Source: a virus
Taxonomy: Duplodnaviria > Caudoviricetes
Strand: one strand, 5' to 3'
Length of the DNA: 50,335 nt
IMG/VR virus record: IMGVR_UViG_3300042470_000725
Location: 1 to 50,335 of that record
Made by a program: the position numbers and the translations under genes. Shown here piece by piece: positions 1-50,335 of this stretch (position 1 is its first letter; each line of letters opens with the position of its first letter). Below the pieces are notes generated by a model. That model saw only the letters and a program-made list of their open reading frames with translations, was not told where the DNA came from and searched no databases.

Positions 1-127
1 CAAGCGCTGGCAATGGGTGATCCTGTCGCCCGCGACGCGCCCGACGGCCTCAAAGCCGAAGCCCTCGCCACCGTCCAGTAAAGAGGTTTCCGTATGGACT
101 CCCTTCCGGGAGCGCTCGCGGCGTTGG
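1..127. repeat. Terminal direct repeat (identical to 50209-50335); circular assembly overlap
   Basis: The first 127 nt (caagcgctggca...gcggcgttggc) recur at the end of the window. The overlap falls inside coding sequence and 127 is a common assembler k-mer. Confidence 0.95.
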
Positions 128-2427
128 CGGCGAGTGCGCAATTTGTCACGTGGTACGCCTACCCGTCCGCCACGCGGCCGGGAAAGATGGATAAGATTCC
201 GACGCTTTGGCATAGCGGCGCGCCCTGTAACGCGCACGAGCCGGGCAATTGGACAGACGCGGCGACCGCCGTCGCGACGCAGCACCTAGCCGATCGCGGT
301 CACGGCGCGGGCATCGGCTTTGTCTTTACCGACGCGGATCCATTCTTCTGCTGCGACGTTGACGGCGCGCACGACGGGACCGATTGGTCGCCTTTAGCGC
401 TCGAGCTGGTCGGAAGGTTCCCGGGCGCGGCCGTGGAAGTCTCGCACTCCGGCCGTGGCCTGCACATTATCGGCCGGCTCACCGGGGCCCCGCCGCCGCA
501 CAGTACGAAGAACGTCGGGCTCAATATGGAGCTCTACACGGCGCGCCGCTTTATCGCGCTCACCGGGACGCACGCGCACGGCGACGCCGGCACGGACCAT
601 ACCGCCGCCTTTGCCGCCACCGTCGCCCAATACTTCGCGCCGACGGCCGGGACGGGGGTCACGGCGGGCGAGTGGACAACCGGCCCCGTGGCGGAATGGG
701 GCGGGCCCGAAGACGACGAGACCTTGATAGCCCGTGCCCTAAAGGCGAGCGACAACAGCTCGCGGGCAGTCTTCGGCGGGCAGGGATACACGTTCCGCCA
801 GCTCTGGACGGCGGACGTACCGCACGACGCCCGGAGCGAGTGCGATCAAGCCCTAGCCGGGCACTTGGCATTCTGGACGGGCAAAGACTGCGCACGGATT
901 GAACGGCTCATGAGAGCGTCGCCGTCGTACCGGGATAAATGGGACTCGCCGGCCCATGCCAACTATCTCGCGACCACGATCCTCAAAGCCTGCAGCTACG
1001 TGACCAACGTCGCCGTCGATCTCCGGGCGGCGCGGGCGTCGGATCCAGACGGGCCCGGGGACTTTGTCGACCCGTCGCAACAGCTCGCGTTTTTTGACGG
1101 ATGCACGTACATTCTGCAGGAGCTCGAGATTTACGACGCCAAGCGCAACCGGCTCATGAATCGCGAGGCGTTTGACGTGTTGTTTGGCGGCCGGGTGTTT
1201 GTCATAGACGCGGCCGGCGAGAAGGTGAGCGACAGCGCGTACAAGTGCTTGACGCAGTCGCGCGTTAACCGCCCCCGCATCGTCGACGACCTTTGCTTCC
1301 GGCCCGGGCTGGCGACTGGCGAGATCGTCCGGGAAGGGCCGTGGTCGGCCGTCAACACGTACGCCCCTTACGTCTGCGTCGCGACGCCCGGGGACGCCTC
1401 CCGTTGGCTTAGGCATCTTGCCCTAATGCTTCCCGACGCGGCCGATGCGCGGATTCTCATTGAGTACCTTGCGCGGGCCGTCCAATTCCCGGGCGTTAAA
1501 ATCCCGTGGTGGCCCGTGCTGCAGGGCGTCAAGGGTAACGGCAAGACACTTATCGCCGTCGTTATGGAGTACCTATTCGGCGAGACTTACACGTATCGAC
1601 CCAATACCGCCGCCCTTGCCCGTGACGGGATGAAATTTAACAAATGGCTGTCCCGCAAGTTATGGGTCACGCTTGACGAGCTCGCCCTGCACGACAAGCG
1701 GGGCTTCATGGAAGAGCTGAAGCCGATCGTTACCGAAGCCCGCGTGACCTATGAGGCGAAGGGCGTCGACCCGGTCATGGGCGACAATACCGCCAACGGG
1801 ATCATCTTGACGAACCACAAGGACGGCTTGCCGCTCACGGACGGGGAACGGCGATACGCGGTGTTTTATTGTGCGCAGCAAAGTGAAGCCGACCTTATCC
1901 GGGACGGCATGACGCAGGCGTATTTTGACGACTTCCTAGCGTGGCTGCAGGGCGGGGGCTTTGCGCACATAGCGCACTACCTGCAGACCTATCCGCTCCC
2001 GGCCGTGCTCCCCAATCGCGCGCCCAAGACGTCCGCCACGGCCGAAGCCATTACGCAGGGGCTAGGGACGGCGGAACAGCTCGTGCAGGACGCGATCGAA
2101 GAGGGGCGGCAAGGCTTTGCGGGCGGATGGGTCTCGAGCCACTATCTCGACCTACTGCTGGACGCGCGGCGCATCAAGATACCCCTAAACAAGCGGCGCG
2201 GCATGATGCAATCGCTTGGCTTCGACTGGCATCCTTGCCTCCCTGACGGCCGCGTTCATGAGCCCGTCGCCCCCGACGGCCGGCGGTCAAAGCTTTACGT
2301 CCGGCCCGGGCATCTATCCCTGCAGCTCACCGACCCGGCCGCCGTGGCGCGGGCCTATACGGCGGCTCAAACCGTGTCAGCGTTTGGCGCGGCGGGCGCG
2401 GTAATTAGTATCAATAATAACCGTTGA
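94..2427 (+). CDS. Primase-polymerase / SF3 (D5-like) helicase
   Basis: N-terminal prim-pol motifs (DVD; EVSHSGRGLH; ELY...RF), helical domain with LAFWTGKD, C-terminal Walker A GVKGNGKT and Walker B VTLDE. RBS agagg precedes the ATG. Confidence 0.9.
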   Translation: MDSLPGALAALAASAQFVTWYAYPSATRPGKMDKIPTLWHSGAPCNAHEPGNWTDAATAVATQHLADRGHGAGIGFVFTDADPFFCCDVDGAHDGTDWSPLALELVGRFPGAAVEVSHSGRGLHIIGRLTGAPPPHSTKNVGLNMELYTARRFIALTGTHAHGDAGTDHTAAFAATVAQYFAPTAGTGVTAGEWTTGPVAEWGGPEDDETLIARALKASDNSSRAVFGGQGYTFRQLWTADVPHDARSECDQALAGHLAFWTGKDCARIERLMRASPSYRDKWDSPAHANYLATTILKACSYVTNVAVDLRAARASDPDGPGDFVDPSQQLAFFDGCTYILQELEIYDAKRNRLMNREAFDVLFGGRVFVIDAAGEKVSDSAYKCLTQSRVNRPRIVDDLCFRPGLATGEIVREGPWSAVNTYAPYVCVATPGDASRWLRHLALMLPDAADARILIEYLARAVQFPGVKIPWWPVLQGVKGNGKTLIAVVMEYLFGETYTYRPNTAALARDGMKFNKWLSRKLWVTLDELALHDKRGFMEELKPIVTEARVTYEAKGVDPVMGDNTANGIILTNHKDGLPLTDGERRYAVFYCAQQSEADLIRDGMTQAYFDDFLAWLQGGGFAHIAHYLQTYPLPAVLPNRAPKTSATAEAITQGLGTAEQLVQDAIEEGRQGFAGGWVSSHYLDLLLDARRIKIPLNKRRGMMQSLGFDWHPCLPDGRVHEPVAPDGRRSKLYVRPGHLSLQLTDPAAVARAYTAAQTVSAFGAAGAVISINNNR

Positions 2428-2452
2428 CGGGGGCGTCATAAGCGCTTAGTGT
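2424..2452 (+). promoter_or_regulatory. Sigma70-type promoter with operator B (TTGACG-N4-CGTCAT)
   Basis: TTGACG-17nt-TAGTGT; palindrome 2424-2439; RBS gggagac before ATG 2481. Confidence 0.7.
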
Positions 2453-2480
2453 TCCCTTGCAAGACAGGGAGACAGAGACC

Positions 2481-3263
2481 ATGACGAACCGTTACGAAGA
2501 GAGACTTATCGCCCGGGCCGCACGGCTCGAGGCGCGCGCCGACAAACTGGCGGCGGAAGGGCACGCCCGGATTGACCGGGCCAAGGGCATCGCAAGCCAT
2601 ATCCCCTTCGGGCAGCCAATCCTTGTCGGACACCATTCCGAAGGCCGGGCGCGCCGGGACGCAGAGCGAATCCATACCAACTTCGACAAGGGCTTTCAGG
2701 CCCTCTCCGCAAGCAAGGCGGTCGCGGCCAAGGCTGCAGCGGTCGGGACGGGCGGAATCAGCTCCGATGATCCGGACGCCCTCGTGAAGCTCCGGGCAGA
2801 GCTGGCGGACGTCCAGAAGCGCCAAGAGCGCATGAAGGCGACCAACGTCACGATTCGCAAGCACAAGGCCGACCCGGTCCCGGCTCTGGTCGCCATGGGC
2901 TACAGCGAAGACAAGGCCCGGGCGCTGATCAAGCCGGACTTTTGCGGCCGGGTCGGATATCCCGACTACGCCCTGACGAACAACAGCGCCAACGGCCGGC
3001 GCATCGCAAAGCGGATTGCGCAGCTCGAGGCGAGGGCCGGGCAAGTCGAGAGCGTGACCGTCACGGCGGGGGTCCGCGTCGTTGAGAACGTCGACGACAA
3101 TCGCCTGCAGCTCTTCTTTCCGGACAAGCCGTCCGACGGTGTTCGCGCCGATCTCAAAGCCCGGGGCTTCCGCTGGTCGCCGACCGCCGGGGCATGGCAA
3201 CGCCAGCTCAACAACGCCGCCCGCTTCGCCGCAAAATGCGTGCTTGACCGGGTCGGGAATTAA
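2481..3263 (+). CDS. DUF3560-domain protein
   Basis: Signature IPFGQPILVGHHSEGRARRD and C-terminal DNRLQLFFPDKP...GFRWSP...AWQRQL. Start moved to ATG 2481 after the RBS. Confidence 0.85.
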   Translation: MTNRYEERLIARAARLEARADKLAAEGHARIDRAKGIASHIPFGQPILVGHHSEGRARRDAERIHTNFDKGFQALSASKAVAAKAAAVGTGGISSDDPDALVKLRAELADVQKRQERMKATNVTIRKHKADPVPALVAMGYSEDKARALIKPDFCGRVGYPDYALTNNSANGRRIAKRIAQLEARAGQVESVTVTAGVRVVENVDDNRLQLFFPDKPSDGVRADLKARGFRWSPTAGAWQRQLNNAARFAAKCVLDRVGN

Positions 3264-3275
3264 GCGTACAGATAA
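3244..3275 (+). promoter_or_regulatory. Promoter with operator A (TTA-N3-GTAC-N3-TAA)
   Basis: TTGACC-17nt-TACAGA; palindrome TTAAGCGTACAGATAA at 3260-3275. Confidence 0.75.
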
Positions 3276-3299
3276 CTCGCACTCAAGGGAGACAGCAAA

Positions 3300-3380
3300 A
3301 TGATCTGGTTTCTGGTTCTAGTCGTGGCGGCGGTCGCTTTCGCCGGCGCGGAAATTGCTTGGCGCGGGAGGGCCTTCTAA
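3300..3380 (+). CDS. Small single-TM protein (26 aa, MIWFLVLVVAAVAFAGAEIAWRGRAF)
   Basis: Not in the ORF track. RBS aagggagac upstream; TAATG overlap with the next gene; hydrophobic stretch. Confidence 0.7.
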   Translation: MIWFLVLVVAAVAFAGAEIAWRGRAF

Positions 3381-3568
3381 TGCGGGAAGAGCTGCAAGCC
3401 CTCGCACGGGATCTCGAGAAGTGCGACCTTGGCCTAGCCGTCGCCAAGGGCAAGCTGCGCAAGCGGTACGCCGCACACCGGGCCGCGTGCATGGCCCGGA
3501 TCAATGAGCTGGACCCGGTCGGGCCCGGCATGACGGACGAAGAGCTTTTGAGGGAGCTGCAGGCATGA
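3380..3568 (+). CDS. Hypothetical protein
   Basis: TAATG/ATGA coupling on both sides; helical composition. Confidence 0.7.
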   Translation: MREELQALARDLEKCDLGLAVAKGKLRKRYAAHRAACMARINELDPVGPGMTDEELLRELQA

Positions 3569-3756
3569 CCGACGAACAAATCAGATATCTCGCGCGGCGA
3601 CTGGACAGCCGTTTAGGCTACGGGGTCTGGCGTCTCGAGTCATGGATACGCGAGGATCTGGCGGGAATGCCAGAGGATCCGGAGCTGCGCAAAACCCTGC
3701 AGGATGCCGCCAAGGCCCTGCAGGACGCCCGGGCGCGATTGGAGGCGCGCGCATGA
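3565..3756 (+). CDS. Hypothetical protein
   Basis: ATGA overlaps on both sides; RBS ggag. Confidence 0.7.
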   Translation: MTDEQIRYLARRLDSRLGYGVWRLESWIREDLAGMPEDPELRKTLQDAAKALQDARARLEARA

Positions 3757-3965
3757 TCACGTTCGAGCTGCGCACCGTCACGGGGCGCGTCATTGAGACC
3801 GTCGACCGGGCGGACCGGGCTAAGGAGCTGGCGACATACCATGCGGACCGTATCGGGATAACCGTCACGGTCTATAGGGTCACGGTTCGGGAGACCGCCA
3901 TATGCTCCGCGCCGGCCCGTATGCCCTACGCGCCTGCAGAGCCGGGCAGGAGCGCCACGCCATGA
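3753..3965 (+). CDS. Hypothetical protein (paralogue family 1/3)
   Basis: ATG 3753 after ggagg; similar to the next two ORFs. Confidence 0.7.
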   Translation: MITFELRTVTGRVIETVDRADRAKELATYHADRIGITVTVYRVTVRETAICSAPARMPYAPAEPGRSATP

Positions 3966-4171
3966 GCGGGCCCCTTGTGCGATACGAGCTTTGCGATCGC
4001 CTTGGCCGCGTCGTTGTGAGCACCCCGACTTTTGGTCTCGCCGTCGACGTCGCCAAGGCGATCGCCAATAAGGACGGCCAAGCCGTGACCATACGCGCCG
4101 CCCGGCCCGTAGCGGTCATTGTTCCGGATAGCTTGCCGTACGGGCCGGCACGGCGGGCGGTGACGATATGA
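3962..4171 (+). CDS. Hypothetical protein (paralogue family 2/3)
   Basis: ATGA overlap, RBS aggag. Confidence 0.7.
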   Translation: MSGPLVRYELCDRLGRVVVSTPTFGLAVDVAKAIANKDGQAVTIRAARPVAVIVPDSLPYGPARRAVTI

Positions 4172-4383
4172 GCGAGCGCCGGGTATTTTACGAAGTGCAT
4201 GAAGTTGGTTTCGGCATTCTCACTACGATCTATGTCGCCAATAGCGAGGCGCGGGCTCTCGAATACGCTACGGAAATGGCGAACCGACGACGGGCGACCA
4301 TGAAAGTCGTTCGCGTCGTGGCGCTCGCCGACGTGACCTTTACGGTCGCCCCGGACTATGGGCCGAAGCCCGAACCTAGATAG
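4168..4383 (+). CDS. Hypothetical protein (paralogue family 3/3)
   Basis: ATGA overlap. Confidence 0.65.
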   Translation: MSERRVFYEVHEVGFGILTTIYVANSEARALEYATEMANRRRATMKVVRVVALADVTFTVAPDYGPKPEPR

Positions 4384-5125
4384 GCCGCTTGCGGGGCACG
4401 CCGTAAGCATTGAGGCATGTCAGACACCCCCCGTGGCGCACGCTATGGGGGGTTTTACCATGAGTGGCGCATAGACCCTCAAAGCTCGTCAAACCCGCCC
4501 TACGGGCCGCCGCTCGCGCCGTGTCGGCATCCTGCACGCCCCGGACCATGCCGGCCGACGTAAAGCACGTGAGGCACTTCCCGTGGCGCACACTATGCGC
4601 CGTGTTGTCGTGGATTTCGCATCGGCCGACATAGGACGTCTTATGCTCCCGGCGCGCCACGGCCCGGGGATTGTCGTCCTGCAGGGGCCCGCCGGGCGTC
4701 TCGTACTCTCGAGGCGCGCCGCCAAAGGTAAAGCACTTGAGACATTTACCGTGGCGCACGCCGTAAGGCGTCGGGCCGTGACGCCGACAAAACCCGTCGT
4801 ACGTTTTGCGGCCCGCCGTCCGCGCTTTGAACCGCAGGCTGGTTTTGTCGATCGCCAGAGCCGCCCGGAACGTCCCGGCCGTCGTAAAGCACGTCAAACA
4901 TTTGCCGCTCGCGACGCTATGGGGGACGGTAATATGAATCGGACAGTAGTCGATATACGTCGGCAAATTAGCGGCGCGAGCCCGGGAACGGTCCGGGTTA
5001 ATTACTGGACGCCCGGGACTTGACGGATCGCACTCTAGGCATTTTCCCGTCTTGGTCCGGAAGCGCGTAATTCCATGCACGGCGCACACGTGGACAAATT
5101 GCCGTAACTTTCGCTCGCGGCTCAT
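4376..5125 (-). CDS. Protein with five tandem C-x2-H-x11-C-x2-C zinc-finger-like repeats
   Basis: Five repeats such as CEIHDNTAHSVRHGKCLTC. Start at ATG 5125 or 5155 is uncertain. Confidence 0.8.
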   Translation of the reverse strand: MSRERKLRQFVHVCAVHGITRFRTKTGKCLECDPSSPGRPVINPDRSRARAANLPTYIDYCPIHITVPHSVASGKCLTCFTTAGTFRAALAIDKTSLRFKARTAGRKTYDGFCRRHGPTPYGVRHGKCLKCFTFGGAPREYETPGGPLQDDNPRAVARREHKTSYVGRCEIHDNTAHSVRHGKCLTCFTSAGMVRGVQDADTARAAARRAGLTSFEGLCATHGKTPHSVRHGGCLTCLNAYGVPRKRPI

Positions 5126-5189
5126 GACGCGCGTTACGGCAAAAGAAAGCTGCATTGAGGCGATTTTCTGAATTAACGCCTCGTCGTCG

Positions 5190-5493
5190 TTGGTTCTGGA
5201 AATGGGAATTCTCCTGTATTTTCAATGGTCGCGGGACTTCCAGAACGAAACACGTCCTTAGCCGTTCGGCATAGATATATTAAGCGGTACGCATACTCGA
5301 TCCACATGCGTGTTGCAAGCACCGTGCACGCGTGCATGTGGAAGGATGATGCATACCCTTTAATATATCTATCAGAATTCCCTTAGAAGGTAAAAAGTGC
5401 TGGAAGTGCTGGAAGAGACGCTAAAAACCTAAGCAAAACAAGGCGTTGCGCGTTCCAGTACGTTCTGGAAGGTGCTGGAAGTGCTGGAAATGG
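5190..5493. other. Putative replication origin or packaging-initiation region
   Basis: AT-rich non-coding stretch; long imperfect inverted repeat 5271-5372; multiple CTGGAA repeats in both orientations. Confidence 0.5.
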
Positions 5494-5541
5494 CGTGACC
5501 CTCTTGCCGTGGCGGGCCGGGCGGGGCATTTAAGCTTCGTC

Positions 5542-6291
5542 ATGTTGACGGAAAAACAGGAAGCTTACGCACGGCATTACGCGCGGTTTGGCAATTCCGC
5601 CGCCGCGTACATGAGCGCCTATGCCGCCAAGGATTCCCTACCCTCAACAATTGCTAGCGAGGGCTCGCGGCTTCGGGCGCACCCAGCCGTAGCCGCAAGG
5701 ATAGCGGAATTACGGGAAGCGGCGACCGCAACGGCCGACGTGACCCTTGATCTCAAACAAATCTTCGCCAAGCTTTGCCTGCAGGTGGTGACGGACCCGC
5801 GCGAGCTCATGACGCTGCGCACCGGCAACTGTCGCTACTGCAATGGCGAAGCGTTTGCGTATCGTTGGCGCGATGGGCCCGAATATCAGAAGGCCCTTGT
5901 CGAGTGGCAACGTCTCGCTGAAAAGGGCGTGGTCGAAGATATGCCCGGCTGCGAAGGTGGCTTCGGGTGGCGGCCCTTTCATCCCCCGAATCCGGAATGC
6001 CCGGAGTGCGGCGGCGGCGGAACGGTCCATGGGTCGCACAAGGCTACGGACGAATACAGCCCGGGCGCGGCGGCCCTGTACGAAGGTTTCAAACAAACCG
6101 CGCACGGTATCGAGCTCAAGACGGCGGACCGTCAAAAGTCCATGGAAATGCTCGTGCGTATGCTTGGGGGCTTCGACGACAAGCTAGAGCTCAAGGGCCA
6201 ACTGGCGGCGACGATCAAGGCGGCGGTCGCGGTCGCCAGCGACCAACACACGGCCGCCAGCATGTACGCCGAAATGCTCAAAGGCCGTTGA
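5542..6291 (+). CDS. terS: Terminase small subunit with zinc-finger insertion
   Basis: N-terminal LTEKQEAYARHY...NSAAAY..AY HTH typical of TerS; CRYC...CPECGGGG insert; C-terminal GIELKTADRQKSMEML. Confidence 0.85.
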   Translation: MLTEKQEAYARHYARFGNSAAAYMSAYAAKDSLPSTIASEGSRLRAHPAVAARIAELREAATATADVTLDLKQIFAKLCLQVVTDPRELMTLRTGNCRYCNGEAFAYRWRDGPEYQKALVEWQRLAEKGVVEDMPGCEGGFGWRPFHPPNPECPECGGGGTVHGSHKATDEYSPGAAALYEGFKQTAHGIELKTADRQKSMEMLVRMLGGFDDKLELKGQLAATIKAAVAVASDQHTAASMYAEMLKGR

Positions 6292-6316
6292 CGCCCGCGT
6301 CATAACCGGCTAGCCG
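6288..6316 (+). promoter_or_regulatory. Promoter with operator B
   Basis: TTGACG-CCCG-CGTCAT (6288-6303); 17-nt spacer to TAGCCG; RBS gggagac at 6331. Confidence 0.65.
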
Positions 6317-6341
6317 TAGCGGACAGCAACGGGAGACTGCA

Positions 6342-6407
6342 ATGGTTTATGTTCCGCCCTATGGCCTAACCGCGTGGTGGGTGCGCTGGTACCGGGTGTT
6401 CAAATGA
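6342..6407 (+). CDS. Small peptide (21 aa, MVYVPPYGLTAWWVRWYRVFK)
   Basis: RBS gggagac; stop overlaps the gapR ATG (ATGA). Confidence 0.55.
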   Translation: MVYVPPYGLTAWWVRWYRVFK

Positions 6408-6679
6408 CGGACGGCGCGCACAACAGCGGGGACGTCATACCCCTTACGGCCGCGACGCAGCTCCGGACAATTCTCGAGCGCATCGAACGGCTCGAGGAGG
6501 ACAAGGCCGCCGTTATGGCGGATCTCAAGGAGGTTTACGCGGAAGCCAAAGGCAACGGCTTTGACGCGAAGATTCTCCGCAAAGTCGTGCGGCTGCGGAA
6601 ACAGGACAAGGCGAAGCGCGACGAAGAGCAAGCGCTTGTCGACCTGTACCTAGACGCGATCGACGGGGGCGACTCGTGA
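6404..6679 (+). CDS. gapR: GapR / DUF2312 nucleoid-associated protein
   Basis: QLRTILERIERLEEDK...KEVYAEAKGNGFDAKILRKVVRLRKQD...DLYL closely matches alphaproteobacterial GapR. Confidence 0.93.
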   Translation: MTDGAHNSGDVIPLTAATQLRTILERIERLEEDKAAVMADLKEVYAEAKGNGFDAKILRKVVRLRKQDKAKRDEEQALVDLYLDAIDGGDS

Positions 6680-6879
6680 GCCGGGGCCTGACGTCCCATC
6701 AACGCGCGGCCCTGCACGGTTTGTCGCTTGGCCCGGTCTTTGGGTCCGCCAAGCACCCGCAATACGTCGCTCTTGAGCGTCGCTGTCTGGCGACCCGGGA
6801 AGTCATGTCCAGCACCGTGATGATAGTACGCTGGACGATCACGCACGCCGGCCGCCAAGCGCTGCAGGCGGGCCAATGA
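6676..6879 (+). CDS. Hypothetical protein, possible winged helix
   Basis: LTSHQRAAL...ALERRCLA...ITHAGRQAL pattern; coupled genes. Confidence 0.6.
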   Translation: MSRGLTSHQRAALHGLSLGPVFGSAKHPQYVALERRCLATREVMSSTVMIVRWTITHAGRQALQAGQ

Positions 6880-7049
6880 GCGGCAAGAGCTACAAGCCGT
6901 GGGGAATGCGCCAAGACCAACGGCGCGCCTATCTAGCGCCCCCTACGCCCCCGCCAACGTGCCCCCGCTGCGAAACCCCCGCCACGGGCAAGCCGGGCGG
7001 GTGGTGGTGCGGCGAGTGCAGCGCGCCGGTCATAGGGCCGCGCCCATGA
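6876..7049 (+). CDS. Small zinc-ribbon protein (57 aa)
   Basis: Not in the ORF track. CPRC...WWCGEC; ATGA overlaps on both sides. Confidence 0.65.
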   Translation: MSGKSYKPWGMRQDQRRAYLAPPTPPPTCPRCETPATGKPGGWWCGECSAPVIGPRP

Positions 7050-7360
7050 GCGCGCGCTTTCCGCCGACGGGCGACACGCCCCTAGATCGGATCCGGCGCG
7101 AGTATGACTTGCCCCCTGCGACCGCGTCGCTCTTGCTCGCCTTCCTCGAGCACCCCCCGGGCGCGTTTATCCCCCGGCACGAGCTGGCAAAACACTTCGG
7201 CCGGGCGCACCGGGCCGAATGCGTCCAGCCTCAACTTGACCTTCTCCGCAAACGCGTCGACGCATGGGCGTTCCGCGCGCCCCGGGGGCGGCAGCCCAAC
7301 GGCCGCTGCGTCGGGATCGACCCGGCGCTACACGAGCGATTGCGCGAGCTGGTCTCTTGA
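7046..7360 (+). CDS. Winged-helix DNA-binding protein (OmpR/PhoB effector-like)
   Basis: LPPATASLLLAFLEHPPGAFIPRHELAKHF...LDLLRKRV resembles a stand-alone OmpR-type wHTH domain. Confidence 0.5.
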   Translation: MSARFPPTGDTPLDRIRREYDLPPATASLLLAFLEHPPGAFIPRHELAKHFGRAHRAECVQPQLDLLRKRVDAWAFRAPRGRQPNGRCVGIDPALHERLRELVS

Positions 7361-7366
7361 GGCATC

Positions 7367-7708
7367 TTGCCGCCGACTCAGGAGAGCGCGCGCGTGGCAA
7401 ACGGAATCCTTCAACCCCCTGAATTGCGCGGCGTCGGATCTCGTACGCACGTCCTGCCCGGCACGACCCGGACCTTTACCGGCACGAGCGCAGCGACCGC
7501 CGCGATCGACGCGGCCGAAGTGCTGCTCTACGCGACGCAAGCCTGTTGGGTGTACCCGGCGCAAGAGAGCACGGCCGCCGTCGTCGGGACGTCAATCCCG
7601 GTACCGGCCGGCATCCCGTTTTACATCCAGATTACGCCGGGCGACATCATCAACGTGGTCCGTGACGGCGCGGACGGTACGCTAACCATTATCGCGACGG
7701 CCCCGTAA
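7367..7708 (+). CDS. Putative virion accessory protein (small beta-sandwich, spike/fibre base-like)
   Basis: TTG start after gagg; beta-rich; coupled to a Gly-rich gene. Confidence 0.5.
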   Translation: MPPTQESARVANGILQPPELRGVGSRTHVLPGTTRTFTGTSAATAAIDAAEVLLYATQACWVYPAQESTAAVVGTSIPVPAGIPFYIQITPGDIINVVRDGADGTLTIIATAP

Positions 7709-8511
7709 TGCTCATTGCCCCCGGCCTCATGGGGTGGAGCGTCGGCCGGCCCCTTGCCTTGATAGGAAATGAAATGGTCCGGTCTCAAGTTTTCACGTCA
7801 AGCGGGACTTGGGTGGTCCCTTCCGGCGTCAACACGATTGGCGCTCTGCTGGTCGGCGGCGGGTCGGGCGGCGGCGGCGGTCACGCCACGGGCGGCGGCG
7901 GCGGCGGGTCGGCGGGCGGCGGGACGATCATGCAAGACGGAATCCCCGTTACCCCCGGCTCAACCCTCACCGTGACCGTTGGCGCGGGTGGCGCGGGTGG
8001 CGCGATAGGATCCAACGGCACGGCCGGCACGCCGTCCTCAATATCCGGAGCGCTCCTCAACGTCCCGATCGCGGCTAACGGACTCGTGGGCGTCGCGGGT
8101 GCGGCCACTAACGGCGGGTCGGGCGGCAATGCCAGCGCGTCCCCGGGCTTGCCCTTTTCTTCCACAAGCGGCGGGGCCGGCGGCGCGGCGGCCGGGGCGT
8201 CTGGCGGCGTCTATACCGCGCTAGGCGGCGGTATCTACGGCGGCGGCTCTGGCGGCGCGGGGGCCGGCACGGGCGGCGGGGGCGGCGGACAAGGTCGCAA
8301 TTTCACCGCGTCTGGGGCCGTTGCGGGCGGCGCGAATATCGGCGGCGGATCCGGCGGCGGGTCGCTGGTCGGCGCTGGCGGGGCGGGCGGCGCGACGAGC
8401 GTCGCCGGGTCGTCTCCTGCGGCGGGTAACTACGGCGGCGGGGGCGGCGGAGGCGGACAGAACGCAGCGGGCGGCGCGGGCTTGGCCGGCGTAGTGGTGA
8501 TATACTTCTGA
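7708..8511 (+). CDS. Glycine-rich fibre-like virion protein
   Basis: FTSSGTWVVPSGV...VGGGSGGGGG...VTPGSTLTVTVGAGG...GVVVIYF, a typical phage Gly-rich fibre domain. Confidence 0.75.
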   Translation: MLIAPGLMGWSVGRPLALIGNEMVRSQVFTSSGTWVVPSGVNTIGALLVGGGSGGGGGHATGGGGGGSAGGGTIMQDGIPVTPGSTLTVTVGAGGAGGAIGSNGTAGTPSSISGALLNVPIAANGLVGVAGAATNGGSGGNASASPGLPFSSTSGGAGGAAAGASGGVYTALGGGIYGGGSGGAGAGTGGGGGGQGRNFTASGAVAGGANIGGGSGGGSLVGAGGAGGATSVAGSSPAAGNYGGGGGGGGQNAAGGAGLAGVVVIYF

Positions 8512-8933
8512 TGGGACAAGCGGTGTCGACTCCACGTATGGATGATTTGCTTGCGCCTGCGGGCGTAACGATCTTACGCGCTAGCGAGAAGGGCCGCCGC
8601 TTGGAACCGCGAGTAAATCCGAACGAAGTGGCCCTTGAGCTCTTCCGGGAGCTCGGGGCGTCCGTGCGCCGGATCGACGACAAACTAGACCTTGCCCGGG
8701 ACGAGCTGGCGGAAATACGCGGCGCGGGAATTCCGGACGCTTTGGCGACCCTGTCGCGCGAGCACGCGGACCACAAGGCGCGCCTAGCGAAGCTCGAGGA
8801 GGCGGCTCGCACGGCGACCGCCGTCGCTAAACCGTGGTGGTGGTTCGGCCGCGAGCTGGTCAAGCCGCTTATTGCGTCGGCCGTTGGCGCGGCGGCGGCC
8901 CTGCTGGCGATCAAGGGCGCGCCATCCCCGTGA
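8511..8933 (+). CDS. Coiled-coil protein with C-terminal TM (lysis-associated; holin/antiholin candidate)
   Basis: Coiled coil followed by a hydrophobic C-terminus; upstream of the endolysin. Confidence 0.55.
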   Translation: MGQAVSTPRMDDLLAPAGVTILRASEKGRRLEPRVNPNEVALELFRELGASVRRIDDKLDLARDELAEIRGAGIPDALATLSREHADHKARLAKLEEAARTATAVAKPWWWFGRELVKPLIASAVGAAAALLAIKGAPSP

Positions 8934-9214
8934 AATGGGCTAAGGATCTCTTCTACGGCCCGGACGGCGAGACGCTGCACTTGGGCCGTTGCGGGTCGGT
9001 CCCCATGTTTTTCAGCGGCCTAACGCTCCCTTGGGTCCAACTCTTCCGCTCCGGGTCGATCGACTACGCGTCGACCATGGTCGGATATACGGCGCTCGCC
9101 GGGGCGGTATGGGTGCTTGTGCAAGGGGCAAAAAATATGGACATAATGCCCGGCACGCCCCCGCCGGCTAACCCGGCCCCGGGCGGCAAGCCAACGGGGG
9201 CCCCAACACCATGA
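8930..9214 (+). CDS. Putative holin
   Basis: GTG start overlapping the previous stop; two hydrophobic segments; directly upstream of the endolysin. Confidence 0.6.
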   Translation: MKWAKDLFYGPDGETLHLGRCGSVPMFFSGLTLPWVQLFRSGSIDYASTMVGYTALAGAVWVLVQGAKNMDIMPGTPPPANPAPGGKPTGAPTP

Positions 9215-9825
9215 CGCAGCTAGGCAACGCGCCGGAATTCTACAAAGCGCTCCGGGCGCACAAGATCATGGGCGTGACCCTAGATCAAATCGAAGTCGAC
9301 GGAATCGAAACGCTGTTGCGCGCCATGGGCAACGCGGGATGGGGCCGACGCTTCACCGCGTACGGGCTGGCGACCGCGTACCACGAGACCGCCGGGACCA
9401 TGCGGCCGGTTCACGAGTACGGCTCGTACGAGTATCTCCGGAACAATTACGACGTCACGGGCCGCCGGCCGGCCATGGCGCGCAACATGGGCAACATCAA
9501 CCCGGGCGACGGCGTACGGTACGCCGGCCGGGGATACGTCCAGCTTACGTGGCGCAACAACTATGTGCGGGCCGGGCAGGCGCTTGGCCGGGATCTGGTC
9601 ACGCATCCCGACGACGCCATGCTTCCGGACGTGGCGGCCGACGTCATGACGCGCGGCATGGCGGAAGGCTGGTTTACCGGCCGCAAGCTGTCCGATTTTA
9701 TCACCGCCGCCCGATGCGACTTCAAAGGCGCGCGGGCCGTCATCAACGGCACGGACAAGGCGGCGATCATCGCCAACGTCGCCGACAAATTCCTTGACTG
9801 TCTAACCGCCGGGGGATGGGCGTGA
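9211..9825 (+). CDS. Endolysin, glycoside hydrolase family 19-like
   Basis: AYGLATAYHET, GDGVRYAGRGYVQLTWRNNY, ARAVING motifs. Confidence 0.92.
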   Translation: MTQLGNAPEFYKALRAHKIMGVTLDQIEVDGIETLLRAMGNAGWGRRFTAYGLATAYHETAGTMRPVHEYGSYEYLRNNYDVTGRRPAMARNMGNINPGDGVRYAGRGYVQLTWRNNYVRAGQALGRDLVTHPDDAMLPDVAADVMTRGMAEGWFTGRKLSDFITAARCDFKGARAVINGTDKAAIIANVADKFLDCLTAGGWA

Positions 9826-10193
9826 TTCCGCTTTGGGGATACCCCGCCGCCCTTGCCGCCGCTCTCGCGCTTGTGGTCGGGATCCAGACGGCTCGGGTCG
9901 AAAACCTGCACCGCGACTTGACGGCCGCCCGGGAACAAACCAAGGCGGCCCGGGATCTCACGGCGGCGAGCGAGCGGGCGCGTGACCGTGAGTCCAAGGC
10001 GGCCTTTGCCAGCTTCGAAGGGCTGCAAACAACTTGTGTCGCCATGAGCGCGGCGGCCGTCCAGAAGGGTCGAACCATTGAACGGATTGTATCAGCGCCG
10101 GGCCCTGTTGCTGGCGGCGCTCGCGGTATCGTTGGCGCTCTCGAGTTGCGCGAGCTGGTCGGCCAAGCCCCCGCCGCCCCCGGTACGCCCTGA
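9816..10193 (+). CDS. Inner-membrane spanin (Rz-like)
   Basis: N-terminal TM plus coiled coil; follows the endolysin. Start may be GTG 9822. Confidence 0.75.
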   Translation: MGVIPLWGYPAALAAALALVVGIQTARVENLHRDLTAAREQTKAARDLTAASERARDRESKAAFASFEGLQTTCVAMSAAAVQKGRTIERIVSAPGPVAGGARGIVGALELRELVGQAPAAPGTP

Positions 10194-10389
10194 CACTTGC
10201 CCGCCGGCCCTGTCCGCCCCCGTCCCGGACGCCCCGCGCGTACCGGACGGCGCGGGCTTCCCGGCCCCGGTCACGCCCGAAGAGCGGACCGCCGTCGGCG
10301 TGTATCTGTCGTGGCTGGCGGCTTTTGCGGACTCTGACACGCTGGTTCGCGAGAGAATGCGTCTTGCGCGGGCCGGCTGCGTCCAGTAG
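10078..10389 (+). CDS. Outer-membrane lipoprotein spanin (Rz1-like)
   Basis: Signal peptide with lipobox LSSC, Pro-rich, overlaps the i-spanin. Confidence 0.8.
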   Translation: MNGLYQRRALLLAALAVSLALSSCASWSAKPPPPPVRPDTCPPALSAPVPDAPRVPDGAGFPAPVTPEERTAVGVYLSWLAAFADSDTLVRERMRLARAGCVQ

Positions 10390-10432
10390 CTTCCGCCCTG
10401 CATGGATCGGTCTCCCTACTGTTGACGTGCAG

Positions 10433-10476
10433 CAAGGCCCGCGCTTCCTCCCCCGGCGAGCGCGGGCCTTGTCATT
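10433..10476 (+). terminator. Hairpin / probable terminator after the lysis cassette
   Basis: 13-bp stem caaggcccgcgct / agcgcgggccttg followed by tcattt. Confidence 0.55.
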
Positions 10477-10497
10477 TCCGGGCCCGGGCGTCATAGT
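10469..10497 (+). promoter_or_regulatory. Putative promoter of the terL operon
   Basis: TTGTCA-17nt-CATAGT, then RBS agggagg. Confidence 0.5.
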
Positions 10498-10526
10498 CCG
10501 ACCACGCCCAAGGGAGGGGCGCTTTC

Positions 10527-10886
10527 ATGCCAATCTGTCCAGACAATCTATGTACCGGCACGCACTACCTCGCGGACTCGCCAGAGCTAGGCGCTTGCCC
10601 GTCCTGCTGCACGCCGGAAGCCATGCAACGGCTAGACCGGACCGTTGCGGCCCTTACCGCGCCGAAACCCTTTAGCGAGCAACTAGACGAGCTCGAGGGC
10701 ATGGTTAGCACCATGCGCGACACGTTCCGGGCGATGGAGCTCGAGCGTGACGAGCTGCAGGACACCGTCGCGGACGCCACGGCCGCGCTGCGACGACACT
10801 TGAGCGAGGCGGGCCAAGCGTCCGACCCGGTCACGCTCCCGCCCGGCGCGCTTCGGACGCTTCTCGAGTCCCTGAATCTGTTGTGA
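10527..10886 (+). CDS. Hypothetical protein (Cys-rich N-terminus, coiled coil)
   Basis: Strong RBS; GTGA overlap with terL. Confidence 0.7.
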   Translation: MPICPDNLCTGTHYLADSPELGACPSCCTPEAMQRLDRTVAALTAPKPFSEQLDELEGMVSTMRDTFRAMELERDELQDTVADATAALRRHLSEAGQASDPVTLPPGALRTLLESLNLL

Positions 10887-12532
10887 CCCCGGAAGGCTTT
10901 GACTGGCAGGCCCCGGACTATACGGCCGTCTTTAACGCCCGGATGAAGCGGCTCGCTTGGATTCGCGAGGATCCAGACGTCCGTTTGCCGCCGCTTAAGG
11001 TGTTCTATCGGGAATACCCGGCGCAATTCATCCAAGATTGGGGCGTGACCTTCGACCCGCGTAACGCCGACGTCGACATTCCGACGTTGGTCCCCTTCCT
11101 GTTGTTCCCGAAACAAGAGGAATGGATAGCGTGGGTGCTCGATAGCTGGCGGAACCGTCGTCACGGGCTCACCGAGAAGAGCCGCGATTGTGGCGTGTCG
11201 TGGCTGGCGATTGCCCTTAGCTGCAGCCTTTGCCTATTCCGCGACGGGATGGTTATCGGCTTCGGGTCACGCAAGGAAGAGTACGTCGACAAAATCGACG
11301 CGCCTAAAAGCCTGTTCTACAAAGCGCGCAAGTTCATGGAATACTTGCCGCCGGAATTCCGGGGCGGCTTTAATTTGAAAATTCACGCCCCGCATATGCG
11401 TATGAGCTTCCCAAATACCGGGTCGCACATCGCTGGTGAGGCGGGAAACAATATCGGTCGGGGCGATCGGGCCGCGCTCTATTTTTTCGACGAAGCGGCG
11501 CACCACGAGCAACCCGTTCTGGTCGACGCGGCCCTGTCCGCGACGACAAACTGCAGAATGGACGTGTCGTCAGTCAACGGGCCCGCAAACCCCTTCGCGC
11601 AAAAGCGCTTCTCGTGGCCTAGCGGGCAAATTTTTATTTTCGACTGGCGAGACGACCCGCGCAAATCTCAAGACTGGTACGACAAGCTTAAAGCCCCGGG
11701 GGGTCTCGACCCCGTGAGTTTGGCGCAGGAAGTCGACCGCGACTATAACGCCAGTCAACAGGGCGTGCTGATACCGTCGGCGTGGGTGCAGGCGGCGATC
11801 GACGCTCACCTAAAGTTAGGCATTGCTCCCGTCGGCGGACGTACGGGCGGCTTCGACGTGGCGGACGAAGGGAAGGACGCCCTAGCCCTCGCGCTTCTCA
11901 ACGGCTGGTATCTGGAAGAGCTGCACGAGTGGTACGGCAAGGGCGACGATATTTTCTCGAGCGTCGAAAAAGTCTTCATGCTTTGCGACGACTTCGGCGC
12001 GCCGGGCTTCAAGTATGACAGCGACGGGCTAGGCGTCGGCGTTCGGGGCGACGCCCGGGTGATCAATGCGACCCGGCTCGGGGCGGGCCGGCATATGCTG
12101 GACGTCCGGCCCTTCCGGGGATCTGCAGAAGTGTACGACCCGGAAGGCTTCGTCGACCCGCGCGAGAAGACAAACCCGGACCGCAACCCGCTCTTGGCGC
12201 GGCGTAACAAAGACTTTTTTGTCAATTGCAAAGCGCAATCGTGGTGGTCGCTCCGGCGGCGCTTCGAAGCGACGTTTAGGGCCGTGACGGAAAGCGCGCC
12301 CTATAACCCGGACGATCTCATAAGCCTGTCCGGCCGGCTCCCCTTGCTCGGGAAGCTAACTGGCGAGCTCTCTCAACCGACGTACGATCTGCGCAACGGC
12401 AAGATATTGATTGAAAAGACGCCCGACGGGAGCAAAAGCCCGAACCTAGCGGACGCCGTCATGATCGCATACAGTCGCACGTCGCGAGAGCCCATGCGGA
12501 TTCGGGCCGGCGTCGCAGGAGACATAAGATAG
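10883..12532 (+). CDS. terL: Terminase large subunit
   Basis: Walker A-like EKSRDCGVSW, Walker B YFFDEAA, nuclease GFDVADEGKD, C-terminal SPNLADA. Confidence 0.95.
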   Translation: MTPEGFDWQAPDYTAVFNARMKRLAWIREDPDVRLPPLKVFYREYPAQFIQDWGVTFDPRNADVDIPTLVPFLLFPKQEEWIAWVLDSWRNRRHGLTEKSRDCGVSWLAIALSCSLCLFRDGMVIGFGSRKEEYVDKIDAPKSLFYKARKFMEYLPPEFRGGFNLKIHAPHMRMSFPNTGSHIAGEAGNNIGRGDRAALYFFDEAAHHEQPVLVDAALSATTNCRMDVSSVNGPANPFAQKRFSWPSGQIFIFDWRDDPRKSQDWYDKLKAPGGLDPVSLAQEVDRDYNASQQGVLIPSAWVQAAIDAHLKLGIAPVGGRTGGFDVADEGKDALALALLNGWYLEELHEWYGKGDDIFSSVEKVFMLCDDFGAPGFKYDSDGLGVGVRGDARVINATRLGAGRHMLDVRPFRGSAEVYDPEGFVDPREKTNPDRNPLLARRNKDFFVNCKAQSWWSLRRRFEATFRAVTESAPYNPDDLISLSGRLPLLGKLTGELSQPTYDLRNGKILIEKTPDGSKSPNLADAVMIAYSRTSREPMRIRAGVAGDIR

Positions 12533-14994
12533 TGAGCGCAGCACGCCCCCGCCGTCAAATGAAGCTGCGTCCCGGCGTGGCGCGCGAGATCCAGCGCCCC
12601 GGACAGGACGCGGCGACCTTTGCGCCGTATGTCCCGGCCCCGGGCGTCGCGCCTAAATCGGCGTCATCCCTTGCCATGGACAGCACCGTCTACGCGTGGG
12701 CAACGCAGGCGTCCGTTGCGTACGGCGAGGGACTGGCATTCCTTGGGTACCCCTACCTAACGCAGCTCGCCCAACGGCCGGAATTCCGCCAGATCTCGAC
12801 CATTTGGGCGAAGGAAATGACTCGCCGATGGGTCAAGATCACGTCGGCGGGCGGCGATGCGGACGAAGAGAAGATTAAGGTTATCGAGGCCGAAATGCGC
12901 AAGCTTCGGGTCCGCGACGCCTTCCGCAACGCGACGCTGCTAGATGGGTTCTTCGGCCGCTCGCATATCTTCCTAGATTTCGGCCCGTCCAAGCCCGGCG
13001 AGCTGGAAACGCCGCTCGTGCTGGACCCGCGCAAGATCCGGCCCGGATCGTTCCGGGGGCTTCGCGTCGTGGAGCCGACTTGGGTCTATCCCAACGCGTA
13101 CAACACGGCCGACCCGCTAGACGAAAATTACTACAGACCGCGTGACTGGTTCGTCATGGGGAACCGCGTGCATCGCTCCCGGCTCATGACGTTCGTTTCT
13201 CAAGACGTCCCGGACCTTCTCAAACCGTCGTACAGCTTCGGCGGCCTGTCGCGCACTCAACAGGCCATGCCCTACGTCGACAACTGGATTCGTACGCGCC
13301 AAAGCGTGAGCGACCTTCTGCACAGCTTTTCCAAGACGATTCTAAAAACCAACATGTCGGCCGTCCTGCAGGGCGGCGGCGCGGACGCGTTGAACGAGCG
13401 GGCGTCCCTGTACGCGGCAACCCGTGACAATAAAGACCTGATTATGGTCGACATGACGGAAGAGGACATCGTTGACGTTTCGACACCGCTCGGGTCGCTG
13501 GACAAGCTGCAAGCGCAGTCGCAAGAGCAAATGTCGTCGATCGCCGGGATCCCGCTCGTGGTGCTCCTAGGCATCACGCCGTCCGGGCTCAACGCGTCCA
13601 GCGACGGCGAAATCAAGACGTTTTACGCGGCGGTCAAGGCGGCTCAAGAGGATCTATTCACGGACCCGCTCAACGTCGTTCTGGCGGTCATGCAGCTCTC
13701 CCTGTTCGGCAAGGTCGATCCTAACATTGGCTTTGAATATCTCCCGCTTTGGGAAGATGACGACACGGCGCGGGCCGGCGTGCAAAAGACCATGAGCGAG
13801 ATCGACACGAGCTATCTGGACGCGGGCGTCCTGTCCCCGGAAGAGGTACGCGAGCGGCTGGCAAACGACCCGGAAAGCCCCTATTCGGGTCTGGACCTAA
13901 GCGCGCCCCCGCCAGAGCCCCCGGAGCCGGACGTACCGGACGACGAAGGGGACGGGTCGGAGCTTCCCGCGCAAGACGCGGAATGGGACGAAGGCAAACA
14001 CAAGCGCGCCGACAACGGGCAGTTTGGCGAGGGGGGCGGCGGCTCAAACAAGCGTGACCCTGCGCCGGCCGCCAGCGAAGAGACGCCCGAAGCCAAGGCG
14101 GCTCGGGAAGCGGAAGAGCGCCGCGTTGAAATGGCCCGGCGCGCCGAAGTCCGGAAAGCGCACGCGGGCCCGGGCTTTAACCGTTCGGACGCTTTCACGG
14201 CGCCGGCGGACTTTAACGCGGCCGACTTCGCCCGGACGCATGACAAATTCGACGTTACCGAATCGGACATCATCAACGGCTTCCCGGACGATACGAGCGA
14301 GCGGATAAAGGACGTCGAAGGGCGTATTGCCGCCCGCGCGCCGACGAACCACGAACATAAGCAAGCGGACGGGAGCTGGACGCCAGAGCGGGCCGCCCTG
14401 CACAAGTCGATCATTGACGAAGTGTTCGCTAAGGAGAAGGTCGACGCGGCTCGCCCGGCGGACGGGGAAGCCCCGACGTTTACCGTGCTTGGCGGCCGGG
14501 GCGGGTCCGGCAAGTCTTGGTTTGAGGGTCACGTGTACGACCCGGAGCGCGCAATCGTGCTGGACCCGGACAAGATCAAGGCGAAACTGCCCGAATTCGA
14601 GGGATGGAACGCCGCGCAAGTGCACGAGGAGTCAAGCGAGATCGCGGACGAGATAACCCGCGTCGCTCAAGAAAACGGGCTCAATCTCGTGCATGATGCG
14701 ACCATGAAAAGCCCGGAGAAGGCTAAGGCGCTCGTGCAGGGCTTCAAGGAGCGCGGCTATCGGGTCGAAGCGCACTACATGCACCTTCCCCGCCAAGAGG
14801 CGGCCAAACGTGCCGTTGGGCGTTTCCTCAACCCGAAAAGCGGGCGCTACGTTCCGCCGTCGATCGTGCTCGGGAACACCGAGAACGAAAAGTCATTTGA
14901 GGGCGTTAAGGATCTGGTCGACGCTTGGTCCTTCCGCGACAACAACGTCCCGCAAAACACGCCGCCCGTTCTGATATCGGAGAGCCGCCCATGA
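12532..14994 (+). CDS. Portal protein (DUF1073-type) fused to a C-terminal zeta-toxin-like P-loop kinase
   Basis: aa ~50-455 portal (VHRSRL, AGIPLVVLLGITPSGLNASSDGE, LSPEEVRERL); acidic Pro linker; C-terminal GGRGGSGKS, DPDKIK, HEES, HDATM, GRYVP. Confidence 0.88.
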   Translation: MSAARPRRQMKLRPGVAREIQRPGQDAATFAPYVPAPGVAPKSASSLAMDSTVYAWATQASVAYGEGLAFLGYPYLTQLAQRPEFRQISTIWAKEMTRRWVKITSAGGDADEEKIKVIEAEMRKLRVRDAFRNATLLDGFFGRSHIFLDFGPSKPGELETPLVLDPRKIRPGSFRGLRVVEPTWVYPNAYNTADPLDENYYRPRDWFVMGNRVHRSRLMTFVSQDVPDLLKPSYSFGGLSRTQQAMPYVDNWIRTRQSVSDLLHSFSKTILKTNMSAVLQGGGADALNERASLYAATRDNKDLIMVDMTEEDIVDVSTPLGSLDKLQAQSQEQMSSIAGIPLVVLLGITPSGLNASSDGEIKTFYAAVKAAQEDLFTDPLNVVLAVMQLSLFGKVDPNIGFEYLPLWEDDDTARAGVQKTMSEIDTSYLDAGVLSPEEVRERLANDPESPYSGLDLSAPPPEPPEPDVPDDEGDGSELPAQDAEWDEGKHKRADNGQFGEGGGGSNKRDPAPAASEETPEAKAAREAEERRVEMARRAEVRKAHAGPGFNRSDAFTAPADFNAADFARTHDKFDVTESDIINGFPDDTSERIKDVEGRIAARAPTNHEHKQADGSWTPERAALHKSIIDEVFAKEKVDAARPADGEAPTFTVLGGRGGSGKSWFEGHVYDPERAIVLDPDKIKAKLPEFEGWNAAQVHEESSEIADEITRVAQENGLNLVHDATMKSPEKAKALVQGFKERGYRVEAHYMHLPRQEAAKRAVGRFLNPKSGRYVPPSIVLGNTENEKSFEGVKDLVDAWSFRDNNVPQNTPPVLISESRP

Positions 14995-15131
14995 TTCCGT
15001 CCCCGGCCGAAGCCCCGGACCTATACGACGACGACGACGCCCGCCCCTTGCGGGACGGGACGTCAATCCAGTACACGCCCCCGCCGTGGCTTAAGAACCC
15101 GTCTCCTGCGCCCGCCAGCGACGACGCATAA
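14991..15131 (+). CDS. Small acidic protein (46 aa), candidate antitoxin
   Basis: ATGA overlap with the portal-kinase stop; ggag RBS. Confidence 0.55.
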   Translation: MIPSPAEAPDLYDDDDARPLRDGTSIQYTPPPWLKNPSPAPASDDA

Positions 15132-15276
15132 GCGCCTCGCCTAGAAGCTCCCGGATCTTATCGTTGCGGCCGTATGTGGCGGGGCCGGGTTCTGCGTCGA
15201 TCGCGGCGATCTCGCTAGGCGCGAGGGCGACCGCGATTCGCTTCAAGGGCTCGCCGTGCTTGACGGGACGGGCCAT
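15091..15276 (-). CDS. Ribbon-helix-helix (CopG/Arc-like) regulator
   Basis: MARP...KRIAVAL..SEIAAID...RNDKIRELL pattern; TAATG coupling. Confidence 0.7.
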   Translation of the reverse strand: MARPVKHGEPLKRIAVALAPSEIAAIDAEPGPATYGRNDKIRELLGEALMRRRWRAQETGS

Positions 15277-15539
15277 TAGATCGCGCCCCTGTAGTGCTTC
15301 GCCAGCTCTTCGACGGATCCGGCCCATTCGAGGGCGGCGGCTTCCGCGTCCGCTAGGCTGGCGAAGGACCGGGTTTCAAACACTTTGCCTTCCTTGACGG
15401 CGACCTTGCGAGCGAAGCCCGGGCCGCTATGGGCGGCGATATCCAGCAAGTCCGGGTCGCTGCAATTGAACGCGAGCGGGGCCGGAACGCTCCCGACAAA
15501 GGCGAACCGCCCGGCCGGGTTGGGGATTATGTGCATCAT
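15276..15539 (-). CDS. Hypothetical protein
   Basis: RBS aggagacc; own promoter upstream. Confidence 0.75.
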   Translation of the reverse strand: MMHIIPNPAGRFAFVGSVPAPLAFNCSDPDLLDIAAHSGPGFARKVAVKEGKVFETRSFASLADAEAAALEWAGSVEELAKHYRGAI

Positions 15540-15556
15540 TTGTCTGGTCTCCTGAA

Positions 15557-15588
15557 TTATCTGTACGCTTAAAGGGAGGGGGCGTCAA
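15557..15588 (-). promoter_or_regulatory. Promoter with operator A
   Basis: Minus strand TTGACG-17nt-TACAGA; palindrome 15557-15572. Confidence 0.75.
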
Positions 15589-15869
15589 GCCTTCTCTTTC
15601 GCTAGCGGGTGAACAACGACGCCCCGAATGCAGTCGACGGCGTACCGCGCTTCGACTTTTTGGCGTTCGATCGCCCCGTGTTTGTGGTCCGGATGGTAAA
15701 AAATTTCCGGCTTCAATCCGTCTTTTGGCAAATGTCCCAATACCTTCGCTTTAACCGCCGCGCGCAATTCGGCACGGACCCCGGCGGGGATTCGGCTGGT
15801 CACGACGCGACTTCCCCGGGCCAAGATTTGTTCGACGTTCGGGCCATATTCGGCGGTGTATCTGGTCAT
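15585..15869 (-). CDS. Hypothetical protein
   Basis: RBS agggagacc before ATG 15869. Confidence 0.75.
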   Translation of the reverse strand: MTRYTAEYGPNVEQILARGSRVVTSRIPAGVRAELRAAVKAKVLGHLPKDGLKPEIFYHPDHKHGAIERQKVEARYAVDCIRGVVVHPLAKEKA

Positions 15870-15910
15870 GTCTTGGTCTCCCTGTTGAATGAGAGGGGGC
15901 GTCAAGCCCC

Positions 15911-16489
15911 CTAGTGGTATGCGGTCCAGCTACGCGGCCGGCCGTCCCAAAGGTGCGCGCTGGCGTAGCTCTCAATAGCGATCCGGCCCCGGGCGATCCG
16001 CTTAACCATGGCGTCGCCTTTGAAGTGGTCGATTGCCGGAATGCTCTTCCCTTGCGCCCAACCTTCGTTCCCGTTGCTGGCGTCGGCGCTATGGATCTGG
16101 CGGATAACGACGGTCGACTTGCCCCGGAGCTCAACGACCTGATACCAATCGATATTGGTCTGTTCGTAGCCCCAAGAGCAGACGAAGATCGACCCGACTT
16201 CGCACCCGTGACCCTTGGCCCGGGCGGCGGCGTCTTCGGCGGCGCGCTTGGCCTTGGCCGCCAGCGACGCCCGGCGGGATTCGAAGTGCTCCCGAACCTG
16301 CTTCTCGCGGCTGGATTCCTTGGCGAAGCGATAGTGATAGTCGGGCTTGTTCGCCTTGCCGTGGTATCCCTTGGCGCAGGGCTTGCCGTTCTGGTCGGTC
16401 CAGACGTACGCGACGGCGTCGGACAGCTTGTCCTTGACGATCACGGCCCCGGCGGGGGCGGAGCGGACGGGGGCGAGAAGTCTGTTCAT
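15911..16489 (-). CDS. Hypothetical phage protein (SWGYEQTNIDWYQV motif)
   Basis: RBS agggagacc before ATG 16489; the motif is of a type seen in phage/plasmid hypotheticals. Confidence 0.8.
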   Translation of the reverse strand: MNRLLAPVRSAPAGAVIVKDKLSDAVAYVWTDQNGKPCAKGYHGKANKPDYHYRFAKESSREKQVREHFESRRASLAAKAKRAAEDAAARAKGHGCEVGSIFVCSWGYEQTNIDWYQVVELRGKSTVVIRQIHSADASNGNEGWAQGKSIPAIDHFKGDAMVKRIARGRIAIESYASAHLWDGRPRSWTAYH

Positions 16490-16532
16490 CGGAAGGGTCT
16501 CCCTAACCGGCCGAATTGCCGGTACAGTCTTC

Positions 16533-16561
16533 ATATAGCCGTTATTCGTACAAATAACAAG
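16533..16561 (-). promoter_or_regulatory. Promoter with near-perfect operator A
   Basis: Minus strand TTGTTA-17nt-TATATG; GTTATTCGTACAAATAAC palindrome at 16541-16558. Confidence 0.7.
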
Positions 16562-16568
16562 GGCTCTC

Positions 16569-17348
16569 GTGAAAAAAGATAAAACCATCCCGGCCGTGCA
16601 GCCAAATGAGGGGATCCGCGTCGCGTACAATCGCGCGCTGGACAAGCAAATCGACCGCATGGCTAAGGACGTGCAGCGGGTGGTCCTTCGGACCTATGCC
16701 GCCAACCCGCCAGAAATGGCGCAAGACGCCTCGCCGGCTGCAGAGCTACGCGCGGCCCTCCGGAAGCTTACAAGGCGTTGGCAGGCCGATTTTGACGCCC
16801 TAGCGCCGGAGCTGGCGAGGCACTTCTGCATGGACGCGGCGGACCGTAGCGACCGGGCCCTAAGCGCCATGCTGCGCAAGCGCGGGTTTACGGTCCGCTT
16901 CAAAGCGTCCCGGGTGCAGAACGACGTCGTGCAGGCGTCGATTGGTGAGAATGTCGCCCTGATACGCAGCATCCCGGCCCAATACATGACGGGCGTTGAC
17001 GGCGCGGTAATGCGGAGCGTCACGGCGGGGCGTGACCTTGGCGCACTGGCAAAAGAGCTTCGCCAGCAACACGGCGTTACGACCCGGCGCGCGGCCCTGA
17101 TATCTCGCGACCAAAACAACAAGGCGACGTCGACCCTTACCCGCGTGCGGCAAAAGGAGCTCGGGATAACCAAGGCGATTTGGGTCCATTCCGGCGGCGG
17201 CAAACACCCAAGGCCGGAGCACGTCGCCTTTAGCGGCAAAGAGTACGACGTTGAGAAGGGCGCGTATCTCGAGGGGAAGTGGACTTGGCCCGGCTTTGAG
17301 ATAAACTGTCGTTGCACGTCCCGGAGCGTTATCCCCGGGTTCACCTAA
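16569..17348 (+). CDS. Head morphogenesis / minor capsid protein (Mu gpF / SPP1 gp7 family)
   Basis: RAALISRDQNNK, WVHS...RPEH, PGFEINCRC motifs. Confidence 0.92.
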   Translation: MKKDKTIPAVQPNEGIRVAYNRALDKQIDRMAKDVQRVVLRTYAANPPEMAQDASPAAELRAALRKLTRRWQADFDALAPELARHFCMDAADRSDRALSAMLRKRGFTVRFKASRVQNDVVQASIGENVALIRSIPAQYMTGVDGAVMRSVTAGRDLGALAKELRQQHGVTTRRAALISRDQNNKATSTLTRVRQKELGITKAIWVHSGGGKHPRPEHVAFSGKEYDVEKGAYLEGKWTWPGFEINCRCTSRSVIPGFT

Positions 17349-17365
17349 ACAGGAGACTGCAGCGC

Positions 17366-17593
17366 ATGGCAAAGAAAGACGAAGAGGCGGCCCCGGCCGT
17401 TGAGCAAGAGGCGGCCCCGGCCGTTGAGCAAGAGGCGGCCCCGGCCGTTGAGCACGAGTCGACCGCCGTCACCGAAGCGCTCGTGCGCGAAGTGATCGCC
17501 GGCTGTCGCGATATCGCCAACGACCCGCGCACCCCCGAAGACACCCGGATTCAGCTCTGCGCTTGGGCGGACCGTTTCGAGTTGGCCCTGTAG
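17366..17593 (+). CDS. Small acidic hypothetical protein with (EAAPAVEQ)x3
   Basis: RBS aggagac; followed by a terminator. Confidence 0.75.
   Translation: MAKKDEEAAPAVEQEAAPAVEQEAAPAVEHESTAVTEALVREVIAGCRDIANDPRTPEDTRIQLCAWADRFELAL
17382..17453 (+). repeat. Perfect 24-bp tandem repeat x3
   Basis: aagaggcggccccggccgttgagc three times. Confidence 0.95.
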
Positions 17594-17617
17594 CGGCCAA
17601 AGTCGCGAAAGAATATC

Positions 17618-17647
17618 AGCCCCCGCAAGTGACTTGCGGGGGCTTTT
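17618..17647 (+). terminator. Rho-independent terminator
   Basis: agcccccgcaagt-g-acttgcgggggct followed by a T run. Confidence 0.85.
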
Positions 17648-17682
17648 CGTTGCCCGTAACCTAGCGCACCGGAGAATCGCCC

Positions 17683-18027
17683 GTGCCTTATGAAATGCCC
17701 GCCGTTATCAACGCCGTTGGCGGGATCGACCTTCATGGTCGCGAGGGCATCCAGCTTGTTTTTAAGTTTGGCGAGTCCGACTTGACCGGACAGGATCTCT
17801 GGTTTGAGGTCAACGGCCTGTTTCGAAACGAGCTCGCCATAGGCGAAACGGTTTACGAAAAGATCATTACGATCTCGCAAGACGACGTACGCGCGATTTG
17901 GGAGGCCGGTACGCCCCGGGGCTCGAGTCGCCTGTTCACCGTGCGCCGATATGACGTCACGCCCCCACAAGTGCTTTGGGAGGGGCGAATCACTATTCGC
18001 GGCTATATCGAGGAGCCCCCGGCGTGA
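17683..18027 (+). CDS. Putative fibre/spike adaptor protein
   Basis: RBS ggaga; beta-rich, ends VLWEGRITIRG; coupled to the giant fibre gene. Confidence 0.55.
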   Translation: MPYEMPAVINAVGGIDLHGREGIQLVFKFGESDLTGQDLWFEVNGLFRNELAIGETVYEKIITISQDDVRAIWEAGTPRGSSRLFTVRRYDVTPPQVLWEGRITIRGYIEEPPA

Positions 18028-21000
18028 CCGAAACCGTGATCATTTCGCCCCTTGGCGCTCCGGGCATCATTCAAGGCAACCTTCCGCCGTCGGCGATGCG
18101 GTCCCATGCCGCGTTTCAAGCCGCGATTGACGATCTGGCGGCGGCGGGCAAAGAAGCCAAGATTCCCCGGGGCACGTGGCCCCTCGGGTATCTTGCCGCG
18201 CCTGAAGAGATCGACATATCGGGCCTTGGCGCGCTGTCCTTCGCGCCCGGCGCGGAAATTCTCAGCGACAACCCGTCGCGGGGCGTCTTCCTCGCCAACG
18301 GAAACACCGGCTTGCGTATCGAAGGGCTCCGGGCCCGGTACGAATTCGACGACGGAAACATTTTCCGGCCGGACATTGCGTGGCAGCAGGGCCTTAACGC
18401 GGCCGGAACAGTCGTCACGACGCCAAACGAAGAAATGCTGGCGTGGCTTACGGCGTGGAATGACGCATTCGGTACGTCGCTCAACGTCGACCCCGCGTCC
18501 ATCCTCAACTTCAAACAGCGCTGGGATCTGGTCTATACGGGGACGCCCTTCGAATCCTTGGCGCAAATCAGCCCGGCGGGCCGTCCGTCTGGTTTGATCC
18601 TCAACAACTGTTCCGAGCTCAAGATTTACGACCCGTTCGTGCAGTCGTGCGTCGCGCAAATCAACGACCAAGGCGGCGCGGCGACCGGCGACGCCCTGTA
18701 CGACTTCGCGACCTATATCGACACGCTCAAAATGGGGACCGATGAACGGTTTGCCTTGCTGGGAAAGAAGGGCGTCGCGGTCCGGGTCGATCGGCTGGTT
18801 TGCGACGTCACCGGCACACGGGACACCGGCGGCGCGCCGCATGGCATCTATTTTTCCGGCAATCCAGACACGACCCCGACGCCGGAAGCAAATACCGTCG
18901 CAAGTATTGGCGTCGTGCAGGTCACGACCTACAATCTCGCCCCCGTGGTCAAGGCGCGCGAGGCGTCAATTGATATCGGCGCGATCCTCGGCAAGACGAC
19001 GCAGTCGCTTCTTGGTCTGGTTCACTGTACCGGATCCATCGGGCCGGTCACTTCGCTAGACCAAACGCTGTCCGACGTCGACAACACCGGGTCGAAGTTT
19101 GTCGCCAACTTCACGCGTTGCTACGATATGCGCGTCGCCCGGATGAACGTCCAGCAACGGCCAAGCACCGGCCCGGCTCCGCAAAACGCTCTCCGGGTCG
19201 CCGACGTCAACGGCTGCGAACGCATGACGTTCGAAGGTTTCGACGTCGTCACGACGCGGCTTGACGACGCGGGCGGAATGGTCCGTTTCTCCCTTAGCAC
19301 CGATTGCGACGTTGGACCCGGCTCGCTAACCAATCTCGGGAACACCCCGGCATACCTTTACGAGCTGTCCGTTGGCGGCGAGATCGGCGGGAGCAACGGC
19401 GGGAGCAACGGCGGAAACAGCTTCGACGTCGTGCGCTGCTCCGCTAACGCCCGGATCGCGGACATTGGCGGCGCGAGCCGTAACACCCGCTTCAACGTCG
19501 ACGTCCGGCTTCTGGCGGACGGCTTTGAAGAGGGCGTAACCATCCGTGACGACTCGTTCGGGGCGTCCAATACCGTAAACATGGTTTTTGGCGAGCGTAT
19601 CGTCCCCTTCGGCGCAACGCCCCCGTCCTTCGAAACCCGGGCGTACGATAGCCTCCTGCTACGGTACACTCAGGACGAAGACAAAGACGACGATATCGTT
19701 CTCAACTATTCGAACGGGGACACGGTAACCCTTGTCGGACCGTCTGGCACCGTGACCGTTACGGCGGTCACGGCCCTGTCCGCCAACGGGCAGTTTTTGA
19801 TTGGCGCGGAACCGTCGGATAGCCAGAAGAACCTAGCCGCTCTGGTCAATCTGGATACGCCAGCGGCGGGCCGGTATCAGGCTGTCGCGGCTAACCCGGA
19901 CTATTCCGGCGTCGCATCCGGCCGCGAGTTTGTCGCGGTTAACCGCGTAACCGGAGCGGCGGGCAATGGTTACGCCATGTCGACGACGTCGCTCCGGGCC
20001 TTCTGGACAAGCGGCTTTACGGTAAACGGCGGCCTTGTCGACGGAAGCCTGTTCAACAGCGTCTTGGCGTTTGAGCCGGGGGCAACAGACGTAACTCTCG
20101 ACCTTCCGGATCCGTCCATCTTGCCAATAGGTTCCCGACTGGCGGTGAGCAAGTCGGACGACGCGGCGGGCTTTGTCACGACGGACACGCATCTAGGCGC
20201 AACCGTGTCGGTCCTCCGTAAAGAAGACGATCGAATCGACCTGTACAGCGACGGGACGGGCTGGCAGACCTTTACGGCTTCAACGCCTCACGTCGCCATG
20301 CGCGGCGACACGAGCGAGCGGCTGTCCATTACCGACTACGCGGACGACCCGACAAGCGGCGATTGGACGGACATTTTTGAAAGTGCGATGGCGGCGGGAT
20401 ACCGCAATATTTACGCCGACGATCGCGCCTTCCAATTCACAAACCTGATTCCCGCCGACGGAACGCGCCTTGAGTTTGGGCCTAACCACACTATCGGCAA
20501 CGCCGCGCCCCGCACCACGAGCAACATAATCGTAATAGACGGCGCGCAAAACGTGTCGATCGTTCGCCCGTTCTTTGACCTTCCGCCCATGCTCGAGGCC
20601 AACACGGGCAAAATGGCGAACGTCTATTGCAACGTATCCGCTGGGGGAATTGCCAACCCGGTAGTAATTAGCGAAGGCGGTTCCGGCTATACGCCGTCCA
20701 GCGGCACGTTCGACTACAGCCTTGGCGCTGGCGACTTGGGGACGGGCGGCGTCATCCGCTTTACGACCGTCGGGGGCGTGATCACGGCGGGGGAGGTCAT
20801 CACGGCGGGCACCGGATATGTGGCGTCATCGTCCAGCAGAATGCTTGTCGGCCGCTCTCAATACGCCAGCTATTCCATCTATGTCGGCGGCGATGACGGC
20901 GATTACAGCCAAAACATCTTGATCGAAGGCGCTCGTCAGCAGTACGGGCGGGGCTTCCTACGCGTTAACGGCGCGAACAACGTCACGGCGCGCGATTGCC

Positions 21001-23444
21001 TGCTAGAGGACGGCGGCTCTAGCTACGTCGGGATGACCTTTGAGAAGGTCACGAATTTCAAAGCGTTACAGAACCGCATTTATCGCGGTCACGGCTCCGG
21101 ACTAATTAACGGCTGCGCTATTCGGGTTTCGGGGGACGAGCCGTCAATTATTCAAACTGGTTTGATCGCCCATAACATTGTCGAAGATATTTTGATTGGG
21201 AACGGAATAGACAGCAATCTTTGTAACGTCCGCGACGTGTCTATCCTCGGTAATATCGTGACTATGCGCGACCCTTTGACCGTTTACGCGTACCAACTTA
21301 AGCAGGGCCTGACCTCGACTCTCACCGACCTTAACGAGCGGGGGGCTAAAAACTACATTTGGCGGGACAATCAAGCGATCCTGTATCACCCCGCCGCCGG
21401 CGGATGGGATCTGCAAAACAATATCGACGGCGAAGCTTTCGAGCCGTGGCTAGACCGAACCAACATTATTGACTTCCGGGGCTGTTCCGACACGACGTCT
21501 TCTTACGCCGTGCGCGGAACGGGCGTCACGGGTGGGTTTATTGGCCCGACGATTGTCGAGTGCCAGACCGGGATTCGTTTGACGGGCGGTACCCCCGGGT
21601 ACAACAGAAACGTAATCGTTGCGCCCCTTATCCGGCGTTGCCGTTACGGCGTTTGGATAGACGACGTCGGCCGCACGGTCGGGGTCCGCGACGCGGACAT
21701 TGTCGCCTCGGATATCGGCGTTTATGTCTCGGAAACCGGAACGTCGGACTTCCGCATTGAAGATACAAAAGTCCGCATCCGGGGGCGTCGCCTCAACAGC
21801 CTTACGATCAACACGGCGGGAACGGGCTACACTGACGGGACCTACGCGGTCTATGCCAACGGCGGCGGCGGGGGATTGATTTTCGAAGTTACCGCGACGG
21901 CGGGGGCGTTGACGTCTGCGCAGCTCACGGGTGGCGGCTTTGGGTACCTTGGCGGCGCGTCCGGGGCGTTCAAGCTCACGATTGACCCGCCGAACAACTG
22001 GACGGGCGGCACGGGCGGGATCGTCGAATGCACGGTTACGTCCGGCATCGTCACGGCCGTGGCGGTTAGCACGGCGGGCAGCGGGTACCTCGCGAGCGGG
22101 AACGGCGTATGGGCCCCGGAATTCGGGTACGGGTTTGAGGGGACGATTACCGTTTCCGGCGGCGTTTGCACGGCCTCCAGCGTGACCAATGGCGGTATCG
22201 GCTTCACGTCTAACCCGACGCTGGCGATTGGCAACCTGACGCTTCCGTCTGGCATCGGGGCCGGGTCCGGTACCATCGCGCTAACCGGCGCGGTTTCTTC
22301 GTCAACGGGCTATGCAACCCGTTTGATTGACGTTCAGTCGGCCAAGATTAGCGGAAACTGGTTCGAGAGCATAAACAGCAACGTCCGGCTAGAAAACGGA
22401 ACGGGCGCGCTGTCCTGCAAAAATGTGCAGGTTACGAACAATACGCTGGTTTCTTCTGCGGAACATATCAGCCTAGAAACCACAAATAACCAATACACCG
22501 CGCTTCACAATACGCGCATTGGCCCGGCGTCGTCAGATAGCACGACCACCGTTGCTTCCGGGGCGATCCGGGCAACGGGTAACGTAATCAAGCTTGCCCC
22601 GGAAGGGGGCGTTGCGGACAGCCTCGATACCATAAACGGCGCGCTAGGCTTCGGGCATACGGTTCTACTGGTGGGTTCCGCTACCGCGCCTATCACCGTG
22701 ACGGCGGCGGGCAACATTCGCCCCTTGGCGGGCGGCACGCGAACGCTTGCGGACCAATACGCCTCCCTTGAGCTGCGTTGGAACGGCTCGCTATGGTGCG
22801 AATATGGGTTTACCGACGTCGTCGCACCGGACGTGGGTTTGCTCACAGCGACTTGGGCGACCTTGCCTAGTGCGGCGACGTACCCCGGCCGCTGCGTCCT
22901 GATCACTGACGTCGGCGTTGACGGCGGGTCCGTGTGGGTAAGCAACGGGTCGATTTGGGCCCCGACCGGGCCCGTCGTTCTCGCGCGGTCTGCGGTCCAA
23001 TCGGCGGCCCATACCGGGACAGTCACGGAAACAACCGTCCAAAGCGTGACCATCCCGGCGGGTCTCATGGGGACCAACCGCTCGATTCGCGTTAGCCATA
23101 CGTGGAGCGTCGCGGCGCTGTCAGTCAACGCGAACGCCAAGACCTTCCGGGCGCGCCTGTCTACGGCGTCAAGCCCGCCCAACGGCACGGCGTTCAATTC
23201 GACGGCCGCCGCCAGCACCACCGCAACAACGGCACTTACGGGGCGGATTTCAAACCGCGACAGTGCGTCTGCGCAAGTGGTGGACCCGGGCGCTCTATCG
23301 GGTAACGGCGGCAACTCCACGTCAACCGTAGCCACCGGGACGCTCAACAGCGCCAACGTCTCATATGTTGTGTTTAGCGCCGAATTGGGGAACACGGGGG
23401 ATACGGTCTATCTCGAGCGTTACCTAGTGGAGCTTGTGCCGTGA
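18024..23444 (+). CDS. Large beta-helix (pectin-lyase-like) spike/fibre protein, about 1806 aa
   Basis: AAFQAAIDDL...IPRGTW and DWTDIFESAM domain starts; right-handed beta-helix repeats; GSGY/GTGY inserts. GTG 18024 after gaggag. Confidence 0.75.
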   Translation: MTETVIISPLGAPGIIQGNLPPSAMRSHAAFQAAIDDLAAAGKEAKIPRGTWPLGYLAAPEEIDISGLGALSFAPGAEILSDNPSRGVFLANGNTGLRIEGLRARYEFDDGNIFRPDIAWQQGLNAAGTVVTTPNEEMLAWLTAWNDAFGTSLNVDPASILNFKQRWDLVYTGTPFESLAQISPAGRPSGLILNNCSELKIYDPFVQSCVAQINDQGGAATGDALYDFATYIDTLKMGTDERFALLGKKGVAVRVDRLVCDVTGTRDTGGAPHGIYFSGNPDTTPTPEANTVASIGVVQVTTYNLAPVVKAREASIDIGAILGKTTQSLLGLVHCTGSIGPVTSLDQTLSDVDNTGSKFVANFTRCYDMRVARMNVQQRPSTGPAPQNALRVADVNGCERMTFEGFDVVTTRLDDAGGMVRFSLSTDCDVGPGSLTNLGNTPAYLYELSVGGEIGGSNGGSNGGNSFDVVRCSANARIADIGGASRNTRFNVDVRLLADGFEEGVTIRDDSFGASNTVNMVFGERIVPFGATPPSFETRAYDSLLLRYTQDEDKDDDIVLNYSNGDTVTLVGPSGTVTVTAVTALSANGQFLIGAEPSDSQKNLAALVNLDTPAAGRYQAVAANPDYSGVASGREFVAVNRVTGAAGNGYAMSTTSLRAFWTSGFTVNGGLVDGSLFNSVLAFEPGATDVTLDLPDPSILPIGSRLAVSKSDDAAGFVTTDTHLGATVSVLRKEDDRIDLYSDGTGWQTFTASTPHVAMRGDTSERLSITDYADDPTSGDWTDIFESAMAAGYRNIYADDRAFQFTNLIPADGTRLEFGPNHTIGNAAPRTTSNIIVIDGAQNVSIVRPFFDLPPMLEANTGKMANVYCNVSAGGIANPVVISEGGSGYTPSSGTFDYSLGAGDLGTGGVIRFTTVGGVITAGEVITAGTGYVASSSSRMLVGRSQYASYSIYVGGDDGDYSQNILIEGARQQYGRGFLRVNGANNVTARDCLLEDGGSSYVGMTFEKVTNFKALQNRIYRGHGSGLINGCAIRVSGDEPSIIQTGLIAHNIVEDILIGNGIDSNLCNVRDVSILGNIVTMRDPLTVYAYQLKQGLTSTLTDLNERGAKNYIWRDNQAILYHPAAGGWDLQNNIDGEAFEPWLDRTNIIDFRGCSDTTSSYAVRGTGVTGGFIGPTIVECQTGIRLTGGTPGYNRNVIVAPLIRRCRYGVWIDDVGRTVGVRDADIVASDIGVYVSETGTSDFRIEDTKVRIRGRRLNSLTINTAGTGYTDGTYAVYANGGGGGLIFEVTATAGALTSAQLTGGGFGYLGGASGAFKLTIDPPNNWTGGTGGIVECTVTSGIVTAVAVSTAGSGYLASGNGVWAPEFGYGFEGTITVSGGVCTASSVTNGGIGFTSNPTLAIGNLTLPSGIGAGSGTIALTGAVSSSTGYATRLIDVQSAKISGNWFESINSNVRLENGTGALSCKNVQVTNNTLVSSAEHISLETTNNQYTALHNTRIGPASSDSTTTVASGAIRATGNVIKLAPEGGVADSLDTINGALGFGHTVLLVGSATAPITVTAAGNIRPLAGGTRTLADQYASLELRWNGSLWCEYGFTDVVAPDVGLLTATWATLPSAATYPGRCVLITDVGVDGGSVWVSNGSIWAPTGPVVLARSAVQSAAHTGTVTETTVQSVTIPAGLMGTNRSIRVSHTWSVAALSVNANAKTFRARLSTASSPPNGTAFNSTAAASTTATTALTGRISNRDSASAQVVDPGALSGNGGNSTSTVATGTLNSANVSYVVFSAELGNTGDTVYLERYLVELVP

Positions 23445-24799
23445 CGGACAAATCTTCGCGGATCCAATTCGCTTTTGATCGCTCGGCCCGCCGCTATGAC
23501 GTCGACGGTCGGCTGCACGTCGTCATGTCCAACATCAGCAAGGCGGCGGTTAACCCGTACTATGGCCGGGAGATTCCGAAGTGCGAGGAGCTGCGGCTAG
23601 ACCCGAACAAGGTCTATTACCTGCTTCGGGATCCGGAAGAGCTCGAGCGCGCCGCGCCGACGTTTAACAATCTCCCGCTGCTATCCAAGCACGTCCCCGT
23701 GTCGGCGCTAGACGATGAATCGCATCAACCCGACTTTGTCGTCGGGTCGCTCGGGACGGACGCAGAATGGCGTGACCCCTATCTACGCAATTCGCTCGTG
23801 GTTTGGGCGGCCGGCGCGATCGCCGGAATCGAGAGCCGGGATCAACAGGAATTGTCCGCCGCGTACCGTTATGACGCCGATATGACCCCGGGGACTCACG
23901 AGGGCTTGCATTTTGACGGCGTCATGCGAAACATACGCGGAAACCACGTGGCCCTTGTCGAATCAGGCCGGGCCGGGTCGGACGTAGTCGTTGGCGATAG
24001 CCAAATCGAAGGACTTGCAATGCTCACGTCGCGAACCGCTCTAATGCTCTCCGGCGCTCTGGCGGCGGCAATCACGCCCCGGCTTGCGCAAGACGCGCAA
24101 ATCGACTTCGGCCGGCTCGTGCAGGGCGTCAACCGCAAGAATTACGCCAAGACGACCAAGGATCTCCCGGCCCGCGTGCTTCGTGCCGTGACCCCCAAGC
24201 TGGCGGCCGACGGCTCCCTTGACGTCGACGACGTCGTTGGGATCATCGGGGCGCTCTCCGGGGCCGTCCCCGCCGCCGAACCGGACGCCATGCCCGCGAT
24301 CGACGATGACGGCGGCGACGTGGTCGGGCGTATCTGCTCCATGCTGGAAGGTAAGGTCGACGACGAGACCATGGCCGCCATTCGCGCCATGGGCGGGACC
24401 GCCGCCGACGGATACGACGCCGAAGGCGAGCACCCGGAGCCCGACGGCGACGAACCGTTGCCGCCCAAGAAGGAAGACAAGCCCGCCATGGACGCCGCTC
24501 TCCGCAAGGTGCGCGCCGACGCCGCCGCCGATTTCCGCGCCGTGCGTGACGCAGAGCGCGAAGTGTTCCCCTACGTCGGCGAAGTGGTCGCCATGGACAG
24601 CGCCGCCGACGTGTACGGCTTCGCTCTCGAGACCATGAACGTCGATCTGGCGGGCGTCCCGAAGAGCGCGTATCGCGCCGTGCTGAAAGCCCTGCCCGTC
24701 CCCGGGTCGGACCGTCCGCGCATCGCCCAAGACGCCGCCCCGGCCGCCGACTTCGGCGCTCGCTTCCCGACCGCGCACGCCCTGAAGCGCGCAATCTAA
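23441..24799 (+). CDS. Prohead protease / scaffold (DUF2213-type)
   Basis: PYYGREIP, LLSKH, ELSAAYRYDADMTPG, NHVALVESGRAG; acidic C-terminal scaffold part. Confidence 0.9.
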   Translation: MTDKSSRIQFAFDRSARRYDVDGRLHVVMSNISKAAVNPYYGREIPKCEELRLDPNKVYYLLRDPEELERAAPTFNNLPLLSKHVPVSALDDESHQPDFVVGSLGTDAEWRDPYLRNSLVVWAAGAIAGIESRDQQELSAAYRYDADMTPGTHEGLHFDGVMRNIRGNHVALVESGRAGSDVVVGDSQIEGLAMLTSRTALMLSGALAAAITPRLAQDAQIDFGRLVQGVNRKNYAKTTKDLPARVLRAVTPKLAADGSLDVDDVVGIIGALSGAVPAAEPDAMPAIDDDGGDVVGRICSMLEGKVDDETMAAIRAMGGTAADGYDAEGEHPEPDGDEPLPPKKEDKPAMDAALRKVRADAAADFRAVRDAEREVFPYVGEVVAMDSAADVYGFALETMNVDLAGVPKSAYRAVLKALPVPGSDRPRIAQDAAPAADFGARFPTAHALKRAI

Positions 24800-24811
24800 G
24801 GACCGGCCCCA

Positions 24812-25732
24812 ATGCCCTTTCAAACCGTTGTTCGCAGCCAACCGGCCCCCGCCGTAGCGGGCGACTTCGCCAGCGGCAACCCGCGTTCGGCCGTCCTCAC
24901 CCAAGATGGGGAAGGCTTCGTTGCGGGCGCTGGCGGCGTGACCGTCGGTCGCTTCGCGTGGCTGTCTTCCGGCCTGCGTCGCAAACTGTTCTCCTATGGA
25001 ATCGGCATTCCGGCCGGCTTCATTCACCGCGAACAGCAAGCCCTGATCACCGGCTTCTACGACCTGTACGGGTCGAACGTCCCCGAAGGCTTCCCCGTCA
25101 CCGTCATGAACGGCGGCGACTTCTGGGCCAAGAATGACGGATCCGGCGCGGCCGTCCCCGGGCAAAAAGTGTTCGCCCAATACGCCGACGGCAAGGCTGT
25201 AACCGCCGCCGCCGGGGCGACCATCGCCAACGCGAGCGTCACGGCGTCCGTCGCCGCTTCGACCTTCTCCGTTACCGCGTCGATCGCCGACAACACCATG
25301 ACCGTGACGGCGGTCGGCTCCGGGACTGTCGTCCCCGGCGCGACGATCTCCGGAACCAACGTCGTTTCCGGAACGACCGTCACCCGGCAAATCTCCGGGA
25401 CCACGGGCGGCATTGGCGTCTACAGCGTCAGCACCGCACAGACCGTCGCCAGCACCACCGTTTCCGGCACTTACGGCACGATGACCGTAACCGCCGTCGC
25501 CTCCGGCACTCTGGCAATCGGCCAAGTGCTCGCCGGGGCCAACGTGACCGCCGCCAGCTTCATCACCGCCTATGGCACCGGCACGGGCGGAACGGGGACC
25601 TACATCGTCAGCCCGACGCAGACCGCCGCCAGCGCCACCGTTACCGCGACCGGAGCCGTGGAAACCAAGTGGTATGTCGCCAGCAACGCCCTTGCGGGCG
25701 AGCTGTTCAAAATGACTTCTACCGCCCCGTAA
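24812..25732 (+). CDS. Head decoration / cement protein with inserted beta modules
   Basis: Lies between protease and capsid; [21 protein letters not shown]; two T/S/G-rich modules. Confidence 0.8.
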
Positions 25733-25744
25733 GGAACGCCAGAT

Positions 25745-26797
25745 ATGCGCCGTCACGCCGACTTTGCCGCTCTCGAGCGCTCCCATGGGATCGTGCTCCC
25801 GGGGGCGGCCGACTACATCACCCCGGAAGTCGCGATGGATTGCAACATCGCCTTCGATGCGCAGCCCGCCCTCGTGACCACTGGCAACAGCGGTATCCCG
25901 GCGTATCTGACAAACTACGTCGATCCGGGCCTTATCCGCGTGCTCGTCACGCCCATGAAGGCCGCCGAAATGATCGGCGAAGCTCAGAAGGGCGACTGGA
26001 TCACCGATACCGCGACCTTCCAAGTGCTCGAGTCGACCGGCGAAACGTCGGCCTACGGGGACTACAGCGAAAACGGATCCGCCGGCGTCAACTTCAACTT
26101 CGTGCAACGCCAGTCGTTCCATTACCAAACCATGACCCAATGGGGCGAGCGCGAGCTTGAACGCGCCGGCCTCGCGCGTATCGGTTACGCTGCGGAGCTC
26201 AACGTGTCGGCCGCTCTGGTTCTCAACAAATTCCAGAACAAGACGTACTTCTACGGCGTCGACGGCCTGCTCAACTACGGCCTGCTCAACGACCCGTCGC
26301 TGTCCGCCGCCCTGCAGCCCGGCCCCAAGGCGTACGGATCCGCCGCGCACGGCCCATGGGTTACGGCTGGCGTCGTTACCGCCACGCCCAACGAGATCGT
26401 CACCGACGTTACGTCCATGTTCTACGCGCTGGTTTCGCAAAGCGGCCAAAACGTCGAAATGGGCACGCCGTTCACTCTCGCCATGTCCGGTCTGTCAGAA
26501 GTCGCCATGACCGCGACCAACAGCTTCAACGTCAACGTCGCCGATATTCTGCGAAAGATTTTCCCGAATATCACGATCAAGACCGCTCCCGAATACAGCA
26601 CGTCGGCCGGCGAGCTCGTGCAGCTCTTCGTGAATTCGATCGACGGGCAGGATTTCGGAACGTGCGCCTTTACCGAAAAGATGCGCGCGCACACCGTCGT
26701 TCCGGCCGTCTCGAGCTGGAAGCAAAAGAAGAGTCAAGGCACTTGGGGGGCGATCATCAAAATGCCCCTCGCCATGACGCAAATGCTGGGGGTCTAA
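25745..26797 (+). CDS. Major capsid protein (DUF2184-type)
   Basis: AFDAQPALVT, KGDW, YGDYS, WGERELE, YGLLNDP, GTWGAII. Confidence 0.92.
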   Translation: MRRHADFAALERSHGIVLPGAADYITPEVAMDCNIAFDAQPALVTTGNSGIPAYLTNYVDPGLIRVLVTPMKAAEMIGEAQKGDWITDTATFQVLESTGETSAYGDYSENGSAGVNFNFVQRQSFHYQTMTQWGERELERAGLARIGYAAELNVSAALVLNKFQNKTYFYGVDGLLNYGLLNDPSLSAALQPGPKAYGSAAHGPWVTAGVVTATPNEIVTDVTSMFYALVSQSGQNVEMGTPFTLAMSGLSEVAMTATNSFNVNVADILRKIFPNITIKTAPEYSTSAGELVQLFVNSIDGQDFGTCAFTEKMRAHTVVPAVSSWKQKKSQGTWGAIIKMPLAMTQMLGV

Positions 26798-27186
26798 TGG
26801 ATACCGTCGTCGTCGCCTGCAAGCTCCCGCACGGGATGCACCTAGAAGTGCGCAACCCGGCGGGAATGGTCGAGAAGCGCGTCACCATCAATGGTGCGCG
26901 CCTCAAGACGTCCGCCACCGGGCGGGAGCTCAACACTCACGAGACGACCGACGACTTTGGGAAGGGCTACGGCCTGACCTTCAACGTCCCGGCCGACTTT
27001 TGGGCGCGCTGGTCCAAGGAAAATGCGGACTATCCGCCGTTCGCCCGGGGCTTCATTTTCGCGCAAGACAACCCCGTGGAAGCCAAGGCGCAAGCTCGGG
27101 AAATGTCCGATCTGCAAACCGGCTTTGAGCCCCTGTCGCAGTCGAAGCTTCCGGGCGGCCTGTCGAAGTTTGATCCGAAGAATTAG
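26797..27186 (+). CDS. Conserved phage protein downstream of the capsid gene
   Basis: VVVACKLPHG...YGLTFNVPADFW...TGFEPL; TAATG coupling. Confidence 0.8.
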   Translation: MDTVVVACKLPHGMHLEVRNPAGMVEKRVTINGARLKTSATGRELNTHETTDDFGKGYGLTFNVPADFWARWSKENADYPPFARGFIFAQDNPVEAKAQAREMSDLQTGFEPLSQSKLPGGLSKFDPKN

Positions 27187-27191
27187 CCCGG

Positions 27192-27617
27192 ATGACCGTC
27201 GCCGTCTTCTCTTACGCGGGATGGGCGGCGCGGTACCCGGAGCTCGTCACGGCGACACCCGAACCGCTCGCCGTTGAGCTCTTCGCCGAAGCCGCCTTGT
27301 ATCTGGACAACACGGACGGCTCGCCCGTTTTGGCGGACGCCGTCACCTATCAGCCCCGGCTCTTGCTCTTGGGAATGCTGGTCGCGCACCTAGCCGCGTT
27401 GCGCTCCCCGGACCGCGCCGGCATGGTCGGCCGCATCGCCAGCGCCGGGCAAGGCAGCGTGAACGTATCGGCCGCCATGGACGGGCAAACCCCGAACGCC
27501 GCTTGGTATCAGCAAACCCAATACGGGGCTAACTACTGGACCGCCACGGCGCGCTACAGGACCGCGCGCTTTATCCAGCCGGCCGCCAGCGTGACCGTCC
27601 CGCCATGGCTACGATAA
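27192..27617 (+). CDS. Head-tail adaptor (DUF4054-type)
   Basis: RYPEL, LVAHL, GRIASAGQGSV, WYQQTQYG. Confidence 0.85.
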   Translation: MTVAVFSYAGWAARYPELVTATPEPLAVELFAEAALYLDNTDGSPVLADAVTYQPRLLLLGMLVAHLAALRSPDRAGMVGRIASAGQGSVNVSAAMDGQTPNAAWYQQTQYGANYWTATARYRTARFIQPAASVTVPPWLR

Positions 27618-28129
27618 GCGGCGGCGAGAAGCTGCAGGACGCCCTCCGGGACATTGCGAAGCGCTTTGGCGTCAAGGGCGCGCTTAAGGTCGGCTTCCTT
27701 GAAGGGTCGACATATCCGGACGGGACGAGCGTCCCGACCATCGCCGCGATTCAGAATTTCGGCGCACCGTCCAAGGGCATCCCGCCCCGGCCATTCTTCA
27801 GCAACATGGTCGCGGAAAAGTCGCCCGCGTGGCCCGAAGCCGTCGGTAAGATCCTGCAGGCCAACGGCGGCGACGGGGCGGCGGCTCTCGAGCTCATGGG
27901 CGAAGGGATCAAGGGGCAACTGCAGGCAGCGATCGTCGAAGGCAATTACGCGCCTAACAGCCCCGTGACCAACCTTCTCAAGTATCGCTTCCCCATGGGC
28001 GGGCAGAGCTTTCAAGACGTGCTGGACGCGCGCCGGGACGTGGCGAACGGCGAAAGCGCGCCGGCCGGCAAGCCGCTTGTCCATACTTCGAATCTGCTCA
28101 ATAGCGTCGACTATGAGGTTGGCGAATGA
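27605..28129 (+). CDS. Neck / tail completion protein
   Basis: VGFLEG, FGAP..IPPRPFF, KPLVHT. Confidence 0.8.
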   Translation: MATISGGEKLQDALRDIAKRFGVKGALKVGFLEGSTYPDGTSVPTIAAIQNFGAPSKGIPPRPFFSNMVAEKSPAWPEAVGKILQANGGDGAAALELMGEGIKGQLQAAIVEGNYAPNSPVTNLLKYRFPMGGQSFQDVLDARRDVANGESAPAGKPLVHTSNLLNSVDYEVGE

Positions 28130-28515
28130 ATCTCAACGCCCTCGCCGCCGGCCTAGCGCGGGCCGTCAACGCCCCTAACGAAGCGATCCTTTGGGTCGGT
28201 ACCGGACTTTACAACGTGAGCCCTGACGGCGTCCGTACGCCCCGTTGGGCGGCGCAATACCCGGTCACGATTGACGTGCAGGAAGCGACGTCGAAGGACC
28301 TTAAGCAACTGGACGGGCTCAACGTGCAGGGCGTTACGAGCGTCGCGTATGTCAACGGCACGCTGGACGCCGTGAGCCGCGTTCGTCGCAAAGGCGGGGA
28401 TATGATCACGCTGCAGGACAGTGGCGAGACCTATCTTGTGGCGATCGTGCTTGAACAATGGGCCGGCTGGTGCAAGGTCGGAATCACGCTGCAGCTCGAG
28501 CCGCCGAACGCATGA
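28126..28515 (+). CDS. Head closure / neck protein
   Basis: Position in the neck cluster; LDGLNVQG, KGGD, EQWAGW. Confidence 0.7.
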   Translation: MNLNALAAGLARAVNAPNEAILWVGTGLYNVSPDGVRTPRWAAQYPVTIDVQEATSKDLKQLDGLNVQGVTSVAYVNGTLDAVSRVRRKGGDMITLQDSGETYLVAIVLEQWAGWCKVGITLQLEPPNA

Positions 28516-29036
28516 CCCCGACCGTTACCGACGTCCAGATTTTTACGGCCGTTCGCGCGCTCTTGCTCGCGATCGTCCCGGACGGCGTCGAAGTGTTCCG
28601 GGGCGAAGTCAATCGCGTTCCGGAGCCAATCGGGCCTAACTTCGTCATCCTCACCGCCCGGACCCGCGTCCGGCTGTCGACGCCTGTCGAAAGCTGGACC
28701 GGCCGTGCGCCCGTCGGCCTCGCGGTCGAAACGTCTTTTGACGTCACCGTACAGGTCGACGTGCACGGCCCCCTGTCCGCCGATATCGCCAGCGTGATCG
28801 TCGGGGCCCTGCATAGCTCATGGGCATTCGATACGCTGGCGGCGCAAGATCCGGCCGTGCTCGCGCCGCTCTACTGCGGCGACCCGCAATCCATGCCGTT
28901 CGTTGGCGAGACGCAGCAAACGGAATGGCGCTACGTGATTGACGCGCACTTTGAAGCGAAGCCCGCGCTATCGACACCCGCACAATTTGCCGATACCCTC
29001 GCCGCTCAAGTCGTCATGGCTGATTCAGGACCCTAA
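28512..29036 (+). CDS. Tail terminator / completion protein
   Basis: Directly before the sheath; NRVPEP, VQVDVHG, PLYC. Confidence 0.7.
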   Translation: MTPTVTDVQIFTAVRALLLAIVPDGVEVFRGEVNRVPEPIGPNFVILTARTRVRLSTPVESWTGRAPVGLAVETSFDVTVQVDVHGPLSADIASVIVGALHSSWAFDTLAAQDPAVLAPLYCGDPQSMPFVGETQQTEWRYVIDAHFEAKPALSTPAQFADTLAAQVVMADSGP

Positions 29037-29039
29037 CCC

Positions 29040-30959
29040 ATGCCCGCAATCCCCGCGTCCGCGATCGTCAATGTCAACCCGGGGGTCATTTCGGCCGGCG
29101 GCTCGGCTCTCGATCTGTCCGGCCTGTTGCTCACCGCCAGCACGCAACCGCCAATCGGGTCGGTCCTGTCCTTCTCTTCGGCTCTCGACGTCGCGGCATA
29201 CTTCGGCGGGTCCAGTGCGGAAGCGGCGCAAGCGGCCGTCTATTTCGACGGGTACGACAACAGCACCGTAAAGCCGGCCGCCCTTCTCATCGCCCAATAT
29301 CCGACCAACCCGCTAGGGGTCGCCCCCTACGTCCGGGGCGGGTCGCTGGCAAGCATGACCCTTGCGCAGCTCAACGCCCTCGGGACAGGCACGATCACGC
29401 TTGCCGTCAACGGCGTGTCGGTAACGTCCGGGTCGATCGACCTTAGCGCCGTGTCGTCCTTCTCCGCAGCGGCGACCGCGATCCAGACCGCGCTCGCGTC
29501 TTACGCAGCCGTGACCACCGCCGCTATTACAAACACGAATAGCCTTTCCGTCACGGCGTCCATCAGCGGCGAGATCATGACGGTTACGGCCGTTGGCGCG
29601 GGCAACGTCCGCAACGGGACGATCATCGCGGGAACGGGCGTCACCGCCGGCACGCGGGTCATTAGCCAGATCTCCGGCACGGCGAACCAAGTCGGGACCT
29701 ACCGGGTCAGCGTTGCGCAGACTGTCGCCAGCACCACGATTACCGGGTCGGTCGGGACGATGACCGTGACCGCCGTCGCGTCCGGTACGCTCGCGGTCGG
29801 TCAAGTCATCTCCGGGACAGGCGTCACCGCCGGAACCTTCATCACCGGCCTTGGGACCGGCACGGGGGGCACCGGAACCTACTTCGTCAGCCCGGGGCAA
29901 AACGCTTCGTCGACCACCATCAGCGCCGGCCCGCTCGCCTGCACATACGACAGTGTTTCCAGCGCGTTCGTCATCACCGGGGGCACCCCCGGCACTGTCG
30001 GAACCATCACGTACGCTTCCAGCGCTCTGTCGACGTCCCTGAAGCTCACGGCGGCGACCGGCGCGACCTTGTCGCAAGGCGCGCCCGAAGGCGTCCCGTC
30101 GACCAATCTGGACGCGCTTATCGCCACCACTCAGAATTGGGCGTCGTTCACTACCGCCTTCGAACCGTCCATCACCGACAAGCTTCTGTTTGCGGCTTGG
30201 ACGAACGCCCAAGATGACCGCTTCGTTTACGTCCTTTGGGACACCGACGCTCTAGCGATCACGAACAGCGCGCTTTGCGCCGGCCGCCAGATTGCCGCCG
30301 CCGGGTACGCCGGAACCGCGCCGGTCTACAGCCCGACCGATCAATACCTTGGCGCGCTGGTCATGGGATTCATCGCGTCGCTGGACTTCGCCCGGGCCAA
30401 CGCTCGCGCGACTCTTGCCTTCCGCTCGCAGGCGGGCATGACCGCCAGCGTGACGAGCTCCACCGTTGCGGAGCAACTTATCGCGAACGGCTATAACTTC
30501 TACGGGGCCTACGCGACGGCCAACGACGAGTTTGTCTTCCTGTACCCCGGGTCGGTCTCCGGCGACTTCTTGTGGCTAGACAGCTACGTGAACCAAATTT
30601 GGCTCAACAACAGCCTGCAGCTCGCGCTCATGACGCTGCTTACCGGAACGCCGTCGATTCCCTACAATGCGGAAGGCTACGCCCTTATTGAGGCGGCTGC
30701 GCTGGACCCAATCAACGCGGCCCTTTTGTTCGGCGCAATTCGCCCCGGCGTGACCCTGTCCGCGCAACAGGCCGCGACCATCAACAATGTCGCCGGCTTT
30801 GACGCCGCGCCGATCGTGTCGGCCCGGGGCTGGTACTTCCTTGTTCAAGACGCCAGCCCGTCCGTCCGTGCCGCCCGTGAATCGCCGCCCTGTACGCTCT
30901 GGTACGCGGACGGGCAGAGCGTCCAGAAGATCACTCTCGCCAGCCTGCAGGTGCAATAA
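29040..30959 (+). CDS. Contractile tail sheath (DUF3383-type) with inserted beta modules
   Basis: IPASAIVNVNPGV, NWASF, GYNFYG, WLDSY, SIPYN, WYADGQSVQ. Confidence 0.9.
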   Translation: MPAIPASAIVNVNPGVISAGGSALDLSGLLLTASTQPPIGSVLSFSSALDVAAYFGGSSAEAAQAAVYFDGYDNSTVKPAALLIAQYPTNPLGVAPYVRGGSLASMTLAQLNALGTGTITLAVNGVSVTSGSIDLSAVSSFSAAATAIQTALASYAAVTTAAITNTNSLSVTASISGEIMTVTAVGAGNVRNGTIIAGTGVTAGTRVISQISGTANQVGTYRVSVAQTVASTTITGSVGTMTVTAVASGTLAVGQVISGTGVTAGTFITGLGTGTGGTGTYFVSPGQNASSTTISAGPLACTYDSVSSAFVITGGTPGTVGTITYASSALSTSLKLTAATGATLSQGAPEGVPSTNLDALIATTQNWASFTTAFEPSITDKLLFAAWTNAQDDRFVYVLWDTDALAITNSALCAGRQIAAAGYAGTAPVYSPTDQYLGALVMGFIASLDFARANARATLAFRSQAGMTASVTSSTVAEQLIANGYNFYGAYATANDEFVFLYPGSVSGDFLWLDSYVNQIWLNNSLQLALMTLLTGTPSIPYNAEGYALIEAAALDPINAALLFGAIRPGVTLSAQQAATINNVAGFDAAPIVSARGWYFLVQDASPSVRAARESPPCTLWYADGQSVQKITLASLQVQ

Positions 30960-31399
30960 TGGCCCGTCTGCGTACACTCACGGCGGCTAACGCCATTCTG
31001 TTGCTGTCCGTGACGGGGCTTTACGTCACGCCCCAACGGATCCAAGGCTTCTCGACTGACGACGCGTTCGACGTCGACACTGTCGAAGGCGCGGAAACCA
31101 TGATGGGCGTCGACGGCCTGCTGTCCGGGGGCTACGTCCCCAAGGAACGCAAGATGACCGTCACGCTGCAGGCGGACAGCCTCAGCAATGACTTTTTCGA
31201 CAATTGGGTTTCGGCTCAAGACGTCGTTCGCGAGCTCTATATCGCCAACGGGTCGATCGCGATTCCGTCGCTGTCCAAGAAGTACACGCTTACGCGGGGC
31301 ATCCTGTCCAGCTACAAGCCCCTCGCCGGCGTCAAAAAGACCCTGCAGGCCCGGCCCTTCGTCATCACTTGGCAAGCCGTCCAGCCGGCTCCGTTCTAA
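30959..31399 (+). CDS. Tail tube protein
   Basis: Follows the sheath; QGFSTDDAF, MGVDG.LSGG, TLQADS. Confidence 0.85.
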   Translation: MARLRTLTAANAILLLSVTGLYVTPQRIQGFSTDDAFDVDTVEGAETMMGVDGLLSGGYVPKERKMTVTLQADSLSNDFFDNWVSAQDVVRELYIANGSIAIPSLSKKYTLTRGILSSYKPLAGVKKTLQARPFVITWQAVQPAPF

Positions 31400-31854
31400 T
31401 GGCCCGGCGCACCGCAACCGTCACCGTGACCGCCCCGGGGCGCGATCAAGGCAAGGTGTTTGAGCTCACGGAAATGAGCGCAGCGCAGGCCGAAGATTGG
31501 GCGCTCCGGGCGTTTCTCGCGCTGGCGAGATCCGGCGTTGAGATTCCGGAAGACGTCGAAGCGTCCGGCTTTGCGGGCATCGCGTCGCTAGGTCTCCGGG
31601 CCTTCGGCGGCATGACCCACGCCGACGCCAAGCCGCTCATGGACGAAATGTTTTCGAGCTGCGTCCAGCACGTCCCGGACGCCCGTAACCCGCTCGTGCG
31701 GCGCGGGCTGGTCGATGACGACACGGAAGAAGTCGGGACGCGGCTTTGGCTTCGCGGCGAAGTGCTCAAGTTACACGTGGATTTTTCCGTGGTCGCAGCC
31801 CTCTTGAGCTCGAGGACGGCGGCGACCGGGTCGGACGCTTCGCCCCTTACGTAA
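31399..31854 (+). CDS. Tail assembly chaperone
   Basis: Between tube and tape measure; GRDQGKVFELTEMSA; slippery GGATTTT near the end. Confidence 0.8.
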   Translation: MARRTATVTVTAPGRDQGKVFELTEMSAAQAEDWALRAFLALARSGVEIPEDVEASGFAGIASLGLRAFGGMTHADAKPLMDEMFSSCVQHVPDARNPLVRRGLVDDDTEEVGTRLWLRGEVLKLHVDFSVVAALLSSRTAATGSDASPLT

Positions 31855-32009
31855 ACGTACCGGGGCTTATCGCCGTCGTTGTTTCGAGCCGCCTCGCGAC
31901 GCTGCACGAGCTGCAGACGATTTACGGGCTTCAAGATGCGTACGATCTGTTAGAGATTATTCGCGTCGACGGGTACAACGCGCGGGTCTCAAATGCCGAC
32001 GATAATTGA
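31779..32009 (+). CDS. -1 frameshift extension of the tail chaperone (gpGT analogue)
   Basis: G_GAT_TTT at 31779-31785 leads into an open -1 frame encoding LATLHELQTIYGLQDAYDLLEI. Confidence 0.7.
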   Translation, partial: GFFRGRSPLELEDGGDRVGRFAPYVNVPGLIAVVVSSRLATLHELQTIYGLQDAYDLLEIIRVDGYNARVSNADDN

Positions 32010-33642
32010 CAGCCTGATAGTCACGCTTCGGCTTGACGGGGGCAATTTCGAGAAAGAAGCCTCGCGGCTGGACGCCACGGAACGCAAGGTCCGTGACGGC
32101 GCGCAAAAGCGCGGGCAGGCGATCGAAGAGAGCCAAAAGCGCCAACGCGAAAGCTTCTCGCAGCTCACAAAAGCGACGCTCGCCTATGGGGCCGCGTTCC
32201 TTGGCCTTGGGTCCGTTACCGGCTTCGTCAAAAACATAATCAACGGCGATGCGTCCATCGGCCGCCTGTCCCGCCAGATTGGCGAGTCGACCGAAGAGAT
32301 TAGCGCTTGGGGCGGCGTGCTCCGGGGCGCGGGCGGCACGGCCGAACAAGCCGCGTCCGATCTATCCCTACTGCGCAATAGCTTTGAGGATATTCGGCTA
32401 ACCGGCCAATCGCAGCTTATCCCGTTCTTCAATCTGTTAGGGCTTTCGCTTAAGGATCTGGACGACCCGGGCGAAGCGCTCTTGCAGATCGCGGACAAAT
32501 TCGCGGGCATGGACCCGACGCAGGCCGCCGCGATCGGCCGGCAAATGGGCTTCAGCCCGGCCATGGTTTCGACGCTCGTAAAGGGCCGGGCCGCGACCGA
32601 AGAGCTCCTTAACGCCCAATACCGGCTAGGCGTGACCACAAAACAGGCCGCCGCCGACGCCGAAGAGCTGCAGCGCGCGCAAGCCGATCTGATCACCCTG
32701 CTTGGCGGGTTTGCCCGGACCATCAATAAAGACGTCGTTCCGGCCGCTACGGCGGTCGGAAAAGTGCTGCAGGCGATCGCGCAGGATCAAAGCTTCCGCG
32801 CCTTCATGTCGGCCGCGAAGGACGCCACGCTCGCGCTATTCAGCGTCGCAAAACCCGTCTTTACGGTCCTATTCGGGCTCATACAGTCTGTTGCCCGGCT
32901 TCTGTCCGGAGATTTCAGCGGCGCTTGGAAGTCCGTTAAGAATACCGTCGTCGACGTCGTCAAATCGCTAGAGTCGGCGTGGACCAACGGCACGCGGGCG
33001 GCGGTCAAATTCTGGCGGGCGGCGCGCGGGCTGGACCCGGAGTCGACGGGCGGCACGCCGCAAGCCCCCGGTCCGGCCGGCGCGAGCCCCCAAGGGCCCG
33101 GCGGCGCGGAACGCTTCGGGCATATCGTCAAATTTTTCACCGATCGCGGCTATTCGCAGGACGTGGCCCGGGGCATCGCGGCGGGCATTTATGCGGAATC
33201 CAAAGGCGACCCAAAAGCGATAAACCCGACAAGCGGCGCGTACGGCGTCGGGCAATGGCTAGGGTCACGGCAGCGCAAGCTTTTTGAAAAGTACGGGTCG
33301 GACCCGACGCTTTTCCAGCAACTCGAATTTATGGATTACGAGCTCCGGGGCGGCGACCATGGCGGGGCGGCGGTCCGGGGCGCGCGAGGCGAGCGGGCCG
33401 CACTGGACGCCTATATCCGGCGCTTCATGCGTCCCGCGCAAGGCGCGGAAACGTCCGGCGACTTGCAGCGCGGTCAAGCGGCCCTGCAGCGTTACCGGCC
33501 GATTAGCAACGTCGGCGGCGCAAGCGTGACCATCGGGGCCCTGCACGTGCACACCGCCGCCACGGACGCCCGGGGCATCGCTACGGGCATTTCCCGCGAG
33601 CTGGCGGTAGTCGTCCCGCAAGCCAATCTAGGGCTCGTGTAA
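31993..33642 (+). CDS. Tape measure protein with C-terminal phage tail lysozyme domain
   Basis: IIDSLIVTL start, long helical region, GIYAES...GAYGVGQWLGSR. Confidence 0.88.
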   Translation: MPTIIDSLIVTLRLDGGNFEKEASRLDATERKVRDGAQKRGQAIEESQKRQRESFSQLTKATLAYGAAFLGLGSVTGFVKNIINGDASIGRLSRQIGESTEEISAWGGVLRGAGGTAEQAASDLSLLRNSFEDIRLTGQSQLIPFFNLLGLSLKDLDDPGEALLQIADKFAGMDPTQAAAIGRQMGFSPAMVSTLVKGRAATEELLNAQYRLGVTTKQAAADAEELQRAQADLITLLGGFARTINKDVVPAATAVGKVLQAIAQDQSFRAFMSAAKDATLALFSVAKPVFTVLFGLIQSVARLLSGDFSGAWKSVKNTVVDVVKSLESAWTNGTRAAVKFWRAARGLDPESTGGTPQAPGPAGASPQGPGGAERFGHIVKFFTDRGYSQDVARGIAAGIYAESKGDPKAINPTSGAYGVGQWLGSRQRKLFEKYGSDPTLFQQLEFMDYELRGGDHGGAAVRGARGERAALDAYIRRFMRPAQGAETSGDLQRGQAALQRYRPISNVGGASVTIGALHVHTAATDARGIATGISRELAVVVPQANLGLV

Positions 33643-34559
33643 TGCCTCAATCCATCGTCACGGTTCCGCTGTTCCCTAACGTGCCCAACGTCCCCGGCGT
33701 GCCCCCGCTGGTACGGTCTGCGGAGGGGGCAAGCAACGTGCTCACCGGCACGCTGCAGGGCGTCCGGGACGCCGCCAGCGGGCAGTTTACCGGGGCCCTG
33801 CAGGGCGTGCTCCTGCTGTCCAACGGGCAAGCGGGGGCCGTGCTCGGGACGCTACGGGGCGTTTTGGACGGGTCGAACAATCTGACGGCCCTTCTGTCCG
33901 GGGGCGTCGCCGGGCAAGCCATCGGGACGTTTGCGGGGGCGATCGGCGCGGCCGGCCAACTCTCCGGAACCATCAACACGCTTCTAAGCCAAGTGACCGG
34001 CACGCTTGGCGCATCGGACGGCGCGTCCGTGGCGGCGCAGGCCGAACCGTTTAGGTGGGGAATCTTCAAGGCGGCCCTTAACGCCCCCGTCGTGGTCGCG
34101 GACAGCGTCGAAGCCTTCGAAGAGCAAAAAGAATACAGGGTCATAGACTACCCGCTCGAGGACGGGGCTTTTGAGTCATACAACAAGGTTGAGGTTCCCC
34201 AAGAGATCCGTTTTACCTTCAAAAAGTCCGGGACGATTGCGGAGCGCAGCGCGTTTCTGACAACGGTCGACAACGCGCTAAAGTCTCTGGATCTGTACGA
34301 CGCGGTCACGCCGGAAGCGACGTACCTCGATATCAGCCTAGTCCGACGCGAAATGAGGCGCACCGCCGAAAAGGGCGCGCAAATGCTCACAGTCGACGTT
34401 GTGGCCCGTCAAGTGCGCAACACGGCCGTAACCACGTTTACGAGCTCGAAAGCCCCTAGCGCCGCCGCTACGGCTAACAGCGGGCCCGTCCAGCCCGGGC
34501 CGGCCCCCGCTAGCGCGCCGGATCCGGCCGCGTTCGTTCCATCCCCGGGGGTCGCCTAA
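33642..34559 (+). CDS. Baseplate / tube initiator (Dit-like) protein
   Basis: FPNVPNVPGVP, DYPLEDGAFESYNKV. Confidence 0.75.
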   Translation: MPQSIVTVPLFPNVPNVPGVPPLVRSAEGASNVLTGTLQGVRDAASGQFTGALQGVLLLSNGQAGAVLGTLRGVLDGSNNLTALLSGGVAGQAIGTFAGAIGAAGQLSGTINTLLSQVTGTLGASDGASVAAQAEPFRWGIFKAALNAPVVVADSVEAFEEQKEYRVIDYPLEDGAFESYNKVEVPQEIRFTFKKSGTIAERSAFLTTVDNALKSLDLYDAVTPEATYLDISLVRREMRRTAEKGAQMLTVDVVARQVRNTAVTTFTSSKAPSAAATANSGPVQPGPAPASAPDPAAFVPSPGVA

Positions 34560-34843
34560 TGCTCACCGTTCCGCTGCAGGCCGTCCCGTCCCAAACGCTG
34601 GCGATTTCGCTAGGGGACCAACCGTGCAAGATTGACGTCGTGACCCGGGGTGACGGGCTATATGTTAACCTGTACGTCAACGACGCGCTTGTTATCGGCG
34701 GCGTGGCGGCCCGTAACCGCGTGCGCGTGGTGATCGACGCCTATCTAGGCTTTATCGGCGACTTGTCGTGGCTAGACACCCAAGGCGACGAAGATCCGAC
34801 CTACGACGGCCTCGGGTCGCGCTGGCAACTGGTATACCTATGA
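34559..34843 (+). CDS. Baseplate small protein
   Basis: VPLQAVPSQ...DTQGDEDP.YDGLGSRWQL. Confidence 0.75.
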   Translation: MLTVPLQAVPSQTLAISLGDQPCKIDVVTRGDGLYVNLYVNDALVIGGVAARNRVRVVIDAYLGFIGDLSWLDTQGDEDPTYDGLGSRWQLVYL

Positions 34844-35718
34844 CGTTTCTACGCCGCGAGATCGACGTTAAATTCCAGCTTGGCAAAGGCAACTTTGGGC
34901 AAGACGGCGTCGATACTGTCGAAATTACGGGGCTTCGCGTCGCCGCCAGTATCCAGAAAAACGGCGGCGTGTCCCTCTCCCGGGCGTCAATCAAGATCTA
35001 CGGCTTGACCCTGTCGACCATGAATCAGCTCTCAACGCTCGGGAAGCCGCTGGTCGACGGCCGGAACAATACGGTCACGCTCACGGCTGGCGACGCCAAC
35101 GGGAAAAGCGTGGTTTTTTCCGGGACGATCACAGAAGCATGGGTGGACGGCACGAACGCGCCCGAAGTCGCCTTGCTGGTCGAAGCTTTCGGCGGCCTTC
35201 TGGACGCGCTGCGCCCCCTTCCGGCGACAAGCTTTCAGGGTAGCGTCGACGCCGCGACGATTGTCGCCGGCCTTGCGCAGCAAATGGGTTACGGGTTCGA
35301 GAATGGCGGCGTCGAAGGCGTCATCCTTACAAACCCTAACTATCCGGGAACCGGCCGGCAACAGCTCGAAAGCGTGGCGCGTGACGGCGGTTTCAACTTC
35401 TTCATCGACGACGTCCTAAACGCGGTCGCGATATGGCCCCGGGACGGCGTGCGCGGCGGGCAAATCCCCCTCATAAACGCCGCCACGGGCCTAGTCGGCT
35501 TCCCGACGCATACGGAAAACGGAATTCTGGTCACGTCTCTGTTTAACCCCGCCGTGATCTTTGGCCGCGCGATTCAGGTTGAAAGCGTGCTCACGCCGGC
35601 CGCCGGGCAATGGACCGTGTTTGCGGTCTCTCATGATCTGGAAAGCCTAGCTCCGGGCGGCGCGTGGTTTACGCGTGCGCAATGCACCGTCCTTGGGAGA
35701 ATCGCCCTTGCCAGCTAG
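34840..35718 (+). CDS. Baseplate hub protein
   Basis: IKIYGL, LTAGD, TGLVGFP, HDLES; ATGA coupling. Confidence 0.8.
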   Translation: MTFLRREIDVKFQLGKGNFGQDGVDTVEITGLRVAASIQKNGGVSLSRASIKIYGLTLSTMNQLSTLGKPLVDGRNNTVTLTAGDANGKSVVFSGTITEAWVDGTNAPEVALLVEAFGGLLDALRPLPATSFQGSVDAATIVAGLAQQMGYGFENGGVEGVILTNPNYPGTGRQQLESVARDGGFNFFIDDVLNAVAIWPRDGVRGGQIPLINAATGLVGFPTHTENGILVTSLFNPAVIFGRAIQVESVLTPAAGQWTVFAVSHDLESLAPGGAWFTRAQCTVLGRIALAS

Positions 35719-36424
35719 CGACAACTACAAAGGCGCGCAACAGCTCTCGAGCGCGACGGATACCGCTAACGCGCTGGACTTTGTCGTGCGCATGGTCATG
35801 GGGCAAATGGCGACGGCGACCGTGGTCAAGGTGCTTGCGGTCTCTAACGCGGGCGGCGTGTCGGCCGTCGGTACGGTCGACGTGCTCCCGCTCGTGGCGC
35901 AAATCGACGGGGCGGGCAATGCCACGCCGCACGCGCCTATCTACGGGCTCCCGTATATGCGCTTGCAGGGCGGGACGGACGCCGTGATTCTCGACCCAAA
36001 GGTTGACGACATAGGGCTAGCCGTCTTCGCCTCCCGCGACATAAGCGCAGTCAAGGCGACCAAAGCGGCGGCCAACCCGGGCAGCTTCCGGCAATTCAGC
36101 CTGTCCGACGGCCTGTATATCGGCGGGTTCCTCAATGGCGTCCCGACCCAATACGTGCGGTTTTACGCCGACGGGATCCAGATTGTCACGCCGGGCGACG
36201 TTGCGATACAGTCGGGGGGCGCTGTCACCGTTGAGGCCCCCACCGTGACCATTACAAGCCCGGATATCCAGCTAGAAGGCGCGGTCCATGTGACCGGCGC
36301 GCTTACGGGGGATAGCACCGCGACCTTTACCGGCGTCGTCACTGGCGACGGCCGTAGCCTCACCACGCACAAGCACACCGGCGTTACGGTCGGCGGCGGC
36401 ACTTCCGGCCCGGCGGTCCCATGA
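35708..36424 (+). CDS. Baseplate central spike (gp138/gpV-like)
   Basis: VDVLPLV, DPKVDDIGLAVFASRDIS, C-terminal HKH metal-binding motif. Start (TTG 35708) uncertain. Confidence 0.85.
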   Translation: MPASDNYKGAQQLSSATDTANALDFVVRMVMGQMATATVVKVLAVSNAGGVSAVGTVDVLPLVAQIDGAGNATPHAPIYGLPYMRLQGGTDAVILDPKVDDIGLAVFASRDISAVKATKAAANPGSFRQFSLSDGLYIGGFLNGVPTQYVRFYADGIQIVTPGDVAIQSGGAVTVEAPTVTITSPDIQLEGAVHVTGALTGDSTATFTGVVTGDGRSLTTHKHTGVTVGGGTSGPAVP

Positions 36425-36798
36425 ACAGCCTTCTCTTAGATCAAACGACGTGGGATCTTTGCCTAGACGCGGCGGGCGATATAGCCGTTGCGTCCGACCC
36501 GTACGCCATGGCGCAAGACGTCGCGTCGGCTATCCGCCTGTTCCTCGGGGAGGCGTGGTACGACACGGCCCTTGGCGTCCCGTATTTCGACCAAATTCTA
36601 GGCCACGCCCCGCCGGTCTCGCTCGTCAAGCAACAATTGACCCGGGCCGCCCTTACCGTCCCGGGCGTGGTCGCCGCGACCTGTACGCTCGCCTCAATTG
36701 CGGGCCGCCAGCTTACCGGCCAAGTGCGGGTTACAGACACCGCCGGGACCGTGCTATCTATCGCGTTCGCGGGCGGCTCAACGTCCATAGGGGGCTGA
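36421..36798 (+). CDS. Baseplate wedge (gp25-like) protein
   Basis: WDLCLD, FLGEAWYDTALGVPY. Confidence 0.8.
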   Translation: MNSLLLDQTTWDLCLDAAGDIAVASDPYAMAQDVASAIRLFLGEAWYDTALGVPYFDQILGHAPPVSLVKQQLTRAALTVPGVVAATCTLASIAGRQLTGQVRVTDTAGTVLSIAFAGGSTSIGG

Positions 36799-36799
36799 T

Positions 36800-38020
36800 A
36801 TGACCACAAGTGTTCCGTCCCCGACCTTCGGCCCCCGGGGCTTCGTCGCGCCTAGCGAGCCGGATATTCTGGCGGGCGTGCAGGCGGACCTAAACGCCGC
36901 CTTCGGGGGCAATCTAAACCCGTCCCTGTCCACGCCCCAAGGGCAGCTCGCGACCGGCTTCACGACGGCCATAGGCGAGAAGAACGCTCTTGTTCTGCAG
37001 GTGCTTAACGGCGTGGATCCGGCGCTAGCCACGGGCCGCCTGCAAGACGCGATCGGCCGAATCTATTTCCTCGAGCGCCTGCCTGCTATCGCGACGTCCG
37101 TCGTGGCGACATGCACCGGGAGCCCGGGCGTCGTCATTCCGGCCGGTTCGCTCGTAGCGTCAACCGCCGGCGACCTGTACGCCAGCACGTCGCGTGCCAA
37201 GATCCGGAGCGGCGGAACGGTCGACGTCGTGTTTCAATGCCAGACCACAGGCCCTATTGCCTGCCCGGCCGCCACGCTCACGAGTATCTATCGCGCCGTC
37301 CCGGGATGGGACAGCGTGACCAACGCAGACCCGGGAACGGTCGGCCGGGACGTTGAGAGCGCGACCGAATTCGAGGCGCGGCGGCGGGCGTCCGTGGCCC
37401 TCAACGCCGTCGGGTCGCTTCCGTCCGTGCGGGCCGCCGTCCTGTCCGTCCCGGGCGTGCTTGACGCCTATGTCACCGACAACAGCACCGCCGCGCCTGT
37501 CGCAACAGGCGGCGTGACCCTGCCCGCCTATGCCTTGTACGTCGCGGCGGCGGGGGGCGACGGGCAGGCCATCGCTGAAGCGGTATGGGGCAAAAAGTGG
37601 CCCGGCCAACCCATGTATACCGCCACCGCGACCCTGTACGCTGTGGAAGACCAAGATCCGTCCTACACGCCGCCGTACCCGTCCTACGACGTGTACGTTG
37701 TGACTCCGACGGACCTTCCGATTTTTATCGCCGTGTCGATCACCGATTCGCTCGCCGTCCCTTCCGACGCCGAAGCGCAAGTGCAGGCGGCGATCGCAAA
37801 CGCCTTTGTCGGGGGTGACGGCGGGACACGGGCCGGGATTGGCCGGACCCTGTATGCGTCCCGTTTCCTCGCGTCCGTGGTCACGCTTGGGGCATGGGCC
37901 GCCAACGTCATATCCATCAGTATCGGCACGACCGCGAGCCCGACGGGGGACACCGTAACCGTCGACATTGACCAACTGCCCTCACTCGACACCGCCGACG
38001 TGACGTTGACGCTCGTCTAA
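36800..38020 (+). CDS. Baseplate J-like protein
   Basis: TPQGQL, QDAIGRIYFLER, GRDVES..FEARR. Confidence 0.88.
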   Translation: MTTSVPSPTFGPRGFVAPSEPDILAGVQADLNAAFGGNLNPSLSTPQGQLATGFTTAIGEKNALVLQVLNGVDPALATGRLQDAIGRIYFLERLPAIATSVVATCTGSPGVVIPAGSLVASTAGDLYASTSRAKIRSGGTVDVVFQCQTTGPIACPAATLTSIYRAVPGWDSVTNADPGTVGRDVESATEFEARRRASVALNAVGSLPSVRAAVLSVPGVLDAYVTDNSTAAPVATGGVTLPAYALYVAAAGGDGQAIAEAVWGKKWPGQPMYTATATLYAVEDQDPSYTPPYPSYDVYVVTPTDLPIFIAVSITDSLAVPSDAEAQVQAAIANAFVGGDGGTRAGIGRTLYASRFLASVVTLGAWAANVISISIGTTASPTGDTVTVDIDQLPSLDTADVTLTLV

Positions 38021-38592
38021 TGCCCTACGCCCCCCTCAACCCCCTTGTCAGTCAGTACGCCGCCAGCCCGACGATTATCCGGCTGCTAGAAGACTTCTCG
38101 ACTTGGATCGTTCCGGACGCCGATATCGACGCTTGGTATGATCTGGTTTGGAATGTCGCCACGGCGCAAGGCTATGGGCTAGACGTTTGGGGGCGCATCG
38201 TCGACGTCGGGCGCGTGGTGCTTGTGGCGAGCGGCGAGATAACGCTAGGCTTTGAGGAGTCCAACCCGTCCAGCGCCGTCCCGTTCGGCGAAGGCGTCTT
38301 TTTCAATGGCGGCTCGTCAACGTCCAACTACGCCCTGCCCGACGCGGACTATCGAACGCTCATTTACGCCAAGGCGTTGAGCAACATTTGCGACGGGTCG
38401 ATACCGTCCGCAAACCGAATCCTTCGCTTGCTCTTCCCGGGCCGGGGAAACTGCTATGTGACAGACGGCCTCGATATGACCATGACGTACACGTTCGAAT
38501 TTCCGCTTACGGCCGTTGAGCTGGCAATCCTTGCGCAATCCAACGTGCTCGCCACGCCTTCCGGCATCGTCGCCACAATCAACGTCATCTAG
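38020..38592 (+). CDS. Baseplate protein (DUF2612-type)
   Basis: SQYAASP, TAQGYGLDVWGRIV, KALSNI. Confidence 0.85.
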   Translation: MPYAPLNPLVSQYAASPTIIRLLEDFSTWIVPDADIDAWYDLVWNVATAQGYGLDVWGRIVDVGRVVLVASGEITLGFEESNPSSAVPFGEGVFFNGGSSTSNYALPDADYRTLIYAKALSNICDGSIPSANRILRLLFPGRGNCYVTDGLDMTMTYTFEFPLTAVELAILAQSNVLATPSGIVATINVI

Positions 38593-38601
38593 GGGCCCGC
38601 A

Positions 38602-39633
38602 ATGGACGCCGCCGACATTCCGACCAAGTTTCCGATTCCCTTCGCCTCGAGCGCGGGTGGCGGCTATATCCGGACCATTCCGGAAGCCCCCGGCGCGTCT
38701 GGCGTCGCGAATCTTACCGAAGGCTTCCCGCCGGAGTGCTTCACGCCCCTGTCCGGCGGCGGCGTGCCCCCGGCCGGACAGGATTTTAACGGGATCCTGA
38801 ATCAAATCACCGCTTGGAACCAATGGCAGGCGGCCGGCGGAACGTCCCTGTACGACGGCACATTCTCGACCGATATCGGCGGCTATCCCGCCGGCTGCAT
38901 TCTGCGCAGCACCACGGCCGGCCTCTATTGGGTGAATCTGGTCGACGCCAATACGACCAACCCGGACAGCGGCGGGGCGGGCTGGCAAGCGCTGGTCGCC
39001 CCGGACAGCGTCGCGAATACGCAGCTCGCGCAAATGCCGACGCTCACGGCCAAGGCCAATATCGGCACGGCGTCCGTGGTCACGGCTTCGATCGCCTCGC
39101 AGACGATGACCGTGACCGCCGTCGCGTCCGGCCGGCTGGCAATCGGCCAAACCCTGTCCGGGACGGGCGTCACCGCCGGCACACGCATTACGGCCTTCCT
39201 CACCGGCACGGGCGGTACAGGCACGTACAGCGTGAGCGTCGCGCAAACCGTCGCCAGTGGCACTATCAACGCCACGGGGACCGCTTCTGCGTCTGACGTG
39301 CCCCTTGCGGACCTTCTCACGGCGGCCGGCGTCGTCGCACCCTTCGCGTCCTGCATGGTCGCCGGACAGGGCAGCAACGGCGCGTGTACGATCTACGGCG
39401 CAAACAATATCGCCAGCGTGACCCGGACCGCCAGCGGAACCTATTACGTCGCGTTCACGTCCGCCCCCGCCGACGCCAACTATGCGCCACAACTCACCGT
39501 GCGCGGGCAGAACGTGGTCGCGACTTGGGAAAACCCGACGACGGTCGGCTTCGACGTGAACCAACAGAACGGCAACGCCAACATTGGCAGCGCGCCACAG
39601 AACAACAATTTCAGCGTCCTAGTCTTCCGCTAA
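38602..39633 (+). CDS. Tail fibre protein
   Basis: [32 protein letters not shown]-terminal domain; one shared beta module; C-terminal [13 protein letters not shown] domain. Confidence 0.85.
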
Positions 39634-39658
39634 GGGGCCGCCAGCGCCCGGCGTCGCG

Positions 39659-39712
39659 TTAGGCGTACAAATTACCATTGACGGCCCCCGGCCCCTGACG
39701 TACTGTACGTCA
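39659..39712 (+). promoter_or_regulatory. Promoter with degenerate operator A and a 17-bp palindrome
   Basis: TTAGGCGTACAAATTA 39659-39674; TTGACG(39678)-17nt-TACTGT; TGACGTACTGTACGTCA 39696-39712. Confidence 0.7.
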
Positions 39713-39735
39713 TCGGCCAAGGGAGGGCCGCCCCA

Positions 39736-39963
39736 ATGTCTAACCCCGTTATCGTCAAGCCCCGCGCGTATTGGGCCGACCGACCTATGGCCGCCGCCGG
39801 CTTCGTTTCGTACCGCTACAAGGGGCCGTTCGGCTTCGTCATGATCGGCGCGACCGACGACGCCGACGCCCTGTACCAAGCGTCGCGGTCCCTATCGTCC
39901 GGCTTGCCGGACCGGGCAAACCTGCAGGTTTGGAAAGGGGACCGCTATGAGAACCTGTCCTGA
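39736..39963 (+). CDS. Hypothetical protein
   Basis: RBS agggagg. Confidence 0.75.
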   Translation: MSNPVIVKPRAYWADRPMAAAGFVSYRYKGPFGFVMIGATDDADALYQASRSLSSGLPDRANLQVWKGDRYENLS

Positions 39964-40249
39964 ATGCGGGGCGTCCTTCCAACCCACCAACGGGCGCCAA
40001 GTCTTCTGCACCGTGCCCCATAAGCAGGCATTCTGGCGGCTCATGGCGGCCCGGGGGCAGCTCATGTTGCCCCTGTCCCTCTCGTGGCAGGCCGGGAACC
40101 GGAAGGGCGAAGATCACGCCGCTTGGGCCCGCTCGCAACAGGACGGGCTTTTGCGGCGATGGGTCCGGGAAGACCGGGAAGCCGGCCGGGATCCGTCCCT
40201 TGTGAGCCGCGCAAAAGAATCTTTGCGCTGGTCTCACGTTGACGCTTGA
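39947..40249 (+). CDS. Hypothetical protein with N-terminal zinc finger
   Basis: CPECG..F...QVFCTVPH. Confidence 0.75.
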   Translation: MRTCPECGASFQPTNGRQVFCTVPHKQAFWRLMAARGQLMLPLSLSWQAGNRKGEDHAAWARSQQDGLLRRWVREDREAGRDPSLVSRAKESLRWSHVDA

Positions 40250-40260
40250 CGGGGCTTGGG

Positions 40261-40304
40261 GTTAAGCGTACAAATAATTGTCAGCAAGGGAGACAGCGAC
40301 ATGA
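40261..40304 (+). repeat. 44-bp direct repeat copy 1 (operator A, -10, RBS and ATG)
   Basis: gttaagcgtacaaataattgtcagcaagggagacagcgacatga, identical at 40669-40712; -35 TTGACG at 40246. Confidence 0.95.
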
Positions 40305-40657
40305 GCATCAAGGCAATCTTTTCGAACGGCCAAGTCGACGTTTACAAGGGCAAGCGCCCCGTCCGGGCCGCGTGGCAAGTGATCGCCCCGAACGGCCGCG
40401 TTGAGTCCGGGCACTCGTTGGACCGGGCCAAGGCGCGGAAGACCGCCGAAGGATACGCGGCGGAAATGTCCGGATGCTTTAGCATTTGGGGCCGGTCTGG
40501 CGGGCGCTTCCCGGCGGACTACGTCATCGCCCGGGAGCGGGTCGCCCGCGAAAAGGGCTTCGGGAGCTACAAGCAATATTATGCGGACGTTTCCGCCAAG
40601 CGGGCCGCCTTCGCCGCCTCCTGCAAAATCGAGATCGTGGACTTGAAGGGGGCTTGA
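40301..40657 (+). CDS. Hypothetical protein
   Basis: ATG 40301 after the RBS in the repeat. Confidence 0.8.
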   Translation: MSIKAIFSNGQVDVYKGKRPVRAAWQVIAPNGRVESGHSLDRAKARKTAEGYAAEMSGCFSIWGRSGGRFPADYVIARERVAREKGFGSYKQYYADVSAKRAAFAASCKIEIVDLKGA

Positions 40658-40668
40658 CGCCCCCGGGA

Positions 40669-40712
40669 GTTAAGCGTACAAATAATTGTCAGCAAGGGAG
40701 ACAGCGACATGA
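40669..40712 (+). repeat. 44-bp direct repeat copy 2
   Basis: Identical to 40261-40304; -35 TTGACG at 40654. Confidence 0.95.
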
Positions 40713-40921
40713 TTATCAAGAGCCCCGAACAACTCGCCGATGATCTCAAGTATGCGGTCGGCCCCGCCGTGAAGATCGACCGCTTCTATGACCGGGGCGC
40801 GCGGGTCTGGGCCGCGTACCCGGTCGACGCCAAGGGGAACCAAGTCGGGGACTGCAGGCACGAGCACCGCAAGGAATGGCTGTCCGTCAAGCTGGCGGAT
40901 TATTCGGTTTGGGAGGACTAG
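40709..40921 (+). CDS. Hypothetical protein
   Basis: ATG within the repeat. Confidence 0.8.
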   Translation: MIIKSPEQLADDLKYAVGPAVKIDRFYDRGARVWAAYPVDAKGNQVGDCRHEHRKEWLSVKLADYSVWED

Positions 40922-40924
40922 ACC

Positions 40925-41185
40925 ATGCAAGCCGTCGAAAGCATCAACGCAGAGCTGGCGAAGCTAAACGGATCGCAACGGGCCGCCCTTCGCAAGTCTT
41001 GGGCCGGTGTTATCGGAGATCTCAAGATCCGCGCGTTCGATAACGGCGCGGCCGTTCAAGTCGGCTTTCGCCCGGTAAACGGCCGCCGGCTTTGGGCGTA
41101 CGCATGGGTCGGCCCTCGCGGGAGGCTGCTAGACGTTCAATCGCACGTCACGGGGGAAGACGGCCGGTCGACGTTGTTCGACTAG
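40925..41185 (+). CDS. Hypothetical protein
   Basis: RBS ggagg. Confidence 0.75.
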   Translation: MQAVESINAELAKLNGSQRAALRKSWAGVIGDLKIRAFDNGAAVQVGFRPVNGRRLWAYAWVGPRGRLLDVQSHVTGEDGRSTLFD

Positions 41186-43425
41186 CCCTTCCGATACCGC
41201 CGGCCCCGCCAGCCCCCGGCCGCCACAATAGGCCAATCGTGCGCCCATGGCGGCCGGCGCATCATGAGCGCTTCAAACTCTTCTAGCGACCCGGTCCCTT
41301 GCGGGATCTCGCAGACGATTTCGTCATAGACGTGAAGGATCGTCGGATAGCCGGCGGCGCGTAGCTGCAGGACCGCGTAGCGCATTATGTCGTGCGCCAC
41401 GGCCTGCACGATATTTTCCGTGAGCCGCCCGCCAAACGTCGCCATGGGCCCCCATCCGGGCGGGCCGTACTTGGGGTTGCTGTTCCAAGTCCAATACACG
41501 ATTGAGAGCTGCGAAGGGTCACGGTCCGACGTCGTCAAGGTCGCGTTGTGATAGGTGAGCTCGCGCCCGGACAAGAGCCGGATTATCAGGGCGTCGTCGC
41601 GCTTGTAAAACGTGAGCCCCCGATAACTAAACGCCTGTCCGGGGTGCTGCAGGGCTAGAATGGCGTGGCCCTCAACGCCGTACAGCTCCGGCCGGCGGTC
41701 GCGGTCCCAAGGCCGCCCCCTATGCTGTCCGCCCCAAAATTCGACGATCGCGGGCGAAGCGTCACGCCATGCGATAATGTGGCCTTTGATCTCCTGTTCG
41801 GTAAACGTCCCGGAATCGTCGAACGCCAGCCAAGCGTTAATCCATCCCCCGAAGCCTAGCCCTAGCTCCGCGACCTTGCCGATCTTTTGGCGGTCCGGGT
41901 GGTGATCGCCGTTAAGCGCCGCGTACTCGAGATATTCCGCAAGCGTCTTGCCGGTTATCTTGGACGCGGACAGGAGATAGATCGGGTCGCCCTTGTTAAA
42001 GGCGTCGATCCGCCATTGTTCCCCGGCGAGCATGGCGATCACGACGGCTTCAATCGCGCTATAGTCCGACGCGATTAGATCGTGCCCCGGAGCGGCAACA
42101 AAGAGCCCCCGGATGCAACCCGATATGCAAAGCGCCGCGTCGCCGTAATACCATTCGACGAGATCCAGCGCGCCCGTTTCCATAACCTCTAGGACTTGGT
42201 CGACCATATCGACCTTCCATCCCGGTTTGCCCGGTTTGCGCTCTGGCGACGCGCACCACGGGCAGGCGTCAAACGTCGGCCGGTACGCCTTGTCACACGC
42301 CGCGCACGTGGCGAGCTTGGGGCCGGCCTTAGGCAGATTGAGAGGCTGGGGCCCTTCCCCCGTCGGCCGCCCTGTACGGGCCCCGTGGTGCGCAAGAAGG
42401 TTCCTAAGCCTGTCGTCGCGACTAAGCTGGTTCGCCATCGCCAATGTCTTCTTGACGCTGGCGGATCCGGTGAGCTGGCGGATCTCGAGCGCGCGCCGTG
42501 GCGGCCAATGCCGGCCGGGAGGATGGGGCGGCAAGCGCTTCAGGGCGTCGGTCACGGCCTCTTCGTCCATGCCCTGCATGTGGATACCGTGAGCCGCCAG
42601 CCAACCCTTTGTTGCCTCTAGCTGCGTCGGATTGAGCCCGCCTGTAATGCTCCGGAATTCATCCCCATAGCGCTCTAGGATCTGGTCGAGGATTCCAAGG
42701 CAGGCCATAAGCCCGGCCCGATCGACGCCCATTCCCCGCCAATTGATCTCCTGATCAATCCACCAAAAATTTAGCTCGTCGGGCGTCATGGGCAGCATAT
42801 GCGTGACCGCCTCGCCCTCTGCGTCTAGGTCCGTGTCGCAATAGCGGCAAAGCGCTTCAAAATCCGCCGCGTCGGCCGGATCCGCGCCGGGCGTCCAAGC
42901 GGGCAGGATCCGGCGACGCGGGTCCTTCTTGGTCGGATTCCGGGGCACGCTGAATTTGTCCAGAAGGCGCGTCCCCTCCTTGTCCTTCGGCGTCTTGAGC
43001 TGCAGGACGTCGGACAGCTTGGCAAGGGCGGCCGGGTATTGATTGACCCGGGCCGTCGCCATGCTGCAGCGCTGCAGATACGGGTTAAGGGGCGGCCAAC
43101 CGTACTTCCCTTGCAGCACGTGCACCCATATCAGCCGCTCAAACATGGCGTTGTGCGACTCGAGCGGGCCGCCCGCGTCCAAATAGGCGAAGAGATCGTA
43201 AGGCAAGGGAAGCCCGGGCCGCCAACGCCGCTTGGCCTGCCCGGGCAGCTCATACGAGAGCGTCAAGAGATCCGTCGACGGGTGCTCTGCGTACGCCGCC
43301 GCGCCGACCACGGGCAGGCCCTTTTTGACGCCGGAGCCGGGAACCTTGTCCCATTTCTGCGTCTTGTCATTCCAGACTAGACCCGCCTCGCTATAGGTTT
43401 CGACGTCCAGCTTCGCGGCGGTCAT
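41182..43425 (-). CDS. Family A DNA polymerase (3'-5' exonuclease + polymerase)
   Basis: Exo DVETYS, HNAMFE, YCDTD; pol RTGR, motif A DYSAIE, motif B RQKIGKVAELGLGFGG, motif C HVYDE. Confidence 0.95.
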   Translation of the reverse strand: MTAAKLDVETYSEAGLVWNDKTQKWDKVPGSGVKKGLPVVGAAAYAEHPSTDLLTLSYELPGQAKRRWRPGLPLPYDLFAYLDAGGPLESHNAMFERLIWVHVLQGKYGWPPLNPYLQRCSMATARVNQYPAALAKLSDVLQLKTPKDKEGTRLLDKFSVPRNPTKKDPRRRILPAWTPGADPADAADFEALCRYCDTDLDAEGEAVTHMLPMTPDELNFWWIDQEINWRGMGVDRAGLMACLGILDQILERYGDEFRSITGGLNPTQLEATKGWLAAHGIHMQGMDEEAVTDALKRLPPHPPGRHWPPRRALEIRQLTGSASVKKTLAMANQLSRDDRLRNLLAHHGARTGRPTGEGPQPLNLPKAGPKLATCAACDKAYRPTFDACPWCASPERKPGKPGWKVDMVDQVLEVMETGALDLVEWYYGDAALCISGCIRGLFVAAPGHDLIASDYSAIEAVVIAMLAGEQWRIDAFNKGDPIYLLSASKITGKTLAEYLEYAALNGDHHPDRQKIGKVAELGLGFGGWINAWLAFDDSGTFTEQEIKGHIIAWRDASPAIVEFWGGQHRGRPWDRDRRPELYGVEGHAILALQHPGQAFSYRGLTFYKRDDALIIRLLSGRELTYHNATLTTSDRDPSQLSIVYWTWNSNPKYGPPGWGPMATFGGRLTENIVQAVAHDIMRYAVLQLRAAGYPTILHVYDEIVCEIPQGTGSLEEFEALMMRRPPWAHDWPIVAAGGWRGRRYRKG

Positions 43426-43607
43426 TTGTCCCCGGCCCTGCAGCTCTCCCCGCTATCCGCGCCGCAAAAAAGGCAGCACGCTAGGCCGGGATGCACTTCG
43501 TTTGTCTCGCATCTTTTCGGGAGCCCTAGAACGGCCGCCCAAAGAGCTTGACCCGCTACGTGCCTAGCTACGGAAGCCGGGTCCGTGTCTCGCTCAAAAC
43601 GGGTCAT
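43422..43607 (-). CDS. Small Cys-rich hypothetical protein
   Basis: ATGA coupling on both sides. Confidence 0.65.
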   Translation of the reverse strand: MTRFERDTDPASVARHVAGQALWAAVLGLPKRCETNEVHPGLACCLFCGADSGESCRAGDK

Positions 43608-44044
43608 TGCGCAGGCGTGACTGTTAGCCGGTCTAGGCGTTCTATTTCCGCCACGATCAACGCGCCCGCCTTTACGAGCTGCAGGCGGCGCGGCTCTCGC
43701 TTCTCAACCTTTGACCGATAGGCCCAAGACCATGAAGGAGGGTGCGTTCCCGTCAAAGCGAAGTCGGCGGCGGCGTTAGCAATTTCGCCGTTTCGGTGGC
43801 CGTCATCGTGTTCGGCGGTCCGGCCTTTAACGTCTATTTGCCGGCGTCGTTCTGCGGCGATATCCGGCAAAACCCCGGGCGCTTCCGCCTCGAGAAGCTG
43901 GATAGCGTAGTCCAGATACGTCCGGAATTCTTCCGCCTGTCGCCGGATCTTACAACCCGGCGCGCCGATGCGCGTCGCCGTAAAATGCTCTTGGGCGCGG
44001 ATAGCTCGCAGCCCGTTGACAACGTGTCTTCGTTCCATGGTCAC
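43604..44044 (-). CDS. Conserved phage hypothetical protein
   Basis: AERRRQI...EHDDGH..GEIA...LVKAGALIVAEIERLDR; RBS aggagg. Confidence 0.8.
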   Translation of the reverse strand: MTMERRHVVNGLRAIRAQEHFTATRIGAPGCKIRRQAEEFRTYLDYAIQLLEAEAPGVLPDIAAERRRQIDVKGRTAEHDDGHRNGEIANAAADFALTGTHPPSWSWAYRSKVEKREPRRLQLVKAGALIVAEIERLDRLTVTPAQ

Positions 44045-44049
44045 GCCTC

Positions 44050-44160
44050 CTAGAATGGGATTTCATCATGGCACGCTTTGCACTCCCAAAGACCCCGGCC
44101 GACGTAGCGGACAGCCGGGGCCTTACAGAAGTCACAGAGCGGGCCGCTTAGGCCGGGGGG
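44050..44160 (-). other. Start-less -1 frame extension of SSB (zinc ribbon + DEIPF)
   Basis: Encodes PPGLSGPLCDFCKAPAVRYVGRGLWECKACHDEIPF*; reached from C_CCC_CCG at the end of the SSB gene. Confidence 0.55.
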
Positions 44161-45176
44161 CCTTGCATCATCCCGTGAGCGACAAGGGTCGCGTCGGTCC
44201 AGCCCGCCGCAAGCATGGCCTCATAAGACGCACCGCCAGCGGCCGGGAGCATGACGCGGACGGGAGCCGCCGGGGGCGTCGGCGCGGGCGCTGGCGGGGC
44301 CGGAGCGGGCCCGGCGCGGTACCCGTCGTATGCCGGGGCGGCGGGCGCTGCAGGGGGCACCGGCGCGGCCATGGGCGGGACGGGGGCCGGAGCCGGGGCG
44401 GGCGCTGCGGCCGGGGGCGGGGCCATCATGCCCGCCGCGATCAAGGCGGCGTCGGTCCAGCCGGCCGCGATCATGGCTTCGTACGTCACGCCGCCAGCCG
44501 CCGGGAGCATGACCGGGCCGACGCCGGGCATGGCTCCCGTCGCAACGGGCGTGACCGACGCGCCCGGGGGCAACGCCACGGGTCCGCCCGCCGTCCCAAA
44601 AGCATCTTCAGCCGACGGGCCGACGATGATCTCCGGGCCGATACCGTCGATTGCGAATTGACTCCAATTCATATGCAATCCGGGCTTTTGAGCGTTGTCG
44701 TTGCTCTTGATCGTCCCGGCGACACGGCCGTAATACCCGCGCTTGATCTCTTCGGGCCGCGCTTCCCGCCACGCGCCGCCTTCGCTCTTGACGACCTTGG
44801 GCTGGAATCCGTTGGTAAAGCGGACAACCCAATGACCGGCAAACCCGGGCAGGCGATTGAACGGCCGGCCGCGATCGTCGAAGCCGTCGCCGTCAACGAC
44901 CTTGTCGCTGAAAGTCGGAAGAACGCAGGGGCCGCCCGGGGTCGGATACAGGTGCGGCCACGAGAGCCGGGCTTCCGCGTCGATCAACGCTTTGAATGCC
45001 GGCCAAGCCGGGTCGGACTTGGCGAAGGCGAGCGCGACAAACCATTCCGTGCGCGCCTGTCCGGCGTTGGGGCCCGTCTTGATCGTCAGGGGCGCGCCCT
45101 GCATGTCCGTCGTATTCGGCTTAAAGGCGTCGCCCTGCACGAGCCGCCCGACGGGGCTGGTAAAATTGGTAGGCAT
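44148..45176 (-). CDS. Phage single-stranded DNA-binding protein (DUF2815 / T7 gp2.5-like OB fold)
   Basis: SPVGRLV, KVVDGDG, PGFAGHW, IKRGYYGRV; position between Cas4-like nuclease and polymerase; Pro/Ala tail with two repeats. Confidence 0.7.
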   Translation of the reverse strand: MPTNFTSPVGRLVQGDAFKPNTTDMQGAPLTIKTGPNAGQARTEWFVALAFAKSDPAWPAFKALIDAEARLSWPHLYPTPGGPCVLPTFSDKVVDGDGFDDRGRPFNRLPGFAGHWVVRFTNGFQPKVVKSEGGAWREARPEEIKRGYYGRVAGTIKSNDNAQKPGLHMNWSQFAIDGIGPEIIVGPSAEDAFGTAGGPVALPPGASVTPVATGAMPGVGPVMLPAAGGVTYEAMIAAGWTDAALIAAGMMAPPPAAAPAPAPAPVPPMAAPVPPAAPAAPAYDGYRAGPAPAPPAPAPTPPAAPVRVMLPAAGGASYEAMLAAGWTDATLVAHGMMQGPPA

Positions 45177-45193
45177 AGTTTGGTCTCTCCTGT

Positions 45194-46303
45194 TTACCCG
45201 AAGGCTTTTGCTGCAGATTCATGGCCCATGGGGACAAGCTTTTGCTCCCCCGGGGGCTTTTCCGCGAATGCGGTTACAACGTCTCCCGGGACGCCAGCGG
45301 TCCGGGCTTGGTTCGGCGTGAGCGTCGCGGGCTTTGCAAGGTTCACGCCGAAGCCCTCGCCAATGGCAACGACCGCGTCCGGGTCGATCGTCCAGCGCTC
45401 CCGGCCCGTCCCTTGCTTGAAGCCCCATCCCGGCACCGCCCGGCCGGCGCGAAGTTCCCCCTTAGCGATCTCTTCTAGTGCGCCCTGCTGCGCCTTTAGG
45501 CGGCCTTGGGCGCGTTGGATTAGCGAGAGCTGCAGGCCAATGGCGGCCGGCGGGATCTCGAGGGGCACGGACTGCCCGGCGATATCCATTGCGGCGTACC
45601 CGGCGGCCCGCAACGCCGGGCAAGCGTGGCGAGCGCTGCAGTCTTCGCAATGGTCATTTGGCACGCAAAGGGCGTTAGGCACTTTGGCGTGACGGGCCGC
45701 CGTATAAAGCCCGTCGACCACGGCGCGGACCTTCCAACCCAACGTGTCCCAAGTCCGTATCGGGCCGTCGGGGTGGTAATTGCGGGGCTGGACGATCGTA
45801 AGCCGGACTTGCCAGCCCTTGACCATGTCCCAAGTCAGGGACTCCCGCTCGAGCACGCCGGCGACGTATAGACAAAGCTGCTCATTGCACCACGGGTCGA
45901 CGTACCTATGCCCATATTTGTAATCGACGACGTCGATACACTTCGACCCGTGATCGCAGGCGGCAAGGTCCGGCGTGCCCTCGCAGTCGGGGTGTACGAG
46001 CTGGTACATTGTCAGCTTGCGTTCAACCCAACGCGGGAAGCCCGCCATGGTCGCGGCGGCGAGGAAGTAGCTCCCGCATTCCTGCATTTCTTCGTCAATC
46101 GCCACGCCGTTAGGCGCAATAGCCCCGACGGGCAGGAAGCGACCTTGCAGGGCTTCCGTCGCCCAATGGTGCGCGGCGGTCCCTAGCCGCGCCTCCTCGC
46201 CTTCCGTCTCCTCGTAACGGGCCTGCATTGCGAAACTGCCCGGGCAGCGCGACCATATCGCCGCGCTGCTAGGACGAAGGACCCCCGGCACACTCACGGT
46301 CAC
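45194..46303 (-). CDS. Cas4-like / DUF2800 PD-(D/E)xK exonuclease
   Basis: PSSAAIWSRCPGS, GTAAH, GTPD, VVDYKYG, IVQPR, HCEDC...CP. GTG start 46303. Confidence 0.88.
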   Translation of the reverse strand: MTVSVPGVLRPSSAAIWSRCPGSFAMQARYEETEGEEARLGTAAHHWATEALQGRFLPVGAIAPNGVAIDEEMQECGSYFLAAATMAGFPRWVERKLTMYQLVHPDCEGTPDLAACDHGSKCIDVVDYKYGHRYVDPWCNEQLCLYVAGVLERESLTWDMVKGWQVRLTIVQPRNYHPDGPIRTWDTLGWKVRAVVDGLYTAARHAKVPNALCVPNDHCEDCSARHACPALRAAGYAAMDIAGQSVPLEIPPAAIGLQLSLIQRAQGRLKAQQGALEEIAKGELRAGRAVPGWGFKQGTGRERWTIDPDAVVAIGEGFGVNLAKPATLTPNQARTAGVPGDVVTAFAEKPPGEQKLVPMGHESAAKAFG

Positions 46304-46971
46304 GCCGCCGCAATCGCGTCGACTTGCGCTTCCACGACCGGGATAAGGTCGGGACGCTGCAGGAGATCGCCAAGCTTCTTGACGCCGACGGTCTCGCACA
46401 TGCCGGTAATGTCCAGCACGGTCAATTTACCGGCGTTCTGCAGGGGCGTCACCTTCTTCATGAGCGCTTGGAAGAGCACGATCGGGGGCTGCACGGCGGC
46501 GGGGGCCGGGGCGGGCGGCGGCTCTGGCGGCGGGGGCGGAGCTGGCGGCGGCGCGGGAAGCGCGGCCCGGAGCTCTGCGGTCACGGTTTGCACGAGCGCG
46601 TCGGCGACGCCCCGCTTCTTCCGCCACCGGCCGTCCGCCGTGAGCGACCCGACGCCTTCCGCCGTGGTGGCATGGATTCGCGCATCCCATGGCAGGCCGT
46701 CCGCGTCGACGGGGCCGCCAGCGCTTTGCACGGGCGGGGCCGGGTCCGCCGGGCCAAACGCCGCCGTGACTTCGTCGACGGGGGCCGGAGCGGGGGGCAC
46801 GACGGCCGCCTGCAGTTTTTGCGCCAGCTCCGGTCCGTCCTGCAGAGTGACGTCGACCAAACGGGCCGGCGAGGCGTCGGCAAAGGGGGCGGGGCACACG
46901 CCGGTTAGCAGAGCGACAAGCCCCGTGATCTCCCGGGGCGTAATGGTCGCCGTGTCGAATGTGATTTGCAA
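46300..46971 (-). CDS. Conserved phage protein (DADGLPWDARIH motif, Pro-rich linkers)
   Basis: RBS aggagg; first gene of the leftward replication operon. Confidence 0.8.
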   Translation of the reverse strand: MQITFDTATITPREITGLVALLTGVCPAPFADASPARLVDVTLQDGPELAQKLQAAVVPPAPAPVDEVTAAFGPADPAPPVQSAGGPVDADGLPWDARIHATTAEGVGSLTADGRWRKKRGVADALVQTVTAELRAALPAPPPAPPPPPEPPPAPAPAAVQPPIVLFQALMKKVTPLQNAGKLTVLDITGMCETVGVKKLGDLLQRPDLIPVVEAQVDAIAAA

Positions 46972-46995
46972 GGCCGTGGCCTCCTGTTTTGCATG

Positions 46996-47036
46996 TTGAC
47001 GGCGGAACCGTTACCGACCTATGACAGCCCCGTCAA
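46996..47036. promoter_or_regulatory. Overlapping divergent promoters with operator B
   Basis: Plus strand TTGACG at 46996; minus strand TTGACG at 47031-47036; palindrome ATGACA-GCCC-CGTCAA 47021-47036. Confidence 0.65.
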
Positions 47037-48697
47037 CAGCAATCGCAGAGCGTGCCTTGCCAATTCTCCGGCCATACCAGAACGATCTAGCCGCCGCCGT
47101 CCGCACGGAATGGGCGGCCGGGGCGCGCAACGTGGTCATGCGTCTGGACACCGGCGGCGGCAAGACGGTCATCCTCGCGCACCTTATCGGGAGCCAAGCC
47201 GCCGCCGTCATTGCGCACCGTCAAGAGCTTGTCGGACAGCTCTCGCTAGCCCTCGCACGCAACGGCGTCCGGCACGACATTATCGCCCCCGATGCGGTCC
47301 GACGCGCCATTGCCCGACTGCACATAGACGAATTGGGTCGAAGCTATTACGCCCCGGGCGCGCCGTGTCGGGTCGCTGGCGTCGACACGCTCAACAATCG
47401 CCGGGAAGAGCTCAAGGCTTGGGCGTCGACGGTCACGTTGGTTGTAGTGGACGAAGCGCACCACGTCATAGCGGCCAATAAATGGGGCACGGCCATGACC
47501 CTGTTTACCAACCCGGCCTGTCGCGGGCTCTTCCCGACCGCCACGCCGCAACGCGCCGACGGCAAGGGTCTAGGCCGGCACGCGGACGGGCTGGCGGACG
47601 TCATGGTGCAAGGGCCGCCTATGCGGTGGCTGATAGATAACGGGCATCTTACCGACTACCGCATGTTTTGCGTTGAGAACGATATGCGCCTGCTAGAGAG
47701 CGACATAGGCGCAAGCGGGGACTGGTCGACCGCCAAGCTACGCGCCGCCGCCCGCGAGTCGCATATCGTCGGGGACGTGGTCGCCCGATATCTTGAGTTT
47801 GCGCCGGGCCTCTTGGGCGTGACCTTTTGCCCTGACGTTGAGACCGCCGGCGAGATCCAAGCGCAGTACGTGGCGCAAGGCGTCCCGGCCGCCCTTCTTA
47901 CGGGCAAGACAGACGGCGGCGTGCGGCGTCACACGCTCAAGAGATACGCCAAGCGCGAGATCATGCAGCTTGTCGTCGTCGATATCGTGAGCGAAGGCTT
48001 TGATCTTCCCGCGATCGAGGTCGCCAGCTTGGCCCGCAAGACGGCAAGTCTCGCGACGTTCATGCAGCAATTTGGCCGGGCGCTCCGGCCCATGCCGGGC
48101 AAGGGCGCGGCCCGCATCATAGACCACGTCGGCAACTTCCTTCGCCACGGGCCGCCCGATCGGCCCCGGGCGTGGTCGCTGGACCGCCGGGAGCGACGCA
48201 GCGGCGGCGGGAGCGACGCCATACCGTCCCGCATTTGCCTTCCGTGGGGGCCGTATCCCGGCTGTTATCAACCGTACGTCCGGACGCTCAAAGCGTGCCC
48301 CTATTGCTCTTGCCCGGCCCCGCCGCCCGTCGGCCGGTCCAGCCCGGAAATGGTCGACGGCGACCTTAGCGAGCTAGACCCGGAGACCTTGGCGCGGCTT
48401 CGCGGCGCGGTCGACGTCGTCAACCTACCGGCCGAAGCGTACCGGGCGACACTGGCGGCAAAGCACATGCCGGAGATCGGACAGCTCGCCGACGTCAAAC
48501 GCCATCACGCCCGCCAGCTCGAGCAAGTGGCGCTCCGGAACGCCATGGACATATGGGCCGGCCAACGCCACGCGGCGGGGCGGACCGATTCGGAGATCCA
48601 GCGGGAATTCTGGTTTACCTTCGGGCTTGACGTGCTCAGTGCGCTAGCCTTGGGCCCAACGGACGCAGCGGCGCTAAGGGGGCGCATTGAAGCATGA
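47021..48697 (+). CDS. SF2 DEAH helicase with C-terminal zinc finger
   Basis: LRPYQ, TGGGKT, DEAHH, TATP, EGFDLP, QQFGRALR. True start may be TTG 47057. Confidence 0.93.
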   Translation: MTAPSTAIAERALPILRPYQNDLAAAVRTEWAAGARNVVMRLDTGGGKTVILAHLIGSQAAAVIAHRQELVGQLSLALARNGVRHDIIAPDAVRRAIARLHIDELGRSYYAPGAPCRVAGVDTLNNRREELKAWASTVTLVVVDEAHHVIAANKWGTAMTLFTNPACRGLFPTATPQRADGKGLGRHADGLADVMVQGPPMRWLIDNGHLTDYRMFCVENDMRLLESDIGASGDWSTAKLRAAARESHIVGDVVARYLEFAPGLLGVTFCPDVETAGEIQAQYVAQGVPAALLTGKTDGGVRRHTLKRYAKREIMQLVVVDIVSEGFDLPAIEVASLARKTASLATFMQQFGRALRPMPGKGAARIIDHVGNFLRHGPPDRPRAWSLDRRERRSGGGSDAIPSRICLPWGPYPGCYQPYVRTLKACPYCSCPAPPPVGRSSPEMVDGDLSELDPETLARLRGAVDVVNLPAEAYRATLAAKHMPEIGQLADVKRHHARQLEQVALRNAMDIWAGQRHAAGRTDSEIQREFWFTFGLDVLSALALGPTDAAALRGRIEA

Positions 48698-49287
48698 CCA
48701 AGACACGCAAAGATGCGCACCTATGGCAGCGCGACCCGGAAGATTGGTATATTGAGCCGGCGAAGAGCGTCCGCCAGCTTCTAACCGTTGAGAGCTTCGA
48801 CGGCTGGACGCACGACCCATGTTGCGGACGCGGGACGATACCGGAAGTGCTGGCGTCGCATGGCGTGACGGTCACGGGGTCGGACATAAAGGACCGGGGC
48901 GCGCCGTTCTTTGCGGGCGTGTCGGACTTTATCGCGACCGGGTGGCTTCCCGAAGGCGTGCAAAACGTCTGCATGAACCCGCCGTACTTCAAGGCGGCCG
49001 GCGCGGAAGCCTGTATCGTGCAAGCTCTGGACAACGCGCCGGGCAAAGTCGCGGCGTTCGTGTCGGCCAAATTCCTGTACGGCGGCAAGCGCTCCCGGCG
49101 GCTCTATAAAACCCGGCCGCCCTCGCGCGTGTGGCTGCTTACCGATCGCCCGTCTTGTCCGCCCGGGGCGTGGCTGGCGGCCGGCAACGTGGCGGGAGGC
49201 GGCGAACAAGACTTTGCGTGGCTGGTATGGGACGTCGTGCAACGGCGGCGACCGGCCGGAATGCCGGCAAGCATGGGGTGGTTATGA
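48694..49287 (+). CDS. Putative amino (N6A/N4C) DNA methyltransferase
   Basis: SAM-binding DPCCGRG followed by catalytic NPPY. Confidence 0.8.
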   Translation: MTKTRKDAHLWQRDPEDWYIEPAKSVRQLLTVESFDGWTHDPCCGRGTIPEVLASHGVTVTGSDIKDRGAPFFAGVSDFIATGWLPEGVQNVCMNPPYFKAAGAEACIVQALDNAPGKVAAFVSAKFLYGGKRSRRLYKTRPPSRVWLLTDRPSCPPGAWLAAGNVAGGGEQDFAWLVWDVVQRRRPAGMPASMGWL

Positions 49288-49652
49288 CAAGTGAAGCCTA
49301 CGCACAGTCTCAAGTGCGGCTAGAAGCGCCAACTAAAGGCGTGACCTTGTTCCGGAATAATGTCGGGGTATTGACTGACATAAACGGACGGCCCGTGCGC
49401 TTTGGTCTCGCCAATGACTCCAAGCAACTTAACGAAGTGCTCAAGTCGTCGGATCTCATAGGCTGGCGGCCCGTGCTGATCACGCCGGAGCACGTCGGCC
49501 GGACCCTTGCGCAATTTGTATCGCGGGAATGCAAAGCCCCCGGGTGGAAGTATACCGGCACGGACCGGGAGCGAGCTCAAAAAGCTTGGCTTGATCTGGT
49601 CGCGGCGGCCGGGGGCGATTCTGCATTTGCAACCGGCCCCGGGACACTGTAG
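49284..49652 (+). CDS. VRR-NUC domain nuclease
   Basis: FRNNVG, SSDLIG, ECK, QKAWL. Confidence 0.85.
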   Translation: MTSEAYAQSQVRLEAPTKGVTLFRNNVGVLTDINGRPVRFGLANDSKQLNEVLKSSDLIGWRPVLITPEHVGRTLAQFVSRECKAPGWKYTGTDRERAQKAWLDLVAAAGGDSAFATGPGTL

Positions 49653-49670
49653 CTATGACCGCTACGTCAT
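49627..49670 (+). promoter_or_regulatory. Promoter with operator B upstream of the TetR/primase operon
   Basis: TTGCAA-17nt-TAGCTA; ATGACC-GCTA-CGTCAT 49655-49670; RBS gggagac. Confidence 0.6.
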
Positions 49671-49690
49671 AAGTCGGGAGACACGAGAGC

Positions 49691-49972
49691 ATGACAGGGA
49701 CATACACCGCCGACCCGCCGCCCGCCCCGCGACTGGACGTAACCGCCGTCGCGTCAGAGCCGCCACGCACGCCGCCGGTACGGACCGCAACAGCCGTGAC
49801 GTCCGACTATGCGTTTAGCCTGCTGGCGGGCGTTTCGGACCTCTTGCGCGGCATAGGGGCGGAACCGCTCCCGTACCGGCGGCCCCTCTTTAGGACCAAG
49901 TCGCCCAAGGCGAAGCGCAAGCCATACAAGGGCAGCAAGGCCGCCCGGAAGAGAGCCCGCAGATGCAAGTGA
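49691..49972 (+). CDS. Hypothetical protein with basic C-terminus
   Basis: RBS gggagac. Confidence 0.65.
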   Translation: MTGTYTADPPPAPRLDVTAVASEPPRTPPVRTATAVTSDYAFSLLAGVSDLLRGIGAEPLPYRRPLFRTKSPKAKRKPYKGSKAARKRARRCK

Positions 49973-50289
49973 CCAACCCCCGTACGCCCCGTTGGCAGGC
50001 GATGAACGCGGCGCGCGACGCCAAGGTGCTTGACGCGGCTTGCGCCGTGGCGAGCGAGACCGGGCTGCAGGGGCTTACCCGGCGGGCCGTGGCGGAACGC
50101 GCCGGGGTGGCGCTCGGGAGCGTGAACCTATCGTACGGCGACCTAGCCGGGCTTCATCGCGCCGTGGTGCAGGAGGCGATCGCGCGCCCCCTTCTAGGCG
50201 TACTTGCACAAGCGCTGGCAATGGGTGATCCTGTCGCCCGCGACGCGCCCGACGGCCTCAAAGCCGAAGCCCTCGCCACCGTCCAGTAA
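49963..50289 (+). CDS. TetR-family HTH regulator (short)
   Basis: DAKVLDAA...GLQGLTRRAVAERAGVALGSV..YG is a TetR N-terminal HTH; directly precedes the primase across the circular junction. Confidence 0.85.
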   Translation: MQVTNPRTPRWQAMNAARDAKVLDAACAVASETGLQGLTRRAVAERAGVALGSVNLSYGDLAGLHRAVVQEAIARPLLGVLAQALAMGDPVARDAPDGLKAEALATVQ

Positions 50290-50335
50290 AGAGGTTTCCG
50301 TATGGACTCCCTTCCGGGAGCGCTCGCGGCGTTGG
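50209..50335. repeat. Terminal direct repeat copy 2
   Basis: Identical to 1-127. Confidence 0.95.

Follow-up and report, generated by a model that had tools for sequence, protein, structure and literature searches.

Does the SSB (the protein that binds single-stranded DNA) of this phage lack the acidic tail of its class, or is the tail encoded in another reading frame? An acidic C-terminal tail is described as characteristic of T7- and Enc34-type SSBs in the Enc34 paper (PMC5686142, in part). The window, by which we mean the whole stretch of 50,335 nt that we analyzed, comes from a phage whose source is lake water. Its SSB gene has these parts:

44148..45176, minus strand: 0-frame SSB gene, encoding a T7 gp2.5 / Enc34-type protein of 342 amino acids with predicted ssDNA binding (phrog_7011, E = 7.7e-56; fold)
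44622..45176, minus strand: OB-fold DNA-binding domain, approximately residues 1-185 (pLDDT above 90 over residues 1-180); the part that aligns to solved T7-type SSBs
44421..44513, minus strand: first copy of a two-helix C-terminal mini-domain, residues 222-252 (...YEAMIAAGWTD...; pLDDT 91-96; helices at 232-237 and 242-247)
44163..44255, minus strand: second mini-domain copy (residues 308-338), with which proteins of the family normally end

By its predicted fold, the 0-frame protein is a T7-type SSB. The AlphaFold model (pLDDT 85.6) has an OB fold of the T7 type, and Foldseek matched it to the DUF2815 protein 4klk (E = 9.5e-10), the Enc34 SSB 5odl (E = 4e-9), and T7 gp2.5 1je5 (E = 6e-7). 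The Pfam family PF10991 (Enc34_ssDNA-bd) scored 13 bits against the SSB from the window, which is below the cut-off of 26; 25 of 37 aligned relatives matched PF10991 at E ≤ 1, with a best E of 8.1e-9. A profile of the SSB family had no match among PDB sequences. The homologs listed, of which there are at least 120, have the mini-domain as a conserved C-terminal motif, and among the 120 listed, the proteins end one to a few residues past the second mini-domain. The 0-frame product has no acidic C-terminal tail: after Pro/Ala linkers and the mini-domains, it ends with ...HGMMQGPPA. The only acidic, aromatic-ended tip at the SSB locus is in the -1 frame.

On the minus strand, the 3' end of the gene reads ...ATG ATG CAA GGC CCC CCG GCC TAA, with a run of six C at 44160-44155 (G6 on the plus strand). 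The features around this run are:

44154..44160, minus strand: slippery heptamer C_CCC_CCG, whose phase would allow two tRNA-Pro to slip by -1 in tandem
44148..44150, minus strand: 0-frame stop TAA, one codon past the heptamer
44053..44160, minus strand: trans-frame module in the -1 frame, 36 codons (PP, a linker, CDFC, 18 residues, CKAC, HDEIPF)
44050..44052, minus strand: -1-frame stop TAG, which overlaps the AGGAGG of the next gene
43604..44051, minus strand: next gene and its ribosome-binding site AGGAGG (44051-44046), with ATG at 44038 and GTG at 44044 also in frame (phrog_9763 and others; function unassigned by PHROG)

From the heptamer, the -1 frame reads PPGLSGPLCDFCKAPAVRYVGRGLWECKACHDEIPF, then TAG, and it occupies the whole gap up to the next gene. 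The frame opens at a stop codon 20 codons 5' of PP. Between that stop and the end of the module, there is no ATG, GTG, or TTG and a single CTG, which is there because the conserved Gly-Trp of the 0 frame forces it. There are also no near-cognate starts in the -1 frame past the SSB stop, where the codons are CTA AGC GGC CCG CTC. The first-pass annotation had described the end of the SSB gene, the heptamer, the -1 frame, the overlap of its stop with the ribosome-binding site, and the single CTG, and our check of the minus strand confirmed all of them, with the positions given there. The locus has two of the parts of a -1 frameshift cassette: an in-phase X_XXY_YYZ heptamer, and a conserved -1 ORF without a start that overlaps or abuts the end of the 0 frame.

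Both the heptamer and the tip are singular in the window. Across the 30 ORFs with PHROG support (35,670 nt), C_CCC_CCG occurs in phase only once, at this site, and the codon pair CCC CCG occurs 10 times. The pattern [ILVM]P[FYW]-stop occurs exactly once in the six frames of the window, as the -1-frame tip at the SSB gene. According to a study of heptamers in E. coli (PMC4066793, in part), C_CC.C_CC.G and C_CC.U_UU.G are prone to frameshifting, are under-represented in genes, and shift at above 0.1% without stimulators. By the rules in the same source, other heptamers are more efficient in E. coli than those at the SSB genes.

Two other uses of this DNA were considered and rejected. The module is not an N-terminal extension of the next gene, as it is in a different frame and a stop codon lies between them. 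A hop over the stop codon, from GCC to a downstream GCC, would keep the ribosome in the 0 frame, and the conserved frame is a different one.

We propose that programmed -1 frameshifting makes a second, tip-bearing isoform of the SSB, and we put the probability of this reading, which is based on comparing sequences, at roughly three in four. Most ribosomes would read GGC CCC CCG GCC TAA and make the 342-residue SSB, which has no acidic tail and would comprise, besides the OB fold, the Pro/Ala linkers and both of the small helical mini-domains. Some ribosomes would slip one base back on C_CCC_CCG, probably aided by a G+C hairpin. These ribosomes would bypass the stop codon and append about 34 residues, comprising a pair of zinc knuckles with four Cys and, at the free C-terminus, H-D-E-I-P-F. 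The second isoform would then bear the docking tip through which bacterial SSB and T7 gp2.5 recruit proteins of replication and repair, and the efficiency of frameshifting would determine how much of the SSB on ssDNA bears the tip and how much lacks it.

The first-pass annotation had also considered an error in the homopolymer. Under this explanation, the true gene is an in-frame fusion of the SSB and a zinc ribbon, and a base was miscounted in sequencing or assembly. Homopolymer indels are a common type of error, and the window is a metagenome-assembled genome. But positions 44155-44160 are spanned without an indel by five contigs from three other runs (two each from X4 and X5, one from X7), and two of these contigs are from a variant strain with 14-17 other differences. 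Two relatives from IMG/VR, L001 and L038, whose SSBs are 86% and 45% identical to that of the window, have the same heptamer, the same stop, and a -1 module, and the block ATGATG..GCCCCCCGGCCTAA is invariant across the three. The called proteins P0001 (96% identity) and P0002 (86%) stop at the identical ...PPA. Furthermore, the 0-frame stop lies where nearly all of the 120 homologs listed end, and at 19 related loci that are discussed below, the module overlaps a 0 frame that remains open into a conserved domain. The run length of six is real and is not an assembly error, and we consider the in-frame fusion extremely improbable.

Another possibility is that the module is a non-functional relic, that is, a tail gene that was once in frame or separate and is now decaying in the gap, unexpressed. 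A decayed mini-gene was among the alternatives in the first-pass annotation, and the conservation of all four Cys and of the tip contradicts it. In the variant strain, 8 of the 12 substitutions in the extension are synonymous changes at third positions and 4 are non-synonymous (read by hand), the indels compensate for each other, and all of the Cys and HDEIPF are kept. For instance, both Cys codons of the first knuckle changed from TGT to TGC (44125 and 44134), which is synonymous. Across the 34 codons that align between the extension and L001, 11 are identical, 11 are synonymous, and 12 are changed, and the differences at the three codon positions number 7/10/18. In both comparisons, then, third-position substitutions are in excess. 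The extension appears to evolve as a coding sequence in the -1 frame. The heptamer, the stop, and the hairpin are also conserved out to 45% identity of the SSB. On the other side, L013 has a second, downstream module that lacks a heptamer and may be such a relic. For the module in the window, decay seems very unlikely.

To describe the distribution of these modules, we used a set of 92 unique related SSB loci and considered the stop-to-stop segments near the 3' end of each SSB gene. (The scan of metagenome contigs for SSBs gave 13 loci, which were mostly distant, and the scan of genome contigs gave 5.) A Cys-rich module in the -1 frame that ends with D-x-[IV]-P-[FY]-stop is present at 25 of the 92 loci, in 28 segments, and the +1 frame has none. 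More broadly, segments ending with [ILVM]P[FYW]-stop account for 29/431 in the -1 frame, 0/526 in the +1 frame, and 1/301 in the 0 frame. The relatives' tips include DDIPF, DAIPF, DDVPF, DDIPY, and DDDIPF. Some relatives have the module before the C-terminal mini-domain, and others have it after. In a clade sample of 54 rows, 39 have a Cys-rich -1 module and 24 have a tip similar to that of bacterial SSB.

The 19 loci mentioned above have internal tips. Internal tips were found at 19 of 90 loci, versus 0.17 ± 0.42 (maximum 2) in 300 shuffles of synonymous codons. Where the 22 distinct internal tips overlap the 0 frame, the codons of that frame do not vary: CCT for Pro in 21/21 cases (18% family-wide), TCT for Ser in 16/16 (11%), and TCC for Ser in 14/14 (17%). 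The synonymous rate in the internal modules is not lowered: at codons for identical residues, 105/252 (0.42) have synonymous differences within these modules versus 1504/3458 (0.43) outside them (Fisher p = 0.60, 18 pairs), so the constraint is visible only at the Cys and tip positions.

Most of the modules follow a potential shift site. An in-phase X_XXY_YYZ heptamer lies 24-56 codons before the stop in 24 of the 28 modules, as compared to 8 and 2 for the other two phases. These are of the types C_CCC_CCG (8), C_CCT_TTG (7), G_GGA_AAC (5), and G_GGT_TTT (4). The four modules without a strict heptamer are the downstream module of L013 and those of L020, L077, and L079. Taken alone, the excess of in-phase heptamers (33:10:2) is modest, because in-phase heptamers are common across entire SSB ORFs (218:109:64 for the three phases). 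In the cultured Rhizobium phages P106B and RHph_X2_24, a module of this kind is in the +1 frame, with a junction of C5 or G4. Given these cases, one mechanism does not fit all of the modules.

A search in the reverse direction gave a similar picture. We searched IMG/VR with a DNA pattern for Cys-Asp-x-Ile-Pro-Phe-stop and found 13 viral contigs with matches. Eleven of these matches are in the -1 frame of a gp2.5-like SSB ORF, six of which were previously unsampled, and 9 of the 11 lack a start codon. That programmed -1 frameshifting yields a longer SSB isoform, with a zinc ribbon and a tip similar to that of host SSB, was the proposal of the first-pass annotation, and it is the reading that the comparative evidence supports best, given the conservation in L001 and L038, the third-position substitutions, and the modules at 25/92 loci.

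If the module instead were a separate mini-gene, these 34-36 codons would encode a free zinc protein with an SSB-like tip, perhaps a decoy or an adaptor. Its translation would begin at a non-canonical start, or ribosomes would re-initiate past the SSB stop. Start codons near the first Cys do occur in a few modules, such as the TTG in L077 and the GTG in RHph_X2_24, and the module is portable, as it occurs on either side of the C-terminal mini-domain. However, the -1 frame of the window has no ATG, GTG, or TTG up to the first Cys and no near-cognate start past the SSB stop, and 17 of the 28 modules have no start codon at all. The first-pass annotation had suggested looking for homologs with a separate gene that starts with ATG; we saw none of the window's type, and start codons are present in only a minority of the modules. 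Also, the internal modules lie deep within the SSB ORF with no evident ribosome-binding site, and a conserved in-phase heptamer would have no role in a mini-gene. We think that a mini-gene is unlikely.

The same fusion isoform as in programmed frameshifting could also arise if RNA polymerase or the phage DNA polymerase slipped on C6/G6 and added a base to some of the transcripts or genomes. The junction in the window is a homopolymer of six, the loss of one base at the C5 or G4 junctions of the Rhizobium phages would reach their +1 module, and the contigs leave room for slippage at the DNA or RNA level because they cannot show minority length variants. The sequencing runs listed for this stretch include no RNA run. 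On the other hand, most of the relatives' modules lie behind C_CCT_TTG, G_GGA_AAC, or G_GGT_TTT, which are ribosomal heptamers rather than long homopolymers. The run has exactly six bases in the five contigs from three runs and in the two diverged relatives. Productive transcriptional slippage in bacteria usually requires about nine A or T, which also counts against this explanation. We consider polymerase slippage quite unlikely; ribosomes, and not RNA polymerase, presumably do the shifting.

One part expected of a frameshift cassette is a stimulatory RNA structure shortly past the heptamer, and in the window there is a candidate for this role:

44079..44136, minus strand: RNA hairpin 3' of the heptamer, with a core 13-bp stem that pairs 44124-44112 with 44101-44089

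The first-pass annotation had noted a GC hairpin about 30 nt past the heptamer, and we found that the G+C core stem starts 30 nt downstream. When 44040-44165 is folded, an extended helix begins 8 nt past the heptamer (-57.8 kcal/mol, z = -2.9). The z-scores are -2.8 to -2.9 for the hairpin of the window, -3.9 for L001, which has its own strong hairpin, and -2.3 for L038. In the variant strain, positions 44114 and 44099 change together, which converts a C-G pair to a G-C pair (derived by hand). Over the 22 modules that were folded, including these three, the mean z downstream of the heptamer is only -0.6, and the internal types are individually weak. RNAalifold on the window and L001 gave just a short common core with one compensatory pair; because indels spoil this alignment, we relied on the single-sequence folds. 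An Rfam search of 43800-44400 had no match, and a tRNA scan of the window found none.

The module itself has three short elements:

44125..44136, minus strand: predicted first zinc knuckle, CxxC (TGT GAC TTC TGT)
44071..44082, minus strand: predicted second zinc knuckle, CxxC (TGC AAA GCG TGC)
44053..44070, minus strand: C-terminal tip H-D-E-I-P-F, similar to the tip of bacterial SSB

The four Cys of the module (C9, C12, C27, and C30) form two pairs, CxxC-x18-CxxC. When 25 modules are aligned, their Cys columns are conserved, with the second CxxC nearly invariant. At the very C-terminus, acidic residues precede I-P-F, which fits the I/L-P-F of docking tips, and the aligned tips are nearly invariant at D, I/V, P, and F/Y. 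The model of the module has moderate confidence (pLDDT 80.3); in it, residues 18-26 form a beta hairpin and residues 28-31 a short helix. Foldseek found no match to this model in the PDB at E ≤ 0.001; the best E was 1.3, and the top rows were small zinc domains. The module may bind zinc. By its likeness to the C-terminal tip of bacterial SSB, the tip may dock on partners from the host or the phage, and it might recruit or titrate host SSB partners, as the first-pass annotation put forward.

Tblastn with the 36 amino acids of the module gave no match better than E = 0.9 among 50,697 phage records; at this length and variability, it cannot be found by sequence. A profile of the module had no match at E ≤ 10 among 368 candidates (called proteins of 13-81 amino acids). 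Against 1.84 billion representatives, the profile had a single match at E ≤ 0.001, to a repetitive CxxC protein that is unrelated to the tip. With 33 positions, both of these profile searches are underpowered and say little about in-frame or stand-alone forms.

More broadly, a large clade of T7-type phage SSBs may keep its partner-docking tail in an alternative frame, with the efficiency of frameshifting acting as a translational dial on how much of the SSB that coats phage ssDNA can recruit host or phage enzymes of replication and repair, by means of a zinc-held copy of the bacterial tip. The module would have moved around the mini-domain and, in the Rhizobium phages, to the +1 frame, and the whole would be an undescribed and widespread class of recoding. 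We give this wider claim even odds.

To our knowledge, most of the programmed frameshifts described in phages are in tail chaperones, capsid genes, and transposases. The SSB modules would extend recoding to a phage replication protein, and would do so throughout a clade and not in one genome alone. The T7-type SSBs described here seem to lack the acidic C-terminal tail that is considered a universal feature of SSBs from bacteria and phages. The tail would be encoded in another frame, where it is missed by gene callers and is absent from protein databases. Provided that the tip acts as that of bacterial SSB does, these phages could draw, in measured doses, on the proteins that interact with the host's SSB, which would bear on phage replication, on recombination, and on defense systems that sense phage SSBs. 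Also, the apparent intergenic gaps behind such SSB genes are probably coding, including those in the cultured Rhizobium phages P106B and RHph_X2_24.

How does this system compare to known ones? The C-terminal tip of E. coli SSB (SSB-Ct) ends with ...D-D-D-I-P-F. The last five residues of the module, D-E-I-P-F, are similar and also have a free carboxyl end. Unlike SSB-Ct, this tip is on an unrelated, T7-type SSB, and it is preceded by a four-Cys module, where SSB-Ct has a long disordered acidic linker. The SSB of the window shares its OB fold with T7 gp2.5 and Enc34 ORF6 (PF10991, formerly DUF2815; Foldseek E of 4e-9 to 6e-7). Both of those proteins end in an acidic tail, and the tail of the T7 protein contacts the polymerase and the helicase (PMC5686142, in part). 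Their tails are in frame and have no zinc module, whereas the tip of the window's SSB is in the -1 frame.

We found no description of such a frameshifted SSB tail in the literature. An SSB frameshift is mentioned neither in the text of the PRFect paper nor in the 2016 review of recoding, within its first 300,000 characters.

Among known frameshifts, the tail assembly chaperones G/GT of phages are similar in that the -1 shift occurs at a fixed place in the gene across diverged phages, the type of heptamer varies by lineage, and the extension has no start. The window itself has a G/GT-type overlap at 31746-31854. Unlike G/GT, which serves structural assembly, the SSB shift would be in a replication gene.

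The dnaX gene of E. coli, which encodes tau and gamma, has a programmed -1 frameshift at A_AAA_AAG with an upstream Shine-Dalgarno sequence and a downstream hairpin. As in dnaX, one gene would yield two isoforms of a replication protein by a -1 shift at an in-phase heptamer with a stem-loop, and the isoforms would differ in the C-terminal, partner-binding part. The dnaX shift cuts the protein short, with a loss of domains; in contrast, the SSB shift would bypass the stop (the window's type) or replace the last mini-domain (the internal type), and it would add a zinc module and a docking tip. The two systems also differ in gene family and in heptamers, and no upstream stimulator similar to a Shine-Dalgarno sequence is evident at the SSB gene. 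One further match from the reverse search (L139/L143) is in another gene, beside a DNA polymerase, and it lies behind A_AAA_AAG, the heptamer of dnaX.

The window's SSB gene is of the T7 type, and its end carries a conserved -1-frame ORF that lacks a start codon and lies behind an in-phase slippery heptamer (X_XXY_YYZ). The gene and a small domain repeated near the C-terminus of its product are located as follows.

45176-44148, minus strand: SSB ORF, 342 aa, with the 3' end ATG ATG CAA GGC CCC CCG GCC TAA
44421-44513 and 44163-44255, minus strand: two copies of a two-helix mini-domain, each of about 30 residues

The protein matches phrog_7011 (Gp2.5-like SSB and annealing protein; E = 7.7e-56). 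In its AlphaFold model (pLDDT 85.6), residues 1-185 form an OB domain, which Foldseek matches to the DUF2815 protein 4klk (E = 9.5e-10), the Enc34 SSB 5odl (E = 4e-9), and T7 gp2.5 (1je5, E = 6e-7). PF10991 from Pfam scores 13 bits, under its cut-off of 26; it is found at E ≤ 1 in 25 of 37 aligned relatives. C-terminal to the OB domain are Pro/Ala linkers and the two mini-domains (residues 222-252 and 308-338; ...YEAMIAAGWTD...), which have no Pfam match. Most relatives have a single copy at the extreme C-terminus.

Among 5.8 billion proteins, we found 403 relatives of the SSB (E ≤ 0.001), and we compared the last 60 residues of the best 120. Nearly all of these 120 stop one to a few residues past the mini-domain, so the window's TAA is the family's normal stop. 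The closest two (P0001, 96% identity, and P0002, 86%) end in ...PPA, as in the window. None of the 120 ends in CxxC...IPF; the odd C-termini are ...HDHVPF (P0063) and ...SRCWSCG (P0034, which may be cut). PMC5686142, on the Enc34 SSB, calls an acidic C-terminal tail characteristic of such SSBs, and the 0-frame product of the window has no such tail.

We recomputed the anatomy of the junction on the minus strand, and all that the first-pass annotation had said of the sequence (the heptamer, the start-less -1 frame, the overlapping stop codon, and the hairpin) was correct. A run of six C (44160-44155) belongs to the heptamer C_CCC_CCG (44160-44154), whose phase is right for a -1 shift. From there, the -1 frame reads PPGLSGPLCDFCKAPAVRYVGRGLWECKACHDEIPF and ends with a TAG (44052-44050) that shares bases with the AGGAGG preceding the next gene (ATG at 44038). 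This frame opens 20 codons upstream of PP and contains no ATG, GTG, or TTG. We will call the Cys-rich segment the module and its end, [ILVM]P[FYW]-stop, the tip. The window's tip is far from a chance event, and it is the only such motif in the six frames of the whole window. Across 30 supported ORFs (35,670 nt), there are ten CCC CCG codon pairs but a single in-phase heptamer. The downstream hairpin has a 13-bp G+C core, and folding of 44040-44165 gives an extended helix that starts 8 nt past the heptamer (-57.8 kcal/mol, z = -2.9).

Folded with an alignment of 25 modules, the 36-residue module is predicted (pLDDT 80.3) to form a beta hairpin (18-26) and a short helix (28-31). Foldseek gave no match to this structure at E ≤ 0.001, and the best rows (E = 1.3 and worse) were small zinc domains: ZZ, PHD, LIM, and the ClpX zinc-binding domain. 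The predicted structure is compatible with a zinc knuckle fold and does not establish one.

A homopolymer error had been among the alternatives listed in the first-pass annotation, which proposed checking read support for the run. We compared Logan contigs from four sequencing runs other than the likely source run. Three of the runs supplied five contigs that cover 44155-44160 (X4 records 4 and 5, X5 records 9 and 11, and X7 record 22), none of them with an indel there, at a resolution that is blind to rare length variants. The run of six is real and not an assembly or sequencing error; minority slippage at the DNA level is beyond the resolution of contigs.

Two of the five contigs represent a variant strain with 14-17 differences. 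We assigned each change to its -1-frame codon, and the extension of this strain has 12 substitutions. Eight are third-position and synonymous (44065, 44068, 44083, 44092, 44098, 44113, 44125, and 44134), including two TGT>TGC changes at Cys codons, and four change residues (44090, 44099, 44114, and 44133). There are also small, mutually cancelling indels at 44101-44110. The variant retains the four Cys and HDEIPF. Within the hairpin, a double change at 44114 and 44099 replaces C-G by G-C, three more changes keep pairing or convert G-U to G-C, and one or two outer pairs are lost.

A pattern scan of IMG/VR for the window-type junction found only two contigs, L001 and L038. In L001 (86% SSB identity), the SSB gene ends AGC CCC CCG GCC TAA, and the -1 frame, likewise without a start codon, reads PPGLSRTCVFCGAPGAYPLNARRGTWQCAACFDEIPF and then stops. 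Across 34 aligned codons, the two extensions have 11 identical codons, 11 synonymous differences, and 12 residue changes, with 7, 10, and 18 differences at codon positions 1, 2, and 3. The -1 module of L038 (45% SSB identity) has four Cys, the C-terminus CDAIPF, and the block ATGATGAGCCCCCCGGCCTAA, which is identical to the window's. Both have strong hairpins of their own (z = -3.9 in L001 and -2.3 in L038). Judged from sequence comparison, the four Cys and the tip are retained under substitution patterns of the coding type.

Across the family, 119 SSB loci yielded 92 unique ones (including the window) after we removed duplicates and loci whose SSB stop lay off the locus. Near the SSB 3' end, we counted stop-to-stop segments of at least 12 codons that end in a tip.

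Segments ending in a tip at 92 SSB loci, by frame relative to the SSB
-1 frame: 29 of 431 segments
+1 frame: 0 of 526 segments
0 frame: 1 of 301 segments

One -1-frame segment (L047, ...CTELPW, 437 nt downstream) was excluded as unrelated, which leaves 28 in 25 loci; 17 of the 28 contain no ATG, GTG, or TTG anywhere. The first-pass annotation had asked whether homologs carry the extension in frame, frameshifted, or as a separate gene, and these counts come out on the side of frameshifting. The sole 0-frame tip is the SSB C-terminus ...AAIPDDIPF of L043, an IMG/VR contig (G+C 45%) from a module-less clade, so the tip also occurs independently of recoding and of a zinc module.

All but one of the 28 segments are Cys-rich, with two CxxC pairs, C-x6-C-x-[YF]-P-x-C...C, or CxCGSG...CxxC, and modules end C-D-[D/A/E/S/C]-[I/V/L]-P-[F/Y]. 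The exception, from the distant, low-G+C L020, is a 50-codon Cys-less segment directly past the 0-frame stop; its end, ...GDEDDLPF-stop, is by its sequence SSB-tip-like, of the LPF type. Six of the 28 lie past the SSB stop, as in the window, and 22 are internal: they lie in the Pro/Ala linker and overlap the 0 frame just upstream of the last mini-domain. L013 has both an internal tip (3780-3878, ...CDAIPF-stop) behind C_CCT_TTG and a second one (4074-4187, ...DDDIPF-stop) past the SSB stop without a heptamer, which may be a relic. Cys-rich modules without an IPF tip, also in the -1 frame of the linker and behind C_CCT_TTG, occur in L054, L057, L068, L080, L095, L051, L070, L082, and L102; they end in ...CCCRARFQDD-stop or are plain CxxC...CxxC ribbons.

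Internal tips were found at 19 of 90 loci, versus 0.17 ± 0.42 (maximum 2) in 300 within-gene synonymous-codon shuffles. The 0-frame codons that the 22 distinct internal tips overlap are fixed.

0-frame codons overlapped by internal tips, versus family-wide usage
Pro CCT: 21/21 at tips; 720/4077 (18%) of Pro codons
Ser TCT: 16/16 at tips; 156/1435 (11%) of Ser codons
Ser TCC: 14/14 at tips; 242/1435 (17%) of Ser codons

One result counts against the frameshift reading: over whole internal modules, the synonymous rate at identical-residue codons is not lowered (105/252 versus 1504/3458 elsewhere, p = 0.60), so the visible constraint is limited to the Cys and tip positions. This fits the variable sequence between them.

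In 24 of the 28 modules, an in-phase heptamer lies 24-56 codons (mostly 30-41) upstream of the module's stop; the other two phases have heptamers at this distance in 8 and 2 modules. Because in-phase heptamers are also the commonest over whole SSB ORFs (218:109:64 by phase), phase alone is modest evidence. We give more weight to the regular distance and to the heptamer types: C_CCC_CCG (8), C_CCT_TTG (7), G_GGA_AAC (5), G_GGT_TTT (4), T_TTT_TTG (2), and a few others. In Sharma et al. 2014 (PMC4066793), C_CC.C_CC.G and C_CC.U_UU.G are among 18 heptamers that are under-represented in E. coli genes and shift at >0.10% without stimulators, and C_CCC_CCC is named among the most efficient. Under a looser definition (an in-phase heptamer and a -1 extension of 20-60 codons with at least 4 Cys), the count is 39 of 92 loci, of which 21 bear the tip; the internal cases number 36, versus 7.4 ± 2.5 (maximum 15) in 200 shuffles. 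RNA structure downstream of the heptamer is strong only in the window, L001, and L038 (mean z of -0.6 across 22 modules folded).

Scanning IMG/VR DNA in reverse, for Cys-Asp-x-Ile-Pro-Phe-stop in its usual codons, gave 13 matches. In 11 of these, the SSB profile matches one base right of the tip frame, so that the tip sits at -1 relative to a gp2.5-like SSB ORF; six of the 11 are on contigs new to the survey, and nine have no start codon. In another match (L140), a small ORF simply ends in frame with ...DDIPF. The last (L139, tip at 451-471; record G001, 9,341 bp) is in a different gene, phrog_862 (unknown function; L143:946-2061), directly after a family-A DNA polymerase gene: A_AAA_AAG is followed by a start-less -1-frame stretch of 29 codons, CxxC...CxxC-DEIPF-stop. 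The SSB profile has no match in this record.

A quick tree of 89 OB domains (SH-aLRT support only) splits into two groups with support of 97. In the first, of 35 rows, 33 lack a module and 2 carry one that is Cys-only. In the second, of 54 rows, tips are internal in 19, downstream in 4, and of both kinds in 1; Cys-only modules occur in 15, and the other 15 lack a module. The window and L001 form a pair, which groups with L038 and the internal-tip loci L013, L061, L084, and L090. From this distribution, the module looks old in the 54-row clade and seems to have changed position.

We also examined eight named cultured relatives. Six (vsMR, Silvanus, MR14, SppYZU01, Psp6, and Scuro) lack the tip. 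In the two Rhizobium phages, the unannotated gap that follows the SSB gene contains C..C...C..C-E-[I/M]-DDDIPF-stop, here in the +1 frame.

L125:1817-1930: +1 module of Rhizobium phage P106B (KF977490)
L122, about 1846-1960: +1 module of RHph_X2_24 (MW960031)

The P106B junction is ATG CCC CCG CGA TAA TAG; ahead of the first Cys, the module has no start codon. For RHph_X2_24, the +1 frame is open from only four codons ahead of the SSB stop (CCG GGG CGA TAA), and there is a GTG two codons upstream of the first Cys. Thus, the family does not seem to rely on a single type of recoding.

The first-pass reading of a programmed -1 frameshift gains support from this comparative evidence, both from the relatives and from the family-wide -1 modules. 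We propose that some ribosomes would slip back one base at C_CCC_CCG as two tRNA-Pro re-pair with CCC CCC, aided by the hairpin, and would append the zinc module and a D-E-I-P-F end to the SSB. The longer isoform of the window type would retain both mini-domains and gain the tip, and that of the internal type would carry the tip instead of the last mini-domain. Bacterial SSBs end in ...DDDIPF. The acidic, Phe-ended tail of T7 gp2.5 is described in PMC5686142 as needed to contact its polymerase and helicase. By analogy with both, it is probably the tip-bearing isoform that would do the recruiting, either of host SSB partners or of the phage's own replisome.

In the literature covered (partial texts, with subscription journals outside), we found no description of frameshifting in connection with phage SSB, gp2.5, DUF2815, or the SSB tip. 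The main text of the PRFect paper lacks "SSB" and "single-strand"; the first 300,000 characters of a 2016 recoding review lack SSB and gp2.5; and the covered texts that name P106B give no sign of treating its SSB-gap module. The observation would extend from a single gene end to a type of recoding in phage SSB genes that spans a clade and is apparently undescribed.

The virus record is complete (50,335 bp, 64.1% G+C, with direct terminal repeats). Its structural genes are of the myovirus type (sheath, baseplate, tape measure, portal, and terminase), and its replication genes are those for a primase, a helicase, a family-A DNA polymerase, a DUF2800/PD-(D/E)XK exonuclease, and the gp2.5-like SSB. 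Near-identical sequence is present in lake-water and freshwater metagenome runs. MAG-binned relatives are mostly from Alphaproteobacteria, in keeping with an IPF-type tip. Between the head-morphogenesis and protease genes, a 1,822-aa ORF (17976-23444, plus strand) has no PHROG match at E ≤ 1e-5. At 31399-32009 (plus strand), the window has the usual tail-assembly-chaperone arrangement, and no strict X_XXY_YYZ heptamer was seen in the overlap; the first ORF ends at 31854, and the overlapping -1-frame ORF (31746-32009) stops just short of the tape measure gene.
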